This document shows positions 1 through 45,687 of a DNA stretch of 45,687 nt, in pieces; position 1 is the first letter of the stretch; each line of letters begins with the position of its first letter. The notes under the pieces were generated by a model. It was not told the DNA's origin. It did no database searches and saw only the letters and a list, made by a program, of their open reading frames with translations. A program made the position numbers and the translations under genes. The DNA is taken from NCBI GenBank assembly GCA_964490075.1, contig CAZBBK010000044.1:1-45687 (forward strand). The letters run 5' to 3'. The stretch comes from an uncultured Gemmatimonadota bacterium. Lineage in GTDB: Bacteria; GCA-2686955.

Positions 1-87
1 GGCCCATGGCACCGCTCCACAGACCGGGCGTCCCTCTGGCCTCGTCTCGTCGCGGCCCCCCCCATCTCGCCGATCCGCCCCCCTATT

Positions 88-114
88 CGTCACTCCGGCG
101 AAAGCCGGAATCCA
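88..114. repeat. CGTC-type REP-like palindrome
   Basis: CGTCACTCCGGC-GAAA-GCCGGAATCCA: GC stem with GAAA loop preceded by CGTC, just downstream of the comM stop. Resembles CGTC-family REPs; only one copy in the window. Confidence 0.5.
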
Positions 115-147
115 CGCCTGCACGAGGGCCCAATCCACGCCCCCCCT

Positions 148-1713
148 TTATCGGGCGCGAATTCGATACGAGAGCGCCTCGTCCAGAGCCGCGGCGCGCA
201 GCGCTCCTTCGTGACCTCGCAGATCCTCGATGGTGCGCGCGACGCGCAGCACGCGCGCCTGGCCGCGGGCCGAAAGCATGCCGCGGGCCAGAGCGTGGCG
301 CAGCGCGTCGCGCGCGGGCGCGCTGATCCCGGGGCCGGCGGCCAGCGCGGAGGGGCCGAGATCGGAGTTCGCCGGACCGGCCCCGAAGGTCACGTTGCGC
401 GCCGTGGCGCGCGCCCGAGCCCTCACCACGCGCCGCCGCACCGCGGCCGAAGATTCGGCGCCGACCGGGCGATCGATGACGCTCAACAGGTGATCGGTGG
501 AGAGCGGGGAGAGCTCGACGGCGACGTCGATGCGGTCGAGCAAGGGGCCGGAGATCCTGGCCGAATAGGCGTAGATCTGGCGCTCGGTGCAGATGCAGCG
601 CCCGCCGGGGGTGCCGTGGAAGCCGCAAGGGCAGGGATTCAACGCCGCCACGAGCATGAACGAGGCCGGAAAGACCACCTTGTCTCGGGCCCGGGACAGC
701 TCGACGCGGCGATCCTCGAGCGGTTGCCGCAGCAGCTCCAGCACCGAGCGCCGGAACTCCGGAAGCTCGTCGAGGAAAAGCACGCCGCGGTGCGCCAGGG
801 TCACCTCGCCGGGCCGGATCGGCGCCCCTCCTCCCACCAAGCCCTGCTCGGAGATGGTGTGGTGGGGAGCTCGGAAGGGACGCTGCAGCACCAGCTCCTT
901 CGATGCGGCGCGCGACACGCTGCGCACCCGCGTGACCTCGATCGCTTCCTGCCGAGTCATCGCGGGCAGGATTCCCGCCAGGCAGCGAGCCAGCAGGGTC
1001 TTGCCGACTCCCGGGGGACCGATCATCAGGAGGTTGTGGGCACCGGCGGCGGCGATCTCCAGCGCCCGGCGCGCCGAGGCCTGCCCGTGCACCAGGCTCA
1101 GATCGTGACGCGGCGCCGCGCCGCCGCCCTTCGGCTCCGTGCGCGGCTCCTCGAAGGCCCGCGGCGGCGGCGCGAAGCCCTGGTCGCGGGCCTCTTCACC
1201 GGTCGGACAACCGGCGACGAGAAAGGCCTGGACCTGGTCGAGCCCGGTCGCGGCCAGCACGAAGAAGTCGTCGACCAGCCACGCCTCGGGGCCGTTGTCG
1301 GCCGGAACCACCAGGCAGCGCAGGCCCGCGCGCTTGGCCTGCATGGCCATCGAGAGCACTCCCGCGACCGGTCGCAGGCGCCCGTCGAGAGAGAGCTCGC
1401 CCACGAACGCGACCCCCCGCGGTTGCGGCACCCCGGCGTGCGCCACCAGCACCCCGACGGCAATCGGCAGATCGAAGGCGGAGCCGTCCTTGCGCCGGTC
1501 GGCGGGCGCCAGATTGATGGTGATCTTCACCTGGGGCCAGCCTGGGCCGCCGTGGTTGAGCGCCGAGGCGACCCGATCGCGGGCCTCGCGCACCGCCCCC
1601 TGCGGCAACCCGACGATCGTGGTGCCGGGCAGCCCGCCGGGGAAGTCGACCTCGACGTCGACCGGGTAGGCGTCGACGCCGTGGATTCCCATCGAGAGGA
1701 TCGATACGGCCAT
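148..1713 (-). CDS. comM: YifB/ComM family Mg-chelatase-like AAA+ ATPase
   Basis: N-terminal Lon-like domain (VDVEVD..GLP..AVREARDRV..INLAPAD.RKDGSAFDLPIA), Walker A GPPGVGKT, PFRAPHH, Walker B FLDELPEF, NPCPCG. Start moved to ATG 1713 (MAVSILS). Confidence 0.93.
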   Translation of the reverse strand: MAVSILSMGIHGVDAYPVDVEVDFPGGLPGTTIVGLPQGAVREARDRVASALNHGGPGWPQVKITINLAPADRRKDGSAFDLPIAVGVLVAHAGVPQPRGVAFVGELSLDGRLRPVAGVLSMAMQAKRAGLRCLVVPADNGPEAWLVDDFFVLAATGLDQVQAFLVAGCPTGEEARDQGFAPPPRAFEEPRTEPKGGGAAPRHDLSLVHGQASARRALEIAAAGAHNLLMIGPPGVGKTLLARCLAGILPAMTRQEAIEVTRVRSVSRAASKELVLQRPFRAPHHTISEQGLVGGGAPIRPGEVTLAHRGVLFLDELPEFRRSVLELLRQPLEDRRVELSRARDKVVFPASFMLVAALNPCPCGFHGTPGGRCICTERQIYAYSARISGPLLDRIDVAVELSPLSTDHLLSVIDRPVGAESSAAVRRRVVRARARATARNVTFGAGPANSDLGPSALAAGPGISAPARDALRHALARGMLSARGQARVLRVARTIEDLRGHEGALRAAALDEALSYRIRAR

Positions 1714-2007
1714 GCCGGCGGTGCATGCAACCGCCGTGCCTACCTGGATGCGCGCGGGATCCGACCCGCCCAGGACGGCCGCAAGTGTGCGTGGGGTCGC
1801 TCCCTTCTCCGCGCCGGCCGTGACGGCTCCAGATCTCTCTCGACCCCTGGCGGAACGATCCGGGTGACGACCGGTCGTCAAAAGGGCGCCTCGAAACACC
1901 AGGAATCGACCCCCGCGGGTCGCGATTCGACCCACGAGCAAAAAACGCGGGCGGAGAACACTCGAACAATGAGAAAATTGAAGCCCCATCAGGAAAGGAC
2001 CCCCCGA

Positions 2008-2451
2008 ATGAGCCTCGACGCGGGCCTCCTCTTCATCGTGACGCTGCTGCTCTGTGGAATCGCCTTCTTGCTGCTGACCACGCAGCGGGTTCTCTTCGGC
2101 CCTCTGGTCGACCTGCTCGACGAGCTGCGCCTGCTGCGCCGCACCCTGCTGCGCCCGGCCGTCACGGTGCAGGTGAAAGACGAGCGCTACCACCTCTCGA
2201 ACGACGGCAACTTGGCCGCGGAGCAGGTCCGACTCGAGGTCCAACGCGACGGCGAGTCGACCGACGCGGAGTTCACCACCGACGTCCTGCGCCCGGGCGA
2301 CTCGGTCGACACGGGAGTCGCATGCGCTGCGCCGGGGGTGCTCTGCCGGGTCCGCTACGGATCGATCAACCGCCATCACCACTACCGGACCGAGTACAAG
2401 GACGGGCGCAACGCGGTGCTCGAAGGGCATCGTTCCAACAGCCACGGGTAG
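2008..2451 (+). CDS. hypothetical protein with N-terminal membrane anchor (147 aa)
   Basis: AGGAAAGGA RBS before ATG 2008; hydrophobic N-terminal helix followed by a beta-rich soluble part. Confidence 0.7.
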   Translation: MSLDAGLLFIVTLLLCGIAFLLLTTQRVLFGPLVDLLDELRLLRRTLLRPAVTVQVKDERYHLSNDGNLAAEQVRLEVQRDGESTDAEFTTDVLRPGDSVDTGVACAAPGVLCRVRYGSINRHHHYRTEYKDGRNAVLEGHRSNSHG

Positions 2452-2527
2452 TTTTGCGGCGCAGGGCCGCGATCTCCGGATGACGTATCCTGAGGGTTGG
2501 ATGGACGCGGGGACGAGAGGACGCGTC

Positions 2528-3043
2528 ATGCGATTGGTCTTCTGCCTGCTGATCCCGATCTCGGCGATCGGCTGCTACACCGCTCTGAGTCCGCTCGACG
2601 CGGTCGAGGACGAAGAGATCCAGACCCTGCGTGTCGAACACCACCTGGTCGATCCCTGGTGGGCCTATCGTCCCGGCTACGGCTACCAGCCCTACGGCTA
2701 CGGATACCTCGGCGCCCTCTACCTCTACGATCCCTACTACAGCTACTACTACGGCGATCCCTGGTGGTACATCCCGCGCTACGACGATGAGGGCGACGAC
2801 CCTCGCGGGCCGGCCGTGGGAACGGTCGGCGACGCGCCCGCGCCGGCGCCGAGAGCGATCGGTCAGTCGGCTCCACCTCCCGCCACGGAGCCAAGCCCTC
2901 CGCCGCCGCAGCGGACCAAGAGACGGGTTCGGAAGGCGGACGACGAGAAGGCCGAGAGCGGTGATCGTTCCACGGTCGGCGACTCCAGGACGCCGCGCAG
3001 AGAGACGCGAAAGGCCGGCAGAGATCGCCCCGATGCGCGCTGA
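2528..3043 (+). CDS. putative lipoprotein with Tyr/Trp/Gly-rich segment and disordered Pro/Arg-rich tail
   Basis: MRLVFCLLIPISAIG-C lipobox-like signal; YRPGYGYQPYGYGY..YDPYYSYYYGDPWW; overlaps the start of the next gene. Confidence 0.7.
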   Translation: MRLVFCLLIPISAIGCYTALSPLDAVEDEEIQTLRVEHHLVDPWWAYRPGYGYQPYGYGYLGALYLYDPYYSYYYGDPWWYIPRYDDEGDDPRGPAVGTVGDAPAPAPRAIGQSAPPPATEPSPPPPQRTKRRVRKADDEKAESGDRSTVGDSRTPRRETRKAGRDRPDAR

Positions 3044-4352
3044 ATCGCCAGCACTGGTGGCCGCGGCCCTGCTGTCGATCGGCGCGGCGACCGCCCAGCA
3101 GGAGGTCGAGGTCGACACCGGCGAAATCGGCCTGACCCATCGACTCGCGCCGGCGCCCCGCGCCCTGGCGATGGGGGTCGAAGGGCTGGCCCTGGCCAGC
3201 GAGGGATCGACCCTGGTCCCGAACCCGGCCGGCTTGACGGCGATCCGCCGCTTCGAGCTCAGCGCCGCCCTGGCCGGCTCGGCCCACCGCGCCGAGAGCC
3301 GCTTCTTCGGCCGCGAAGCCGAGGACGAGGTGGTCGCGACCACCCTCTCCGAGGCCCATTTCGTGCTCCCGGTGCCAACCTACCGCGGCGGGCTGGCCTT
3401 CGCGGTCGGTTATCACGACGCACGCCCGGCCCTGCGCAGCTCGCTCTTCGACGGCTTCAATTCCTCCCGCACCGCCCTCGACGGATCTCCCGATCCGAGC
3501 CGCGAGCGCGAGCAGATCCACTGGCACGGCGGCCCGGCGGCCTTCGTGGCGGCCGCCGCCATCGATCTCTCACCACGCACCACGATCGGCTTCGCGCTCG
3601 ACATCTGGCGCGGCGAAGAGCGGCGCTCGCGGCGCTTCGAGCTCGGCTTCAGCGGCGACGACGCGCTCGACGCGCCGCCAGAGATCGTGCTCGAGGACGA
3701 CTACACGGTCGAGCATTCCGGCCTGCGGCCGCGCGCCGGGCTGATGATCCGCGCCGCCGCACCCTTGCGCATCGGGATCGCGGTCGAGGCGCCTTTCGAC
3801 CTGAAGCGAGTCGGCCACTTCGACGAGACCGAGACCTTGCTCGATCGCTCCGGCAACGAGCTCGCGCGCAGCTCGGCGCGGTTCGAGGTCGACGAGAAGA
3901 TCGGTCTGCCCTGGTCGATCGGCGTCGGCGCGGTGCTGCACCTCGGGCGCCTGGCGCTGCTCAGCGCCGACGGGCGCTGGACCGATCTGCCGCGCCTGGA
4001 GCACTCGGTGCGCGACAGCACCGGGGCCTACGCGCCGACCTGGCCCAGCCTGACCGACGAGCCCCCCTACCGCATGGGCCTCGAGGCCGGCGGCGGAGTG
4101 GAGGTGATCGTGCCGGGGACGGCGCTGCGAGCGAGGGCCGGCTACCGCTTCGTCCGGCCCCACTACCTGCGCGAGACGGCGCTCGACGGCCGCCATCGCT
4201 TGGCCGCGGGGCTCGGCTGGATCCTCGACGGTACGCTTTCGGTCGATCTGGCGGCGGCGCTCGAGACGACCGAGAGCGAGCAGTTCTCCGGCCGCTACTT
4301 CGAACGCTCCACGCGCACCCGACTGGCGCTCGGCACCGCTTACCGTTTCTGA
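3033..4352 (+). CDS. outer-membrane beta-barrel, FadL/OmpP1-like
   Basis: Signal peptide, 'PRALAMG...NPAGL' hatch motif, alternating beta strands, C-terminal YRF (BAM signal). Start at ATG 3033. Confidence 0.8.
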   Translation: MRAESPALVAAALLSIGAATAQQEVEVDTGEIGLTHRLAPAPRALAMGVEGLALASEGSTLVPNPAGLTAIRRFELSAALAGSAHRAESRFFGREAEDEVVATTLSEAHFVLPVPTYRGGLAFAVGYHDARPALRSSLFDGFNSSRTALDGSPDPSREREQIHWHGGPAAFVAAAAIDLSPRTTIGFALDIWRGEERRSRRFELGFSGDDALDAPPEIVLEDDYTVEHSGLRPRAGLMIRAAAPLRIGIAVEAPFDLKRVGHFDETETLLDRSGNELARSSARFEVDEKIGLPWSIGVGAVLHLGRLALLSADGRWTDLPRLEHSVRDSTGAYAPTWPSLTDEPPYRMGLEAGGGVEVIVPGTALRARAGYRFVRPHYLRETALDGRHRLAAGLGWILDGTLSVDLAAALETTESEQFSGRYFERSTRTRLALGTAYRF

Positions 4353-4394
4353 CCCGAGCGCCCCAACCCCGTCCCCCCAAGAAGAGAGCCCTCG

Positions 4395-5738
4395 ATGCGC
4401 GGAATCGCCCTGACCCCCGAGCTCGGCGCCGCCGACGCGATGATCATCAAGGATCCGGTTCACGGCCAGATCCGTCTCTCACGACTCCAGGAGGCGCTGA
4501 TCCAGACGGTCGAGGTGCAGCGCCTGAGCTTCATCCGCCAGCTCGGCATGAGCTTCCACGTCTACCCCGGCGCCCACTGCTCGCGCCTCAACCACTCGCT
4601 CGGGGTCTCCTACCTGGCCCGCATCCTGGCCGAGGTGCTGATCCGCGGCGATGCCGATCTCGACCTGGATCCGCTAGAGCGCGAGCGCCAGGTGCGCACC
4701 GTGGAGGCGGCGGGCCTCCTGCACGACGTCGGCCACACCCCCTGGTCCCATACTCTGGAGCCGCTCTACATCCAGCGCTTCGGCGAGGACCATATGGAGC
4801 TGGTCAAGCGTGTGCTGCTGGGTGAGACGGCGCTCGATCTTCCCGGCGCGGGGACCATTCCCGACATCCTGCGCGCCCACCACGTCGATCCGGCCCAGGT
4901 GGCGGCGCTGATCACCAAGGAATCCGATTCGCCGCGCTACCTGCAGCAGATCGTATTTGGCGAGGTCGACGCCGATCAGATGGACTATTTGTGTCGCGAC
5001 TTCCACTACACCGGCGTCACTTTCGGAAACATCGAGCTCTTCCGCCTGATCACCACCATGAAAATCGTCGGCGACGAAGTGGTGTTCCTGGCCAAGGGAC
5101 TGGAGGCGGTGCGCGACTTCCTGAACGCACGTATGGAGATGTACTCTTCGGTCTACCTGCACAAGAAAACTCGCATCGCCGACCAGATGTTGCTGCGGGC
5201 GGCGGAGCGTTCGATCGTGGAGGGGGGAGAGTTTCAGGACTTCTTTCTGATGAGCGACGACGAGCTCTTGTCGACGCTGCTGCACCGTTCGAGCGACCCC
5301 TATGTGCGCGACATGGCCCATCGCGTGAAGTATCGCCAGAGGCTGTTCAAGCGCGCCTTCCACATCGAGGCCGGCGAGGCGACCAGCGGCACCGGAGCGG
5401 AGTGGATGCAACGAATCCGCGAGCTGGGCGAGGAGGCCGCCGAGACCCGCACGCAGATCGAGGACCAGCTCTTGCGCGCAACCGGAATCGAGCGTGGCTA
5501 CCTCTTCGTCGACCTACCCGAGGTGGCGGTGCGAGTCTCCGAGGAACGCTTCCAGGAGCTCACGATCCGCTTCCTGCAGAAGAGCGGCGCGGTGGTCGAC
5601 CTGGCAACCATCGATCCGGCCTTCGCCGACTACGTGGCGCGCGCCAAGCCGACCCGGTCGCTGTTCAGCGTCTACTGCGAGGCGGACGATCGAGACAGGG
5701 TTTGCGCAGCGGTCGAGGCGCTGCTCAAGCGCCTGTGA
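4395..5738 (+). CDS. HD-domain phosphohydrolase (COG1078, SAMHD1-like dNTP triphosphohydrolase family)
   Basis: IKDPVHG, QRL..IRQLG, YPGA.CSR..HSLG, LLHDVGH.PWSH, DAD.MDYL.RD motifs. Confidence 0.9.
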   Translation: MRGIALTPELGAADAMIIKDPVHGQIRLSRLQEALIQTVEVQRLSFIRQLGMSFHVYPGAHCSRLNHSLGVSYLARILAEVLIRGDADLDLDPLERERQVRTVEAAGLLHDVGHTPWSHTLEPLYIQRFGEDHMELVKRVLLGETALDLPGAGTIPDILRAHHVDPAQVAALITKESDSPRYLQQIVFGEVDADQMDYLCRDFHYTGVTFGNIELFRLITTMKIVGDEVVFLAKGLEAVRDFLNARMEMYSSVYLHKKTRIADQMLLRAAERSIVEGGEFQDFFLMSDDELLSTLLHRSSDPYVRDMAHRVKYRQRLFKRAFHIEAGEATSGTGAEWMQRIRELGEEAAETRTQIEDQLLRATGIERGYLFVDLPEVAVRVSEERFQELTIRFLQKSGAVVDLATIDPAFADYVARAKPTRSLFSVYCEADDRDRVCAAVEALLKRL

Positions 5739-6456
5739 GCTCGCGGGCGCGCTGGAACATCCGCTTGGAATCGGCCACCTTGCCCTGCGATCGGTAGAGC
5801 ACACCGAGCAGGTTGTGGGCCCGGGCGTGGTTGGGGCTGGCCTTGATCACCCGCTCGAAGGAGTCGATCGCGCGCTCGACCTCGCCCAGGTGGTTGTAGG
5901 CCTGGCCCAGGTGCAGGTAGATCATCTCGTTGGCGCCGTTGATCTCGAGCGAGCGGCGGAAGTAGTGGACCGCCTCGCGGTAGAGCCCCTTCTGGAACTT
6001 GGCCATCCCGATGTTGTAGAGGATCTCCGGATCGTCGGGCCGGGCTTCGTGGGCCTGCATCAACGAGCTGATCGCGTCGTCGAAACGGCCGAGCGAGCCC
6101 AGGGCGGCGCCGGTATTGTGCAGCACCTCCCAGTTCTCGGGGCTGAGCTCGAGCGCCTGCTGGTACTCGCGCAGCGCCATCTCGTGGTCGCCGCGGGCGC
6201 CGAGCAGGCAGCCGAGGTTGTTGCGCGCCCGCAGATGCTGGGGATCGAGCTGCAGCAGGTCGCGGTAGAGATCGATCGCCTCGGCGCTGCACCCTGAGCG
6301 GCTGAGCTCTTTGGCCTCTTCGTACATCCGGGCGATGCGCGCCTTCTCCTCGTCGCTCAGAAGGCGCGGCGGCAGCGGGGTGGTATCGGGTCTGGGACGC
6401 ACCGCGGCGCGCAGGGCCTGGCGGATGTTCTGGACGCGCTCCATCAGCTTTCTCAC
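5725..6456 (-). CDS. tetratricopeptide repeat protein
   Basis: About 6 consecutive TPRs (ARNNLG, VLHNTG, ILYNIG, IYLHLG, AHNLLG). Start uncertain (GTG 6456 or nearby ATG). Confidence 0.88.
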   Translation of the reverse strand: MRKLMERVQNIRQALRAAVRPRPDTTPLPPRLLSDEEKARIARMYEEAKELSRSGCSAEAIDLYRDLLQLDPQHLRARNNLGCLLGARGDHEMALREYQQALELSPENWEVLHNTGAALGSLGRFDDAISSLMQAHEARPDDPEILYNIGMAKFQKGLYREAVHYFRRSLEINGANEMIYLHLGQAYNHLGEVERAIDSFERVIKASPNHARAHNLLGVLYRSQGKVADSKRMFQRARELTGA

Positions 6457-6495
6457 GCGGGGGAGCCTAGCATCTCGCGGCGGGCGGTCGGTTCC

Positions 6496-9129
6496 TCAGT
6501 CAACCCGCCCCCGCCATTCGTAGAGCAGATCGAGGGCTTGACGCGGCGTCAGATCGTCGGGATCGAGGGAGCGGATCTCGTCGATCAAGGGATCGGGCTC
6601 CGGCTCGGGGGGCGGCGAGAATAGGTCCAGCTGATCCTGGTCGATCCAGCCCCGCCGGCTGTCGCTGGCCGATTCGAGCCGCGCCAGGACCTGGCGCGCG
6701 CGGCGCAGCACCGGGCGTGGGATTCCGGCCATCCGCGCCACGTGGATTCCGTAGGAGCGATCGGCCACTCCGGCCTCGATGCGCCGCAGGAAGACCACAT
6801 CCTCGCCGCGCTCGCGCACTCGGGTGGTGAGGTTGGCGGCCAGGCGCAGCGATGCGGCCAGCTCGGTGAGCTCGTGGTAATGGGTTGCGAAGAGGGTGCG
6901 CGGACAGCCGCCGGGGCGATCGTGGAGCTGCTCGGTGATGGCCCAGGCCAGCGCCAGTCCGTCGTAGGTCGAGGTGCCGCGGCCGATCTCGTCGAGCAGC
7001 ACCAGAGAGCGCGGGCCGGCGTTGTGTAGGATGCTGGCGGTCTCGACCATCTCCACCAAAAAGGTGGAGCGACCACGCAGCAGATCGTCGGAGGTGCCGA
7101 CCCGGGTGAAGATCCGGTCGACGACACCGATGCGTGCGGCGCGGGCCGGGACGAAGGAGCCGACCTGGGCCAGCAGGACGATCAGCCCGACCTGCCTCAG
7201 GTAGGTCGACTTGCCCGCCATGTTCGGACCGGTGACCAGGAGCAGACGCTCTTCCTCGTCGAAAAGGGTGTCGTTGGGGACGAAAGCCTCGTCCATCTCA
7301 ATTGCGTCGAGCACCGGATGGCGCCCCTCTTCGATCTCGATGCGATCCTCGAGATCGACCAAAGGGCGGACGTAGTCGCGCTCGCGGGCAACCGCCGCCA
7401 GCGCCGAGAGCACGTCGCTCAGCGCAATGGCGGCGGCCAGGCTCTGCAGCGCCGCGATCCAGGCGCCGCAGGCGTCGAGCAGCTCCTCGAAGAGCCGCGT
7501 CTCGAGCGCGGCGGCGCGCTCTTCCGAATGCAGCAGCTTCTCCTCGAGCTCCTTCAGCTCGGGCGTGATGAATCGCTCCGCGGTGGCCATCGTCTGCTTG
7601 CGCAGGTAACGCTCCGGGACCAGGTGCAGGTTGGGGCGGGTGACTTCGATGAAGTAGCCGAACACCCGATTGAACTTCACCTTCAGGCTGACGATGCCGG
7701 TCTCGCGCAGCTCCCGCTCCTGCAGCTCGGCGATCCAGCCCTTGCCCTCGCGCCCGATGGTGCGCAGCTCGTCGAGCTCGGCGGAGAAGCCGTCGGCGAT
7801 CACGCCCGGATCGGTCGCCCGTGCCGGCGGCTCCGGAGCCAGGCCGCGCTCCAGGAGGGCGGCGAGCTGCGCACAATCGGGCACCGCCGCCCAGGCGTCG
7901 CGCAGGATCGGGCTGTCGAGAGACCCCAGGGCGGCGCGCAACTCCTCTTCCAGGCGCAGGGTCGCCCGCAGCGCCGCCAGGTCGCGGGGCGAGGCCCGGC
8001 GCACCGCCACGCGGGCGGCGATTCGCTCCAGGTCGGCGGTTTCGCGCAGCGTCACGACCGCCGCCTCGCCGGCTCCTTCGAAGAAGAGCTGCACGGCGAG
8101 CTGGCGGGCGTGGATGGGGGCCGGCTCGGTCAGGGGCTCGGTGAGCCAGGCGCGCAGCATGCGCGCTCCGGCGGCGGTTTGGGTGCGGTCGATGATCGAG
8201 AGCAGGGTGCCCTCGCTGCGACCCTCCTCGCCGCGCGCCGTGAGCTCCAGGTTGCGCCGGGTCTGGGCATCCAGCAGCATGGTGCCGCCGCGCCGCAGGC
8301 GGCGCAGGGCGGTGATGTGGGGCAGGGTGCTGCGGCGGCTCTCGCGCACGTAGGCCAGGGCGGCTCCGGCCGCGGCGATGCCCCGGTCGAGGTCGTCGAA
8401 GCCGAAGCCGGCCAGCGTGGCGGCATCGAAATGCATCCGCAGCGCCTCGCCGGCTCTCGCCGGCTCGAGCTCCCAGCCGTCGCGCCCGGTCAGCGGCACC
8501 CGCGCCAGCTCGCCCGGAAGGAAGGAGCGCAGCTCGTCGATGCGCTCGGCGTCGACCAGGATCTCCCCCGGAGCGATTCTGCCCAGCACGTCCTCGAGCT
8601 CGTCGAGGGCGACCTCGCCGGCGTAGAACTCGCCGGTGGAAAGATCGATGCGCGCCAGCCCGGCCACCCGCCGCCGGCCGCCCGCGCCCGGCAGCGCGAT
8701 CGCCACCAGGTAGTTGTTGCGCGCTCCGTCGAGCAGCTCGTCGCTCACCAGGGTGCCCGGCGTGATCACTTCGATCACCTCGCGCTTCACGATCCCCTTG
8801 GCCAGCTTCGGATCCTCGACCTGCTCGCAAACGGCGACCCGCAGGCCGGCCGCGACCAGCTTCTTGATGTAGCCGGTCGAGGCATGGTGGGGGAAGCCGG
8901 CCAGCGGAATCTCGCGCGCCTTGCCGTTGGCCCGCTTGGTGAGGGCCACCCCGAGCACCGGCGCGGCGACCACCGCATCGCGGCCGAACATCTCGTAGAA
9001 ATCGCCCATGCGGAAGAGCAGAATGTCGTCGGGATGACGCGCCTTGATGCGCCCGTATTGGCGCATCAACGGTGTCTCGCCACCGCTCTCCTTGCCCTTG
9101 CCGCGGCGTTTCGAGAGCGCTTCGGTCAC
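6496..9129 (-). CDS. mutS: DNA mismatch repair protein MutS
   Basis: TPLMRQY, FRMGDFYEMF, GPNMAGKSTYLRQ, STFLVEM, DEIGRGTSTYDG, FATHYHEL, SYGIHVA. Confidence 0.98.
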   Translation of the reverse strand: MTEALSKRRGKGKESGGETPLMRQYGRIKARHPDDILLFRMGDFYEMFGRDAVVAAPVLGVALTKRANGKAREIPLAGFPHHASTGYIKKLVAAGLRVAVCEQVEDPKLAKGIVKREVIEVITPGTLVSDELLDGARNNYLVAIALPGAGGRRRVAGLARIDLSTGEFYAGEVALDELEDVLGRIAPGEILVDAERIDELRSFLPGELARVPLTGRDGWELEPARAGEALRMHFDAATLAGFGFDDLDRGIAAAGAALAYVRESRRSTLPHITALRRLRRGGTMLLDAQTRRNLELTARGEEGRSEGTLLSIIDRTQTAAGARMLRAWLTEPLTEPAPIHARQLAVQLFFEGAGEAAVVTLRETADLERIAARVAVRRASPRDLAALRATLRLEEELRAALGSLDSPILRDAWAAVPDCAQLAALLERGLAPEPPARATDPGVIADGFSAELDELRTIGREGKGWIAELQERELRETGIVSLKVKFNRVFGYFIEVTRPNLHLVPERYLRKQTMATAERFITPELKELEEKLLHSEERAAALETRLFEELLDACGAWIAALQSLAAAIALSDVLSALAAVARERDYVRPLVDLEDRIEIEEGRHPVLDAIEMDEAFVPNDTLFDEEERLLLVTGPNMAGKSTYLRQVGLIVLLAQVGSFVPARAARIGVVDRIFTRVGTSDDLLRGRSTFLVEMVETASILHNAGPRSLVLLDEIGRGTSTYDGLALAWAITEQLHDRPGGCPRTLFATHYHELTELAASLRLAANLTTRVRERGEDVVFLRRIEAGVADRSYGIHVARMAGIPRPVLRRARQVLARLESASDSRRGWIDQDQLDLFSPPPEPEPDPLIDEIRSLDPDDLTPRQALDLLYEWRGRVD

Positions 9130-10316
9130 GGCTCGGTCCTGCGCACCGGCATGAAGTCGAGCCCGGTCGCGTCGGCCAGGTCGAGCCCTGCCGCGTAGGC
9201 CTCGTTGCGGTCGGCGTGGTGCCCCACCAGCACCTTGTAGAGCGGCTTTCCGCCCACCTGCGTGGTGGTCAGCTCGACCTCGTGGCCCTCGAGCTGGAGC
9301 CGGGAGCGCAGCGCGGTGGCCTTCGCCATCTCGGCGAAGGCGCCGACCTGCACCGCCCAGCGCCCGAGCTCGGCGGCCGGCAGCGGGGCGGGGGCATCCG
9401 CGCTCGAGTTGTCGGCGCTCGAGTCTCGAGCCCGAGGTGGATCGGCGGGGCGGTTCTGGGCCGGAGGATCGGCGGTCGGGCGCGGCGGATCGGGGGCCGT
9501 GGCGGGGGTGGTGGGAGCGCGGCGCAGCTCGTCCAGGGCCAGGCGCGCCTGGGCGTAGAGGCCGGGCGAGCGGGCGGCGACACGGCGGTAGAGCTCCGCG
9601 GCGGCGGCGGCGGCGCCCTGCGCTTGCTCGATGCGCGCCAGCGCGAAGAGGGCCACCGGAGCCGCCGCCGGGGGACCGTCGATCGCCCGGCGATAGGCGT
9701 CGGCCGCCTCGCGCGGCTGGCCGGCGGCCACGGCGGCATCGCCGGCACCGATCCAGAGCCAGGCCTCCTGCGAGGGCGAGGGATGCGCGGCCAGGCCGTC
9801 GGCAAAGGCGGCGGCGGCCCGCGTCGGCCGCTCCAGGGCCAGCTCGGTCAGGCCCAAGAGGTGAAAGGCCGCGGCCGACGCGCCGGGCCCGGGGTTCTTC
9901 TCGGCGAGCTCGCGCAGCGCCTCCAAGGCCCCCCAGTACTCACCCATCGCGAAGTGATAGCGGGCGATCTCGATCCGCGCGCCGGCCGCTTCCGGGGTGT
10001 CGGGCCAGTCCTCGATCAGCTCTTCGTAGAGCTGGCGCGCGCGCTCCGGGTCGGTGCTCAGGCCGGCGAGCTCGAAGAGCGCCGGCGCACGGTCGGAAGC
10101 GCCCCGCGGCGCCGAGCGGAGCGCGGCCTGGAGCAAGCGCTCGGCGGAGAGAGGATCGCCCGCCCCGGCCAGACGCCGCGCCTCGCGCACCTCGTCGTAG
10201 AGGGCTCCGATCGCGGGGTCCACGCCCCCCAGGAGCAGCGCCGCCAGCAGCAGCGCCACTGGCGGGGACCATGATCCGCTGCCCGATTCGCGAGTTGCCA
10301 TGCGCGTCTTGCCCAT
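9126..10316 (-). CDS. exported TPR protein with C-terminal SPOR peptidoglycan-binding domain
   Basis: Hydrophobic signal, TPR/BamD-like helices, Pro-rich linker, SPOR motif WAVQVGAF...LYKVLVG. GGAGG lies 7-8 nt before ATG 10316; the stop overlaps the mutS GTG. Confidence 0.82.
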   Translation of the reverse strand: MGKTRMATRESGSGSWSPPVALLLAALLLGGVDPAIGALYDEVREARRLAGAGDPLSAERLLQAALRSAPRGASDRAPALFELAGLSTDPERARQLYEELIEDWPDTPEAAGARIEIARYHFAMGEYWGALEALRELAEKNPGPGASAAAFHLLGLTELALERPTRAAAAFADGLAAHPSPSQEAWLWIGAGDAAVAAGQPREAADAYRRAIDGPPAAAPVALFALARIEQAQGAAAAAAELYRRVAARSPGLYAQARLALDELRRAPTTPATAPDPPRPTADPPAQNRPADPPRARDSSADNSSADAPAPLPAAELGRWAVQVGAFAEMAKATALRSRLQLEGHEVELTTTQVGGKPLYKVLVGHHADRNEAYAAGLDLADATGLDFMPVRRTEP

Positions 10317-10341
10317 GCTCATGCCTCCGTGCCGCGCATCC

Positions 10342-11559
10342 CTAGAAGAAGGTGGACCAATCGCCGCACTCGGGGCAGCGCCAACGCGCCTCGGCGATCT
10401 CGACGCCGCACTCGCGGCAGCGCAAGCGATCGGCGCCCCCGCCCTCGACCAGCTCCAGCGCCGCCTCGATCGCCGCCGCCGAGTCGCCCGCATCGGCCAG
10501 AGCGCGCACGCGCCCCACCGCGAGCAGGCGCCGCGCCTGACCCGAGAAGTCGCCGGGGCCGCCGAGCACCGCCAGCGCCTCGGCGAAGTCTCCGCGGCGG
10601 CGGTAGTAACTGCTGAGCCAGACCCGCGCCCGGGCGTCGCCGGGGTGGCGGGCGATGTGCTCGTGGTAGAGCGCCGGCATCTCGTCGTAGCGGCCCGACT
10701 CGAAGAGCAGGCGCTCGAGCTTGTCGAAGGCGGCGAAACCACTGCGCTCCCCGCCGGCCTCCAGCGCCTGGCGCAGCAAGCGCTCGGCGCGCTTCGGGTC
10801 GCCCGACGCGCTGCACAGCTCGGCGCTCCAGATGAGCGCCGGAACGCAATCGCGGTCGAGCTTGAGCGCCCGCTTCAGATAATCCCGAGCGGTCTGGCGG
10901 TGGCGCTGCGCCGCGGCCGCGGCGGCCCTCGCCTCCTCCTTGATCTCGGGCTCGGCGGAGCTGTCGGGGCGCTCCGGAGCGCCGGCTTCTACCCGCAACG
11001 CCTGGTCGAGCCGGCGGCGCGCCAGGAAGGCCTGGTAGCGCGCCAGCTCCGCGGCGTCGTGGCGGCCTTCGGCGCGCTGCAGCGCGCGGGTCTCCTGGAA
11101 GGACTCGTCCCAGCGCTCCAGCGACTCGAGCAGCTCGATCCGGTAGCGCCGCGCGGCCGCGTCGCGGCGGTTCTGGGCCAGGATCCCGTCGACGATCTCG
11201 AAGGCCTCGTCGTGGCGTCCGGCGGCGCCCAGATCGCGCGCCAGATCGAGCCGGATCGCCTCTCGCTGCACTCGGCTCAGCGCGCGGCGGCTGAGCTGGT
11301 TGCGGTGGATCCGGTAGGCCCGGGTGTGGTCGCCGCGGCGGCGCAGCAGGCGCCCCAAGCGGATCGCCGCATCGAGGTTGCCCGGATCTTCTCGCACCGC
11401 GCGCGAGAAGAGAGTCAGCGCCGCCTCCTCCTCACCGCGCAGATGGGCCTCGACCGCGGCCAGGTAGGGCCCGGTGGCCGGATGCTCGGGAGGGGCGACC
11501 GGGCGCCGCGGGCGCAGTCCGGCGAGCGCCCGGTTCAGGATTCTCGGCGGGCGTCTCAT
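10342..11559 (-). CDS. lapB: lipopolysaccharide assembly protein B-like (TPRs + rubredoxin domain)
   Basis: LG.L.RRRGD..RA.RIH..L motif, TPRs, C-terminal CRECG...WRCPECG.W; directly after lapA with ATGA overlap. Confidence 0.85.
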   Translation of the reverse strand: MRRPPRILNRALAGLRPRRPVAPPEHPATGPYLAAVEAHLRGEEEAALTLFSRAVREDPGNLDAAIRLGRLLRRRGDHTRAYRIHRNQLSRRALSRVQREAIRLDLARDLGAAGRHDEAFEIVDGILAQNRRDAAARRYRIELLESLERWDESFQETRALQRAEGRHDAAELARYQAFLARRRLDQALRVEAGAPERPDSSAEPEIKEEARAAAAAAQRHRQTARDYLKRALKLDRDCVPALIWSAELCSASGDPKRAERLLRQALEAGGERSGFAAFDKLERLLFESGRYDEMPALYHEHIARHPGDARARVWLSSYYRRRGDFAEALAVLGGPGDFSGQARRLLAVGRVRALADAGDSAAAIEAALELVEGGGADRLRCRECGVEIAEARWRCPECGDWSTFF

Positions 11560-11852
11560 GACAGGCTCTGCACCGGCTCGGTGCGCAGATCGTCGATCTC
11601 GCGCTCCAGCTCGGCGATGCGGCGCGCCGCGCGCCCCAGCTCGCGCCTCAGCCGCAAGGCGCGGATCGACATCAGGACGATCGCTCCGAGGGCGCCGATC
11701 ATGAGCGCCGCGATCAGCAGCACGAAGACGTGATAGGGCCCGACTGCTCGGCCGAAAAAGCTGAGCTGCACCGTTTGCTCGAGGTTCTCGATGGCGACGT
11801 AGGCGAAGAGCAGCAGAGCCGCTCCCGCGGCCAGCACCCTGAGGATCAGCAC
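11556..11852 (-). CDS. lapA: LapA family (DUF1049) small membrane protein
   Basis: Two TM segments with 'EN.Q.V.L.FFG' loop and a C-terminal coiled coil; lies upstream of lapB. Confidence 0.82.
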   Translation of the reverse strand: MLILRVLAAGAALLLFAYVAIENLEQTVQLSFFGRAVGPYHVFVLLIAALMIGALGAIVLMSIRALRLRRELGRAARRIAELEREIDDLRTEPVQSLS

Positions 11853-13189
11853 GGGGCGACCTCCCTGGCGACGGAGCCGATCGGCTCGGCCCGCAGCGTA
11901 TGAGCATAGGCGTGGCGGATGCGCAGGTCGACGATGGAGCCGGCGCCGATCCCCGGGCCGCCCGCGAAGACCACCGGGCGGTTCTCCGGCGTGCGCCCAT
12001 AGAGCTCATCGAACCGCTTCTTCGACGGCCCCTCCACCAGCACCCGGGCGATCCGGTCGACCTGGGCCTGGTTGATCTCGCGGGTGATCGCCTCCTGGAT
12101 GTCGATCACCTCGCGCAGCCGGCGCTGGGCCACGTCGCTCGCGACCGGGTCCTCCATCTCGGCGGCGGCGGTCCCCGGGCGCGGCGAGTAGGCGAACATG
12201 AAGGCCGAATCGAAGCGAACGCGCCTCAGCAGCTCCAAAGTGTCGCGGTGATCCGCCTCGCTCTCCCCCGGAAAGCCGACGATGATGTCGGTCGACAGAC
12301 CGATGTCGGGGATCGCCGCGCGCAGGTCGGCCACGGCACGCAGGAAACGGCGCGGGGTGTAGCCGCGCTTCATCCGCTCCAGCACCGCGGCCGAGCCGGA
12401 TTGCAGCGGCAGGTGCAGGGCGGGACAGATCTCGGGTGTGTCGGCCAGGGCCCTCACCAGGTCGGACGTGACCCACAAGGGGTGCGGCGAAGTGAATCGC
12501 ACGCGCTCGATCCCCTCGGCCGCCGCCACCCGGCCCAGCAGATCGGCGAAGCGGGTCGCCTGCCAGCGATAGGCATTGACCTTCTGCCCCAGCAGGGTGA
12601 CCTCGCGCACCTCCTGCTCGGCCAGCACCCGTACCTCGTCCAGCACCGCCTCGGGGCGCCGCGAGCGTTCCGGCCCGCGGGTGCGCGGCACGATGCAGAA
12701 GGTGCAGCCCATGTCGCAGCCGCGCACCACCGACACGAAACCGGTCACCCCCGAGGGATCGAGGCGCGGCGCGCCCTCGTAGGTGACCTCGGAATCGGGC
12801 GTCACCTCGACCACGGCCCGGCCGCGTTCCGCAACCTCATCGAGCAGCTCGGGCAGCTCCGAGTAGCGATCGGTTCCGACCACCAGGTCGAGGAAGGGGG
12901 CGTGCTCCACCAACGCCTGGCCCTGCGCCTGGGCCACGCACCCCAGCAGTCCCAGCACCACGGATCCGCCGCGACGCTTCTTGGTCTCGCCGTGCAGCGA
13001 GCGCAGGCGGTTCAGCACCCGCTCTTCGGCCCCGCCGCGCACCGCACAGGTATTGAGCAGCACCACGTCGGCGGCCAGCGCGGCGCCGGCCGGCGAGTAG
13101 CCGGCACGCGCCAGGATCCCGCCCACGATATCGGAATCGAGGACGTTCATCTGACAGCCGTAAGTCTCTATGTGGTAGGTGCGTGCCAT
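11846..13189 (-). CDS. miaB: tRNA-i6A37 methylthiotransferase MiaB
   Basis: TYGCQMN..DS, NTCAVR, radical SAM GCDMGCTFCIVP, RFTSPHP, HLPLQSGS, C-terminal TRAM domain. Confidence 0.96.
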   Translation of the reverse strand: MARTYHIETYGCQMNVLDSDIVGGILARAGYSPAGAALAADVVLLNTCAVRGGAEERVLNRLRSLHGETKKRRGGSVVLGLLGCVAQAQGQALVEHAPFLDLVVGTDRYSELPELLDEVAERGRAVVEVTPDSEVTYEGAPRLDPSGVTGFVSVVRGCDMGCTFCIVPRTRGPERSRRPEAVLDEVRVLAEQEVREVTLLGQKVNAYRWQATRFADLLGRVAAAEGIERVRFTSPHPLWVTSDLVRALADTPEICPALHLPLQSGSAAVLERMKRGYTPRRFLRAVADLRAAIPDIGLSTDIIVGFPGESEADHRDTLELLRRVRFDSAFMFAYSPRPGTAAAEMEDPVASDVAQRRLREVIDIQEAITREINQAQVDRIARVLVEGPSKKRFDELYGRTPENRPVVFAGGPGIGAGSIVDLRIRHAYAHTLRAEPIGSVAREVAPC

Positions 13190-13235
13190 CGGCCCCGCGA
13201 ATCCGATGAGAAGAGGACATCCGCCTGGCAGGATG

Positions 13236-13335
13236 AGGATCGGCGATGAAACAACTCACGTGTTTGCATCCCATCTGCACCGCGTCTCCGGCACATCTGG
13301 GCGCAAACCCGGGGAGCTATTTCATCGCCGATCCT
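13236..13335. repeat. 100-bp palindromic element (MITE/RPE-like), short relative of the 23172-23357 element
   Basis: 16-bp perfect terminal IR AGGATCGGCGATGAAA / TTTCATCGCCGATCCT, extending to 22 bp with two mismatches that are G-U/G-T on the minus strand. Shares GCATCCCATCTGC and CACATCTGGGCGC with the reverse complement of the 23172-23357 element. Confidence 0.8.
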
Positions 13336-13422
13336 AAGGGCGAGGCGCGGGATCGGTCAATGCCGCGACCGGCACTGTGCGGCCGGCCGCGGCGTGTCTA
13401 CCGAGGGCAGATACCAGACTAC

Positions 13423-16224
13423 CTAGAGCGGCGGCTCCAAACCCCAGGCCAGCTCGCCCTGGAAGTAGACCGTGACCCGGTCCCACTCGGTGTAGCTGGT
13501 CATGGCAGGGTTGAACGAGTAGTCGTCGCTCTGGTCGTAGTCGCTCCAGTCGTTTTTGTTGAAGCGGCTTTGGATCTCGCCCGAATCGTCGAAGGGAGCG
13601 ATATTTCCGGCCCCTGCCGAGAAGCCGATCTCGAGGGCATAGTTGTCGCCTCCGAGCGAGATGAACTCCCCGGAGACGTTGGAGCTGCCGATCTCGGCCC
13701 AATCGCAGTGGAACTGCTGCGGAGCGGGATCCTCCACGGTGTAGTAGTAACGGATTTTCAGATCTTCCAGCGGATAAGCGTCGGATCCGTTGTTGTCGAT
13801 CTTGAAGTAGAAACGCAGCGAGCTGGAGATCGGGTTGGTCTGCATGCAGCGATAGCGCAGGGCGAGATCTCCGGCCGGACTGCGCACCGAGATCCCCACG
13901 CCTGGCGAAGTGGTGGTCTGGTCCTCGTTGTCGACCGCGGTCGCCGTTAGCACATGGCTGCCGCCGGCCGCGTCGGCCCAGACCAGCTCGTAGGGCGGAG
14001 CGAGGTCTTGCCCCAACCAGAGGCCATCGGCGTAGAAGTCGACGCGCTCCACCGTGCCGTCCAGGTCCGAGGCATCGACGGTAATCGTGATCGGATCTCC
14101 CTCGTTGAAGATGTCGCCTGGCTCCGGATCGGTGATCGCCACCTCCGGCGCGACATTGCCGCGCACTCTTCCGGCGTAGATGGAGAGCGGATCGGAAGCG
14201 GTGAGCTGCTCCGAGATGCCGCCCGAGTAGTGGACCCAGACGCCCACCTCGCCGCTGCGAACGGTGATCAGGTCATCGATCCCGTCGACGTTCAGATCTC
14301 CCGCCGCCACCTGCTGCGCGGGGTCGCCGAGCCGCGTCCAGCCGCCGGTCGCGAAATCGTGCACCCAGGTGCCGGCCGGATCGGCGCTGATCACCAGGTC
14401 GTCGCGACGGTCTCCATTCATGTCGCCGGCCGCCAGGTGGGCGAAGCCGGGACCGGCGATCAACCGTTGCCAGGTTCCGGTCGCGCTGTAGCGAATCCAG
14501 ATCTCGGAGCCGAAAGCACCGGCCACGTCGTCCAGCGAGTCGTCGTCGAAATCGCCGGCGTCGAGCATCGTCGCCGAGGTGTTGCGCAATTTGGTCAGCA
14601 CGCCGGTCACCGAATCGCGCGCGTAGACTCCGGTCGGCGCGCTGCCGATCAAATCGTCGCGACCGTCGCCGTTCAGGTCACCGGCACAGACCCAGAGCAC
14701 TCCCGGTGTGCTGATGATCGTCTCCCACTGGGCGGTCGAGGAGTAGCGCACCCGCACCTCGCCTGGGCCGCTCCAGTAGCCGACCACGTCGTCGAAACCG
14801 TCGCCGTCTACGTCGCCAGCGGCGATCTGTGTTGCCGGATCGGTTGTGAGTGTGCGCCAAGTCTCGGTCTCGGACGATCGCTGCAGCACGCCCTGGCCGG
14901 CGAAGCTGCCGACGAAGTCGTCGAGCGCGGGGGCGGCGCCGGCGGGATTCCACCAGTTGCCGGTGAGCACCAGCAGGCTAAGCAGGGCCAGAGAGTCCTC
15001 GTAGTAGTCCTGGTCGGAGTCACGCACCGCGTCATAGATCGCGTCGAGGTATGCCTGACCTGCCGGATCGGTCATCGCCCCGACACCAAGAGGAGCTACG
15101 AAGGCGGGGGTGAAGTAGTTGCTGCCGGGCAGAGCCGTGCCGTTCAGGTAATAGCCGGCGCGGATGGCGAGAGGATCGCCACCGGTCGCGCCGCGGTTCC
15201 AGGCGGCGATGCGGCGGGCGTTCTCCAGTGTCGCGGCGTCGCCCGAGAGGAGCGCGTGGGTGGCGATGCGCCACGGAGTCCGGCACGAGTTGTAAAAGTA
15301 GTCGCCGTCGTACTGGGACTCGAGGAAGAAGGGTGGCGCCGGCTCCAGGTCAGGAACCAGCGCCGTGCTCGGGACCAGGAAGTCGGGCAGCAGCCCGGTG
15401 CTCGGCGCGTGGTCGGTCTGCACCTGCTCCAGCACCGCACTGCAGTTGGCCAGCACCAGGTTCCAGGTGGTGTCGCCGGTGGCGCCGGCAAAGGCCGCGA
15501 AATGACCGAGCACCATGTCGGAGGGCCGCGGCGAGAGCTCGCTCCAGGGCGAGCCGCCGGGATCGACCCAGTCGCCCAGCATCGGCAGCCTGGAGGTCGG
15601 ACCGATGGTCGACTCCAACACACCCCCCAGGACCCAGGCGGCCTCGGTCGAGTAGTCGAAGCGGCCCTCGTCGCCCCACTGGGCGCTGGCCGCCACCAGG
15701 GCGTAGGCGATATCGACGTCGCCGTCGAAGGCAGAGTCGTTGCCGTAGGGATCGGGCGTCTCGTCGGCCGGAACGCTCCAGTCCATCAGTCGTCCGTCGA
15801 TCTCGCTGGGATGATCGAGGCGAAACTCGTAGAGGCCGTCGAAGACGGTCTGTGCGTCGGGGTCGTGACCGGCCATGTAGACGGCCAGCACCATGCCGTA
15901 ACCCTGCCCCTCCGATACGGTGATGTCGTTCGGGTTGCGGCTGATGGAGACGCGGTAGCGCGGGTGCTGGTCCGGCTCGACGCCGGCGTAGATCAGGTAG
16001 TGGGCTTTCCAGGCGTCGTAGAGGGCTCGCACGTCGTCGTCCTGCTGAGCTTGGCTGCGCAGGCTCGGACGCAACGTGCCCTGGGCGTAGGTCACGTGCT
16101 GCGGGAAGGGTAGGCGCGGTTCGGAAGAGGTACAGGAAGGCGCGGCATGCGCGGCGCCGGAGAGAGTGAAACATGTGAACATGGCCGCGACACTCTGGGC
16201 CGCGACGGTTGGCGAGCTCATCAT
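13423..16224 (-). CDS. secreted GH8 glycoside hydrolase with FG-GAP repeats, Ig-like domain and C-terminal CBM3
   Basis: Signal peptide ending AAHA; GH8 motifs TVSEGQGYGM and SAFDGDVDIAYAL; repeated AGD.DGDG.DD; Big-like 'PEVAITDP..DASDLDGTVERVDFY'; CBM3 'KIRYYYT..CDWA..GEIQSRFNK.DWS.YDQSDDYSF..WGLEP'. GGAG RBS. Confidence 0.9.
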   Translation of the reverse strand: MMSSPTVAAQSVAAMFTCFTLSGAAHAAPSCTSSEPRLPFPQHVTYAQGTLRPSLRSQAQQDDDVRALYDAWKAHYLIYAGVEPDQHPRYRVSISRNPNDITVSEGQGYGMVLAVYMAGHDPDAQTVFDGLYEFRLDHPSEIDGRLMDWSVPADETPDPYGNDSAFDGDVDIAYALVAASAQWGDEGRFDYSTEAAWVLGGVLESTIGPTSRLPMLGDWVDPGGSPWSELSPRPSDMVLGHFAAFAGATGDTTWNLVLANCSAVLEQVQTDHAPSTGLLPDFLVPSTALVPDLEPAPPFFLESQYDGDYFYNSCRTPWRIATHALLSGDAATLENARRIAAWNRGATGGDPLAIRAGYYLNGTALPGSNYFTPAFVAPLGVGAMTDPAGQAYLDAIYDAVRDSDQDYYEDSLALLSLLVLTGNWWNPAGAAPALDDFVGSFAGQGVLQRSSETETWRTLTTDPATQIAAGDVDGDGFDDVVGYWSGPGEVRVRYSSTAQWETIISTPGVLWVCAGDLNGDGRDDLIGSAPTGVYARDSVTGVLTKLRNTSATMLDAGDFDDDSLDDVAGAFGSEIWIRYSATGTWQRLIAGPGFAHLAAGDMNGDRRDDLVISADPAGTWVHDFATGGWTRLGDPAQQVAAGDLNVDGIDDLITVRSGEVGVWVHYSGGISEQLTASDPLSIYAGRVRGNVAPEVAITDPEPGDIFNEGDPITITVDASDLDGTVERVDFYADGLWLGQDLAPPYELVWADAAGGSHVLTATAVDNEDQTTTSPGVGISVRSPAGDLALRYRCMQTNPISSSLRFYFKIDNNGSDAYPLEDLKIRYYYTVEDPAPQQFHCDWAEIGSSNVSGEFISLGGDNYALEIGFSAGAGNIAPFDDSGEIQSRFNKNDWSDYDQSDDYSFNPAMTSYTEWDRVTVYFQGELAWGLEPPL

Positions 16225-16433
16225 GAGAACTGCTCCGGTTGCTGGGGAACTACGGCCTCCCAAGAGCCCCCCCCCTCGAACGGCGGATCGCCGCCTCTCA
16301 CGGCGTGGTGTTCGAGACAATCGGACTGACCGGCAGACATCGGGACTCATGGCTGCGCTTCGAGTGTAAGAGCGTTTGCCGCGCTTCGCTCGGGAATCTG
16401 GGTTGGACGCCGCTGCAGGGCGGCGAGGCGATC

Positions 16434-17330
16434 CTACCCGCCCCGGAGCCGCCGCCAGCTCGCTTGGATCTGTCGGCGAACCCCCTCCAGCGGCACCGGC
16501 GCCTTGCGGAAGCGCCCCTGCAGCGCGAAGTAGCGTTGGAGCGCCTCGGCCGAGAGCTCCGGCTCGACGTTGATCCGCGGCCGGTCGCCTGCGAACGACT
16601 CGTAGACCGGGTAGAGACCGGAGCGCACCGCCAGGCGAATCAGCTCGATTCCGTCGGCCGGCTCGGAGCGCCAGCCGGTGGGGCAGGGTGCCAGCAGGTG
16701 GACGAAACGAAAGCCCTGCATCGCCAGTGCCTGACGCAGCTTGCGATGCGCGTCGTCGGGGTGCGCCAGCGACACCGTTGCCGCGTAGGGGATGCGATGC
16801 GCCATCATGATCGCCATCATGTCCTTCTTGGCGACATCTTTGCCATGCGGCGTGGTGGTGGTGGCGGCTCCGAAGGGTGTGGCGGAGGAGCGCTGGCCGC
16901 CGGTGTTGCCGTAGATCTCGTTGTCGTAGCAGAAGTAGAGCAGATCTTCGTTGCGCTCGGCGGCCGCCGAAACTGTCGCCATGCCGATGTCGTAGGTGCC
17001 GCCGTCGCCGGCGATGCAGATCACGCGGGTCTTCTCGCGATTGAGTCGGGCGGCATGGGCCAGACCGGTACCGACCGCGGCGGTGGCGGCAAAGGTGGAA
17101 CCGACCACCGGGGCGCCGTAGCCGGAAAAGGGGAAGGGACCAGGGGCGACGAAGGCGCAGCAGGCCGGGATCGCCATCTGCACCGGAGTGTCGGCGATGG
17201 CGCGGCTCAGGAACTGCAGGGCGACCGACATACCGCAGCCGCCGCAATTGGTGTTGCCGGCGCGCAGCAGAGGCTCGGCGCGGTCGGATGCGGTCTGGGC
17301 CATGCCGTCCAGGAGCGGTTCGGGCATCAT
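16434..17330 (-). CDS. porB: 2-oxoacid:acceptor oxidoreductase beta (TPP-binding) subunit
   Basis: CGGCG, TPP motif GDGGTYDIG...YDNEIYGNTGGQRS, APCPTGW; ATGA overlap with the alpha gene. Confidence 0.9.
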   Translation of the reverse strand: MMPEPLLDGMAQTASDRAEPLLRAGNTNCGGCGMSVALQFLSRAIADTPVQMAIPACCAFVAPGPFPFSGYGAPVVGSTFAATAAVGTGLAHAARLNREKTRVICIAGDGGTYDIGMATVSAAAERNEDLLYFCYDNEIYGNTGGQRSSATPFGAATTTTPHGKDVAKKDMMAIMMAHRIPYAATVSLAHPDDAHRKLRQALAMQGFRFVHLLAPCPTGWRSEPADGIELIRLAVRSGLYPVYESFAGDRPRINVEPELSAEALQRYFALQGRFRKAPVPLEGVRRQIQASWRRLRGG

Positions 17331-18493
17331 CCCACCTCCACGATCTCGCAGCCGCCGGACTGGTCGCGGGAGCGAATGTCGTCGATCAGGGACTCGATGT
17401 GCTCGGGGCGAATGTCGCCACCGCCGAGGCCCAGGATGTAGCCCTGCACGACACTTCTGTGCGGCGCCAGTGCGCGCAGCTCGCCCCAGAGCACGCCGCC
17501 GAAGCCGAGGCTGATGTCGCGATCGAGCAGCGCGACCCGCGCGCAGCCGGCCAGCGCGGCGCGGATCGCTTCCTCCGGCAGCGGGCGAAACATGCGCAGA
17601 CGCAGCGCCCCCGCCCGCACGCCGCGCTCGCGCGCCCGGTCGACGGCCTGGCGCACCGTGGCGGCGGTGGTGCCGATCGAGACCAGGGCGATCTCGGCGT
17701 CGTCCATGGAATAGGGCACGATCGGGTCGGCGGGGCGGCGGCCGATCGTCTCGGCCATCCGGTCCTGGATCTCCGGGTAGATCTCCAGCACCCGGGCCAT
17801 CGCCTCGGCGTGCTGCTTGCGATGCACCTCGGTCTCGTGCGGGGCGTCGAGGCCGCCGACGGTGCGCGGCCGGTCGGCGATGCGGTGCGGCAGGTCGAGG
17901 GGCGGCAGGAAGGCGTCGACTTGTGCTTGCTCGGGCAGCTCGATCTCCATCACCGTGTGGGAGAGCACGAAGGCATCCTGGCAGACCATCGCCGGCAGCA
18001 GCACCCGCGGGTCTTCGGCGAGGCGGAAAGCAAGCAGCAGAGTATCGGCCACCTCCTGGTTGTCTTCGCAGTAGAGCTGGATCCAGCCGGCGTCGCGCAA
18101 GAGCAGCGAGTCGCCGTGGTCGGCCCAGATGTTCCAGGGCGGGCCGATGGTGCGGTTGACCACCATCATCACGATCGGCAACCGCGAGTAGGCGGCGGCG
18201 ATGCAGTTCTCGACCATGTAGGCGAGCCCGTTCGACGAGGTGGCGGTGAAGCTGCGCGCTCCGGCCGACGCCAGGCCGATGCACACCCCCATGGCGCTGT
18301 GCTCGCTCTCGACGTGCACCAGGTGGCCCTTTTCGATCTGCTGCGCGCAGAGCACCTCGATCGACTCGCTCTGCGGGGTGATCGGATAGACACCACCGCC
18401 GAAGCCGCGTCCCGTGCGATTGGCGCGACCGGCCAGCGCCACCGCCAGCGCGGCGCCGTGGTTGGCTGTAACCAGCATTCGTCGCTCACTCAC
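17327..18493 (-). CDS. porA: 2-oxoacid:acceptor oxidoreductase alpha subunit
   Basis: YPITPQS, VESEHSAM, TATSSNGL, D.F.LSHT, LR.FRPLP, LGLGG.DI; GTG start overlaps the upstream stop (alternative ATG 18478). Confidence 0.9.
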   Translation of the reverse strand: MSERRMLVTANHGAALAVALAGRANRTGRGFGGGVYPITPQSESIEVLCAQQIEKGHLVHVESEHSAMGVCIGLASAGARSFTATSSNGLAYMVENCIAAAYSRLPIVMMVVNRTIGPPWNIWADHGDSLLLRDAGWIQLYCEDNQEVADTLLLAFRLAEDPRVLLPAMVCQDAFVLSHTVMEIELPEQAQVDAFLPPLDLPHRIADRPRTVGGLDAPHETEVHRKQHAEAMARVLEIYPEIQDRMAETIGRRPADPIVPYSMDDAEIALVSIGTTAATVRQAVDRARERGVRAGALRLRMFRPLPEEAIRAALAGCARVALLDRDISLGFGGVLWGELRALAPHRSVVQGYILGLGGGDIRPEHIESLIDDIRSRDQSGGCEIVEVG

Positions 18494-20691
18494 TGAAGCG
18501 TCATCTCCATGCAGCCGCGCGGGCATTCGACGACACAGATGCCGCAGCCTTTGCAGTAGTCGCCGTCGATGGTGTAGCCGGTCTCGTTGCGCTGAATCAC
18601 GCCGTCGGGACAGAACACCAAGCAGGTGTCGCAGAGGGTGCAGCGGCCGCACGAAAGGCAACGTTGCGCCTCGTCGGGCCCCTCGAGACCGGCGTTGACC
18701 TCGTCGAGGTGGCGGATGCGGGCGCGCGGGTCGAGGTGCTGCTCGGCGGCCGGCGCCGCGGGCGGGAAGTGGTCGAAGCGCAGCGTCTCCGGGGGGACGG
18801 TCGGAGCGTCGGGGAGCGGGATCGAGAGCGCGTCGGGAACGCCGATCGCGGCCAGGGCGCGGGCCGCGGCGCGCCGGCCGTCGCCGATGGCGTGGGTGAC
18901 GGTGCCCTCGTAGGTGGCCAGGTCGCCGGCGAGGAACACGCTTCCGGGCTCGCCCTGGACGACGACTCGGCCCTCGACCGGAGTCCACCCCTCGGGCAGC
19001 AACACCAGGTCGGCCGACTGCCCCAGCGCCAGCAGCACCGTGTCGCAGGCCAGCTCTTCGCTCCGCTCGGTGACCACCGGGCGGCGCCGGCCGCTCTCGT
19101 CCGGCTCGCCCATCTCCACCTCGGCCAGCTCGATCGCCGCGACCCGCTCCCGGCCGCGGAAGGCCAGGGGCTGGCGCTGGAAGAGCAGCACCACCCCCTC
19201 TTCGACCGCCTCGTCGATCTCGGCGGCGATCGCCGGCATCTCGGCGCGGGTGCGGCGGTAGGCGATGGTGACTCGCTCGGCGCCGGCGCGCAGGGCGCTG
19301 CGGGCGCAGTCGAAGGCGGTGTTGCCGCCGCCCAGCACCACCACGTGGCCCTCGAGAGCGGCCCCGGCGCCGCGGTTCTGGCGGTGCAGAAAGCGGATGC
19401 CCTGCTCGACGCCCTCCAGGTCGGAGCCGGGGCAATCGAGGCCGCGCAGGCGCTGCAGGCCGGTCGCCAGGATCAGCGCGTCGTGCTCGCCGGCCAGCTC
19501 GGCGAGACGGACCGCGTCGACCGCTTCGCCGCAGCGGGCCTCCACCCCGAGGCCGAGCAGCGTCTCGATCTCGCGCTCCAGCACGGCACGCGGCAGGCGG
19601 TATTCCGGGATGCCGGTGCGCAGCACGCCGCCCAGGCCGGGCTCCAGCTCGAAGATAATGGCCCGGTGGCCGGCGCGGGCCAGGGCGTGGGCCGCCGCCA
19701 GACCGGCCGGTCCGCCGCCGACGATGGCGATCCGACGCGGGTCCGGGGCCGGCTCGATCGCCTCCGGAGCGGCGGGTGTATGGTCGGCGATCCAGCGCTC
19801 CAGGGCCCGGATCTGCACGGCGCCGTCGTGGTGGATGCGGTTGCAGGCGGTGGCGCAGGGGGCCGGACAGACCCGCCCGCAAACCGCGGGCAGCGCCGTG
19901 GTGCGCGCCAGGATCTCGGCGGCCGCCGCTTCGCCTTCGGTCGCCAGGGCACGCACGAAGCCGATCACGTCGTTGCCGGCCGGGCAGGCGCCGGTGCAGG
20001 GAGCCGCCGGAGACCGATAGCGGGGTGTCTGGGAGCGCCACAGGCCGGTGCGCAGCCCGGTGGGCGGGCCGACCACGTGCTCGGTGAGCGGCAGCACGGT
20101 CTTCCTCGGAGCCGGGCTCGATGCCGCATGGGACACAGCGATCCGCCGAGGTCTGTCCCCCATCCACACCGCTTCGAAAGCCTCGCGGGCTGCATCCAGG
20201 TTGCTGAGCAGCCCGAGGGCCTCGAACGCCCGCTGGAGCGCGTCGAAGGGCAGGTCGTGGACGCGAGCGAAGGCGCCGGCGAGCGTGGTGTTGACGATGA
20301 CCACCGAGCGGGTGCCGATGCGATGACGGCGGGCGATGGCGGTGGCGTCGACGGTGGCGGGGCGGAAGGCGGGGCAGCGGGCGGCGAGCTCGGCGGCGGA
20401 AGTGGGGGTGTTGACCAGCAAGCTGCCGCCGGGGGCGAGTCCCTCGAGGGCGGCGTCGCCGAGCAGCGAGGGGTCGAAGACCAGCAGATGATCGGGGGCG
20501 TAGACCTTGTTGCGGTTCTCGATCGGTGCGTCTGCGACCCGCAGGTAGGCGCGCACCGGGGCGCCGGAGCGTTCGCCGGCGTAGTCGCCGAAAGCCTGGA
20601 CGCTCTTGCCGAGGTGGGTGTAGATCGACGCCAGGACCTTGGCCCCGGTGACCGCGCCCTGTCCCCCGCGACCGTGCAAACGAACTTCCAT
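18490..20691 (-). CDS. fusion of 2-oxoacid oxidoreductase gamma subunit, GltD/DsrL-like FAD/NAD(P) oxidoreductase and delta-type 2[4Fe-4S] ferredoxin
   Basis: N-terminal PorC motif HGRGGQGAVT..Y.GERSGAPV; PCTGACP and CGRVCPAPC..ACNR clusters; GGGPAG; GGGNTA.D + YRRT; C-terminal CLSCGRC..CDTC...CP and CKGCGIC...CP. Confidence 0.9.
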   Translation of the reverse strand: MEVRLHGRGGQGAVTGAKVLASIYTHLGKSVQAFGDYAGERSGAPVRAYLRVADAPIENRNKVYAPDHLLVFDPSLLGDAALEGLAPGGSLLVNTPTSAAELAARCPAFRPATVDATAIARRHRIGTRSVVIVNTTLAGAFARVHDLPFDALQRAFEALGLLSNLDAAREAFEAVWMGDRPRRIAVSHAASSPAPRKTVLPLTEHVVGPPTGLRTGLWRSQTPRYRSPAAPCTGACPAGNDVIGFVRALATEGEAAAAEILARTTALPAVCGRVCPAPCATACNRIHHDGAVQIRALERWIADHTPAAPEAIEPAPDPRRIAIVGGGPAGLAAAHALARAGHRAIIFELEPGLGGVLRTGIPEYRLPRAVLEREIETLLGLGVEARCGEAVDAVRLAELAGEHDALILATGLQRLRGLDCPGSDLEGVEQGIRFLHRQNRGAGAALEGHVVVLGGGNTAFDCARSALRAGAERVTIAYRRTRAEMPAIAAEIDEAVEEGVVLLFQRQPLAFRGRERVAAIELAEVEMGEPDESGRRRPVVTERSEELACDTVLLALGQSADLVLLPEGWTPVEGRVVVQGEPGSVFLAGDLATYEGTVTHAIGDGRRAAARALAAIGVPDALSIPLPDAPTVPPETLRFDHFPPAAPAAEQHLDPRARIRHLDEVNAGLEGPDEAQRCLSCGRCTLCDTCLVFCPDGVIQRNETGYTIDGDYCKGCGICVVECPRGCMEMTLQ

Positions 20692-20732
20692 GAGGGGGAT
20701 CGGCTCCTGGATGGGCGGAGAACTGATGGTGA

Positions 20733-20778
20733 GGGGCGGGGGATGGGGTCTGGGGATTGGGGATTGGGGGTTTGGGAT
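20733..20778 (+). repeat. G-rich heptamer tandem repeat (GGGGATT-like), potential G-quadruplex
   Basis: GGGGC GGGGGAT GGGGTCT GGGGATT GGGGATT GGGGGTT TGGGAT upstream of the por operon. Confidence 0.7.
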
Positions 20779-20808
20779 GAGGATCGCGATCCGAAAGGGG
20801 GTGCGTCA

Positions 20809-20987
20809 ACCACAATCCGCCACCTAATCCCGTAGCGAGACGGCGTAGGTGGTTGTGATGGCTGCACTTGGACCGGGTTCTGGGGCGAGGAATGGTGGTT
20901 CTATTTCGCAGCCCCAGGTTCCGGCCCAAGTGCAGCCAGCGCAATCACATACGTCGTCGTAGTGGGGATTGGGTGGCGGATTGTGGT
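20809..20987. repeat. ~180-bp long palindromic element
   Basis: ACCACAATCCGCCACCTAATCCC pairs with GGGATTGGGTGGCGGATTGTGGT; inner arms GACGGCGTA/TACGTCGTC, GTGGTTGTG/CGCAATCAC, TGGCTGCACTTGG/CCAAGTGCAGCCA; core GAGGAATGG..CTATTTCGCAG. Within-stem mismatches are G-U on the + strand. Confidence 0.85.
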
Positions 20988-21071
20988 CAAGCGTCGCGGG
21001 GTGGGCGGTCTCGAATCCGGACCTGATGGACTCTGAAGGGAGAGATGGACCTCGCGGCGCGCCGCCACGAA

Positions 21072-21193
21072 TCGGGTGATCGACCGAATCGCGGCCAGCA
21101 TCGGCATATTTGCCGATGCGGGGATGTTGTTTCCCAGTGGGCGTGGATTCGGTAATATCGCCGAATCATGAACAACTTCGGTGATCTCCCCGA
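21072..21193. promoter_or_regulatory. array of four TCGG-N8-CCGA palindromic operators over the satD promoter and start
   Basis: Copies at 21072-21087, 21101-21116, 21149-21164 and 21178-21193; pairs 1-2 and 3-4 are each 29 bp apart; copy 3 contains a -10-like TAATAT. Confidence 0.75.
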
Positions 21194-21839
21194 TGCACCC
21201 GTCGCCGCACTGATCGGTGACCTGCTCGGGTCCCGTTCGATCGATCGGCGGACGGAGGCTCAGGACGCGCTGGAGCGGGAGCTCGAGGCCCTCGACCAGC
21301 GGCTCGGTGACGGTCTGGCGGCGCGCTTCGTGCTGACCCTGGGGGACGAGTTCCAGGGGCTCCTGCGGGCGCCGGAGCTGGTGCTGCCCTGCTTGATCCA
21401 CCTGGAGACCCATCTTCCGGCGTTGCCGATCCGCTTCGGGGTGGGCTGGGGCCGCCTGGCAACGCAGCTCAGGGCGCGCGCGATCGGCATGGACGGGCCT
21501 TGTTTCCATCACGCCCGTGCCGCCCTGGAGCGAGCCAAGCGCGAGCAGCGCTGGATCGTGGTGGCCGGTTTTGGCGCCGATCTCGACGCCACGCTGAACG
21601 CTGTGCTGCGCCTGCTGGGCGAGCTGCGGATGCGCTGGACCGATACCCAGGCCGAGACCGTGGCGTTGATGCGCCGGCTGGGGACCCAGAAAGCGGTCGC
21701 CGCGGCCCGGGGGGTGGCACCGTCGACGATCAGCGAGGCGCTGAGCGCGGCACTCTTCGATCCAACCGCGGAGGTTGAGCGGGCGTTGGCCGGCCTGTTG
21801 CGCTCGGCACCGGAAGGGCCGGGGAGCACCGCGCGGTGA
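21168..21839 (+). CDS. satD: SatD family protein (nucleotidyl-cyclase-like domain + C-terminal HTH)
   Basis: ALIGDLLGSR, LTLGDEFQG, RFGVGWG, MDGPCFHHAR.AL, WT..Q.E and HTH 'TQKAVAAARGVAPSTISEAL'. Confidence 0.88.
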   Translation: MNNFGDLPDAPVAALIGDLLGSRSIDRRTEAQDALERELEALDQRLGDGLAARFVLTLGDEFQGLLRAPELVLPCLIHLETHLPALPIRFGVGWGRLATQLRARAIGMDGPCFHHARAALERAKREQRWIVVAGFGADLDATLNAVLRLLGELRMRWTDTQAETVALMRRLGTQKAVAAARGVAPSTISEALSAALFDPTAEVERALAGLLRSAPEGPGSTAR

Positions 21840-22606
21840 CGATCGGCACGCGCGGGGGCCAGATTCTCGTGCTCTTGGTGGTTGGCCACGTGATCGCCGA
21901 CTTCCTGGTTCAGACCGACCGGGTGGCCGGTCGCAAGGGGGATTGCGGCCGGACGCTGGCGCGCCACGGCTTGCTCACGGCGACGACCCAGATCGCGGTG
22001 GCTGCACCGCTCTTGAGCACCGCTCTGGTAGTCGGGCTGGGGTTGGTGGCGTGCGTGCACATGGCGCTCGACTGGGGCAAGGCGCGGCTGGAAGCGCGAT
22101 GCTCGAAGTCCCTGACCCTTTTCTTCGCCGATCAGGCGCTGCACCTGGCGACACTATTGGTGCTTTGGTGGGTGCTGCCTGCGGTCGGTGCGGCGGCCGA
22201 GCCCTGGTGGGCGTCCTCGACCCGGGGCCTCGCACCCTACGTGGCGGCGGCGTTGGTGGTCGGGGGACTGGTGTTCAACGGCAAGGGTGGAACAGCGATC
22301 GTGCGCGCGTTGCTCGACCGATTCGCGAGCCTGGGCACGGCCGGGGAGGATGCCGATCTGGCGGACCGCCTGGCGATGGGACGGATGGTCGGGGTGCTCG
22401 AGCGCGCGTTGCTCTATGCACTGGTGCTTCTCGGGCATTGGGGGGCGTTGGGACTGGTGATGGCGGCGAAGTCGGTGGCCCGTTACCCGGAGATGAACAA
22501 GCCACACTTTGCCGACTACTACCTCGTCGGCACGCTGGCCAGCCTGGTGGTGGCGCTGGCATCGGGGGTGGTGGTGGCGGCGCTGCTCGGACGGCTTGTG
22601 ATCTGA
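21836..22606 (+). CDS. DUF3307 (SatE-like) integral membrane protein
   Basis: GHVIADFLVQ, RH, HMALD, ADQALH metal-ligand-like motifs; G.MVG.LER, AAKSVARY..DYYLVGTLAS tail; GTGA overlap with satD. Confidence 0.85.
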   Translation: MTIGTRGGQILVLLVVGHVIADFLVQTDRVAGRKGDCGRTLARHGLLTATTQIAVAAPLLSTALVVGLGLVACVHMALDWGKARLEARCSKSLTLFFADQALHLATLLVLWWVLPAVGAAAEPWWASSTRGLAPYVAAALVVGGLVFNGKGGTAIVRALLDRFASLGTAGEDADLADRLAMGRMVGVLERALLYALVLLGHWGALGLVMAAKSVARYPEMNKPHFADYYLVGTLASLVVALASGVVVAALLGRLVI

Positions 22607-23169
22607 TGGGGCGGCGAAATACAGGCTTCTACGCTCCGTACCGCCCGAGTGCGTCGCGCGATGGTGTCGCGGACCTGGTGCTGCGAGACGCCGGAATCGA
22701 TGATGCCGCGGCGATTGCTCGGATCCACGCGGAACGCCATGGCGGCTCACCCGCGGATACCGAAGGAGCAGTGGCACGCGAATTGACGCGGATCGGCGCC
22801 GGAGAGATCGAGAAGTACGTCTGCGTCGCTTTGGCTGGCGCTCGGGTGGTCGGCTTCGGGCGTTGCAGTCGACTGGGGGAGGCGCAGCTCGCCGGCTGCC
22901 GCGGGCTGTCTCCGGGTTGCTATCTGGGCGGCGTGGTCGTCGAAATCGCCGTGCGCCGCCGGGGTATCGGCCGCGCCTTGACGCTGCATCGGCTGGACTG
23001 GCTGCGCGCCCGCACGAACGAAGTGTTCTACTTCGCCGATCTGGTGAACCGGCCTTCGATCGACCTGCACGCAGCGCTGGGATTCGAGAAGATCTCGCGC
23101 GATTTCTCGGTGCCGCCGGGGCTCCTGGAGGGCGCCGATATTCTGTCTCGTATGGAGCTGTGCGGCTGA
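22606..23169 (+). CDS. GNAT family N-acetyltransferase
   Basis: VVGFG, V.V...RRRGIGRAL acetyl-CoA loop, N.PSIDLH..LGF; TGATG overlap with DUF3307. Confidence 0.85.
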   Translation: MGRRNTGFYAPYRPSASRDGVADLVLRDAGIDDAAAIARIHAERHGGSPADTEGAVARELTRIGAGEIEKYVCVALAGARVVGFGRCSRLGEAQLAGCRGLSPGCYLGGVVVEIAVRRRGIGRALTLHRLDWLRARTNEVFYFADLVNRPSIDLHAALGFEKISRDFSVPPGLLEGADILSRMELCG

Positions 23170-23171
23170 GT

Positions 23172-23357
23172 TGAGGGTCCGCGCAAGAACAAGTAGGTAT
23201 TTTGGCGCCCAGATGTGGTGCAGATCTGGTCGATCGGTGAGTTCCGAAACCGGAGGAGTAGCAGCGCTACTTCGAGGATTTCGGGGCTCAGCGATCGGCC
23301 GGAGATGTGCCGCAGATGGGATGCCAAAATGCCTACTTGTTCTTGCGCGGACCCTTA
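23172..23357. repeat. ~185-bp long palindromic element (RPE/MITE-like)
   Basis: 24-bp perfect IR AGGGTCCGCGCAAGAACAAGTAGG (23174-23197) / 23332-23355, pairing inward to a core GAGGAGTAGC-AGC-GCTACTTCGAGGA; G-U wobbles on the + strand. Fills the convergent GNAT/vapC spacer. Confidence 0.88.
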
Positions 23358-23358
23358 T

Positions 23359-23754
23359 TCAGCGATTCGCCAGCACATCCAGCTCCGGTACATTGAAGAG
23401 CCTGCGGTCGCCGGTCACCAGCGTCAAGCCGCCGACGATTGCGGTGGCGGCGATGAAGCGGTCCGCCGGATCGGGGTGATTCAGCGACACCTTGCGGCTC
23501 GCGATCGCGATCTCCGTGGTGAGTGGGGCTTCACGAAGAGGGACTCGGCGCAAGGCCGTTGCGATCCAATCCGGCGGGGAAGGACGCAGCACCACCCGCC
23601 CCTTTTCGCCCAGCAAGTGCGCCTCCCAGACACTGATCGGAGAGAGCATGAGCTCGTGGTCCGGATCGGTCAACGCGCTCGCCACCGGCGGCCGGAGTCG
23701 GTCCGCATCCAACAGGCTCCACAACCAGATATGGGTATCGAGCAGCAGCTTCAA
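23359..23754 (-). CDS. vapC: type II toxin, VapC/PIN family
   Basis: KLLLDTHIWLW, SPISVWE, H.DPADRFIAATA, LVTGD; TTG start overlaps the antitoxin stop. Confidence 0.93.
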   Translation of the reverse strand: MKLLLDTHIWLWSLLDADRLRPPVASALTDPDHELMLSPISVWEAHLLGEKGRVVLRPSPPDWIATALRRVPLREAPLTTEIAIASRKVSLNHPDPADRFIAATAIVGGLTLVTGDRRLFNVPELDVLANR

Positions 23755-23993
23755 GGCGCCATCGCCTCCCAATCCTCCGCGGCGGCGACCGGCTCCACCA
23801 GGTCGCCGATCACCTCGCCGGTCTCCGCCAGGCAACCCAGCCACGAGGGGGGCCGCTCTCCCGGGCCGGGCGGCCGAATCTCCGCGACCGGCACGCCGCG
23901 CCGGGTCACGAGCAGCGGTACACCGGTCTTGCGGACCCGCTCCAGCAATGCCAGGCAGGTGGCCTTGAATTCGGAAATCGCCACGGTCTGCAT
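23751..23993 (-). CDS. type II antitoxin, Phd/YefM family
   Basis: MQTVAISEFKATCLALLERV..LLVTRRGVPVAEI; GGAGG RBS. Confidence 0.92.
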   Translation of the reverse strand: MQTVAISEFKATCLALLERVRKTGVPLLVTRRGVPVAEIRPPGPGERPPSWLGCLAETGEVIGDLVEPVAAAEDWEAMAP

Positions 23994-24015
23994 CGAATCT
24001 CGCCTCCGTGACTTC

Positions 24016-24045
24016 AATCTAACCATGGTCACCGTCCATGGTCAA
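24016..24045 (-). promoter_or_regulatory. sigma70-like promoter of the TA operon with two CCATGG-centred operator palindromes
   Basis: Minus strand TTGACC-18 nt-TAGATT; ACCATGGT (24022-24029) and CCATGG (24036-24041) lie in or overlap the spacer. Confidence 0.7.
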
Positions 24046-24052
24046 GAGCCTG

Positions 24053-25240
24053 CTATCCGCCTGGCCGCTCGCTCCCGAGCATCTCCATCAGGCGCGCCTC
24101 CATCCCGTCCACCATCGCCTCCCAGCTTTTGCCCTCGGTGGCGGCGCGGCGCGCCCTGCGTCGCTCGACGCTGTCCCCATCGATCGCCCGCGCGCAGGCC
24201 GCCGCGAACTCGTCGGCGCCGGTCGCCAGCTCGACCGCGGGAGGCTGATACTGCTCGACCACGTCGTGGATCCGCGTCGAGATCACCGGACGGCCGGTGG
24301 CGAGATACTCGAGGGTCTTGGTGGGATTGATGCTCTCCGCGTCGCCCCCCTCTACCCAGGGCATCAGGCAGGCGTCGAAGGCGCGCGCGTAGGCCGGCAA
24401 GGCGTCGTAGGGACGCCCTCCGAGCCAGACGATGTTCGGGTGGGCCGCGAGGATCGCCTCGAGCTCGGCCTGGGGCATCTTCACCACCGGACCGAGCAGC
24501 AGCAAGGTCCAATCTGGATGCGTGGCGGCGACACCTTTCATCAGCTCCCAGTCGATCCGGTAGTCGACTGCCCCCCAGTAGCCGAGAATCGGCCGCGGCA
24601 GATCGCGCACGTCCTCCGGGACGCCTTCCAGCGACACTGTTTTCGGATCGTCGTGGTAGGCGGAAACAAAATGCTCGGTCTCGACGCCGCAGGGGAAGAA
24701 ATGGATGGTCGGCGCGAACTGGAGTCGGTCTTTGCGCATCTTCAATCCGCCCGCGAACACCAGGGGAGAGCCGTGCAGCAGGACCAGCTCTTTTTCGACG
24801 ACCTGGTTGCGGCCGTCCATGAACACCTTGTGATCGTCCATGCAGTCGTAGACGGCCAGCCGCTCGCCCATGCGCCCCACGGTGTGGGCGTAGTCCGGAT
24901 GGTAGTTCCAGAGCACCGGCGCCCGCATGCCGATGCGGCGCGCCCTGCCGCCGATGCGGCGCCGGAGATCCCATTCGACCAGTCGGCGGCCGGCGGGCGA
25001 TTCTTCGATCGCCGAGGGCGGCATCACCGGATCGTAGAGCATGACACCCGACCGGTCGCGGCGCAGGGCGGGCGGCCGATCGGTCGCGCGCAGGGTCTTG
25101 AAGGCGACCTTCTTGACGTAGAGCACGCGGTGGCCGCGCTCGGCGAGGCGCGACATGACCTGCTGCGGGCGCTGAAAGAGCTTGCGATCCCAGGCCAGGT
25201 GGGAGCAGGCGATGATGTCGAGCTGGGAAGGGGAGTTCAT
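24053..25240 (-). CDS. glycosyltransferase, GT-B fold (GT4-like)
   Basis: SHL.W...FQRPQQ.MSRLA, YDCMDD, GYWGAVD.RID, NPTKTLEYLATGRPVIST. Confidence 0.9.
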   Translation of the reverse strand: MNSPSQLDIIACSHLAWDRKLFQRPQQVMSRLAERGHRVLYVKKVAFKTLRATDRPPALRRDRSGVMLYDPVMPPSAIEESPAGRRLVEWDLRRRIGGRARRIGMRAPVLWNYHPDYAHTVGRMGERLAVYDCMDDHKVFMDGRNQVVEKELVLLHGSPLVFAGGLKMRKDRLQFAPTIHFFPCGVETEHFVSAYHDDPKTVSLEGVPEDVRDLPRPILGYWGAVDYRIDWELMKGVAATHPDWTLLLLGPVVKMPQAELEAILAAHPNIVWLGGRPYDALPAYARAFDACLMPWVEGGDAESINPTKTLEYLATGRPVISTRIHDVVEQYQPPAVELATGADEFAAACARAIDGDSVERRRARRAATEGKSWEAMVDGMEARLMEMLGSERPGG

Positions 25241-25322
25241 CACTTGGGTTGATCCGAAACGATGGAAACTAGCAGAATCGGCTCTCTCGCTGCCGCACGA
25301 CCCCACAAACCAGGATCCGCCC

Positions 25323-26330
25323 TTGATCGAGCTCCCCAACGATCTGCTTCGCGCCATCGAAGACGCCCTCGCCGGCACCTCCACGCGCGCCCTCGCCCGG
25401 CGTGCGGAGCAGCTCTCGGAGCGCTACCGGAGCCGCGGCACCGGCACGGCCGGACGGATCCGCAATTCCCTCGACGCCCAGGCCTACCTGGCGCAGTGGA
25501 TGCCGGCGACCTTCGCGCAGTCGTACGGCGCGCTCGCGACCCTTCCCCCGCGACTGGGGCCGGACTGGTCCCCGCGCACCGTGCTCGACCTCGGCAGCGG
25601 ACCGGGCACCGCGCTCTGGGCCACGGCCGAGCTGTGGCCGGAAGCCGACTGGGCGACCGCCGTGGATCGGTCGCGCCCGCTGGTCGAAGTCGGCCGTGAG
25701 CTGGCCCGCGCCGCTCCCCAATCGCTGCTCCGGGGCTGTTGCTGGATCGAGGGCGACCTCTGCGAGACGATCTTCCCGAGCGCCGACCTGGTGATCCTGG
25801 CCCACTCTCTGGCCGAGCTGCCGGGAGCGGGACGCTCCGATCTGATCGAGCGGGCCTGGAGCGCCTGCGAGGGGGTCTTGACCGTGATCGAGCCGGGCAC
25901 ACCGGGAGGCTTCCAGGTGGTGGAGCGGGCGCGCACCCGCCTGCTGGAGCTTGGGGCACAGCTGCTCGCCCCCTGTCCCCACGCCACTCTCTGCCCGCTC
26001 GCCGGCGCCGATTCCTGGTGCCATTTCCCGCAGCGCGTCGAACGCCCCTGGTTTCAGCGCGAGACAAAAGGGGCCGAGCTGGGCTGGGAGGACGCCAAGT
26101 TCAGTTTCGTCTCGGTCGGCAGGCGACCGGCCCTCACGCTCCCTTTTGCGCGACTGGTCGGTGTACCGCGTCACGCCCGGGGCCGCGTCCGCCTGGATCT
26201 GTGCAGTGCGCGCGGCCTCGAGTCGCCCGCGATCACCCGCGGCGACAAGGCGGCCCTCCGGCGCGCCAAGAAGCTGCGCTGGGGGGCCGCGGTGGAGTCG
26301 GCGGCGGAGCTGGGGCTCCGCGTTCGGTGA
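25323..26330 (+). CDS. Rsm22/METTL17-like SAM-dependent methyltransferase
   Basis: LS.RYR, AYLA..MPAT, VLDLGSGPGTA, IEPGTPGGF, APCPH..LCP..WCHF.QRV.RP, EDAKFS. TTG start inferred. Confidence 0.88.
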   Translation: MIELPNDLLRAIEDALAGTSTRALARRAEQLSERYRSRGTGTAGRIRNSLDAQAYLAQWMPATFAQSYGALATLPPRLGPDWSPRTVLDLGSGPGTALWATAELWPEADWATAVDRSRPLVEVGRELARAAPQSLLRGCCWIEGDLCETIFPSADLVILAHSLAELPGAGRSDLIERAWSACEGVLTVIEPGTPGGFQVVERARTRLLELGAQLLAPCPHATLCPLAGADSWCHFPQRVERPWFQRETKGAELGWEDAKFSFVSVGRRPALTLPFARLVGVPRHARGRVRLDLCSARGLESPAITRGDKAALRRAKKLRWGAAVESAAELGLRVR

Positions 26331-26343
26331 TGAGGAGGAAACG

Positions 26344-26670
26344 CTACTCGCAGTCGATCGCGAGCAGGTCCGCCCGCTCGACATAGGCGTGACCGGAGTG
26401 GTCGCCGCTCTCCGCCCAGGTGTGGTAAGTGATTGTCGCGTCGCCGTTGTGGTGCAGGTAGTAGTTGCCTTCGATGGTCCCGGACTCGTAGTCGGCGCTC
26501 ACCCAGGTGCCGGTGAAGTCGTCGGTGGGATGGTCCCACTGCGAATCGAGGGTGAACCACGCGGCCTCCTCGCCCGCGTCCAAGAGCGCGAAGCAGCGCT
26601 CCTTGGCGAGGGCGGTGCCGGCATTCAGCACGAGAAAGGCGACGAAACCCGCAGAGATCGCTCGCAGCAT
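26344..26670 (-). CDS. small secreted hypothetical protein
   Basis: Signal peptide ending ALA; GAGG RBS; Cys near each end of the mature part. Confidence 0.7.
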   Translation of the reverse strand: MLRAISAGFVAFLVLNAGTALAKERCFALLDAGEEAAWFTLDSQWDHPTDDFTGTWVSADYESGTIEGNYYLHHNGDATITYHTWAESGDHSGHAYVERADLLAIDCE

Positions 26671-26797
26671 CGGTGGTACCTCTTAGTCAGGCGCCGGGGG
26701 GAATGCGGGGGACGGCGAGCAATGCGCCTGTTCCGCGATCGGTGCGCGGGCCGACTCGCCGCCGCCGCCCTCGGGATCGGGAAGCGGCGCCGATACT

Positions 26798-28183
26798 CTA
26801 GTTCAGGAATTGGGTGGGGGGAACGCCTCTCCTACGTGGCGGCCCCTGGTAGCTCTCGGCGCCGGAGTTCCACCGGTCGTGGTTGCGTAGCGGCCAACCC
26901 GTCCCGGGCACAGCCGCGGCGGCGGTGTCCCATACATAGACGCGGCCGGTGAAGTCGACCTCGTTGCCGAAGGTGGTCAACGCGATCTCGTTGAGGCCGT
27001 CGCCGTCGACATCGGCCACGCTGGGCGTGGTCGGGTGGCCGCGCACTCGGAAAGGCGACCCCTCGATCTGCTCCCCGCCGGCGTCGAGCACGACCAGGTA
27101 CGGCAAATCCGCAAAAACGCCGAGCACCAGCTCGCAGCCGGGCAGGCTGTCGACATCCGCCACGACCACACCGGTGACGAACGAGCCAGGACCCATCGGC
27201 GCGACGGGAAAACCGGGCAAGGGAACCGGACCGGCCGGCGTATGCTGCAGGGCCCAGACCCAGCCATCGTGGTTAGCCACGACAATATCGAGCGCGCCGT
27301 CGCGATCGATGTCGGCGAGCGCGGGGTGGGTGACGCCAGAGTCCTCGGGCGCTACGACCCCAAAAGGATATCCAGCGAACGATCGGCCGGCGCCATCGAT
27401 CAGGTGGAGCTCATGATCGCCCACCGCGACCACTTCGAGTCCCGGCTTGGTGGAATCGAAGTTGCCGAGCGACAGGGTCGTGATTGCGCCGCGATAGGGC
27501 CAACCGGGTAGAATGCCAGGAGTTCCGTAGGCGTAGACCGCGGAGTCGGCGAGCGTCGCAAAAAGGGCGTCATCCCGGCCGTCGCCATCGATATCCCCCA
27601 CCGCCCCGAAGTTGGGTCGAGCGGGAATCTCGGCTCTGAAGTTGACTCCGCTGCCGCCCCCGCGCACCGCAAGATGGAAGCTCGAATTGGTGTTGTCGAC
27701 CCATCCTGCCATGAGGTCGAAGCCGTACACCAGCGGAGAGTGCAGAAAGGAGCTGTTGCGGCTCGGCTCGAAGGGGAAGCCGGTCACCGCGCTCGCGTCG
27801 AAATGGAACGCGTCGATGCCCCCTTTGTCCGGCAGAATGCCTCGTATGGTCGACGCGAAGATCTCCTCGGAGCCATCGCCATCGATATCAAAGAGGGTGA
27901 CCGCCTTGAAGCCGTTGCCCTTGCGTCGCTGCGGCCACGGCGGACGCGCCATCCCCTCGCTGTCGAGCACGTGGATGTCGAAAAAGCCGCCGGCCTGCGA
28001 GAAGAGCACGATCTCGTTGTTTCCATCGCCGTCGATGTCGCCAACGTTGGCGAAGGCATAGAGGCCCGCTCCGAGATACTTCACGGGCCAGCCCTCGTGG
28101 AGCGTGAGCGCCGGAGCAATCGTAGTCGAGAAGGCGCAGAGCAAAATCGATGCACGCGGGAAGATGCCAGATTGAATGCACAT
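26798..28183 (-). CDS. secreted FG-GAP/VCBS repeat beta-propeller protein
   Basis: Repeated GD.DGDG..EI motifs with GWP/GFP turns, C-terminal WP...HDRWNSG. Start uncertain (28183 or 28204). Confidence 0.82.
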   Translation of the reverse strand: MCIQSGIFPRASILLCAFSTTIAPALTLHEGWPVKYLGAGLYAFANVGDIDGDGNNEIVLFSQAGGFFDIHVLDSEGMARPPWPQRRKGNGFKAVTLFDIDGDGSEEIFASTIRGILPDKGGIDAFHFDASAVTGFPFEPSRNSSFLHSPLVYGFDLMAGWVDNTNSSFHLAVRGGGSGVNFRAEIPARPNFGAVGDIDGDGRDDALFATLADSAVYAYGTPGILPGWPYRGAITTLSLGNFDSTKPGLEVVAVGDHELHLIDGAGRSFAGYPFGVVAPEDSGVTHPALADIDRDGALDIVVANHDGWVWALQHTPAGPVPLPGFPVAPMGPGSFVTGVVVADVDSLPGCELVLGVFADLPYLVVLDAGGEQIEGSPFRVRGHPTTPSVADVDGDGLNEIALTTFGNEVDFTGRVYVWDTAAAAVPGTGWPLRNHDRWNSGAESYQGPPRRRGVPPTQFLN

Positions 28184-28217
28184 GGTTCGACCATGCTTCC
28201 TCATTGCCTGCCGCGCC

Positions 28218-31151
28218 CTATCTCTTCTGAATTGCAGACCACGCCCCGTTCCCCGGCCCCCCATAGGCCCCCATGTCGGAGCGCGGTCCGTTGGGATACC
28301 GATCCGGCCAGCGCGGGTGCCAGTCGGCGATTCCGTCCTCGATCGTTGGATCGCCGCTGTCGATGCAGGGGGAGCCGGGGTGCAGCAGGTAGTCGAAGGC
28401 GCCAAAGGAACGGAAGCCGGGGGGCGCGTCGATGTTGCCTGGTCCGGGCCAGCCGCCTTGGATGTTGGAGTAGGTGAGGGTTGAAGATCCGCTTTCAACT
28501 ACGATTTCCCGAGGGCCGTCGGCCCACAGAATGCAGTTTCTGAGTCTGGGGGACGAAGACGAAGCGTAGCAATGCAGTCCGCCTCCGCCCTCCGACGCCG
28601 AATTGGCCGTGATAGTACAGTTGCTGAGCCTCGGGGAAGCGGAGTCGCAATAGAGGGCGCCGCCCGCCCCCCATGCCGAGTTCCCTGTCACAATGCAGTT
28701 GGCAAGAGTGGGTTCGGCGCGGTAGCAGCGCAGCCCGCCGCCGGAGGAGGCAGTGTTTCCGGCGATGATGCAGTTGGCGAAGATCGGGGACGAGTCGGAG
28801 TGAGTGTGGATCCCGCCGCCCTTGTCCGAGGCCGAGTTGGCCACGATGGCGCAGGCATCGAAGGTCGGAGTGGAGCGGGAGCAGAAGATCCCGCCACCGT
28901 CGTCGAGAGCCGAGTTGGCCAGGAAGCTGCAACGGGTGATTGTCGGGGCATGGCCGACGCAATAGACTCCACCGCCGTCCTCCGCCGCGGAGTTCTCCGT
29001 GATCGTGCAGCTGACCAGAATGGGAGAGGAGTAGTCATCGCAGAAGAGCCCGCCGCCGCTCGAAGACGACGAATTCCGCACCACGCTGCATTCCCTGAGC
29101 ACCGCGTCGGAGTAGGAGCAGGAAACTCCGGCGCCGTCCTTGGCGGAAGAGTTCTCCCGAACCATGCAGTTGGTGATCGATGGAGACGCCGTCTCACAGA
29201 CGATTCCCCTTCCCCCGCCGGTGACAGTCAATCCAATCAATTAGGCGCTTCGAGTCAAACGACTGGGCAGAAAACGGATCACATCGGCTCCTCCACCGTC
29301 GATCACCACAGTGGCCACAGGCGCCGGATCGGGGGAGCGGCGGCTCATGAGCACGATGCCCCGATCCGGGATCGCGAGACCTCCCTCGAGGTAGGTGCCG
29401 GGCGCAACGATGATCGTGTCGCGATCGCAAGTGGCATCGAGCGCCCCGGCAATGGTCGAATAGTCGGCCGGGATCTCCATGACGCGAGGGCCGGGAGAGC
29501 CCACGGGCTCCGTGCATGTCTCGCCCAGGGCCCCCATATCGACTCCCGCCTGCCCCGATCCGAGACAGGGCGAGTCGGTCGCGAGCCCCAGGTCGTCGAA
29601 GGCCCCGCACACCGCGTCGCAGAAGAGCGGATCGGCGTCGATGTTGCCCATCCCCGGCCAAGATCCCTCCACATCGGAGAAGGTCACGATCGCCGATCCG
29701 GTGTCGAGGAAGATCTCCTGGGGAACGTCACCCCAGAGAATGGAGCTGGTGAAGACCGGAGAAGACCCGTTGCTGACGACACCCCCACCGATTCCGGCCG
29801 AGTTGTCCACGATGCTGCAGTTGACGAGCTCCGGGGCCTCGGAGTTGTAGAAGTAGAGCCCGCCGCCGCTGTGGGAGGCCGAGTTGCGTCTGATGATGCA
29901 CTCGGTGAGCATCGGAGCTCCGTAGCTGGAGTACAGCCCAGCGCCCGAACCCGCCAGGTTGTCTCTCAGCACGCAGTGGTCGAGGGTTGCATCGGCGTAC
30001 CAGACATACACTCCGCCGCCGCGGAGCGTGGCCGTGTTTCGCTCCATTGTGCAGTCCACCACGACAGGAGAGGAGAGCGAACAGTACATGCCGGCGCCCT
30101 GGAAGGCCGAGTTCTCCGAAATCGTGCAGGCGGTGAGCGACGATGCGTCGGACTCATGGAAGAGGAGGCCGCCGCCCTCGCTGGTCACACGGTTCGTTGA
30201 GATTGTGCATCCGGACAATGTTGCGACAGCGCCATCGCAGTACACCCCTCCTCCGTCCGTCGCCCGGTTCCACTTGATGAGACAGCCTTCGAGCGTGACC
30301 TCCGATTCCGTTGCGAAGAGCCCACCTCCCTCGAAGTCGCAGAAATTCTGCACCACCGAGCAGTCGTTGAGGTTTAGAGACGAGGAGCCGCCGCAGTAGA
30401 TTCCACCGCCGCCGTACTCGGTCCGGTTCCCATCGATCGAGCAGTCCGCGAGCGTCAGGGACGATGAGCCGTCACAGTAGATTCCTCCACCATGGTACCT
30501 GGCAGAGTTGCCAACGATCGAGCAATTGGCGACTGTCGGGGATGAGGAGTTGCTGCACCAGATCCCGCCACCCTCATCTGCCACGGAGTTCCCCTCGATC
30601 AGACAATTCGCCACGGTCGGGGAGGATTCGTCACAGTAGATCCCGCCTCCTCGCCCGGGCCAGAGGTCCGCGGAGTTCGCCAGGATCGCGCAGTCCGTCA
30701 CTGTGGGCGCCGAACGGAGGCAGCGTATGCCGGCGCCAAAGCCGCCCCCGGCATCGTTGGCCCTGAAATCGCATCGTCGAATGCTCGGGCTGGCATCGCT
30801 GCAGACAAGGGCGCTACCGCCGCCGCGAATCTCGAACCCCTCGAGCACCGCCGCGGATGTCTCTCCGCCATGGAATGACACCCCGAAGGCGGTTCCCTCG
30901 CATTCGATCACGGTCGAGTCCGCCCCCTCCTCGGAAAGCAGCACCATGTCGAACCCGGGAAACACGATCTCTCGGTTTCCCGCGCCGGTGTAGGTGCCGC
31001 TGGCGACCAGCACGGTATCGTTCTCCTGCGCCGCCAACAGAGCGCCCTGGATGGTGGGATAGTCCCTGGGCACGCGGATGGTGGCGGCGTGGGCGCAGAA
31101 GGCGCTCAGCGCCAGGACCAGAGTGCCCGCGGCGAATCTCCTCGATGTCAT
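28218..31151 (-). pseudogene. secreted right-handed parallel beta-helix (Pmp/GGAI-repeat-like) protein interrupted by one in-frame TAA at 29241-29243
   Basis: ORFs 29241-31151 and 28218-29240 abut in the same frame (..ACT CGA AGC GCC TAA TTG ATT GGA..). Both carry 'C.I..NSA..GGG.YC..SSP' repeats, and the stop falls inside the second copy of a duplicated module. Confidence 0.8.
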
Positions 31152-31393
31152 GGCTTCCTCCCGGCTGGCGAATGGTATTGATGATAGCCCCGACCCCCGG
31201 CGTTGGGGGGAGTTTCTCGCGCTCCCCAGCGCCCTCCCCGCGATCCCGCGCTCCCCACCGAGACCCGGCGCCGGCCAAGCGCACCGCCGCCCCCTATCCT
31301 TCGGTCACTCTATGCCTCCAGTGAGCAGCGCTGCGCCTGGCCACCGCGACCCCCGCCGGATACGAAGCCGGAAGTGGCGGATGGCCCGCTTCT

Positions 31394-31430
31394 CCCACCC
31401 CCATCCCCAATCCCAATCCCGGTCCCCGAA
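31394..31430 (-). repeat. G-rich short repeats immediately after the rlmKL stop, potential G-quadruplex
   Basis: Minus strand GGGGACC GGGATT GGGATT GGGGAT GGGGGT GGG. Confidence 0.55.
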
Positions 31431-33656
31431 TCAGCCCTTGCGGCGCACCATCCAGCCCTGGTGGATCTTGGGATTGCGCTGGAAATCGCGCGGCAGGAGA
31501 TCGCCGCCGAAGGGTTCGAAGGCCAGCGCTTCGAGGCGCTCGCTCTCCAGGCGGAAGCGACGATTGTGGGTGGTGAAGACGAGCAGGCCCTCGGGGGCGA
31601 GCAGGCGGGCGACGCGCTCCAGGAGCCAGGGGTGGTCGCGCTGGATGTCGAAGGGGCAGCGCATCGCCTTGGAGTTGGAGAAGGTGGGGGGATCGACCAG
31701 GATCAGGTCGTAGCGACGCGGGTGGAGGTCGACCGCGCGCTGCTCGATCCACTCCAGACAGTCGGCGCGGACCAGCTCGTGCTGGCGTCGTGGAACCTGG
31801 TTGAGACTGAGATTGCGGCGCGCCCAATCCAGATATGTTGCCGACAGATCGACGCTGGTGCTGCGGCTGGCTCCGCCGAGGGCGGCGTGGATGGTTGCCG
31901 AGGCGGTGTAGGCGAAGAGGTTGAGGAACTCTGTTCCTCGAGCCAACTCGCGGAGCTTGGCGCGCAGCGGCCGGTGGTCGAGGAAGAGCCCGGTGTCGAG
32001 ATGGTCGTGCAGGTTGACCCAGAGCCGCGCCGGGCCTTCGGCGACCACGATGAAGCGCTTCGACGAGGCGAGCTTCTGATACTGGTCGCGACCGCGGGTG
32101 CGGCGACGTACTTTGAACACCACCCGCTCGGACGCCACGTCGGCCAAATCGGGTAGCAGCGCCAGGGCGGTGGTGCGCCGGGCCAGGGCCTTGGCGGGAT
32201 CGACGTCGGCCGGGGGGGCGTACTCCTGCACGTGCAGCCAGCGCTGGTCGCCGGCGTAGAGGTCGATCGCCAGGGCGAAGTCGGGCAGGTCGGCGTCGTA
32301 GATGCGGTAGCAAGAGACATCGTTTTTGCGGGTCCACTTGGCGAGCAGCCGCAGGTTTTTGCGCACTCGGTTGGCGAACTCGGCGCCCAGTTGGCGCTGG
32401 GCGTCGCTGGCGGCCGGAGGACGGCAGGCGCGCTCGGGTGCGACGCCTCGAGCATCGGTGGTGGCGGGCGCCGCCTGGTCGGCCGCCTCGGCGACGCGGA
32501 AGAGCGCCAGCTCGCAGGGCAGCGCGCCGTTGAACAGGCGGTGGCTGCGGTGCGGGCGCAACCCGATGCGAAGGCGCGGGTTGCCGGTGAAGAGGGCGGC
32601 CTCCCAGCCGCCGAAGTGGGCGCGCAGGGTGGCGCCGATGGTCTGGTAGAGCGGCACCAGGGCGTGCTCCTCCCCCATCCGCTCGCCATAGGGAGGGTTC
32701 ATGACCACCAGTCCGGGAGGGCTGTCCCGGAGCGGCGGGGCCTGGCCGAGGGCGGCGGGCTCGAAAGCAATGCGGCCTTCGAGGCCGGCGCGGCGGGCGT
32801 TGGCGCGCGCCGCCTGGAGGGCGCGGGGGTCGTTGTCGAAGCCGGTGATCGGCGGCAACGCGGGCAACGCACTCGTGGCGATGCGGTCGGCCTCGGCGCA
32901 CAGGTGGCGCCACAATTTGGCGTCGTGTTGGCGCCAGCCAAGAAAGCCGAAGTAGGGGCGGCGACGGCCGGGGGCGATACGCGCGGCGATCAGGGCGGCT
33001 TCGATCGGCAGAGTGCCGGAGCCGCACAGGGGATCGACCAGGGGACCGCCGCGAGCGGCGATCTCGGGCCAGCCGGCGCGCATCAGGATGGCGGCGGCCA
33101 GGGTCTCCTTGAGGGCAGCGGTCACCGACTGCACCCGGTAGCCACGCTTGTGCAGACTGTCGCCGGAGAGGTCGACCGAAACTGTGGCGCGGTCCTTGTG
33201 GAGGCGGACGTTGACTCGCAGCGTGGGGCGGGCCAGGTCGATCGAAGGGCGTTCACCGAAAGTGTCGCGAAAGCGGTCGACGATGGCGTCCTTGACTTTG
33301 AGGGCGCCAAAGTGGGTGTGGGTGATGCGCGACCGGCTGGACGTGAAGTCGACCGCCAGGGTGTCGGCGGGGGCCAGGTGGTCTTCCCAGGGCAGGGCGC
33401 GCACGCCTTCGTAGAGCTGCTCGGCGGAGGGCGCGGGGAAGCGGGTCAGGGGCAGCAGCACGCGGTTGGCGACGCGCGACCAGAGGCAGGCGCGGTAGGC
33501 CAGGGGCAGGTCACCCTCGAAGCCGACGCCGGCGGTCACCGCGAGCGGCTTGCGCGCTCCGAGCTCGCGCAGCTCGCGCTCCAGCAGCGGCTCCATGCCG
33601 AGGGCGGTGGTGGCGAAGAGTCTCATGGGCTGGTTCGGTGGGGTGAGAGGGATCAT
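31431..33656 (-). CDS. rlmKL: bifunctional 23S rRNA m2G2445/m7G2069 methyltransferase RlmKL
   Basis: AYRACLWSRVANRVL, THUMP, SLHKRGYR, LKETLAAA, DPLCGSGT, NPPYGER; second MTase DTGLFLDHR, LNLFAYT, DPPTFSNSK. Start 33656 (ATGA overlap) or 33626. Confidence 0.96.
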   Translation of the reverse strand: MIPLTPPNQPMRLFATTALGMEPLLERELRELGARKPLAVTAGVGFEGDLPLAYRACLWSRVANRVLLPLTRFPAPSAEQLYEGVRALPWEDHLAPADTLAVDFTSSRSRITHTHFGALKVKDAIVDRFRDTFGERPSIDLARPTLRVNVRLHKDRATVSVDLSGDSLHKRGYRVQSVTAALKETLAAAILMRAGWPEIAARGGPLVDPLCGSGTLPIEAALIAARIAPGRRRPYFGFLGWRQHDAKLWRHLCAEADRIATSALPALPPITGFDNDPRALQAARANARRAGLEGRIAFEPAALGQAPPLRDSPPGLVVMNPPYGERMGEEHALVPLYQTIGATLRAHFGGWEAALFTGNPRLRIGLRPHRSHRLFNGALPCELALFRVAEAADQAAPATTDARGVAPERACRPPAASDAQRQLGAEFANRVRKNLRLLAKWTRKNDVSCYRIYDADLPDFALAIDLYAGDQRWLHVQEYAPPADVDPAKALARRTTALALLPDLADVASERVVFKVRRRTRGRDQYQKLASSKRFIVVAEGPARLWVNLHDHLDTGLFLDHRPLRAKLRELARGTEFLNLFAYTASATIHAALGGASRSTSVDLSATYLDWARRNLSLNQVPRRQHELVRADCLEWIEQRAVDLHPRRYDLILVDPPTFSNSKAMRCPFDIQRDHPWLLERVARLLAPEGLLVFTTHNRRFRLESERLEALAFEPFGGDLLPRDFQRNPKIHQGWMVRRKG

Positions 33657-36600
33657 GAAGATCGGCGCAACCGGCGCCACAGGCCGCCCTCCTGGAAGGC
33701 GTCCCAGCCCCAGCGCAGCCAGGAGACCAATGCCGACGCGAGCCACAGCGCCCAGGCCAACATCAACACCCGGTAGAGCCAGATCGGCACCGACACGATC
33801 GACAGGGTGGGCAGCGCGGGATCGGCCCGGTCGATGAACCAGCGCAGGGTGGATCCGGCCGACCCGTTTCCCGTGATCTGCATATCGGGCCGACCGAGTA
33901 GGCCCTGGCGCACCGATTCGAAGAGACCGACGAGCGCCACCAGAGTCAGGATCGCGATGGCGACCTGGCGTAGATCGAAGCGCGCGGGAGAGAGGTCGGG
34001 GGTGCGTTTGCGCCAACCCAGGACCAGCAGCCAGGCCGGCACGAGCATCGCGATCACGAGCTCGGCCTGCGTCATGCCAACTCCCAGCAGCGCCCAGTGG
34101 CGGATTCCGAGCGGGGTCCACGGAATCCTCCCCAACACTGTCGCCACCAGGATCGCGACCACCAGGAAGCTCCAGAAGAGCACGGCCGGCCCGGCCTGCC
34201 GCCGGCTCGCGAAGAGGATCCAGCGGCTCGAAGGAAACTCCACCTCGACCTCCGCGTTGACGCTCTCGGTGCCCACGTCGACCGAAGGAGTCGTGTAGCG
34301 TGTTCCGATCTCGCCCGGCGCCCTCCAATCGATCGCGACCTGTTGCGCCCCCGGCTTGAGCGGGATCGAGAGGATCTGTCCCTGCTGCCGAATCGGCTGC
34401 TCGGCGCCGCCCACTTCGACCTGCTGTGCGCGAGCACCCTCCGGCAGAGAAATTTCTTGCACCCCGCCCCGACTGGTGCGCAAGGTCAGATCGAGGGTGG
34501 CATCACTCGCGCGGCTCCCCGGGCGCACGACCAGCTTGCTGCGATCGATCGTCGTGCTGCGGCCGGGAACCGCTTCCGGTCGCGCGACCCGGATATCGAG
34601 CGCCTCTCCAGGCCAGGGTCGCCACTCGCGCGCCACATCCTCGCGCGGACCGAGGATCGGCGGGATGCCCCCGAGCTCCACATGCCAGAGCGGGCTGGAG
34701 TCGATCCGCCAGATCTCGGTCCACTCGGTCGATTCGGACGCCCGCAAGGCGAGCACACTCTGTCGATCGAGGAGCGACGACCAGGCGCGGCTGCTCTGGT
34801 TCGCGCCCAGGTTGACCTGCACCCGTCCCCCTTCGACGCGATGCCCCTCGCTGGTGACCGATTCGCCGGCCAGCAAGGGAACCGACAGCATGATGGCCGA
34901 CCCCTTCGGTGTCACCCGGCTCACCCGTGTCTCGACCTGCCACTCGAGCCCCAACGAGATCGATCGCTCGATGCGGACGAAGGGGGGCAAGGACTCCGCG
35001 CCGAGGTCGACCGTCTCCCCTTCGCCGCGGCCGCGGATCCTGGTGAGCTGCAGATCGCCGCCGGCCAGGCCGTCGTCGTGCACTCCCTCTACATTCCACC
35101 CGCGCGCATCCACTTCGACCCGAGCGGGGCGCATGGGAAGCGGGATTTGCACCACGTCGATGGCCTCCAGCGGCCCCTCGAGAATGACCTGATGGCGCCC
35201 CCGAGCGAGCGCCAACAGGAGCCTGCCATCCGCTGCTCGCGCCATCGACTCCGCCCCGACCCCATCCACCAACACTCGGGTCGGCGTCCAGCTCTTGGGG
35301 TCACCAGGAAGCGGAATGGCCGTGGGAATCTGTGTATGCGCCTCGAGGCGCAAGGTCAGCACGGCGGGGTCGGCCTGGAGGCGCATGCGCCCGATCGAGG
35401 CACAGGTCGGCGCACAATCGGGCGGTGCCAACAATCGGCGGCGAAGGTCCTCGAGCAGCTCGGGATCCGGCGATCGTTCGTGGTAAGAGGACAGGCTGGA
35501 AGCAGCGTCGCGCCCGGTCTCGGATGCTGACGCCGCGCCGGGTACGACCAGAAGCGCGAGGAAAAGTGTGGCGACCACGGTCTCGCGGCCCACTGGGCGC
35601 CTTGCTCCTCGTCTGGTTCGAATGCCGAGAGTCAGGAGCACCAGAGCGGCCGTCAACAGAATGCGCAGGACCGAGAGCACCAGGTTCGTGCCCGGCCCCA
35701 GCAGAGTGAGGTCCACGACATGGTCCTGGGCAACCGGACCGTTCCACCGAAGCGATATTCTCCCCCATGACCAATGAGGGAGGCCCGGTCCGGTTTGCAC
35801 GATGGCGTCGGGATCGACGCCGATCTTCTGCTGGTAGCTGCTCTTTGGCGCGGCACGGGGTGCTCTCTGTTCGGCCGCCCCGGCGGCCGGCATATCGAAT
35901 TCGGATTCGGCGGCGAGCTCGGCCAGCTCGAAGGGGGCCGATCTCAGGGAGGTGATCGAAGGGGGCGGCGGACCGCCTCGAGCCGGACTGGAGCGCTCCA
36001 GCGCCGGGTACATGCCGTGCAAACTCTGTTGCACCGCGAACAGCAGCGCGAGACCGACCAGGACAGCGAGTCCCGAGATCCGGGCGCCGCGCACGACTTT
36101 GGCGAACCACCCATCCGGCAGCAAGCGCACCAGAGCTTCGGCCACCAGGACATAGGCCCAGATCCAACGCGGCGCCTGGGGCTCCGGGAGTGTCAGGGCG
36201 AGGGTGATCAGCGCCAGCGCCCCGGCGGGGTAACCCCAGAGCTGCGTCACCGCCGCGGCCAGAATCAGCATCAGGAATAGATCGAGGAGAGTCCACTGAT
36301 TCACCCAAGTGTCTTCGACCTCGTCGACTCCCCGCGCGTGCATCAGGCGCCACCCCGGCGGCAGATGTAATGTCGCGTCGACCGACCGGAAATCGTGGGC
36401 CCAGCCGACCGCCGGGAAGTGGGAGGCCGAGCCCTGGTAGCGGCTCTCCGCGACGATGTCGATCGAAGGGCTGCGGAGCTCGACGCCCGAAACTCCTTCC
36501 TCTTCTCCTTCCAGTCGGGTGATGAGCTGATCGTGTCCCCCGGACGCGACCCGGCCCAGCGCCGTGGGCGGGGACATGGCCAGTCGCCACCCGGCATTCA

Positions 36601-37708
36601 GCGTTCCGGCGATGCGGTCCTCGATCGTGTAGCCGCCGCCGTCGAAGTCGAGCCACAGTCGGCGGGTGAGATCGAGCTGATCCGGAGCGGGATCCGAATC
36701 CCCCCTGCGGCGCTCGACGAATCGGAGCGTATCGCCGGGACGCATGCGGTAGGCCGGCAACAATTTCCACTCGTCGGGCAGTCGGGTCTGCTGCGGATCG
36801 AGGGCCTCGGCCCCCTCGAGATCGACGATCCTGAGCGCCGGGCGGGCGTCGAACACCCAGACTTCGTCTTCGACCCAGACCGGTGCCTCCGGTAGGCCCA
36901 GAGAAGCGCTGCCGCCGGCGGCGCGCGCGAGCAGGCGCAGCGTCCAGGAACCCGGCCGGACCTGCACCCGGAGCTTGCCGTCCGGCTCGAGGCGAGCCGG
37001 CAGCGGACCGTCCAGTGACATCGGGACCAGACCTTCGAGCAGGGCGGGCCCGAGCAGCTCTTCACGGTTGCGACCCGACACACGGATCTCGACCTGGGTC
37101 AGGACCCGCAGCGGCACTTCGTCGATGATGCGCCGCTGGACGACCGTGGCGAGTCGATTGGTGGAATCCTCCGGGTCGAGACGCTTTTGGAGGTAGATGG
37201 TCCCACCCTCGTCACGCTCCGGGAAGACGATCTCCTCACCGCGGATCTCCAGCGACACCAGCCCCGTCTCGGCGGGAATCGGCATCGCCTCTGGCAGCTC
37301 GCCCCACTCGAACCTGCCGCGCAGGGTGTGGGAACCGGCCCCCAGGGTCACGCCCTGCCTCCCCGCCCTCTGATGCGGAAGAGCCGGATCGCCGTCGAGA
37401 CGCACATCGAGTGGGCGCCGGCGGGTGTCTCCCGGCAAGGGCACGAACGACTCCCGTTCCAGCTGCCAGGTCTGTTCGAACTCGCCGCCACGGTCGTCGA
37501 CCCGGAGCTCGAGCCTCGAAGGCCAGGCGCAGCGTGTCTCGTCGGCACCGTAGAGGCGCGTGCACGCCGCGTCGCCGTCCTCCCAGAGCACCCAATCGAT
37601 CCAGGTCTCGAGCGGCTCCGGAACCAGCTCGCGGGGCAGTGGATCCGCGGTCGCGAGCGAAGGAGCGGCCAGCAGCATGAAAGCGATCGTCGGGGCGATT
37701 CGATGCAT
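33653..37708 (-). CDS. large hypothetical exported/membrane protein (1351 aa)
   Basis: Signal peptide; two related extracytoplasmic regions (PEPL..W..W..C..C.WP.RLEL; PELLEDLRRRLL.PP.C.P.CA), each followed by a TM cluster. Confidence 0.85.
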   Translation of the reverse strand: MHRIAPTIAFMLLAAPSLATADPLPRELVPEPLETWIDWVLWEDGDAACTRLYGADETRCAWPSRLELRVDDRGGEFEQTWQLERESFVPLPGDTRRRPLDVRLDGDPALPHQRAGRQGVTLGAGSHTLRGRFEWGELPEAMPIPAETGLVSLEIRGEEIVFPERDEGGTIYLQKRLDPEDSTNRLATVVQRRIIDEVPLRVLTQVEIRVSGRNREELLGPALLEGLVPMSLDGPLPARLEPDGKLRVQVRPGSWTLRLLARAAGGSASLGLPEAPVWVEDEVWVFDARPALRIVDLEGAEALDPQQTRLPDEWKLLPAYRMRPGDTLRFVERRRGDSDPAPDQLDLTRRLWLDFDGGGYTIEDRIAGTLNAGWRLAMSPPTALGRVASGGHDQLITRLEGEEEGVSGVELRSPSIDIVAESRYQGSASHFPAVGWAHDFRSVDATLHLPPGWRLMHARGVDEVEDTWVNQWTLLDLFLMLILAAAVTQLWGYPAGALALITLALTLPEPQAPRWIWAYVLVAEALVRLLPDGWFAKVVRGARISGLAVLVGLALLFAVQQSLHGMYPALERSSPARGGPPPPSITSLRSAPFELAELAAESEFDMPAAGAAEQRAPRAAPKSSYQQKIGVDPDAIVQTGPGLPHWSWGRISLRWNGPVAQDHVVDLTLLGPGTNLVLSVLRILLTAALVLLTLGIRTRRGARRPVGRETVVATLFLALLVVPGAASASETGRDAASSLSSYHERSPDPELLEDLRRRLLAPPDCAPTCASIGRMRLQADPAVLTLRLEAHTQIPTAIPLPGDPKSWTPTRVLVDGVGAESMARAADGRLLLALARGRHQVILEGPLEAIDVVQIPLPMRPARVEVDARGWNVEGVHDDGLAGGDLQLTRIRGRGEGETVDLGAESLPPFVRIERSISLGLEWQVETRVSRVTPKGSAIMLSVPLLAGESVTSEGHRVEGGRVQVNLGANQSSRAWSSLLDRQSVLALRASESTEWTEIWRIDSSPLWHVELGGIPPILGPREDVAREWRPWPGEALDIRVARPEAVPGRSTTIDRSKLVVRPGSRASDATLDLTLRTSRGGVQEISLPEGARAQQVEVGGAEQPIRQQGQILSIPLKPGAQQVAIDWRAPGEIGTRYTTPSVDVGTESVNAEVEVEFPSSRWILFASRRQAGPAVLFWSFLVVAILVATVLGRIPWTPLGIRHWALLGVGMTQAELVIAMLVPAWLLVLGWRKRTPDLSPARFDLRQVAIAILTLVALVGLFESVRQGLLGRPDMQITGNGSAGSTLRWFIDRADPALPTLSIVSVPIWLYRVLMLAWALWLASALVSWLRWGWDAFQEGGLWRRLRRSS

Positions 37709-37792
37709 CGTTCTCGTCTCCGGGGTGCGAGTCGACGAGGAGTCTACTCGGCTTCGGAGATTGGTCGACGCTCGCTGTCCGACTGCCGCCGT

Positions 37793-38263
37793 CTAGCCGC
37801 CCAGCAGGGCCAGAGTCCGTTCGGCGTTGCCCTTTGCCTTGACGCCGTGGTTGATCGCGGCGATGCGGCTCTGCTCGTCGATCAGCACGGTGGTGCGGAT
37901 CGCGCCGATGGTGGTTCGGCCGTAAGATCTCTTTTCGCCGAACGCGCCGTAGCGCCGGTGCACCTGGTGGTTGGGATCGGAGAGCAGCGTGAGCTCCAGG
38001 CCCTGCTTCTCCTTGAAGCGCTCGTGGCTGCCGCGGCCGTCGCGGCTCACCCCGACCACCACGGCGTCGAGATTGTCGAACTTCTCGCGCAGCGCCTGGA
38101 ACTCCCGGGCCTGGGTGGTGCAGCCCGGGGTGTTGTCTTTGGGGTAGAAGTAGAGGACCAGCTTCTTGCCGGCGAAGTCGGCGAGCGACACCGGCTGTCC
38201 CTGGTCGTCGTCGAGCGTGAACTCGGGGGCGGGATCGCCCGCCTGGGGGATGGGGTGGCTCAT
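37793..38263 (-). CDS. bcp: peroxiredoxin, BCP/PrxQ family (single Cys)
   Basis: GDPAPEFTL, LYFYPKDNTPGCTTQA, GVS.D, LLSD, RTTVLID. Confidence 0.93.
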   Translation of the reverse strand: MSHPIPQAGDPAPEFTLDDDQGQPVSLADFAGKKLVLYFYPKDNTPGCTTQAREFQALREKFDNLDAVVVGVSRDGRGSHERFKEKQGLELTLLSDPNHQVHRRYGAFGEKRSYGRTTIGAIRTTVLIDEQSRIAAINHGVKAKGNAERTLALLGG

Positions 38264-38583
38264 AACAGGCCCTCCGGGATCAGCAGTCGCTCGACCGCTG
38301 TGCCGCCGCTCAGATGGGATTCGACGATCTCGGCGACGTCGTCGGTCTTGACCTGGCCGTACCAGGCGCCGTCGGGGTAGACCACCATCGTCGGCCCGCG
38401 GTCGCAGGGGCCGAGGCAGCCGGTGGCGGTGACGGCGACCTGGCCGTAGAGCCCGGCGCGCTCGACCTCGAACTGGAGCTGCTGCATCAGAGGCGCGGCG
38501 CCGCGATCCTGGCAGCAGCCCTTTGGGTGACCGGGCGGACGGCGGTTGCCGCAGACGAAGACATGGTGCTTGGGGCGGGGCAT
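38260..38583 (-). CDS. thioredoxin-like [2Fe-2S] ferredoxin
   Basis: HVFVC.N.RPPGHPKGCC, TGCLGPC..GPT.VVYPDG.WY, EIVESHL.GG..VERL; ATGA overlap with bcp. Confidence 0.92.
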   Translation of the reverse strand: MPRPKHHVFVCGNRRPPGHPKGCCQDRGAAPLMQQLQFEVERAGLYGQVAVTATGCLGPCDRGPTMVVYPDGAWYGQVKTDDVAEIVESHLSGGTAVERLLIPEGLL

Positions 38584-38641
38584 GGGGGCTCCTTCTCGAA
38601 GCGATGAGTGGGTGGACGGGGGGGGCGCGGTCCGGGGGTGG

Positions 38642-38675
38642 GACCATATCAGACCATTTTGGTCATGTTTGTCAA
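38642..38675 (-). promoter_or_regulatory. putative promoter/operator of the ferredoxin-bcp operon
   Basis: Perfect TTGACA (38670-38675, minus strand) followed by the palindrome GACCA-N3-TGGTC (38652-38664) and an extra half-site at 38642; the -10 box is unclear. Confidence 0.55.
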
Positions 38676-38750
38676 GTTGGGGGCGAGGGCGGGGGCTCAA
38701 CGGGGGCTTCCATGAAGCCTGGTGAAAGGAACAGGGGCGACCGTGGTCCG

Positions 38751-40757
38751 CTACCGAGCCCGACGACCACTGCTCTCGGGCGCGACCGCACCTTCGCCGC
38801 CACCGTAGTAGTGGCGCAAGGTCCCGAGGCCTCCGCTGCCCATGGTGAAGGCCACCTCGCCGGGGCGCAACCCCGGCGCCAGGCTGTAGGGGGATCCCGC
38901 GGTCTTGAAGCCGATCCGGCGACCGAGATGGCCATCCTCGCTCAGCGAGATCGCGGAAAGGCTGTCGGTCCCGCCGGCGTAGACCAGGTTGCCTTCGATG
39001 AGCAGGCCGCCCGCTACTTCCCACCGGTGGACGCGCTGCTCATCGATCAGCTCCAGCGTGTGGGACGGCTCGTCCCAGTGAATCGTCTGCAGCAATCCAC
39101 CTTGCGACTGCGCGACGATCAGGTCGTCGCGCCTGGTGACGTTTCGGATTGAGCCCAAGAGCCACATCCTCGTCAGCTCTTTCAGACCACGGCCCTCGAC
39201 GTAGCTCCACACATAGAGTGCGCTGCCTCCGCCGCCGGCGAAGAGCGTGCTGTCCCCGGCGGTCCAGGCGGCGAAGGTAACGGAGAGATCGCCGGCGAGA
39301 TCGACCCGATCGACCTCGACGGGGGTCTCTGGGGAGCTGATGTCGACGATTGCCAGGCGCCAGCCGAACTCCGTGACACCGACCATGACGCGTTCTTCGA
39401 CGGCCACCGGATCGAACGAGGCAACGTCGTAGAACCCGTACCGCTGAAGCTGCCCGGATCGGTCGAGCTGGAAGATGTGGGTCGTGTCGCTCGCGTCGGC
39501 CACGAGCCATCCTCCACCGGTCACGACCTTCTGCCACCACGCTCCGTCCTCTCGACCGTATCGATCGACGTCGCGATAGCGCCGCGCGCCGGGATCCTCC
39601 AGCACCCGCAGGCCGGCATCGCCGTCCGCCAGGACCAGGAACTCATCCACCTTCTGCACGCTGATCGCGGTTCCCGGGAGGTTCAGGCGACCGATTTCGC
39701 GGGGGTTGCTGGGGTCGGATACGTCGTAGGTGGCGAAGCCGGATCCGCTTTCGCCGGTGACGAGATGGCCGTCGCGGGCGGCGACGGCGGTGGCGGATGC
39801 GCCGGGGACGCCAGTGGGGATCTCGGCCACGAGCCATTCGCCCACCGGCTGCCGGAGGTCGTACACTTGGAATCTGGGGTCGGGGTACGCGTTTTCGGCG
39901 ACGTAGGCCACGGAGTCGGAGACCGTGATGTCGAGGATCGTCCCTTCCATTTCCCGGGCTCCGAGCAGGAGCGGCGACAGCGGCAGACTTGCGTCGTAGA
40001 TGGTCATCATCCAGGGATCGACGTCGGACCACGCCACAGCGACTAGCTCAGCCCAGGTTTCGATCGCCGTGGGAAAGAACCCCTCCTGGGTGAGCTCATC
40101 AACGACAAACGGTTCCCTGGGGTCACGCAGGTCGATGATATCGATTCGCCACGATCCCCGGCTCGCGTAGAGAACGTCACTTCCCATCCATTCCATCATC
40201 CCGACCGACCCAGGCAACTCTGCCAAAAGGAGCGGAGCTTCCGGTCGAGACACCGAGTAGAACTGAAGAGCCCGGTCCGTCCCCACGGCCACCAGAGTGT
40301 CAACTGCGCTGACGGACCAGATCACCCCCTCGATCATACCTACCGCACGAACGGGATCAGCGCGCAAGTCGTACATCCGAAGAGATGTGCCACTCTCCAC
40401 TACGTACAGTATGTCCTCCGCGACATCCATATCCGAGCTAAACACCGGCTCCCCGATCGGGATCTTCGCTCTCAGTGAGACGGTCGGCCCGGTCGACTTC
40501 GCAACGCCCACCCAACCGTTTGATCCAATGACCAGGCCGCTCGAGGACCACCTGACGCCCCAGCCCTGTGTATGCGGAATCCACCCATCCCAACGAAGCG
40601 CCAACCTCTCCACCCTGCCGTCCTCCGGATCGTGCGGATCGGGAGGGATCTCCGAAGACGACGCTGCGCCTGCCGCCTCGGCGACGCAGATCGAGACGGC
40701 GAGCAGGCGAGTGATGCCGACTCGCCATCTCGATCGTTCGAGAATACTCCTGGTCAC
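38751..40757 (-). CDS. secreted LVIVD-repeat beta-propeller protein
   Basis: Signal-like N-terminus; repeated 'AYVA...(L/F).(I/V)(Y/V)D(V/I)SDP..P' units. Confidence 0.8.
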   Translation of the reverse strand: MTRSILERSRWRVGITRLLAVSICVAEAAGAASSSEIPPDPHDPEDGRVERLALRWDGWIPHTQGWGVRWSSSGLVIGSNGWVGVAKSTGPTVSLRAKIPIGEPVFSSDMDVAEDILYVVESGTSLRMYDLRADPVRAVGMIEGVIWSVSAVDTLVAVGTDRALQFYSVSRPEAPLLLAELPGSVGMMEWMGSDVLYASRGSWRIDIIDLRDPREPFVVDELTQEGFFPTAIETWAELVAVAWSDVDPWMMTIYDASLPLSPLLLGAREMEGTILDITVSDSVAYVAENAYPDPRFQVYDLRQPVGEWLVAEIPTGVPGASATAVAARDGHLVTGESGSGFATYDVSDPSNPREIGRLNLPGTAISVQKVDEFLVLADGDAGLRVLEDPGARRYRDVDRYGREDGAWWQKVVTGGGWLVADASDTTHIFQLDRSGQLQRYGFYDVASFDPVAVEERVMVGVTEFGWRLAIVDISSPETPVEVDRVDLAGDLSVTFAAWTAGDSTLFAGGGGSALYVWSYVEGRGLKELTRMWLLGSIRNVTRRDDLIVAQSQGGLLQTIHWDEPSHTLELIDEQRVHRWEVAGGLLIEGNLVYAGGTDSLSAISLSEDGHLGRRIGFKTAGSPYSLAPGLRPGEVAFTMGSGGLGTLRHYYGGGEGAVAPESSGRRAR

Positions 40758-40920
40758 CGAGCAATCCTCAGCAGAACGGCATCGGCGTCGTTCAGCAAAC
40801 CGAAATCGTCGATCAGGATGATCACGTCATCATAGGTCCATTGGTTGAGATGCACCGAGCCGAGATGCCCAGTGTCGTTGGTGTTTCTGCGGTAGGCCGC
40901 GAAGTAGTCAGGAGAGGCGC
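40754..40920 (-). pseudogene. possible 3' remnant of a lost gene coupled to the LVIVD gene
   Basis: Open, protein-like frame (..SPDYFAAYRRNTNDTGHLGSVHLNQWTYDDVIILIDDFGLLNDADAVLLRIAR*) whose TGA overlaps the LVIVD GTG; no credible start outside the VIT1 gene. Confidence 0.3.
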
Positions 40921-41811
40921 TCAAACCTCCAACCCAAAAAGCACCCGCACCCCCCACCCGAGGGCGAAGCTGAGCGCCGCCACGCCGAGGCTGATGCCGG
41001 TCATCTCCCAGAAGCGTGGCCAGAAGCGCAGGTCTTTGGCGATCGCGACGTAGAAGCTGAAGATGGCGATGGTGGCGACCGCCAGCAGCAGGGTGAAGGC
41101 CAGGGCGACCAGGGCTTCGGCGCAGAGCAGGAAGGGCAGGATCAGCAGCGCGACGGTGGCCAGATAGGCGGCTCCGGTGTAGCCGGCGGCGCGCAGCGGG
41201 TGCTTCGCGGCCTCGCTCGCCGCCTCATCATCGCCGAGCTCGGAGCGGGCCGAGAGATACTCCGACGCCGCCATCGACAGCGACGCGGCGATGCCGGTGA
41301 TCAAGCCTGCGGAGGCGACGATGCGCACCTCGGCCAGCGCCAGGGTCAGCCCCGCGAGCACACCGGTGAGCTCCACCAGGGCGTCGTTCAGCCCCAGCAC
41401 GACGCTGCCGGTGTATTCGAGGCGGTCGTCGTGCAACAGGTCGATCAGCGCCCGCTCGTGCTCGGCCTCTTCGTCGGCCAGATGCTCCAGCCCCTCGAGG
41501 TGGCGCAGCTGGCCGTAGCCGAGCTGGGCCCCGCGCTCGCCGCGCTCCATCAGCTTGAGCGCGAAGGTCAGGCCGAGCAGGCGCGCCGCCAGCAGGTAGC
41601 GCCACATCACCAGCTTGCGCGGCCGGACCCGGACGCCGGAGAGGCGCTCCAGGAGGTCGTGGTGGGCCAGCTCCTCGCGCCCGATGCGCTCCAGGACCTG
41701 GCGATTGTGGGGCTGGCGCGCGCGCGCGGCGAGGCGGGTGTAGATGTGATACTCGGTCAGCTCGATGCGCTGGGCCTGGACGATCTGGGTCAGCTCTTGG
41801 GGTGTGGGCAT
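40921..41811 (-). CDS. VIT1/CCC1 iron transporter with N-terminal rubrerythrin/ferritin-like domain
   Basis: E..E..IY..LA, E..H twice, then SVVLGLNDALVELTG.LAG, GIAASLSMAASEYLS and TM helices. Confidence 0.9.
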   Translation of the reverse strand: MPTPQELTQIVQAQRIELTEYHIYTRLAARARQPHNRQVLERIGREELAHHDLLERLSGVRVRPRKLVMWRYLLAARLLGLTFALKLMERGERGAQLGYGQLRHLEGLEHLADEEAEHERALIDLLHDDRLEYTGSVVLGLNDALVELTGVLAGLTLALAEVRIVASAGLITGIAASLSMAASEYLSARSELGDDEAASEAAKHPLRAAGYTGAAYLATVALLILPFLLCAEALVALAFTLLLAVATIAIFSFYVAIAKDLRFWPRFWEMTGISLGVAALSFALGWGVRVLFGLEV

Positions 41812-41836
41812 GGGAGAGAGCGTAGCCGACGGCGTG

Positions 41837-43555
41837 TCAGCGGCCAAACCCCGGGGCCCGCCAGATCTCCTCACCTTCGAGCAGAGTCAGCAACACTTTG
41901 GTGCGGCCGATCTGGGCCGGCGGAATCTCGAAGAGATTCTGGTCGAGCACGATGATGTCGGCCAGCTTGCCTACCTCGATCGATCCCACGCGTTGCTCCT
42001 GGCGCATCAGATAAGCCGGATCGATGGTGTAGGCGCGGATCGCCGCGGCGAGATCGGGCAGGCTTTCGGTGCCGATGCTGAGGGCGTGATGCATGCCGTG
42101 GAAGGGTGAGATGTCGCCGACGTCGTAGTCGCTGCTGAGGACTACCCGGGCACCGGCGTCATGCAGCGAGCGCAGGCGATACATCCGCTCTTCGACCCGC
42201 CGGCGGCCGAGGATCGGCCAGTAGTAACGCTGATTCTCGGGGTGGGAGAGGGCGTCGATCTGCATGTCGGCGATGACCGAAAGCTGGGAGAAGCGCCCGA
42301 TGTCGGCGGGCGCGACCATGAAGACGTGGGTGAGGCGGTGACGGGCGGTGGTGGCGCCTTCGCCCACGGGGCGGGTCGCGGCGATCGCGTTCAGGGCCTG
42401 GTGGACGCCGCGGTCGCCGATGGCGTGGATGTGGAAGTCGAAACCGACCGGCTCCAGGGCGGTGATATAACGCTCGAGGCGCGCCTGGTCGAAGTACTCC
42501 AGGCCGCGCTCGCCGGCCAACTGAACTCGCAGGTAGGGCTCGATCAGTGCCGCCGTGGTGTGCGAGAGCTCTCCGTCGGCGTAGACCTTGATCTGCGAGA
42601 AGCGCAGCCGCGACTCGGCGTCACCGGTGTAGAGCGACGCGAGTGTCGCGATCTGCTGGTCGTCGTCGAGGTAGGGGTAGGCCCAGAGCCCGACCACGGC
42701 GCGCGCCGTCAGGGTGCCGCGCGCGGCGGCCTGTCGCCAGGCGCCGAGGTAGCCGCGCCGCCAGTAGGCACGGGCGTCGGCCAGCGAGGTGATGCCGTTC
42801 TTGCGGGCCAGGGCGAGCCCCACCAGAAGGGCGTCATAGTTCAGCTCGCGCAGCATCCAGTTGGGAGTGAGCGCCAGATCCATGACGATCTCGCCGGCGC
42901 CGTCGAGCAGGATGCCGTTCGGTTCGCCGGTGGCTGGATCGTGCAGGATCGCGCCTCCCGGCGGATCGGGGGTGTCGGGGCCGAAGCCGGCGGCTTGCAG
43001 TGCCAGGCTGTTGGCCCACACCGAATGTGATGTCAGCTCGAGCATGACCGCGGGGCGGTCGGGGATCGCCTCGTCCAGGATGTCGCGCGGCGGGCGTCCG
43101 TCCTGCTGCAGATGCAGCGCCACGTCGATGATCGAGTGGCCGTAGCCGAGCACCCAGTTGGTGCCGATCTGGTAGGGCGCGCAGGCCTGGAGCTTGGGGA
43201 TGTAGGACTCGAGGGGGCGTCCGGGCGGCAGGTAGCAGGTGCCGGCCGCCACGTGGTTCGATTCGAGAATGTGCACGTGGCTGTCGTGGATCCCCGGCAT
43301 CGCCATGCGTCCCTCGAGATCGATGAGGGTGGTGTTGGCTCCGGTGAACGCCGCCAGCGCCGAATCGGGGCCGACGTAGACGATTTCGCCGCTGCGCACG
43401 GCGACCGCCGCGGCCCAGGGATTGGTCTGGTCGACGGTGTAGATTGCGCCGCCGTGCAGGATCAGGTCGGCGCTGGGGACGGCGGCACGGGGCGCGGACG
43501 ACGATCCGGCCAGCGCCGCGGCGCAGAGAAGGGGCAAGGGGATTGGGCGCTTCAT
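41837..43555 (-). CDS. secreted amidohydrolase (Amidohydro_3/YtcJ-like)
   Basis: Signal peptide; IDL.GR..MPGIHDSHVH, KVYADG, HAIGDR, HRLTH, SSD, GSIEVGKLAD. Confidence 0.92.
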   Translation of the reverse strand: MKRPIPLPLLCAAALAGSSSAPRAAVPSADLILHGGAIYTVDQTNPWAAAVAVRSGEIVYVGPDSALAAFTGANTTLIDLEGRMAMPGIHDSHVHILESNHVAAGTCYLPPGRPLESYIPKLQACAPYQIGTNWVLGYGHSIIDVALHLQQDGRPPRDILDEAIPDRPAVMLELTSHSVWANSLALQAAGFGPDTPDPPGGAILHDPATGEPNGILLDGAGEIVMDLALTPNWMLRELNYDALLVGLALARKNGITSLADARAYWRRGYLGAWRQAAARGTLTARAVVGLWAYPYLDDDQQIATLASLYTGDAESRLRFSQIKVYADGELSHTTAALIEPYLRVQLAGERGLEYFDQARLERYITALEPVGFDFHIHAIGDRGVHQALNAIAATRPVGEGATTARHRLTHVFMVAPADIGRFSQLSVIADMQIDALSHPENQRYYWPILGRRRVEERMYRLRSLHDAGARVVLSSDYDVGDISPFHGMHHALSIGTESLPDLAAAIRAYTIDPAYLMRQEQRVGSIEVGKLADIIVLDQNLFEIPPAQIGRTKVLLTLLEGEEIWRAPGFGR

Positions 43556-43689
43556 GACGACAGGCTAACCGCCTCTCTGCGCGCGTGCGTCGACCCGTGG
43601 CGAGAAGGCCGCGGAATGCGGCTCTGTCGTGAACACAAGGCGCGCGTCGTACCGTCCCCGGCGCGCTCACCCCCACCTTGGAGGCCAAC

Positions 43690-44580
43690 ATGCCCCGTCC
43701 ATCGACATCGCGCCGAATCGCGAGCGGTCCCCGCCGGTCGCTCTTACCGGCCCTCGTCCTGACCGCCGCCTGCACCTGCGCCCCCTCCGCCGAGGCCGTC
43801 GAAGAGGCCCAGCTCTACTGCATCACCAACTGGTCCAGCGATTGCTCGGGCTCCACGCTGCAGTACTGGGACGATCTCGGCGACGCCTGGTACGACGACA
43901 TCAACGATGCTCTTACCCGCTGGCTCCATCTCGGCGACATCGATCTCTACTACAGCCAGGATCGCCGCGAAGTGAACACCTCGATCGCCGACTCCTGGTT
44001 CATCGATCGTGATGCGAAGAGTTGGGGCCTCGACGCCTGCTATCTCGACGAGGGTGACGCGGCCCTGGTCTGTCTTCACGGCAGCGAGAAATACGGGCGC
44101 TGGCGCGGGAAGGTCAAGATCGACGAGTCCGGCGACGGCAATTGCTACGCCTGGCAAGGATCGATGGAGCTGGGGGATCGGGATCTGGAGTTCCTGCACA
44201 TCTCGTCGTCGAACAGCATGGACGACAACCAGTGGGACGACTGGTGGGAGAGCTTCGACGGTCTGCACCAGGTGCACGGCTTCCACGGCAACATGTACGT
44301 GAAGGAAAAGTACGAGAGCGACTATCAGGGGTTCTCGTATGCCTCGTTCTACCTGCCCATGGCCGAGCACTGGGTCGACTCCCACTACCACAACTGGGCG
44401 AGCTGGTTCGACGACCAGTGCCCGGTGAGCTACGCCGTCGGCACCTCGGAGTCCAATGTCGAGGCACGCATGGACAACGAGCACTACGACAACCGCTACT
44501 CCGATCCCAGCAGCATCACCCATTGGGGTGCCATCTACATCGAAGGCTGCAACCCCGACGACGAAGGCAAGCTCGACTGA
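43690..44580 (+). CDS. secreted DUF6345-like protein
   Basis: GGAGG RBS; signal peptide; D..LV..HG, ELGDRDLEFL, W...FDGLH.V.GFHG pattern recalled for DUF6345. Confidence 0.65.
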   Translation: MPRPSTSRRIASGPRRSLLPALVLTAACTCAPSAEAVEEAQLYCITNWSSDCSGSTLQYWDDLGDAWYDDINDALTRWLHLGDIDLYYSQDRREVNTSIADSWFIDRDAKSWGLDACYLDEGDAALVCLHGSEKYGRWRGKVKIDESGDGNCYAWQGSMELGDRDLEFLHISSSNSMDDNQWDDWWESFDGLHQVHGFHGNMYVKEKYESDYQGFSYASFYLPMAEHWVDSHYHNWASWFDDQCPVSYAVGTSESNVEARMDNEHYDNRYSDPSSITHWGAIYIEGCNPDDEGKLD

Positions 44581-44623
44581 AACGCCACTTTCCGTCCCAG
44601 CGACGGATCGAGAGGACAGAATA

Positions 44624-45547
44624 ATGAAGAGCATGATGACGACCCTGATGATGATCGCCTCGCCAGCGCTGCTCAGCACAGCCGCGGCCTCGACCGACCT
44701 GCAACAGGAGACAATCGCGGAGCGCGCCACCCGCCTGCGCGACGGTTTCGCCGCCACCGCCGAGGCCGTCGATGCGCTCGCCTTCGTCGACGCGCGGCTG
44801 CGAGCGACACTTCCCGACTATGATCAGTCGTTGCTCGCGGCAGTGACTCACGACGGAGCCTGGATCAAGGAGCTGTCGATCGAAGAGGTCGCGGCGGCAA
44901 TGGGCGACGCCGCTCCGAGCGAGGTGCGCAGCCTCGGATCGATGCGCGGTGCCGGCGACCAGTCGCGGGCGATCCGCGTCGACGAAGAGCAGGGGCTGGT
45001 CGAGTACCTGAGCCGCGAGCGTCGTTTCCAGTTCGAGACCTCACCCCACGTCGGCGTCGGTCGCGAGCGCGCCCTCGGCGCCACCTTCGAGGCGCTCGAG
45101 ATGCTCGAGGCGCCCCTCGATCAGGGAGAGATAATCGTCGACGTGGCCCAGGTCGCCATGAAGGTGGCGCCGATCGACCGCTCCTCGGAGCCGATCAAGG
45201 CGATCCGCTCGACCCTGGTCACCATCGAGCGTCTGGTGCGGGGCGTTCCGGTCAACGGCTCGATGATCCGCGCCTCGATCTCCAACGAGGGTAAGATCGC
45301 CAAGCTCAGCGCCCGCTGGCCGCGTTTCCAGGTCGATCCCGAGCTGACGCTGCTGCGCGGCCGCGACCAGGTGATCGCCGACGCCGCCGCGCGCATCGTG
45401 GCGCAGGACACGGCGCCGCTCGATCTGCTGCCGAGCGTCGTCTTCGTCCCCGGCACGCGCGGCTTCGTGCCGGCGCTCGAGGTCATGGTGCGGGCCACCG
45501 AGGAGAATACCTCGTTCTCGGTGGTGGTGCCCTTGGCCGGGCGCTGA
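44624..45547 (+). CDS. secreted hypothetical protein
   Basis: AGAGGA RBS, signal peptide ending AAA; 'R.VRGVPV.GS.I.ASIS..GKI..L...W' segment. Confidence 0.75.
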   Translation: MKSMMTTLMMIASPALLSTAAASTDLQQETIAERATRLRDGFAATAEAVDALAFVDARLRATLPDYDQSLLAAVTHDGAWIKELSIEEVAAAMGDAAPSEVRSLGSMRGAGDQSRAIRVDEEQGLVEYLSRERRFQFETSPHVGVGRERALGATFEALEMLEAPLDQGEIIVDVAQVAMKVAPIDRSSEPIKAIRSTLVTIERLVRGVPVNGSMIRASISNEGKIAKLSARWPRFQVDPELTLLRGRDQVIADAAARIVAQDTAPLDLLPSVVFVPGTRGFVPALEVMVRATEENTSFSVVVPLAGR

Positions 45548-45559
45548 ACGCGGACACTT

Positions 45560-45618
45560 CGCTCTTCCTGGGTGCTACCCTGATCTGCCAGGTGAACTCC
45601 CAGCGCCCAGGAGGAGCG
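45560..45618 (+). terminator. stem-loop downstream of the DUF6345 operon
   Basis: CGCTCTTCCTGGGTGCT / AGCGCCCAGGAGGAGCG 17-bp stem with two U-G pairs; no U-tract. Confidence 0.4.
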
Positions 45619-45687
45619 TTCGTCTCGCCGGCGTGGGCGCGCATCAATCCCCAGTAACCCACAAAGCGTTGCGAGGCCCTCCATAGG

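Follow-up and report, generated by a model that had tools for sequence, protein, structure and literature searches.

A satD gene and an unnamed membrane core as a candidate autoregulated toxin-antitoxin module in an uncultured Gemmatimonadota bacterium

What does satD do, together with the membrane protein gene that overlaps it, in the genome of an uncultured Gemmatimonadota bacterium? The gene lies in a stretch of 45,687 nucleotides (contig CAZBBK010000044.1 of assembly GCA_964490075.1), analysed here at its full length as the window, and a preliminary description made from the sequence had read its operon as a nucleotide-signalling, anti-phage or toxin-antitoxin system with a membrane effector. 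SatD and SatE of the streptococcal sat locus belong to the same two families (PF16264; PF11750) and have the same gene order. Kremer reportedly chose the name satD in 2001 because in S. mutans the gene is linked to ffh. Elsewhere, in the passages available of two reports, the gene carries an acid-tolerance label only (PMC5786311, PMC10326533). The satD pair is widespread in bacteria and archaea, essentially unstudied, and annotated through a misleading name.

The satD operon and its membrane partner

The satD gene (21168-21839, + strand) encodes 223 aa that match Pfam SatD at E 3.6e-24 (86 bits, curated cut-off 29). It is followed on the + strand by the SatE-like membrane partner (21836-22606; 256 aa, 8-9 predicted helices), whose DUF3307 match (E 5.3e-16; 59.2 bits, curated cut-off 23) spans residues 10-116 only, and by an overlapping GNAT acetyltransferase gene (22606-23169, + strand; 187 aa, E 1.7e-9). 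Open reading frame calls and the GTGA and TGATG overlaps at the gene junctions agree with the three translationally coupled genes first described. The SatD family and DUF3307 each occur once in the 5.7-Mb genome. PADLOC matched none of satD, the partner, the GNAT gene or the neighbouring vapBC pair, and NCBIfam matched neither SatD nor the partner, giving sub-threshold acetyltransferase rows only for the GNAT protein. The GNAT gene (GC3 0.76 versus 0.85) had been put forward as a possible modifier; it overlaps the partner gene, yet it is present at this locus alone and absent beside the pair elsewhere, including the three nearest relatives, in each of which the pair sits at a different site. 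We therefore treat it as unrelated cargo.

Coupling between satD and the membrane gene proved as tight as had been proposed. Of the 80 best genome loci, 77 have the partner beside satD: in 76 it follows directly, and in one it is inverted and lies upstream. Two of the three loci without it end at a contig edge. The motifs reported for the multi-helix partner, H18xxxD22, H44, H75xxxD79 and D99Q100xxH103, are all present and conserved within its DUF3307 domain (21863..22186, + strand), which is dispensable family-wide: 52 of the 77 partners have both this His site and the C-terminal core (G..IG.LER / AAKS.AR / YYL.GTL.S; here 22355..22603, + strand), 17 have the core without the His site, five have a partial His site and three are truncated or were missed by the pattern. 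Core-only partners of 116-150 aa occur in both bacteria and archaea.

The same picture emerges from a sample of 301 genomes not picked for the pair, in which PF16264 matched 27 places, a profile of the core 27 and PF11750 38. Each of the 27 cores in this small sample adjoins a satD gene (23 beside a PF16264 match, four beside a divergent satD), while four of 31 satD genes, one of them broken, are without a core, an asymmetry (0/27 versus 4/31) too small for significance. DUF3307 is carried by 12 of the 27 core genes and adjoins satD at 12 of its 38 places; the AxK and EYY-GT motifs of the core are absent from all 26 DUF3307 genes that lie elsewhere. Since DUF3307 is found mostly away from satD and the core always behind it, the His domain is a separable unit, and what is specific to SatD is the core. 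Within the membrane protein, the obligate partner of SatD is thus this C-terminal core, about 115 aa long and without a name, with DUF3307 as an optional addition. The His motifs, missing from 17 of 77 partners and mostly encoded away from satD, find no support as the effector site for which they had been taken.

The core matched no Pfam family, and across Pfam, PADLOC and NCBIfam the only domain recognised in the partner was DUF3307, with no S-2TM-beta, CARF, SAVED, cNMP-binding or patatin domain. Structure searches with the partner model (pLDDT 91.8) gave nothing above noise and no known toxin; no meaningful match bears on the suggested likeness of DUF3307 to Zn membrane hydrolases. The core may be the toxic part, or the part that depends on SatD.

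Operator array and predicted fold of SatD

The operon has its own operator array (21071..21194), as first noticed: four 18-bp palindromes of the form WTCGG-N8-CCGAW at 21071, 21100, 21148 and 21177. Their spacing of 29, 48 and 29 bp makes two pairs, 29 bp within each pair, and the fourth site lies inside the start of satD. Four sites compare with 0.43 expected, and at least four were reached in none of 100 shuffles. Of the 94 such sites that the genome contains, no others are clustered, and lone sites occur as often as palindromes with other spacers; there is therefore no sign of a regulon. Similar pairs recur across phyla. Among 71 loci (80 minus nine near-duplicate or N-containing ones, the window included), a matching pair of 5-N8-5 palindromes 28-30 bp apart lies upstream of satD in 34; a few AT-rich matches may be due to chance. 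Five other lags gave counts of 0, 0, 2, 2 and 1 among the 71 loci, and of 847 other genes 9 had such a pair. Sites of the TCG type accompany all eight proteins with S186 and E190, from bacteria and archaea, and four of 72 others (kin are not independent here, and the tree is a quick one). The operator half-site co-varies with the recognition helix of SatD, and we infer that SatD autorepresses its operon.

SatD comprises a palm domain (residues about 10-135), predicted to adopt a cyclase/GGDEF/GCH III-like fold, and a C-terminal HTH (residues about 155-195). The acidic motifs pointed out earlier along with the HTH, D18/S22 and G59-D60-E61-F62-Q63, were found and are conserved: across 134 SatD sequences D18, G59, D60 and G110 are invariant, and S22, R28, Q32 and R117 are each kept in 133. 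D18 and D60 form a pair like that of class III cyclases, with a metal-binding role assigned by position (strand 1 and the beta2-beta3 turn). Mapped by motif spacing, 128 of 134 sequences have a hydrophobic residue at the class III Lys/Glu position, the Asn position is His or Tyr, and Arg117 falls one residue off the transition-state Arg position. By this mapping the base-specifying residues of class III cyclases appear not to be kept in SatD, which differs from these enzymes (Rv1900c, Ma1120), from GGDEF proteins and from archaeal GTP cyclohydrolase III (MJ0145, 2qv6) also in its fused HTH.

A structure search with the predicted model agrees with the palm or cyclase-type fold that had been proposed, and its palm-fold matches, being tied within about 1 Z unit, do not allow the SatD subfamily to be named. 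They include the CdaR/PucR-type structures 3onq (E 5.8e-4) and 9f80 (E 2.3e-3). CdaR/PucR regulators share with SatD a GGDEF-like domain followed by an HTH; they usually lack the acidic pair, which SatD retains, and SatD is further set apart by its obligate membrane partner. Profiles of class III cyclases, GGDEF and GCH III showed no profile-level similarity to SatD (hhalign 0.2%). Nor is SatD of the mCpol type by sequence, a likeness that had been raised: it scores below the mCpol (PF18182) cut-off, the profile matched two of 75 SatD palm domains (best E 0.01) and, in the 301 genomes, no place where satD lies, and alignment to one mCpol gave an hhalign value of 1.5%. The structural matches listed for SatD do not include OptS, which it may still resemble in structure.

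SatD-TPR-array fusions and tandem SatD-SatD proteins were also seen (L078:10007-12184; P0203, P0216, P0219; P0107, P0110, P0115, P0118, P0134, P0154), and the tandem duplications suggest that SatD is a dimer.

Candidate functions of the pair

Autoregulated type II and enzyme-antitoxin type VII toxin-antitoxin systems (for example MNT-HEPN) have overlapping operons with the antitoxin first, palindromic operators, an essential antitoxin, a dispensable toxin, and orphan antitoxins. The satD pair shares this layout, and SatD is a possible nucleotide-using antitoxin. It differs from these systems in that neither SatD nor its partner is known to belong to a described toxin-antitoxin family, the candidate toxin is a polytopic membrane protein, and the fold of the putative antitoxin is a cyclase-type palm where that of MNT is Pol-beta.

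Published genetics point the same way. According to the sections available of a Tn-seq meta-analysis of S. pyogenes, satD is an accessory gene (carried by 178 of 249 genomes) and Essential in 9/9 data sets, the single essential accessory gene of that species, while the other gene of its operon o_0362, the sole further gene under that label, is accessory and Non-essential in 9/9 (PMC11323703). This operon mate is known by its operon label, adjacent locus tag and COG class OU alone, and is likely a SatE-like protein because the coupling holds family-wide. An essential satD with a dispensable mate, in S. pyogenes and not in the present genome, is the signature of an antitoxin, unnamed by the authors in those sections, where the words 'toxin' and 'antitoxin' are absent. 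The asymmetry fits the toxin-antitoxin option that the preliminary description had listed.

The distribution of satD is that of a mobile gene pair in several respects. The family is large (5,665 clusters at 50% identity). satD is present in 25 of 301 sampled genomes, a patchy distribution, and also occurs in archaea, and a quick tree of SatD mixes phyla and domains. The cassette splits birA from coaX, leuD from leuB, gyrB/parE from gyrA/parC, one dNK from another and a regulator from a kinase (names inferred from Pfam). At nine Eisenbacteria-like loci it is kept at one site, more like a resident gene.

On balance we favour, with fair though far from full confidence, an autoregulated toxin-antitoxin (addiction) module with SatD as antitoxin and autorepressor and the core as toxin. 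Such a module is the simplest account of a satD that is essential but accessory, of a partner that is dispensable, of orphans found for satD and not for the core, and of the palindromes and mobility. Its observed base consists of the coupling, the one-way dependence in the sampled genomes, the co-variation of array and HTH, and the conserved acidic and polar residues in the predicted palm. Bound to site pairs with 29-bp spacing, SatD dimers would repress the operon, and the palm domain, with a metal and a nucleotide probably bound at D18/D60, would hold the membrane core inactive, either through a nucleotide that is made or transferred, to which we give about an even chance, or through direct binding of the core. 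Upon loss of SatD the core would be freed and growth would stop; DUF3307 would be an optional add-on taken from cyclic-nucleotide signalling operons. Since repression alone cannot account for the conserved palm site, SatD likely acts through a nucleotide that it makes or transfers, or through binding of the core that depends on a nucleotide. As a counterpoint, satD could be essential simply because, without its repression, an otherwise harmless membrane protein is overproduced. An addiction module would explain the oddity of S. pyogenes, where a dispensable gene is essential in the strains that have it; it would redefine the functional partner as the unnamed 115-aa membrane core, and a cyclase-fold, DNA-binding antitoxin would join the known nucleotide-based restraints on toxins.

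More tentatively, SatD and the core may constitute an undescribed class of toxin-antitoxin system, with an autorepressor that is also an active palm nucleotide enzyme restraining a membrane toxin of new fold, through its product or a nucleotide that it transfers, by inverse signalling as in Panoptes. We hold this for a possibility of lesser weight. In the available parts of its description, the two-gene Panoptes system OptSE has a palm-fold OptS with two catalytic Asp residues (D6/D57) that holds the membrane protein OptE in check, and is linked to CBASS (PMC12657218). OptS is a 14-kDa mCpol without an HTH, in contrast to SatD, and OptE has 2TM and S-2TM-beta (or CARF/SAVED), none of which is found in the satD partner (PMC12657218). 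If true, inverse signalling by SatD and its core would occur in roughly 8% of the sampled bacterial genomes and in archaea, and might also sense phage nucleotide depletion.

We think it unlikely that the pair is a resident signalling module, with SatD as a transcription factor whose cyclase-like domain is active or senses nucleotides, the membrane protein as its sensor or signal-degrading partner, and essentiality as a side effect of derepression. One argument for it comes from DUF3307 genes without satD. For 10 of these 26 genes, two of the ten being from one genus, a neighbour encodes a class III cyclase (3), an HD_5 protein of HD-GYP type (6) or CRP (1), according to a scan of 21 of the listed neighbours; at satD loci the figure is 0 of 148 neighbours. 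In operons for cyclic-nucleotide signalling DUF3307 may supply a metal site at the membrane, and its tie to such signalling lends indirect support to a nucleotide at SatD. The mostly housekeeping immediate neighbours of satD loci and the SatD-TPR fusions also agree with a signalling role. Against it stand the lack of a regulon, with the operator cluster occurring once in the present genome, and partners of 116-150 aa that are too small for a sensor or His site; nor would one expect an accessory signalling gene to come out as Essential nine times out of nine, as in the S. pyogenes data sets. The neighbours seen beside satD-free DUF3307 genes (L118-L143) include CHASE2- or HAMP-adenylate cyclases, GAF-HD_5 proteins and CRP.

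An anti-phage system of Panoptes or CBASS layout, in which a cyclic nucleotide from SatD gates a membrane-damaging or lipid-hydrolysing effector, appears to us improbable. The palm fold with two Asp residues like those of OptS and the arrangement of synthase plus membrane gene speak for it, and antitoxin-like essentiality is compatible with inverse signalling. The expected enrichment in defence islands did not materialise: PADLOC matched 16 of 146 genes near satD (the first 146 of the 234 nearest) and 16 of 146 far genes (from 199 genes >6.5 kb away), a comparison that, with control genes from the same loci, is compatible with mild island-wide enrichment. The matches in both sets are mostly generic ATPases, helicases and kinases. 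All clear defence genes are in the far set, at five loci (AbiEi, JetA, PDC-S01, Cas2, Csn2, MTase, PDC-M25A); AbiEi, Wadjet, Cas and MTase genes lie within 10 kb of satD there, and vapBC is close to it in the window. satD matches occur in nine plasmid records, and one of the four plasmid loci read holds a defence-like island. A satD copy was looked for in viral contigs and phage records and none was found; the pair itself matched neither PADLOC nor mCpol, the His site is missing in 17 of 77 partners, and the partner has no recognised nucleotide-binding domain. A few satD loci lie near defence genes, and the family overall does not look like island cargo. The plasmid island, on Agrobacterium pAt (L083, NZ_CP011248.1 24248-44814), holds satD with a short core gene among SMEK, RelA/SpoT, DUF4365, MNT-HEPN, HipA and AbiEii.

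Least probable of all is a catalytically dead palm serving dimerisation or ligand sensing as in CdaR/PucR, with SatD repressing a benign membrane protein. For it speak the CdaR/PucR-type fold matches, the hydrophobic Lys/Glu position and the His/Tyr at the Asn position (both placed by motif position); against it stand both acidic residues in 134 of 134 sequences, many near-invariant polar residues, and the compatibility of His in place of Asn with cyclase activity in Rv1900c, as given in the part available of that report (PMC4886424).

Flanking elements and other satD arrangements

The palindromes that were said to bracket the operon are present on both sides, but they are dispersed genome repeats and not the ends of a cassette. 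Upstream, a nested inverted-repeat element of 186 bp (20809-20987) recurs once, with 96% identity, where contig C22 ends; it holds a terminator-like hairpin and is MITE- or RNA-like. Downstream, 33-bp inverted repeats flank a 130-bp repeat (23174-23355) that recurs widely across the genome (as many as 19 overlapping hits); this is likely a miniature mobile element. The toxin-antitoxin pair said to adjoin the operon is indeed there, an ordinary vapBC (Phd/YefM antitoxin and PIN toxin; 23359-23993, - strand) downstream.

Among satD genes without a core, L116 and L117 have a similar 186-aa unannotated gene upstream and an opposite-strand membrane gene downstream, and may represent a satD subfamily whose partner is a different one. 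At L105:303-2399, satD and a core-only partner lie between two similar short ORFs that resemble transposase remnants, with a likeness to IS91, and matched no Pfam family at E 1e-14. Weak mCpol-profile matches elsewhere in the present genome (C38:12909-13250 and C50:15705-15878) fall in long ORFs that probably encode Cas10-type proteins. Further upstream in the window, 16434-20691 (- strand) is a 2-oxoacid:ferredoxin oxidoreductase operon, in which a single protein of 733 aa joins the gamma subunit to a GltD-like flavoprotein and a ferredoxin domain.
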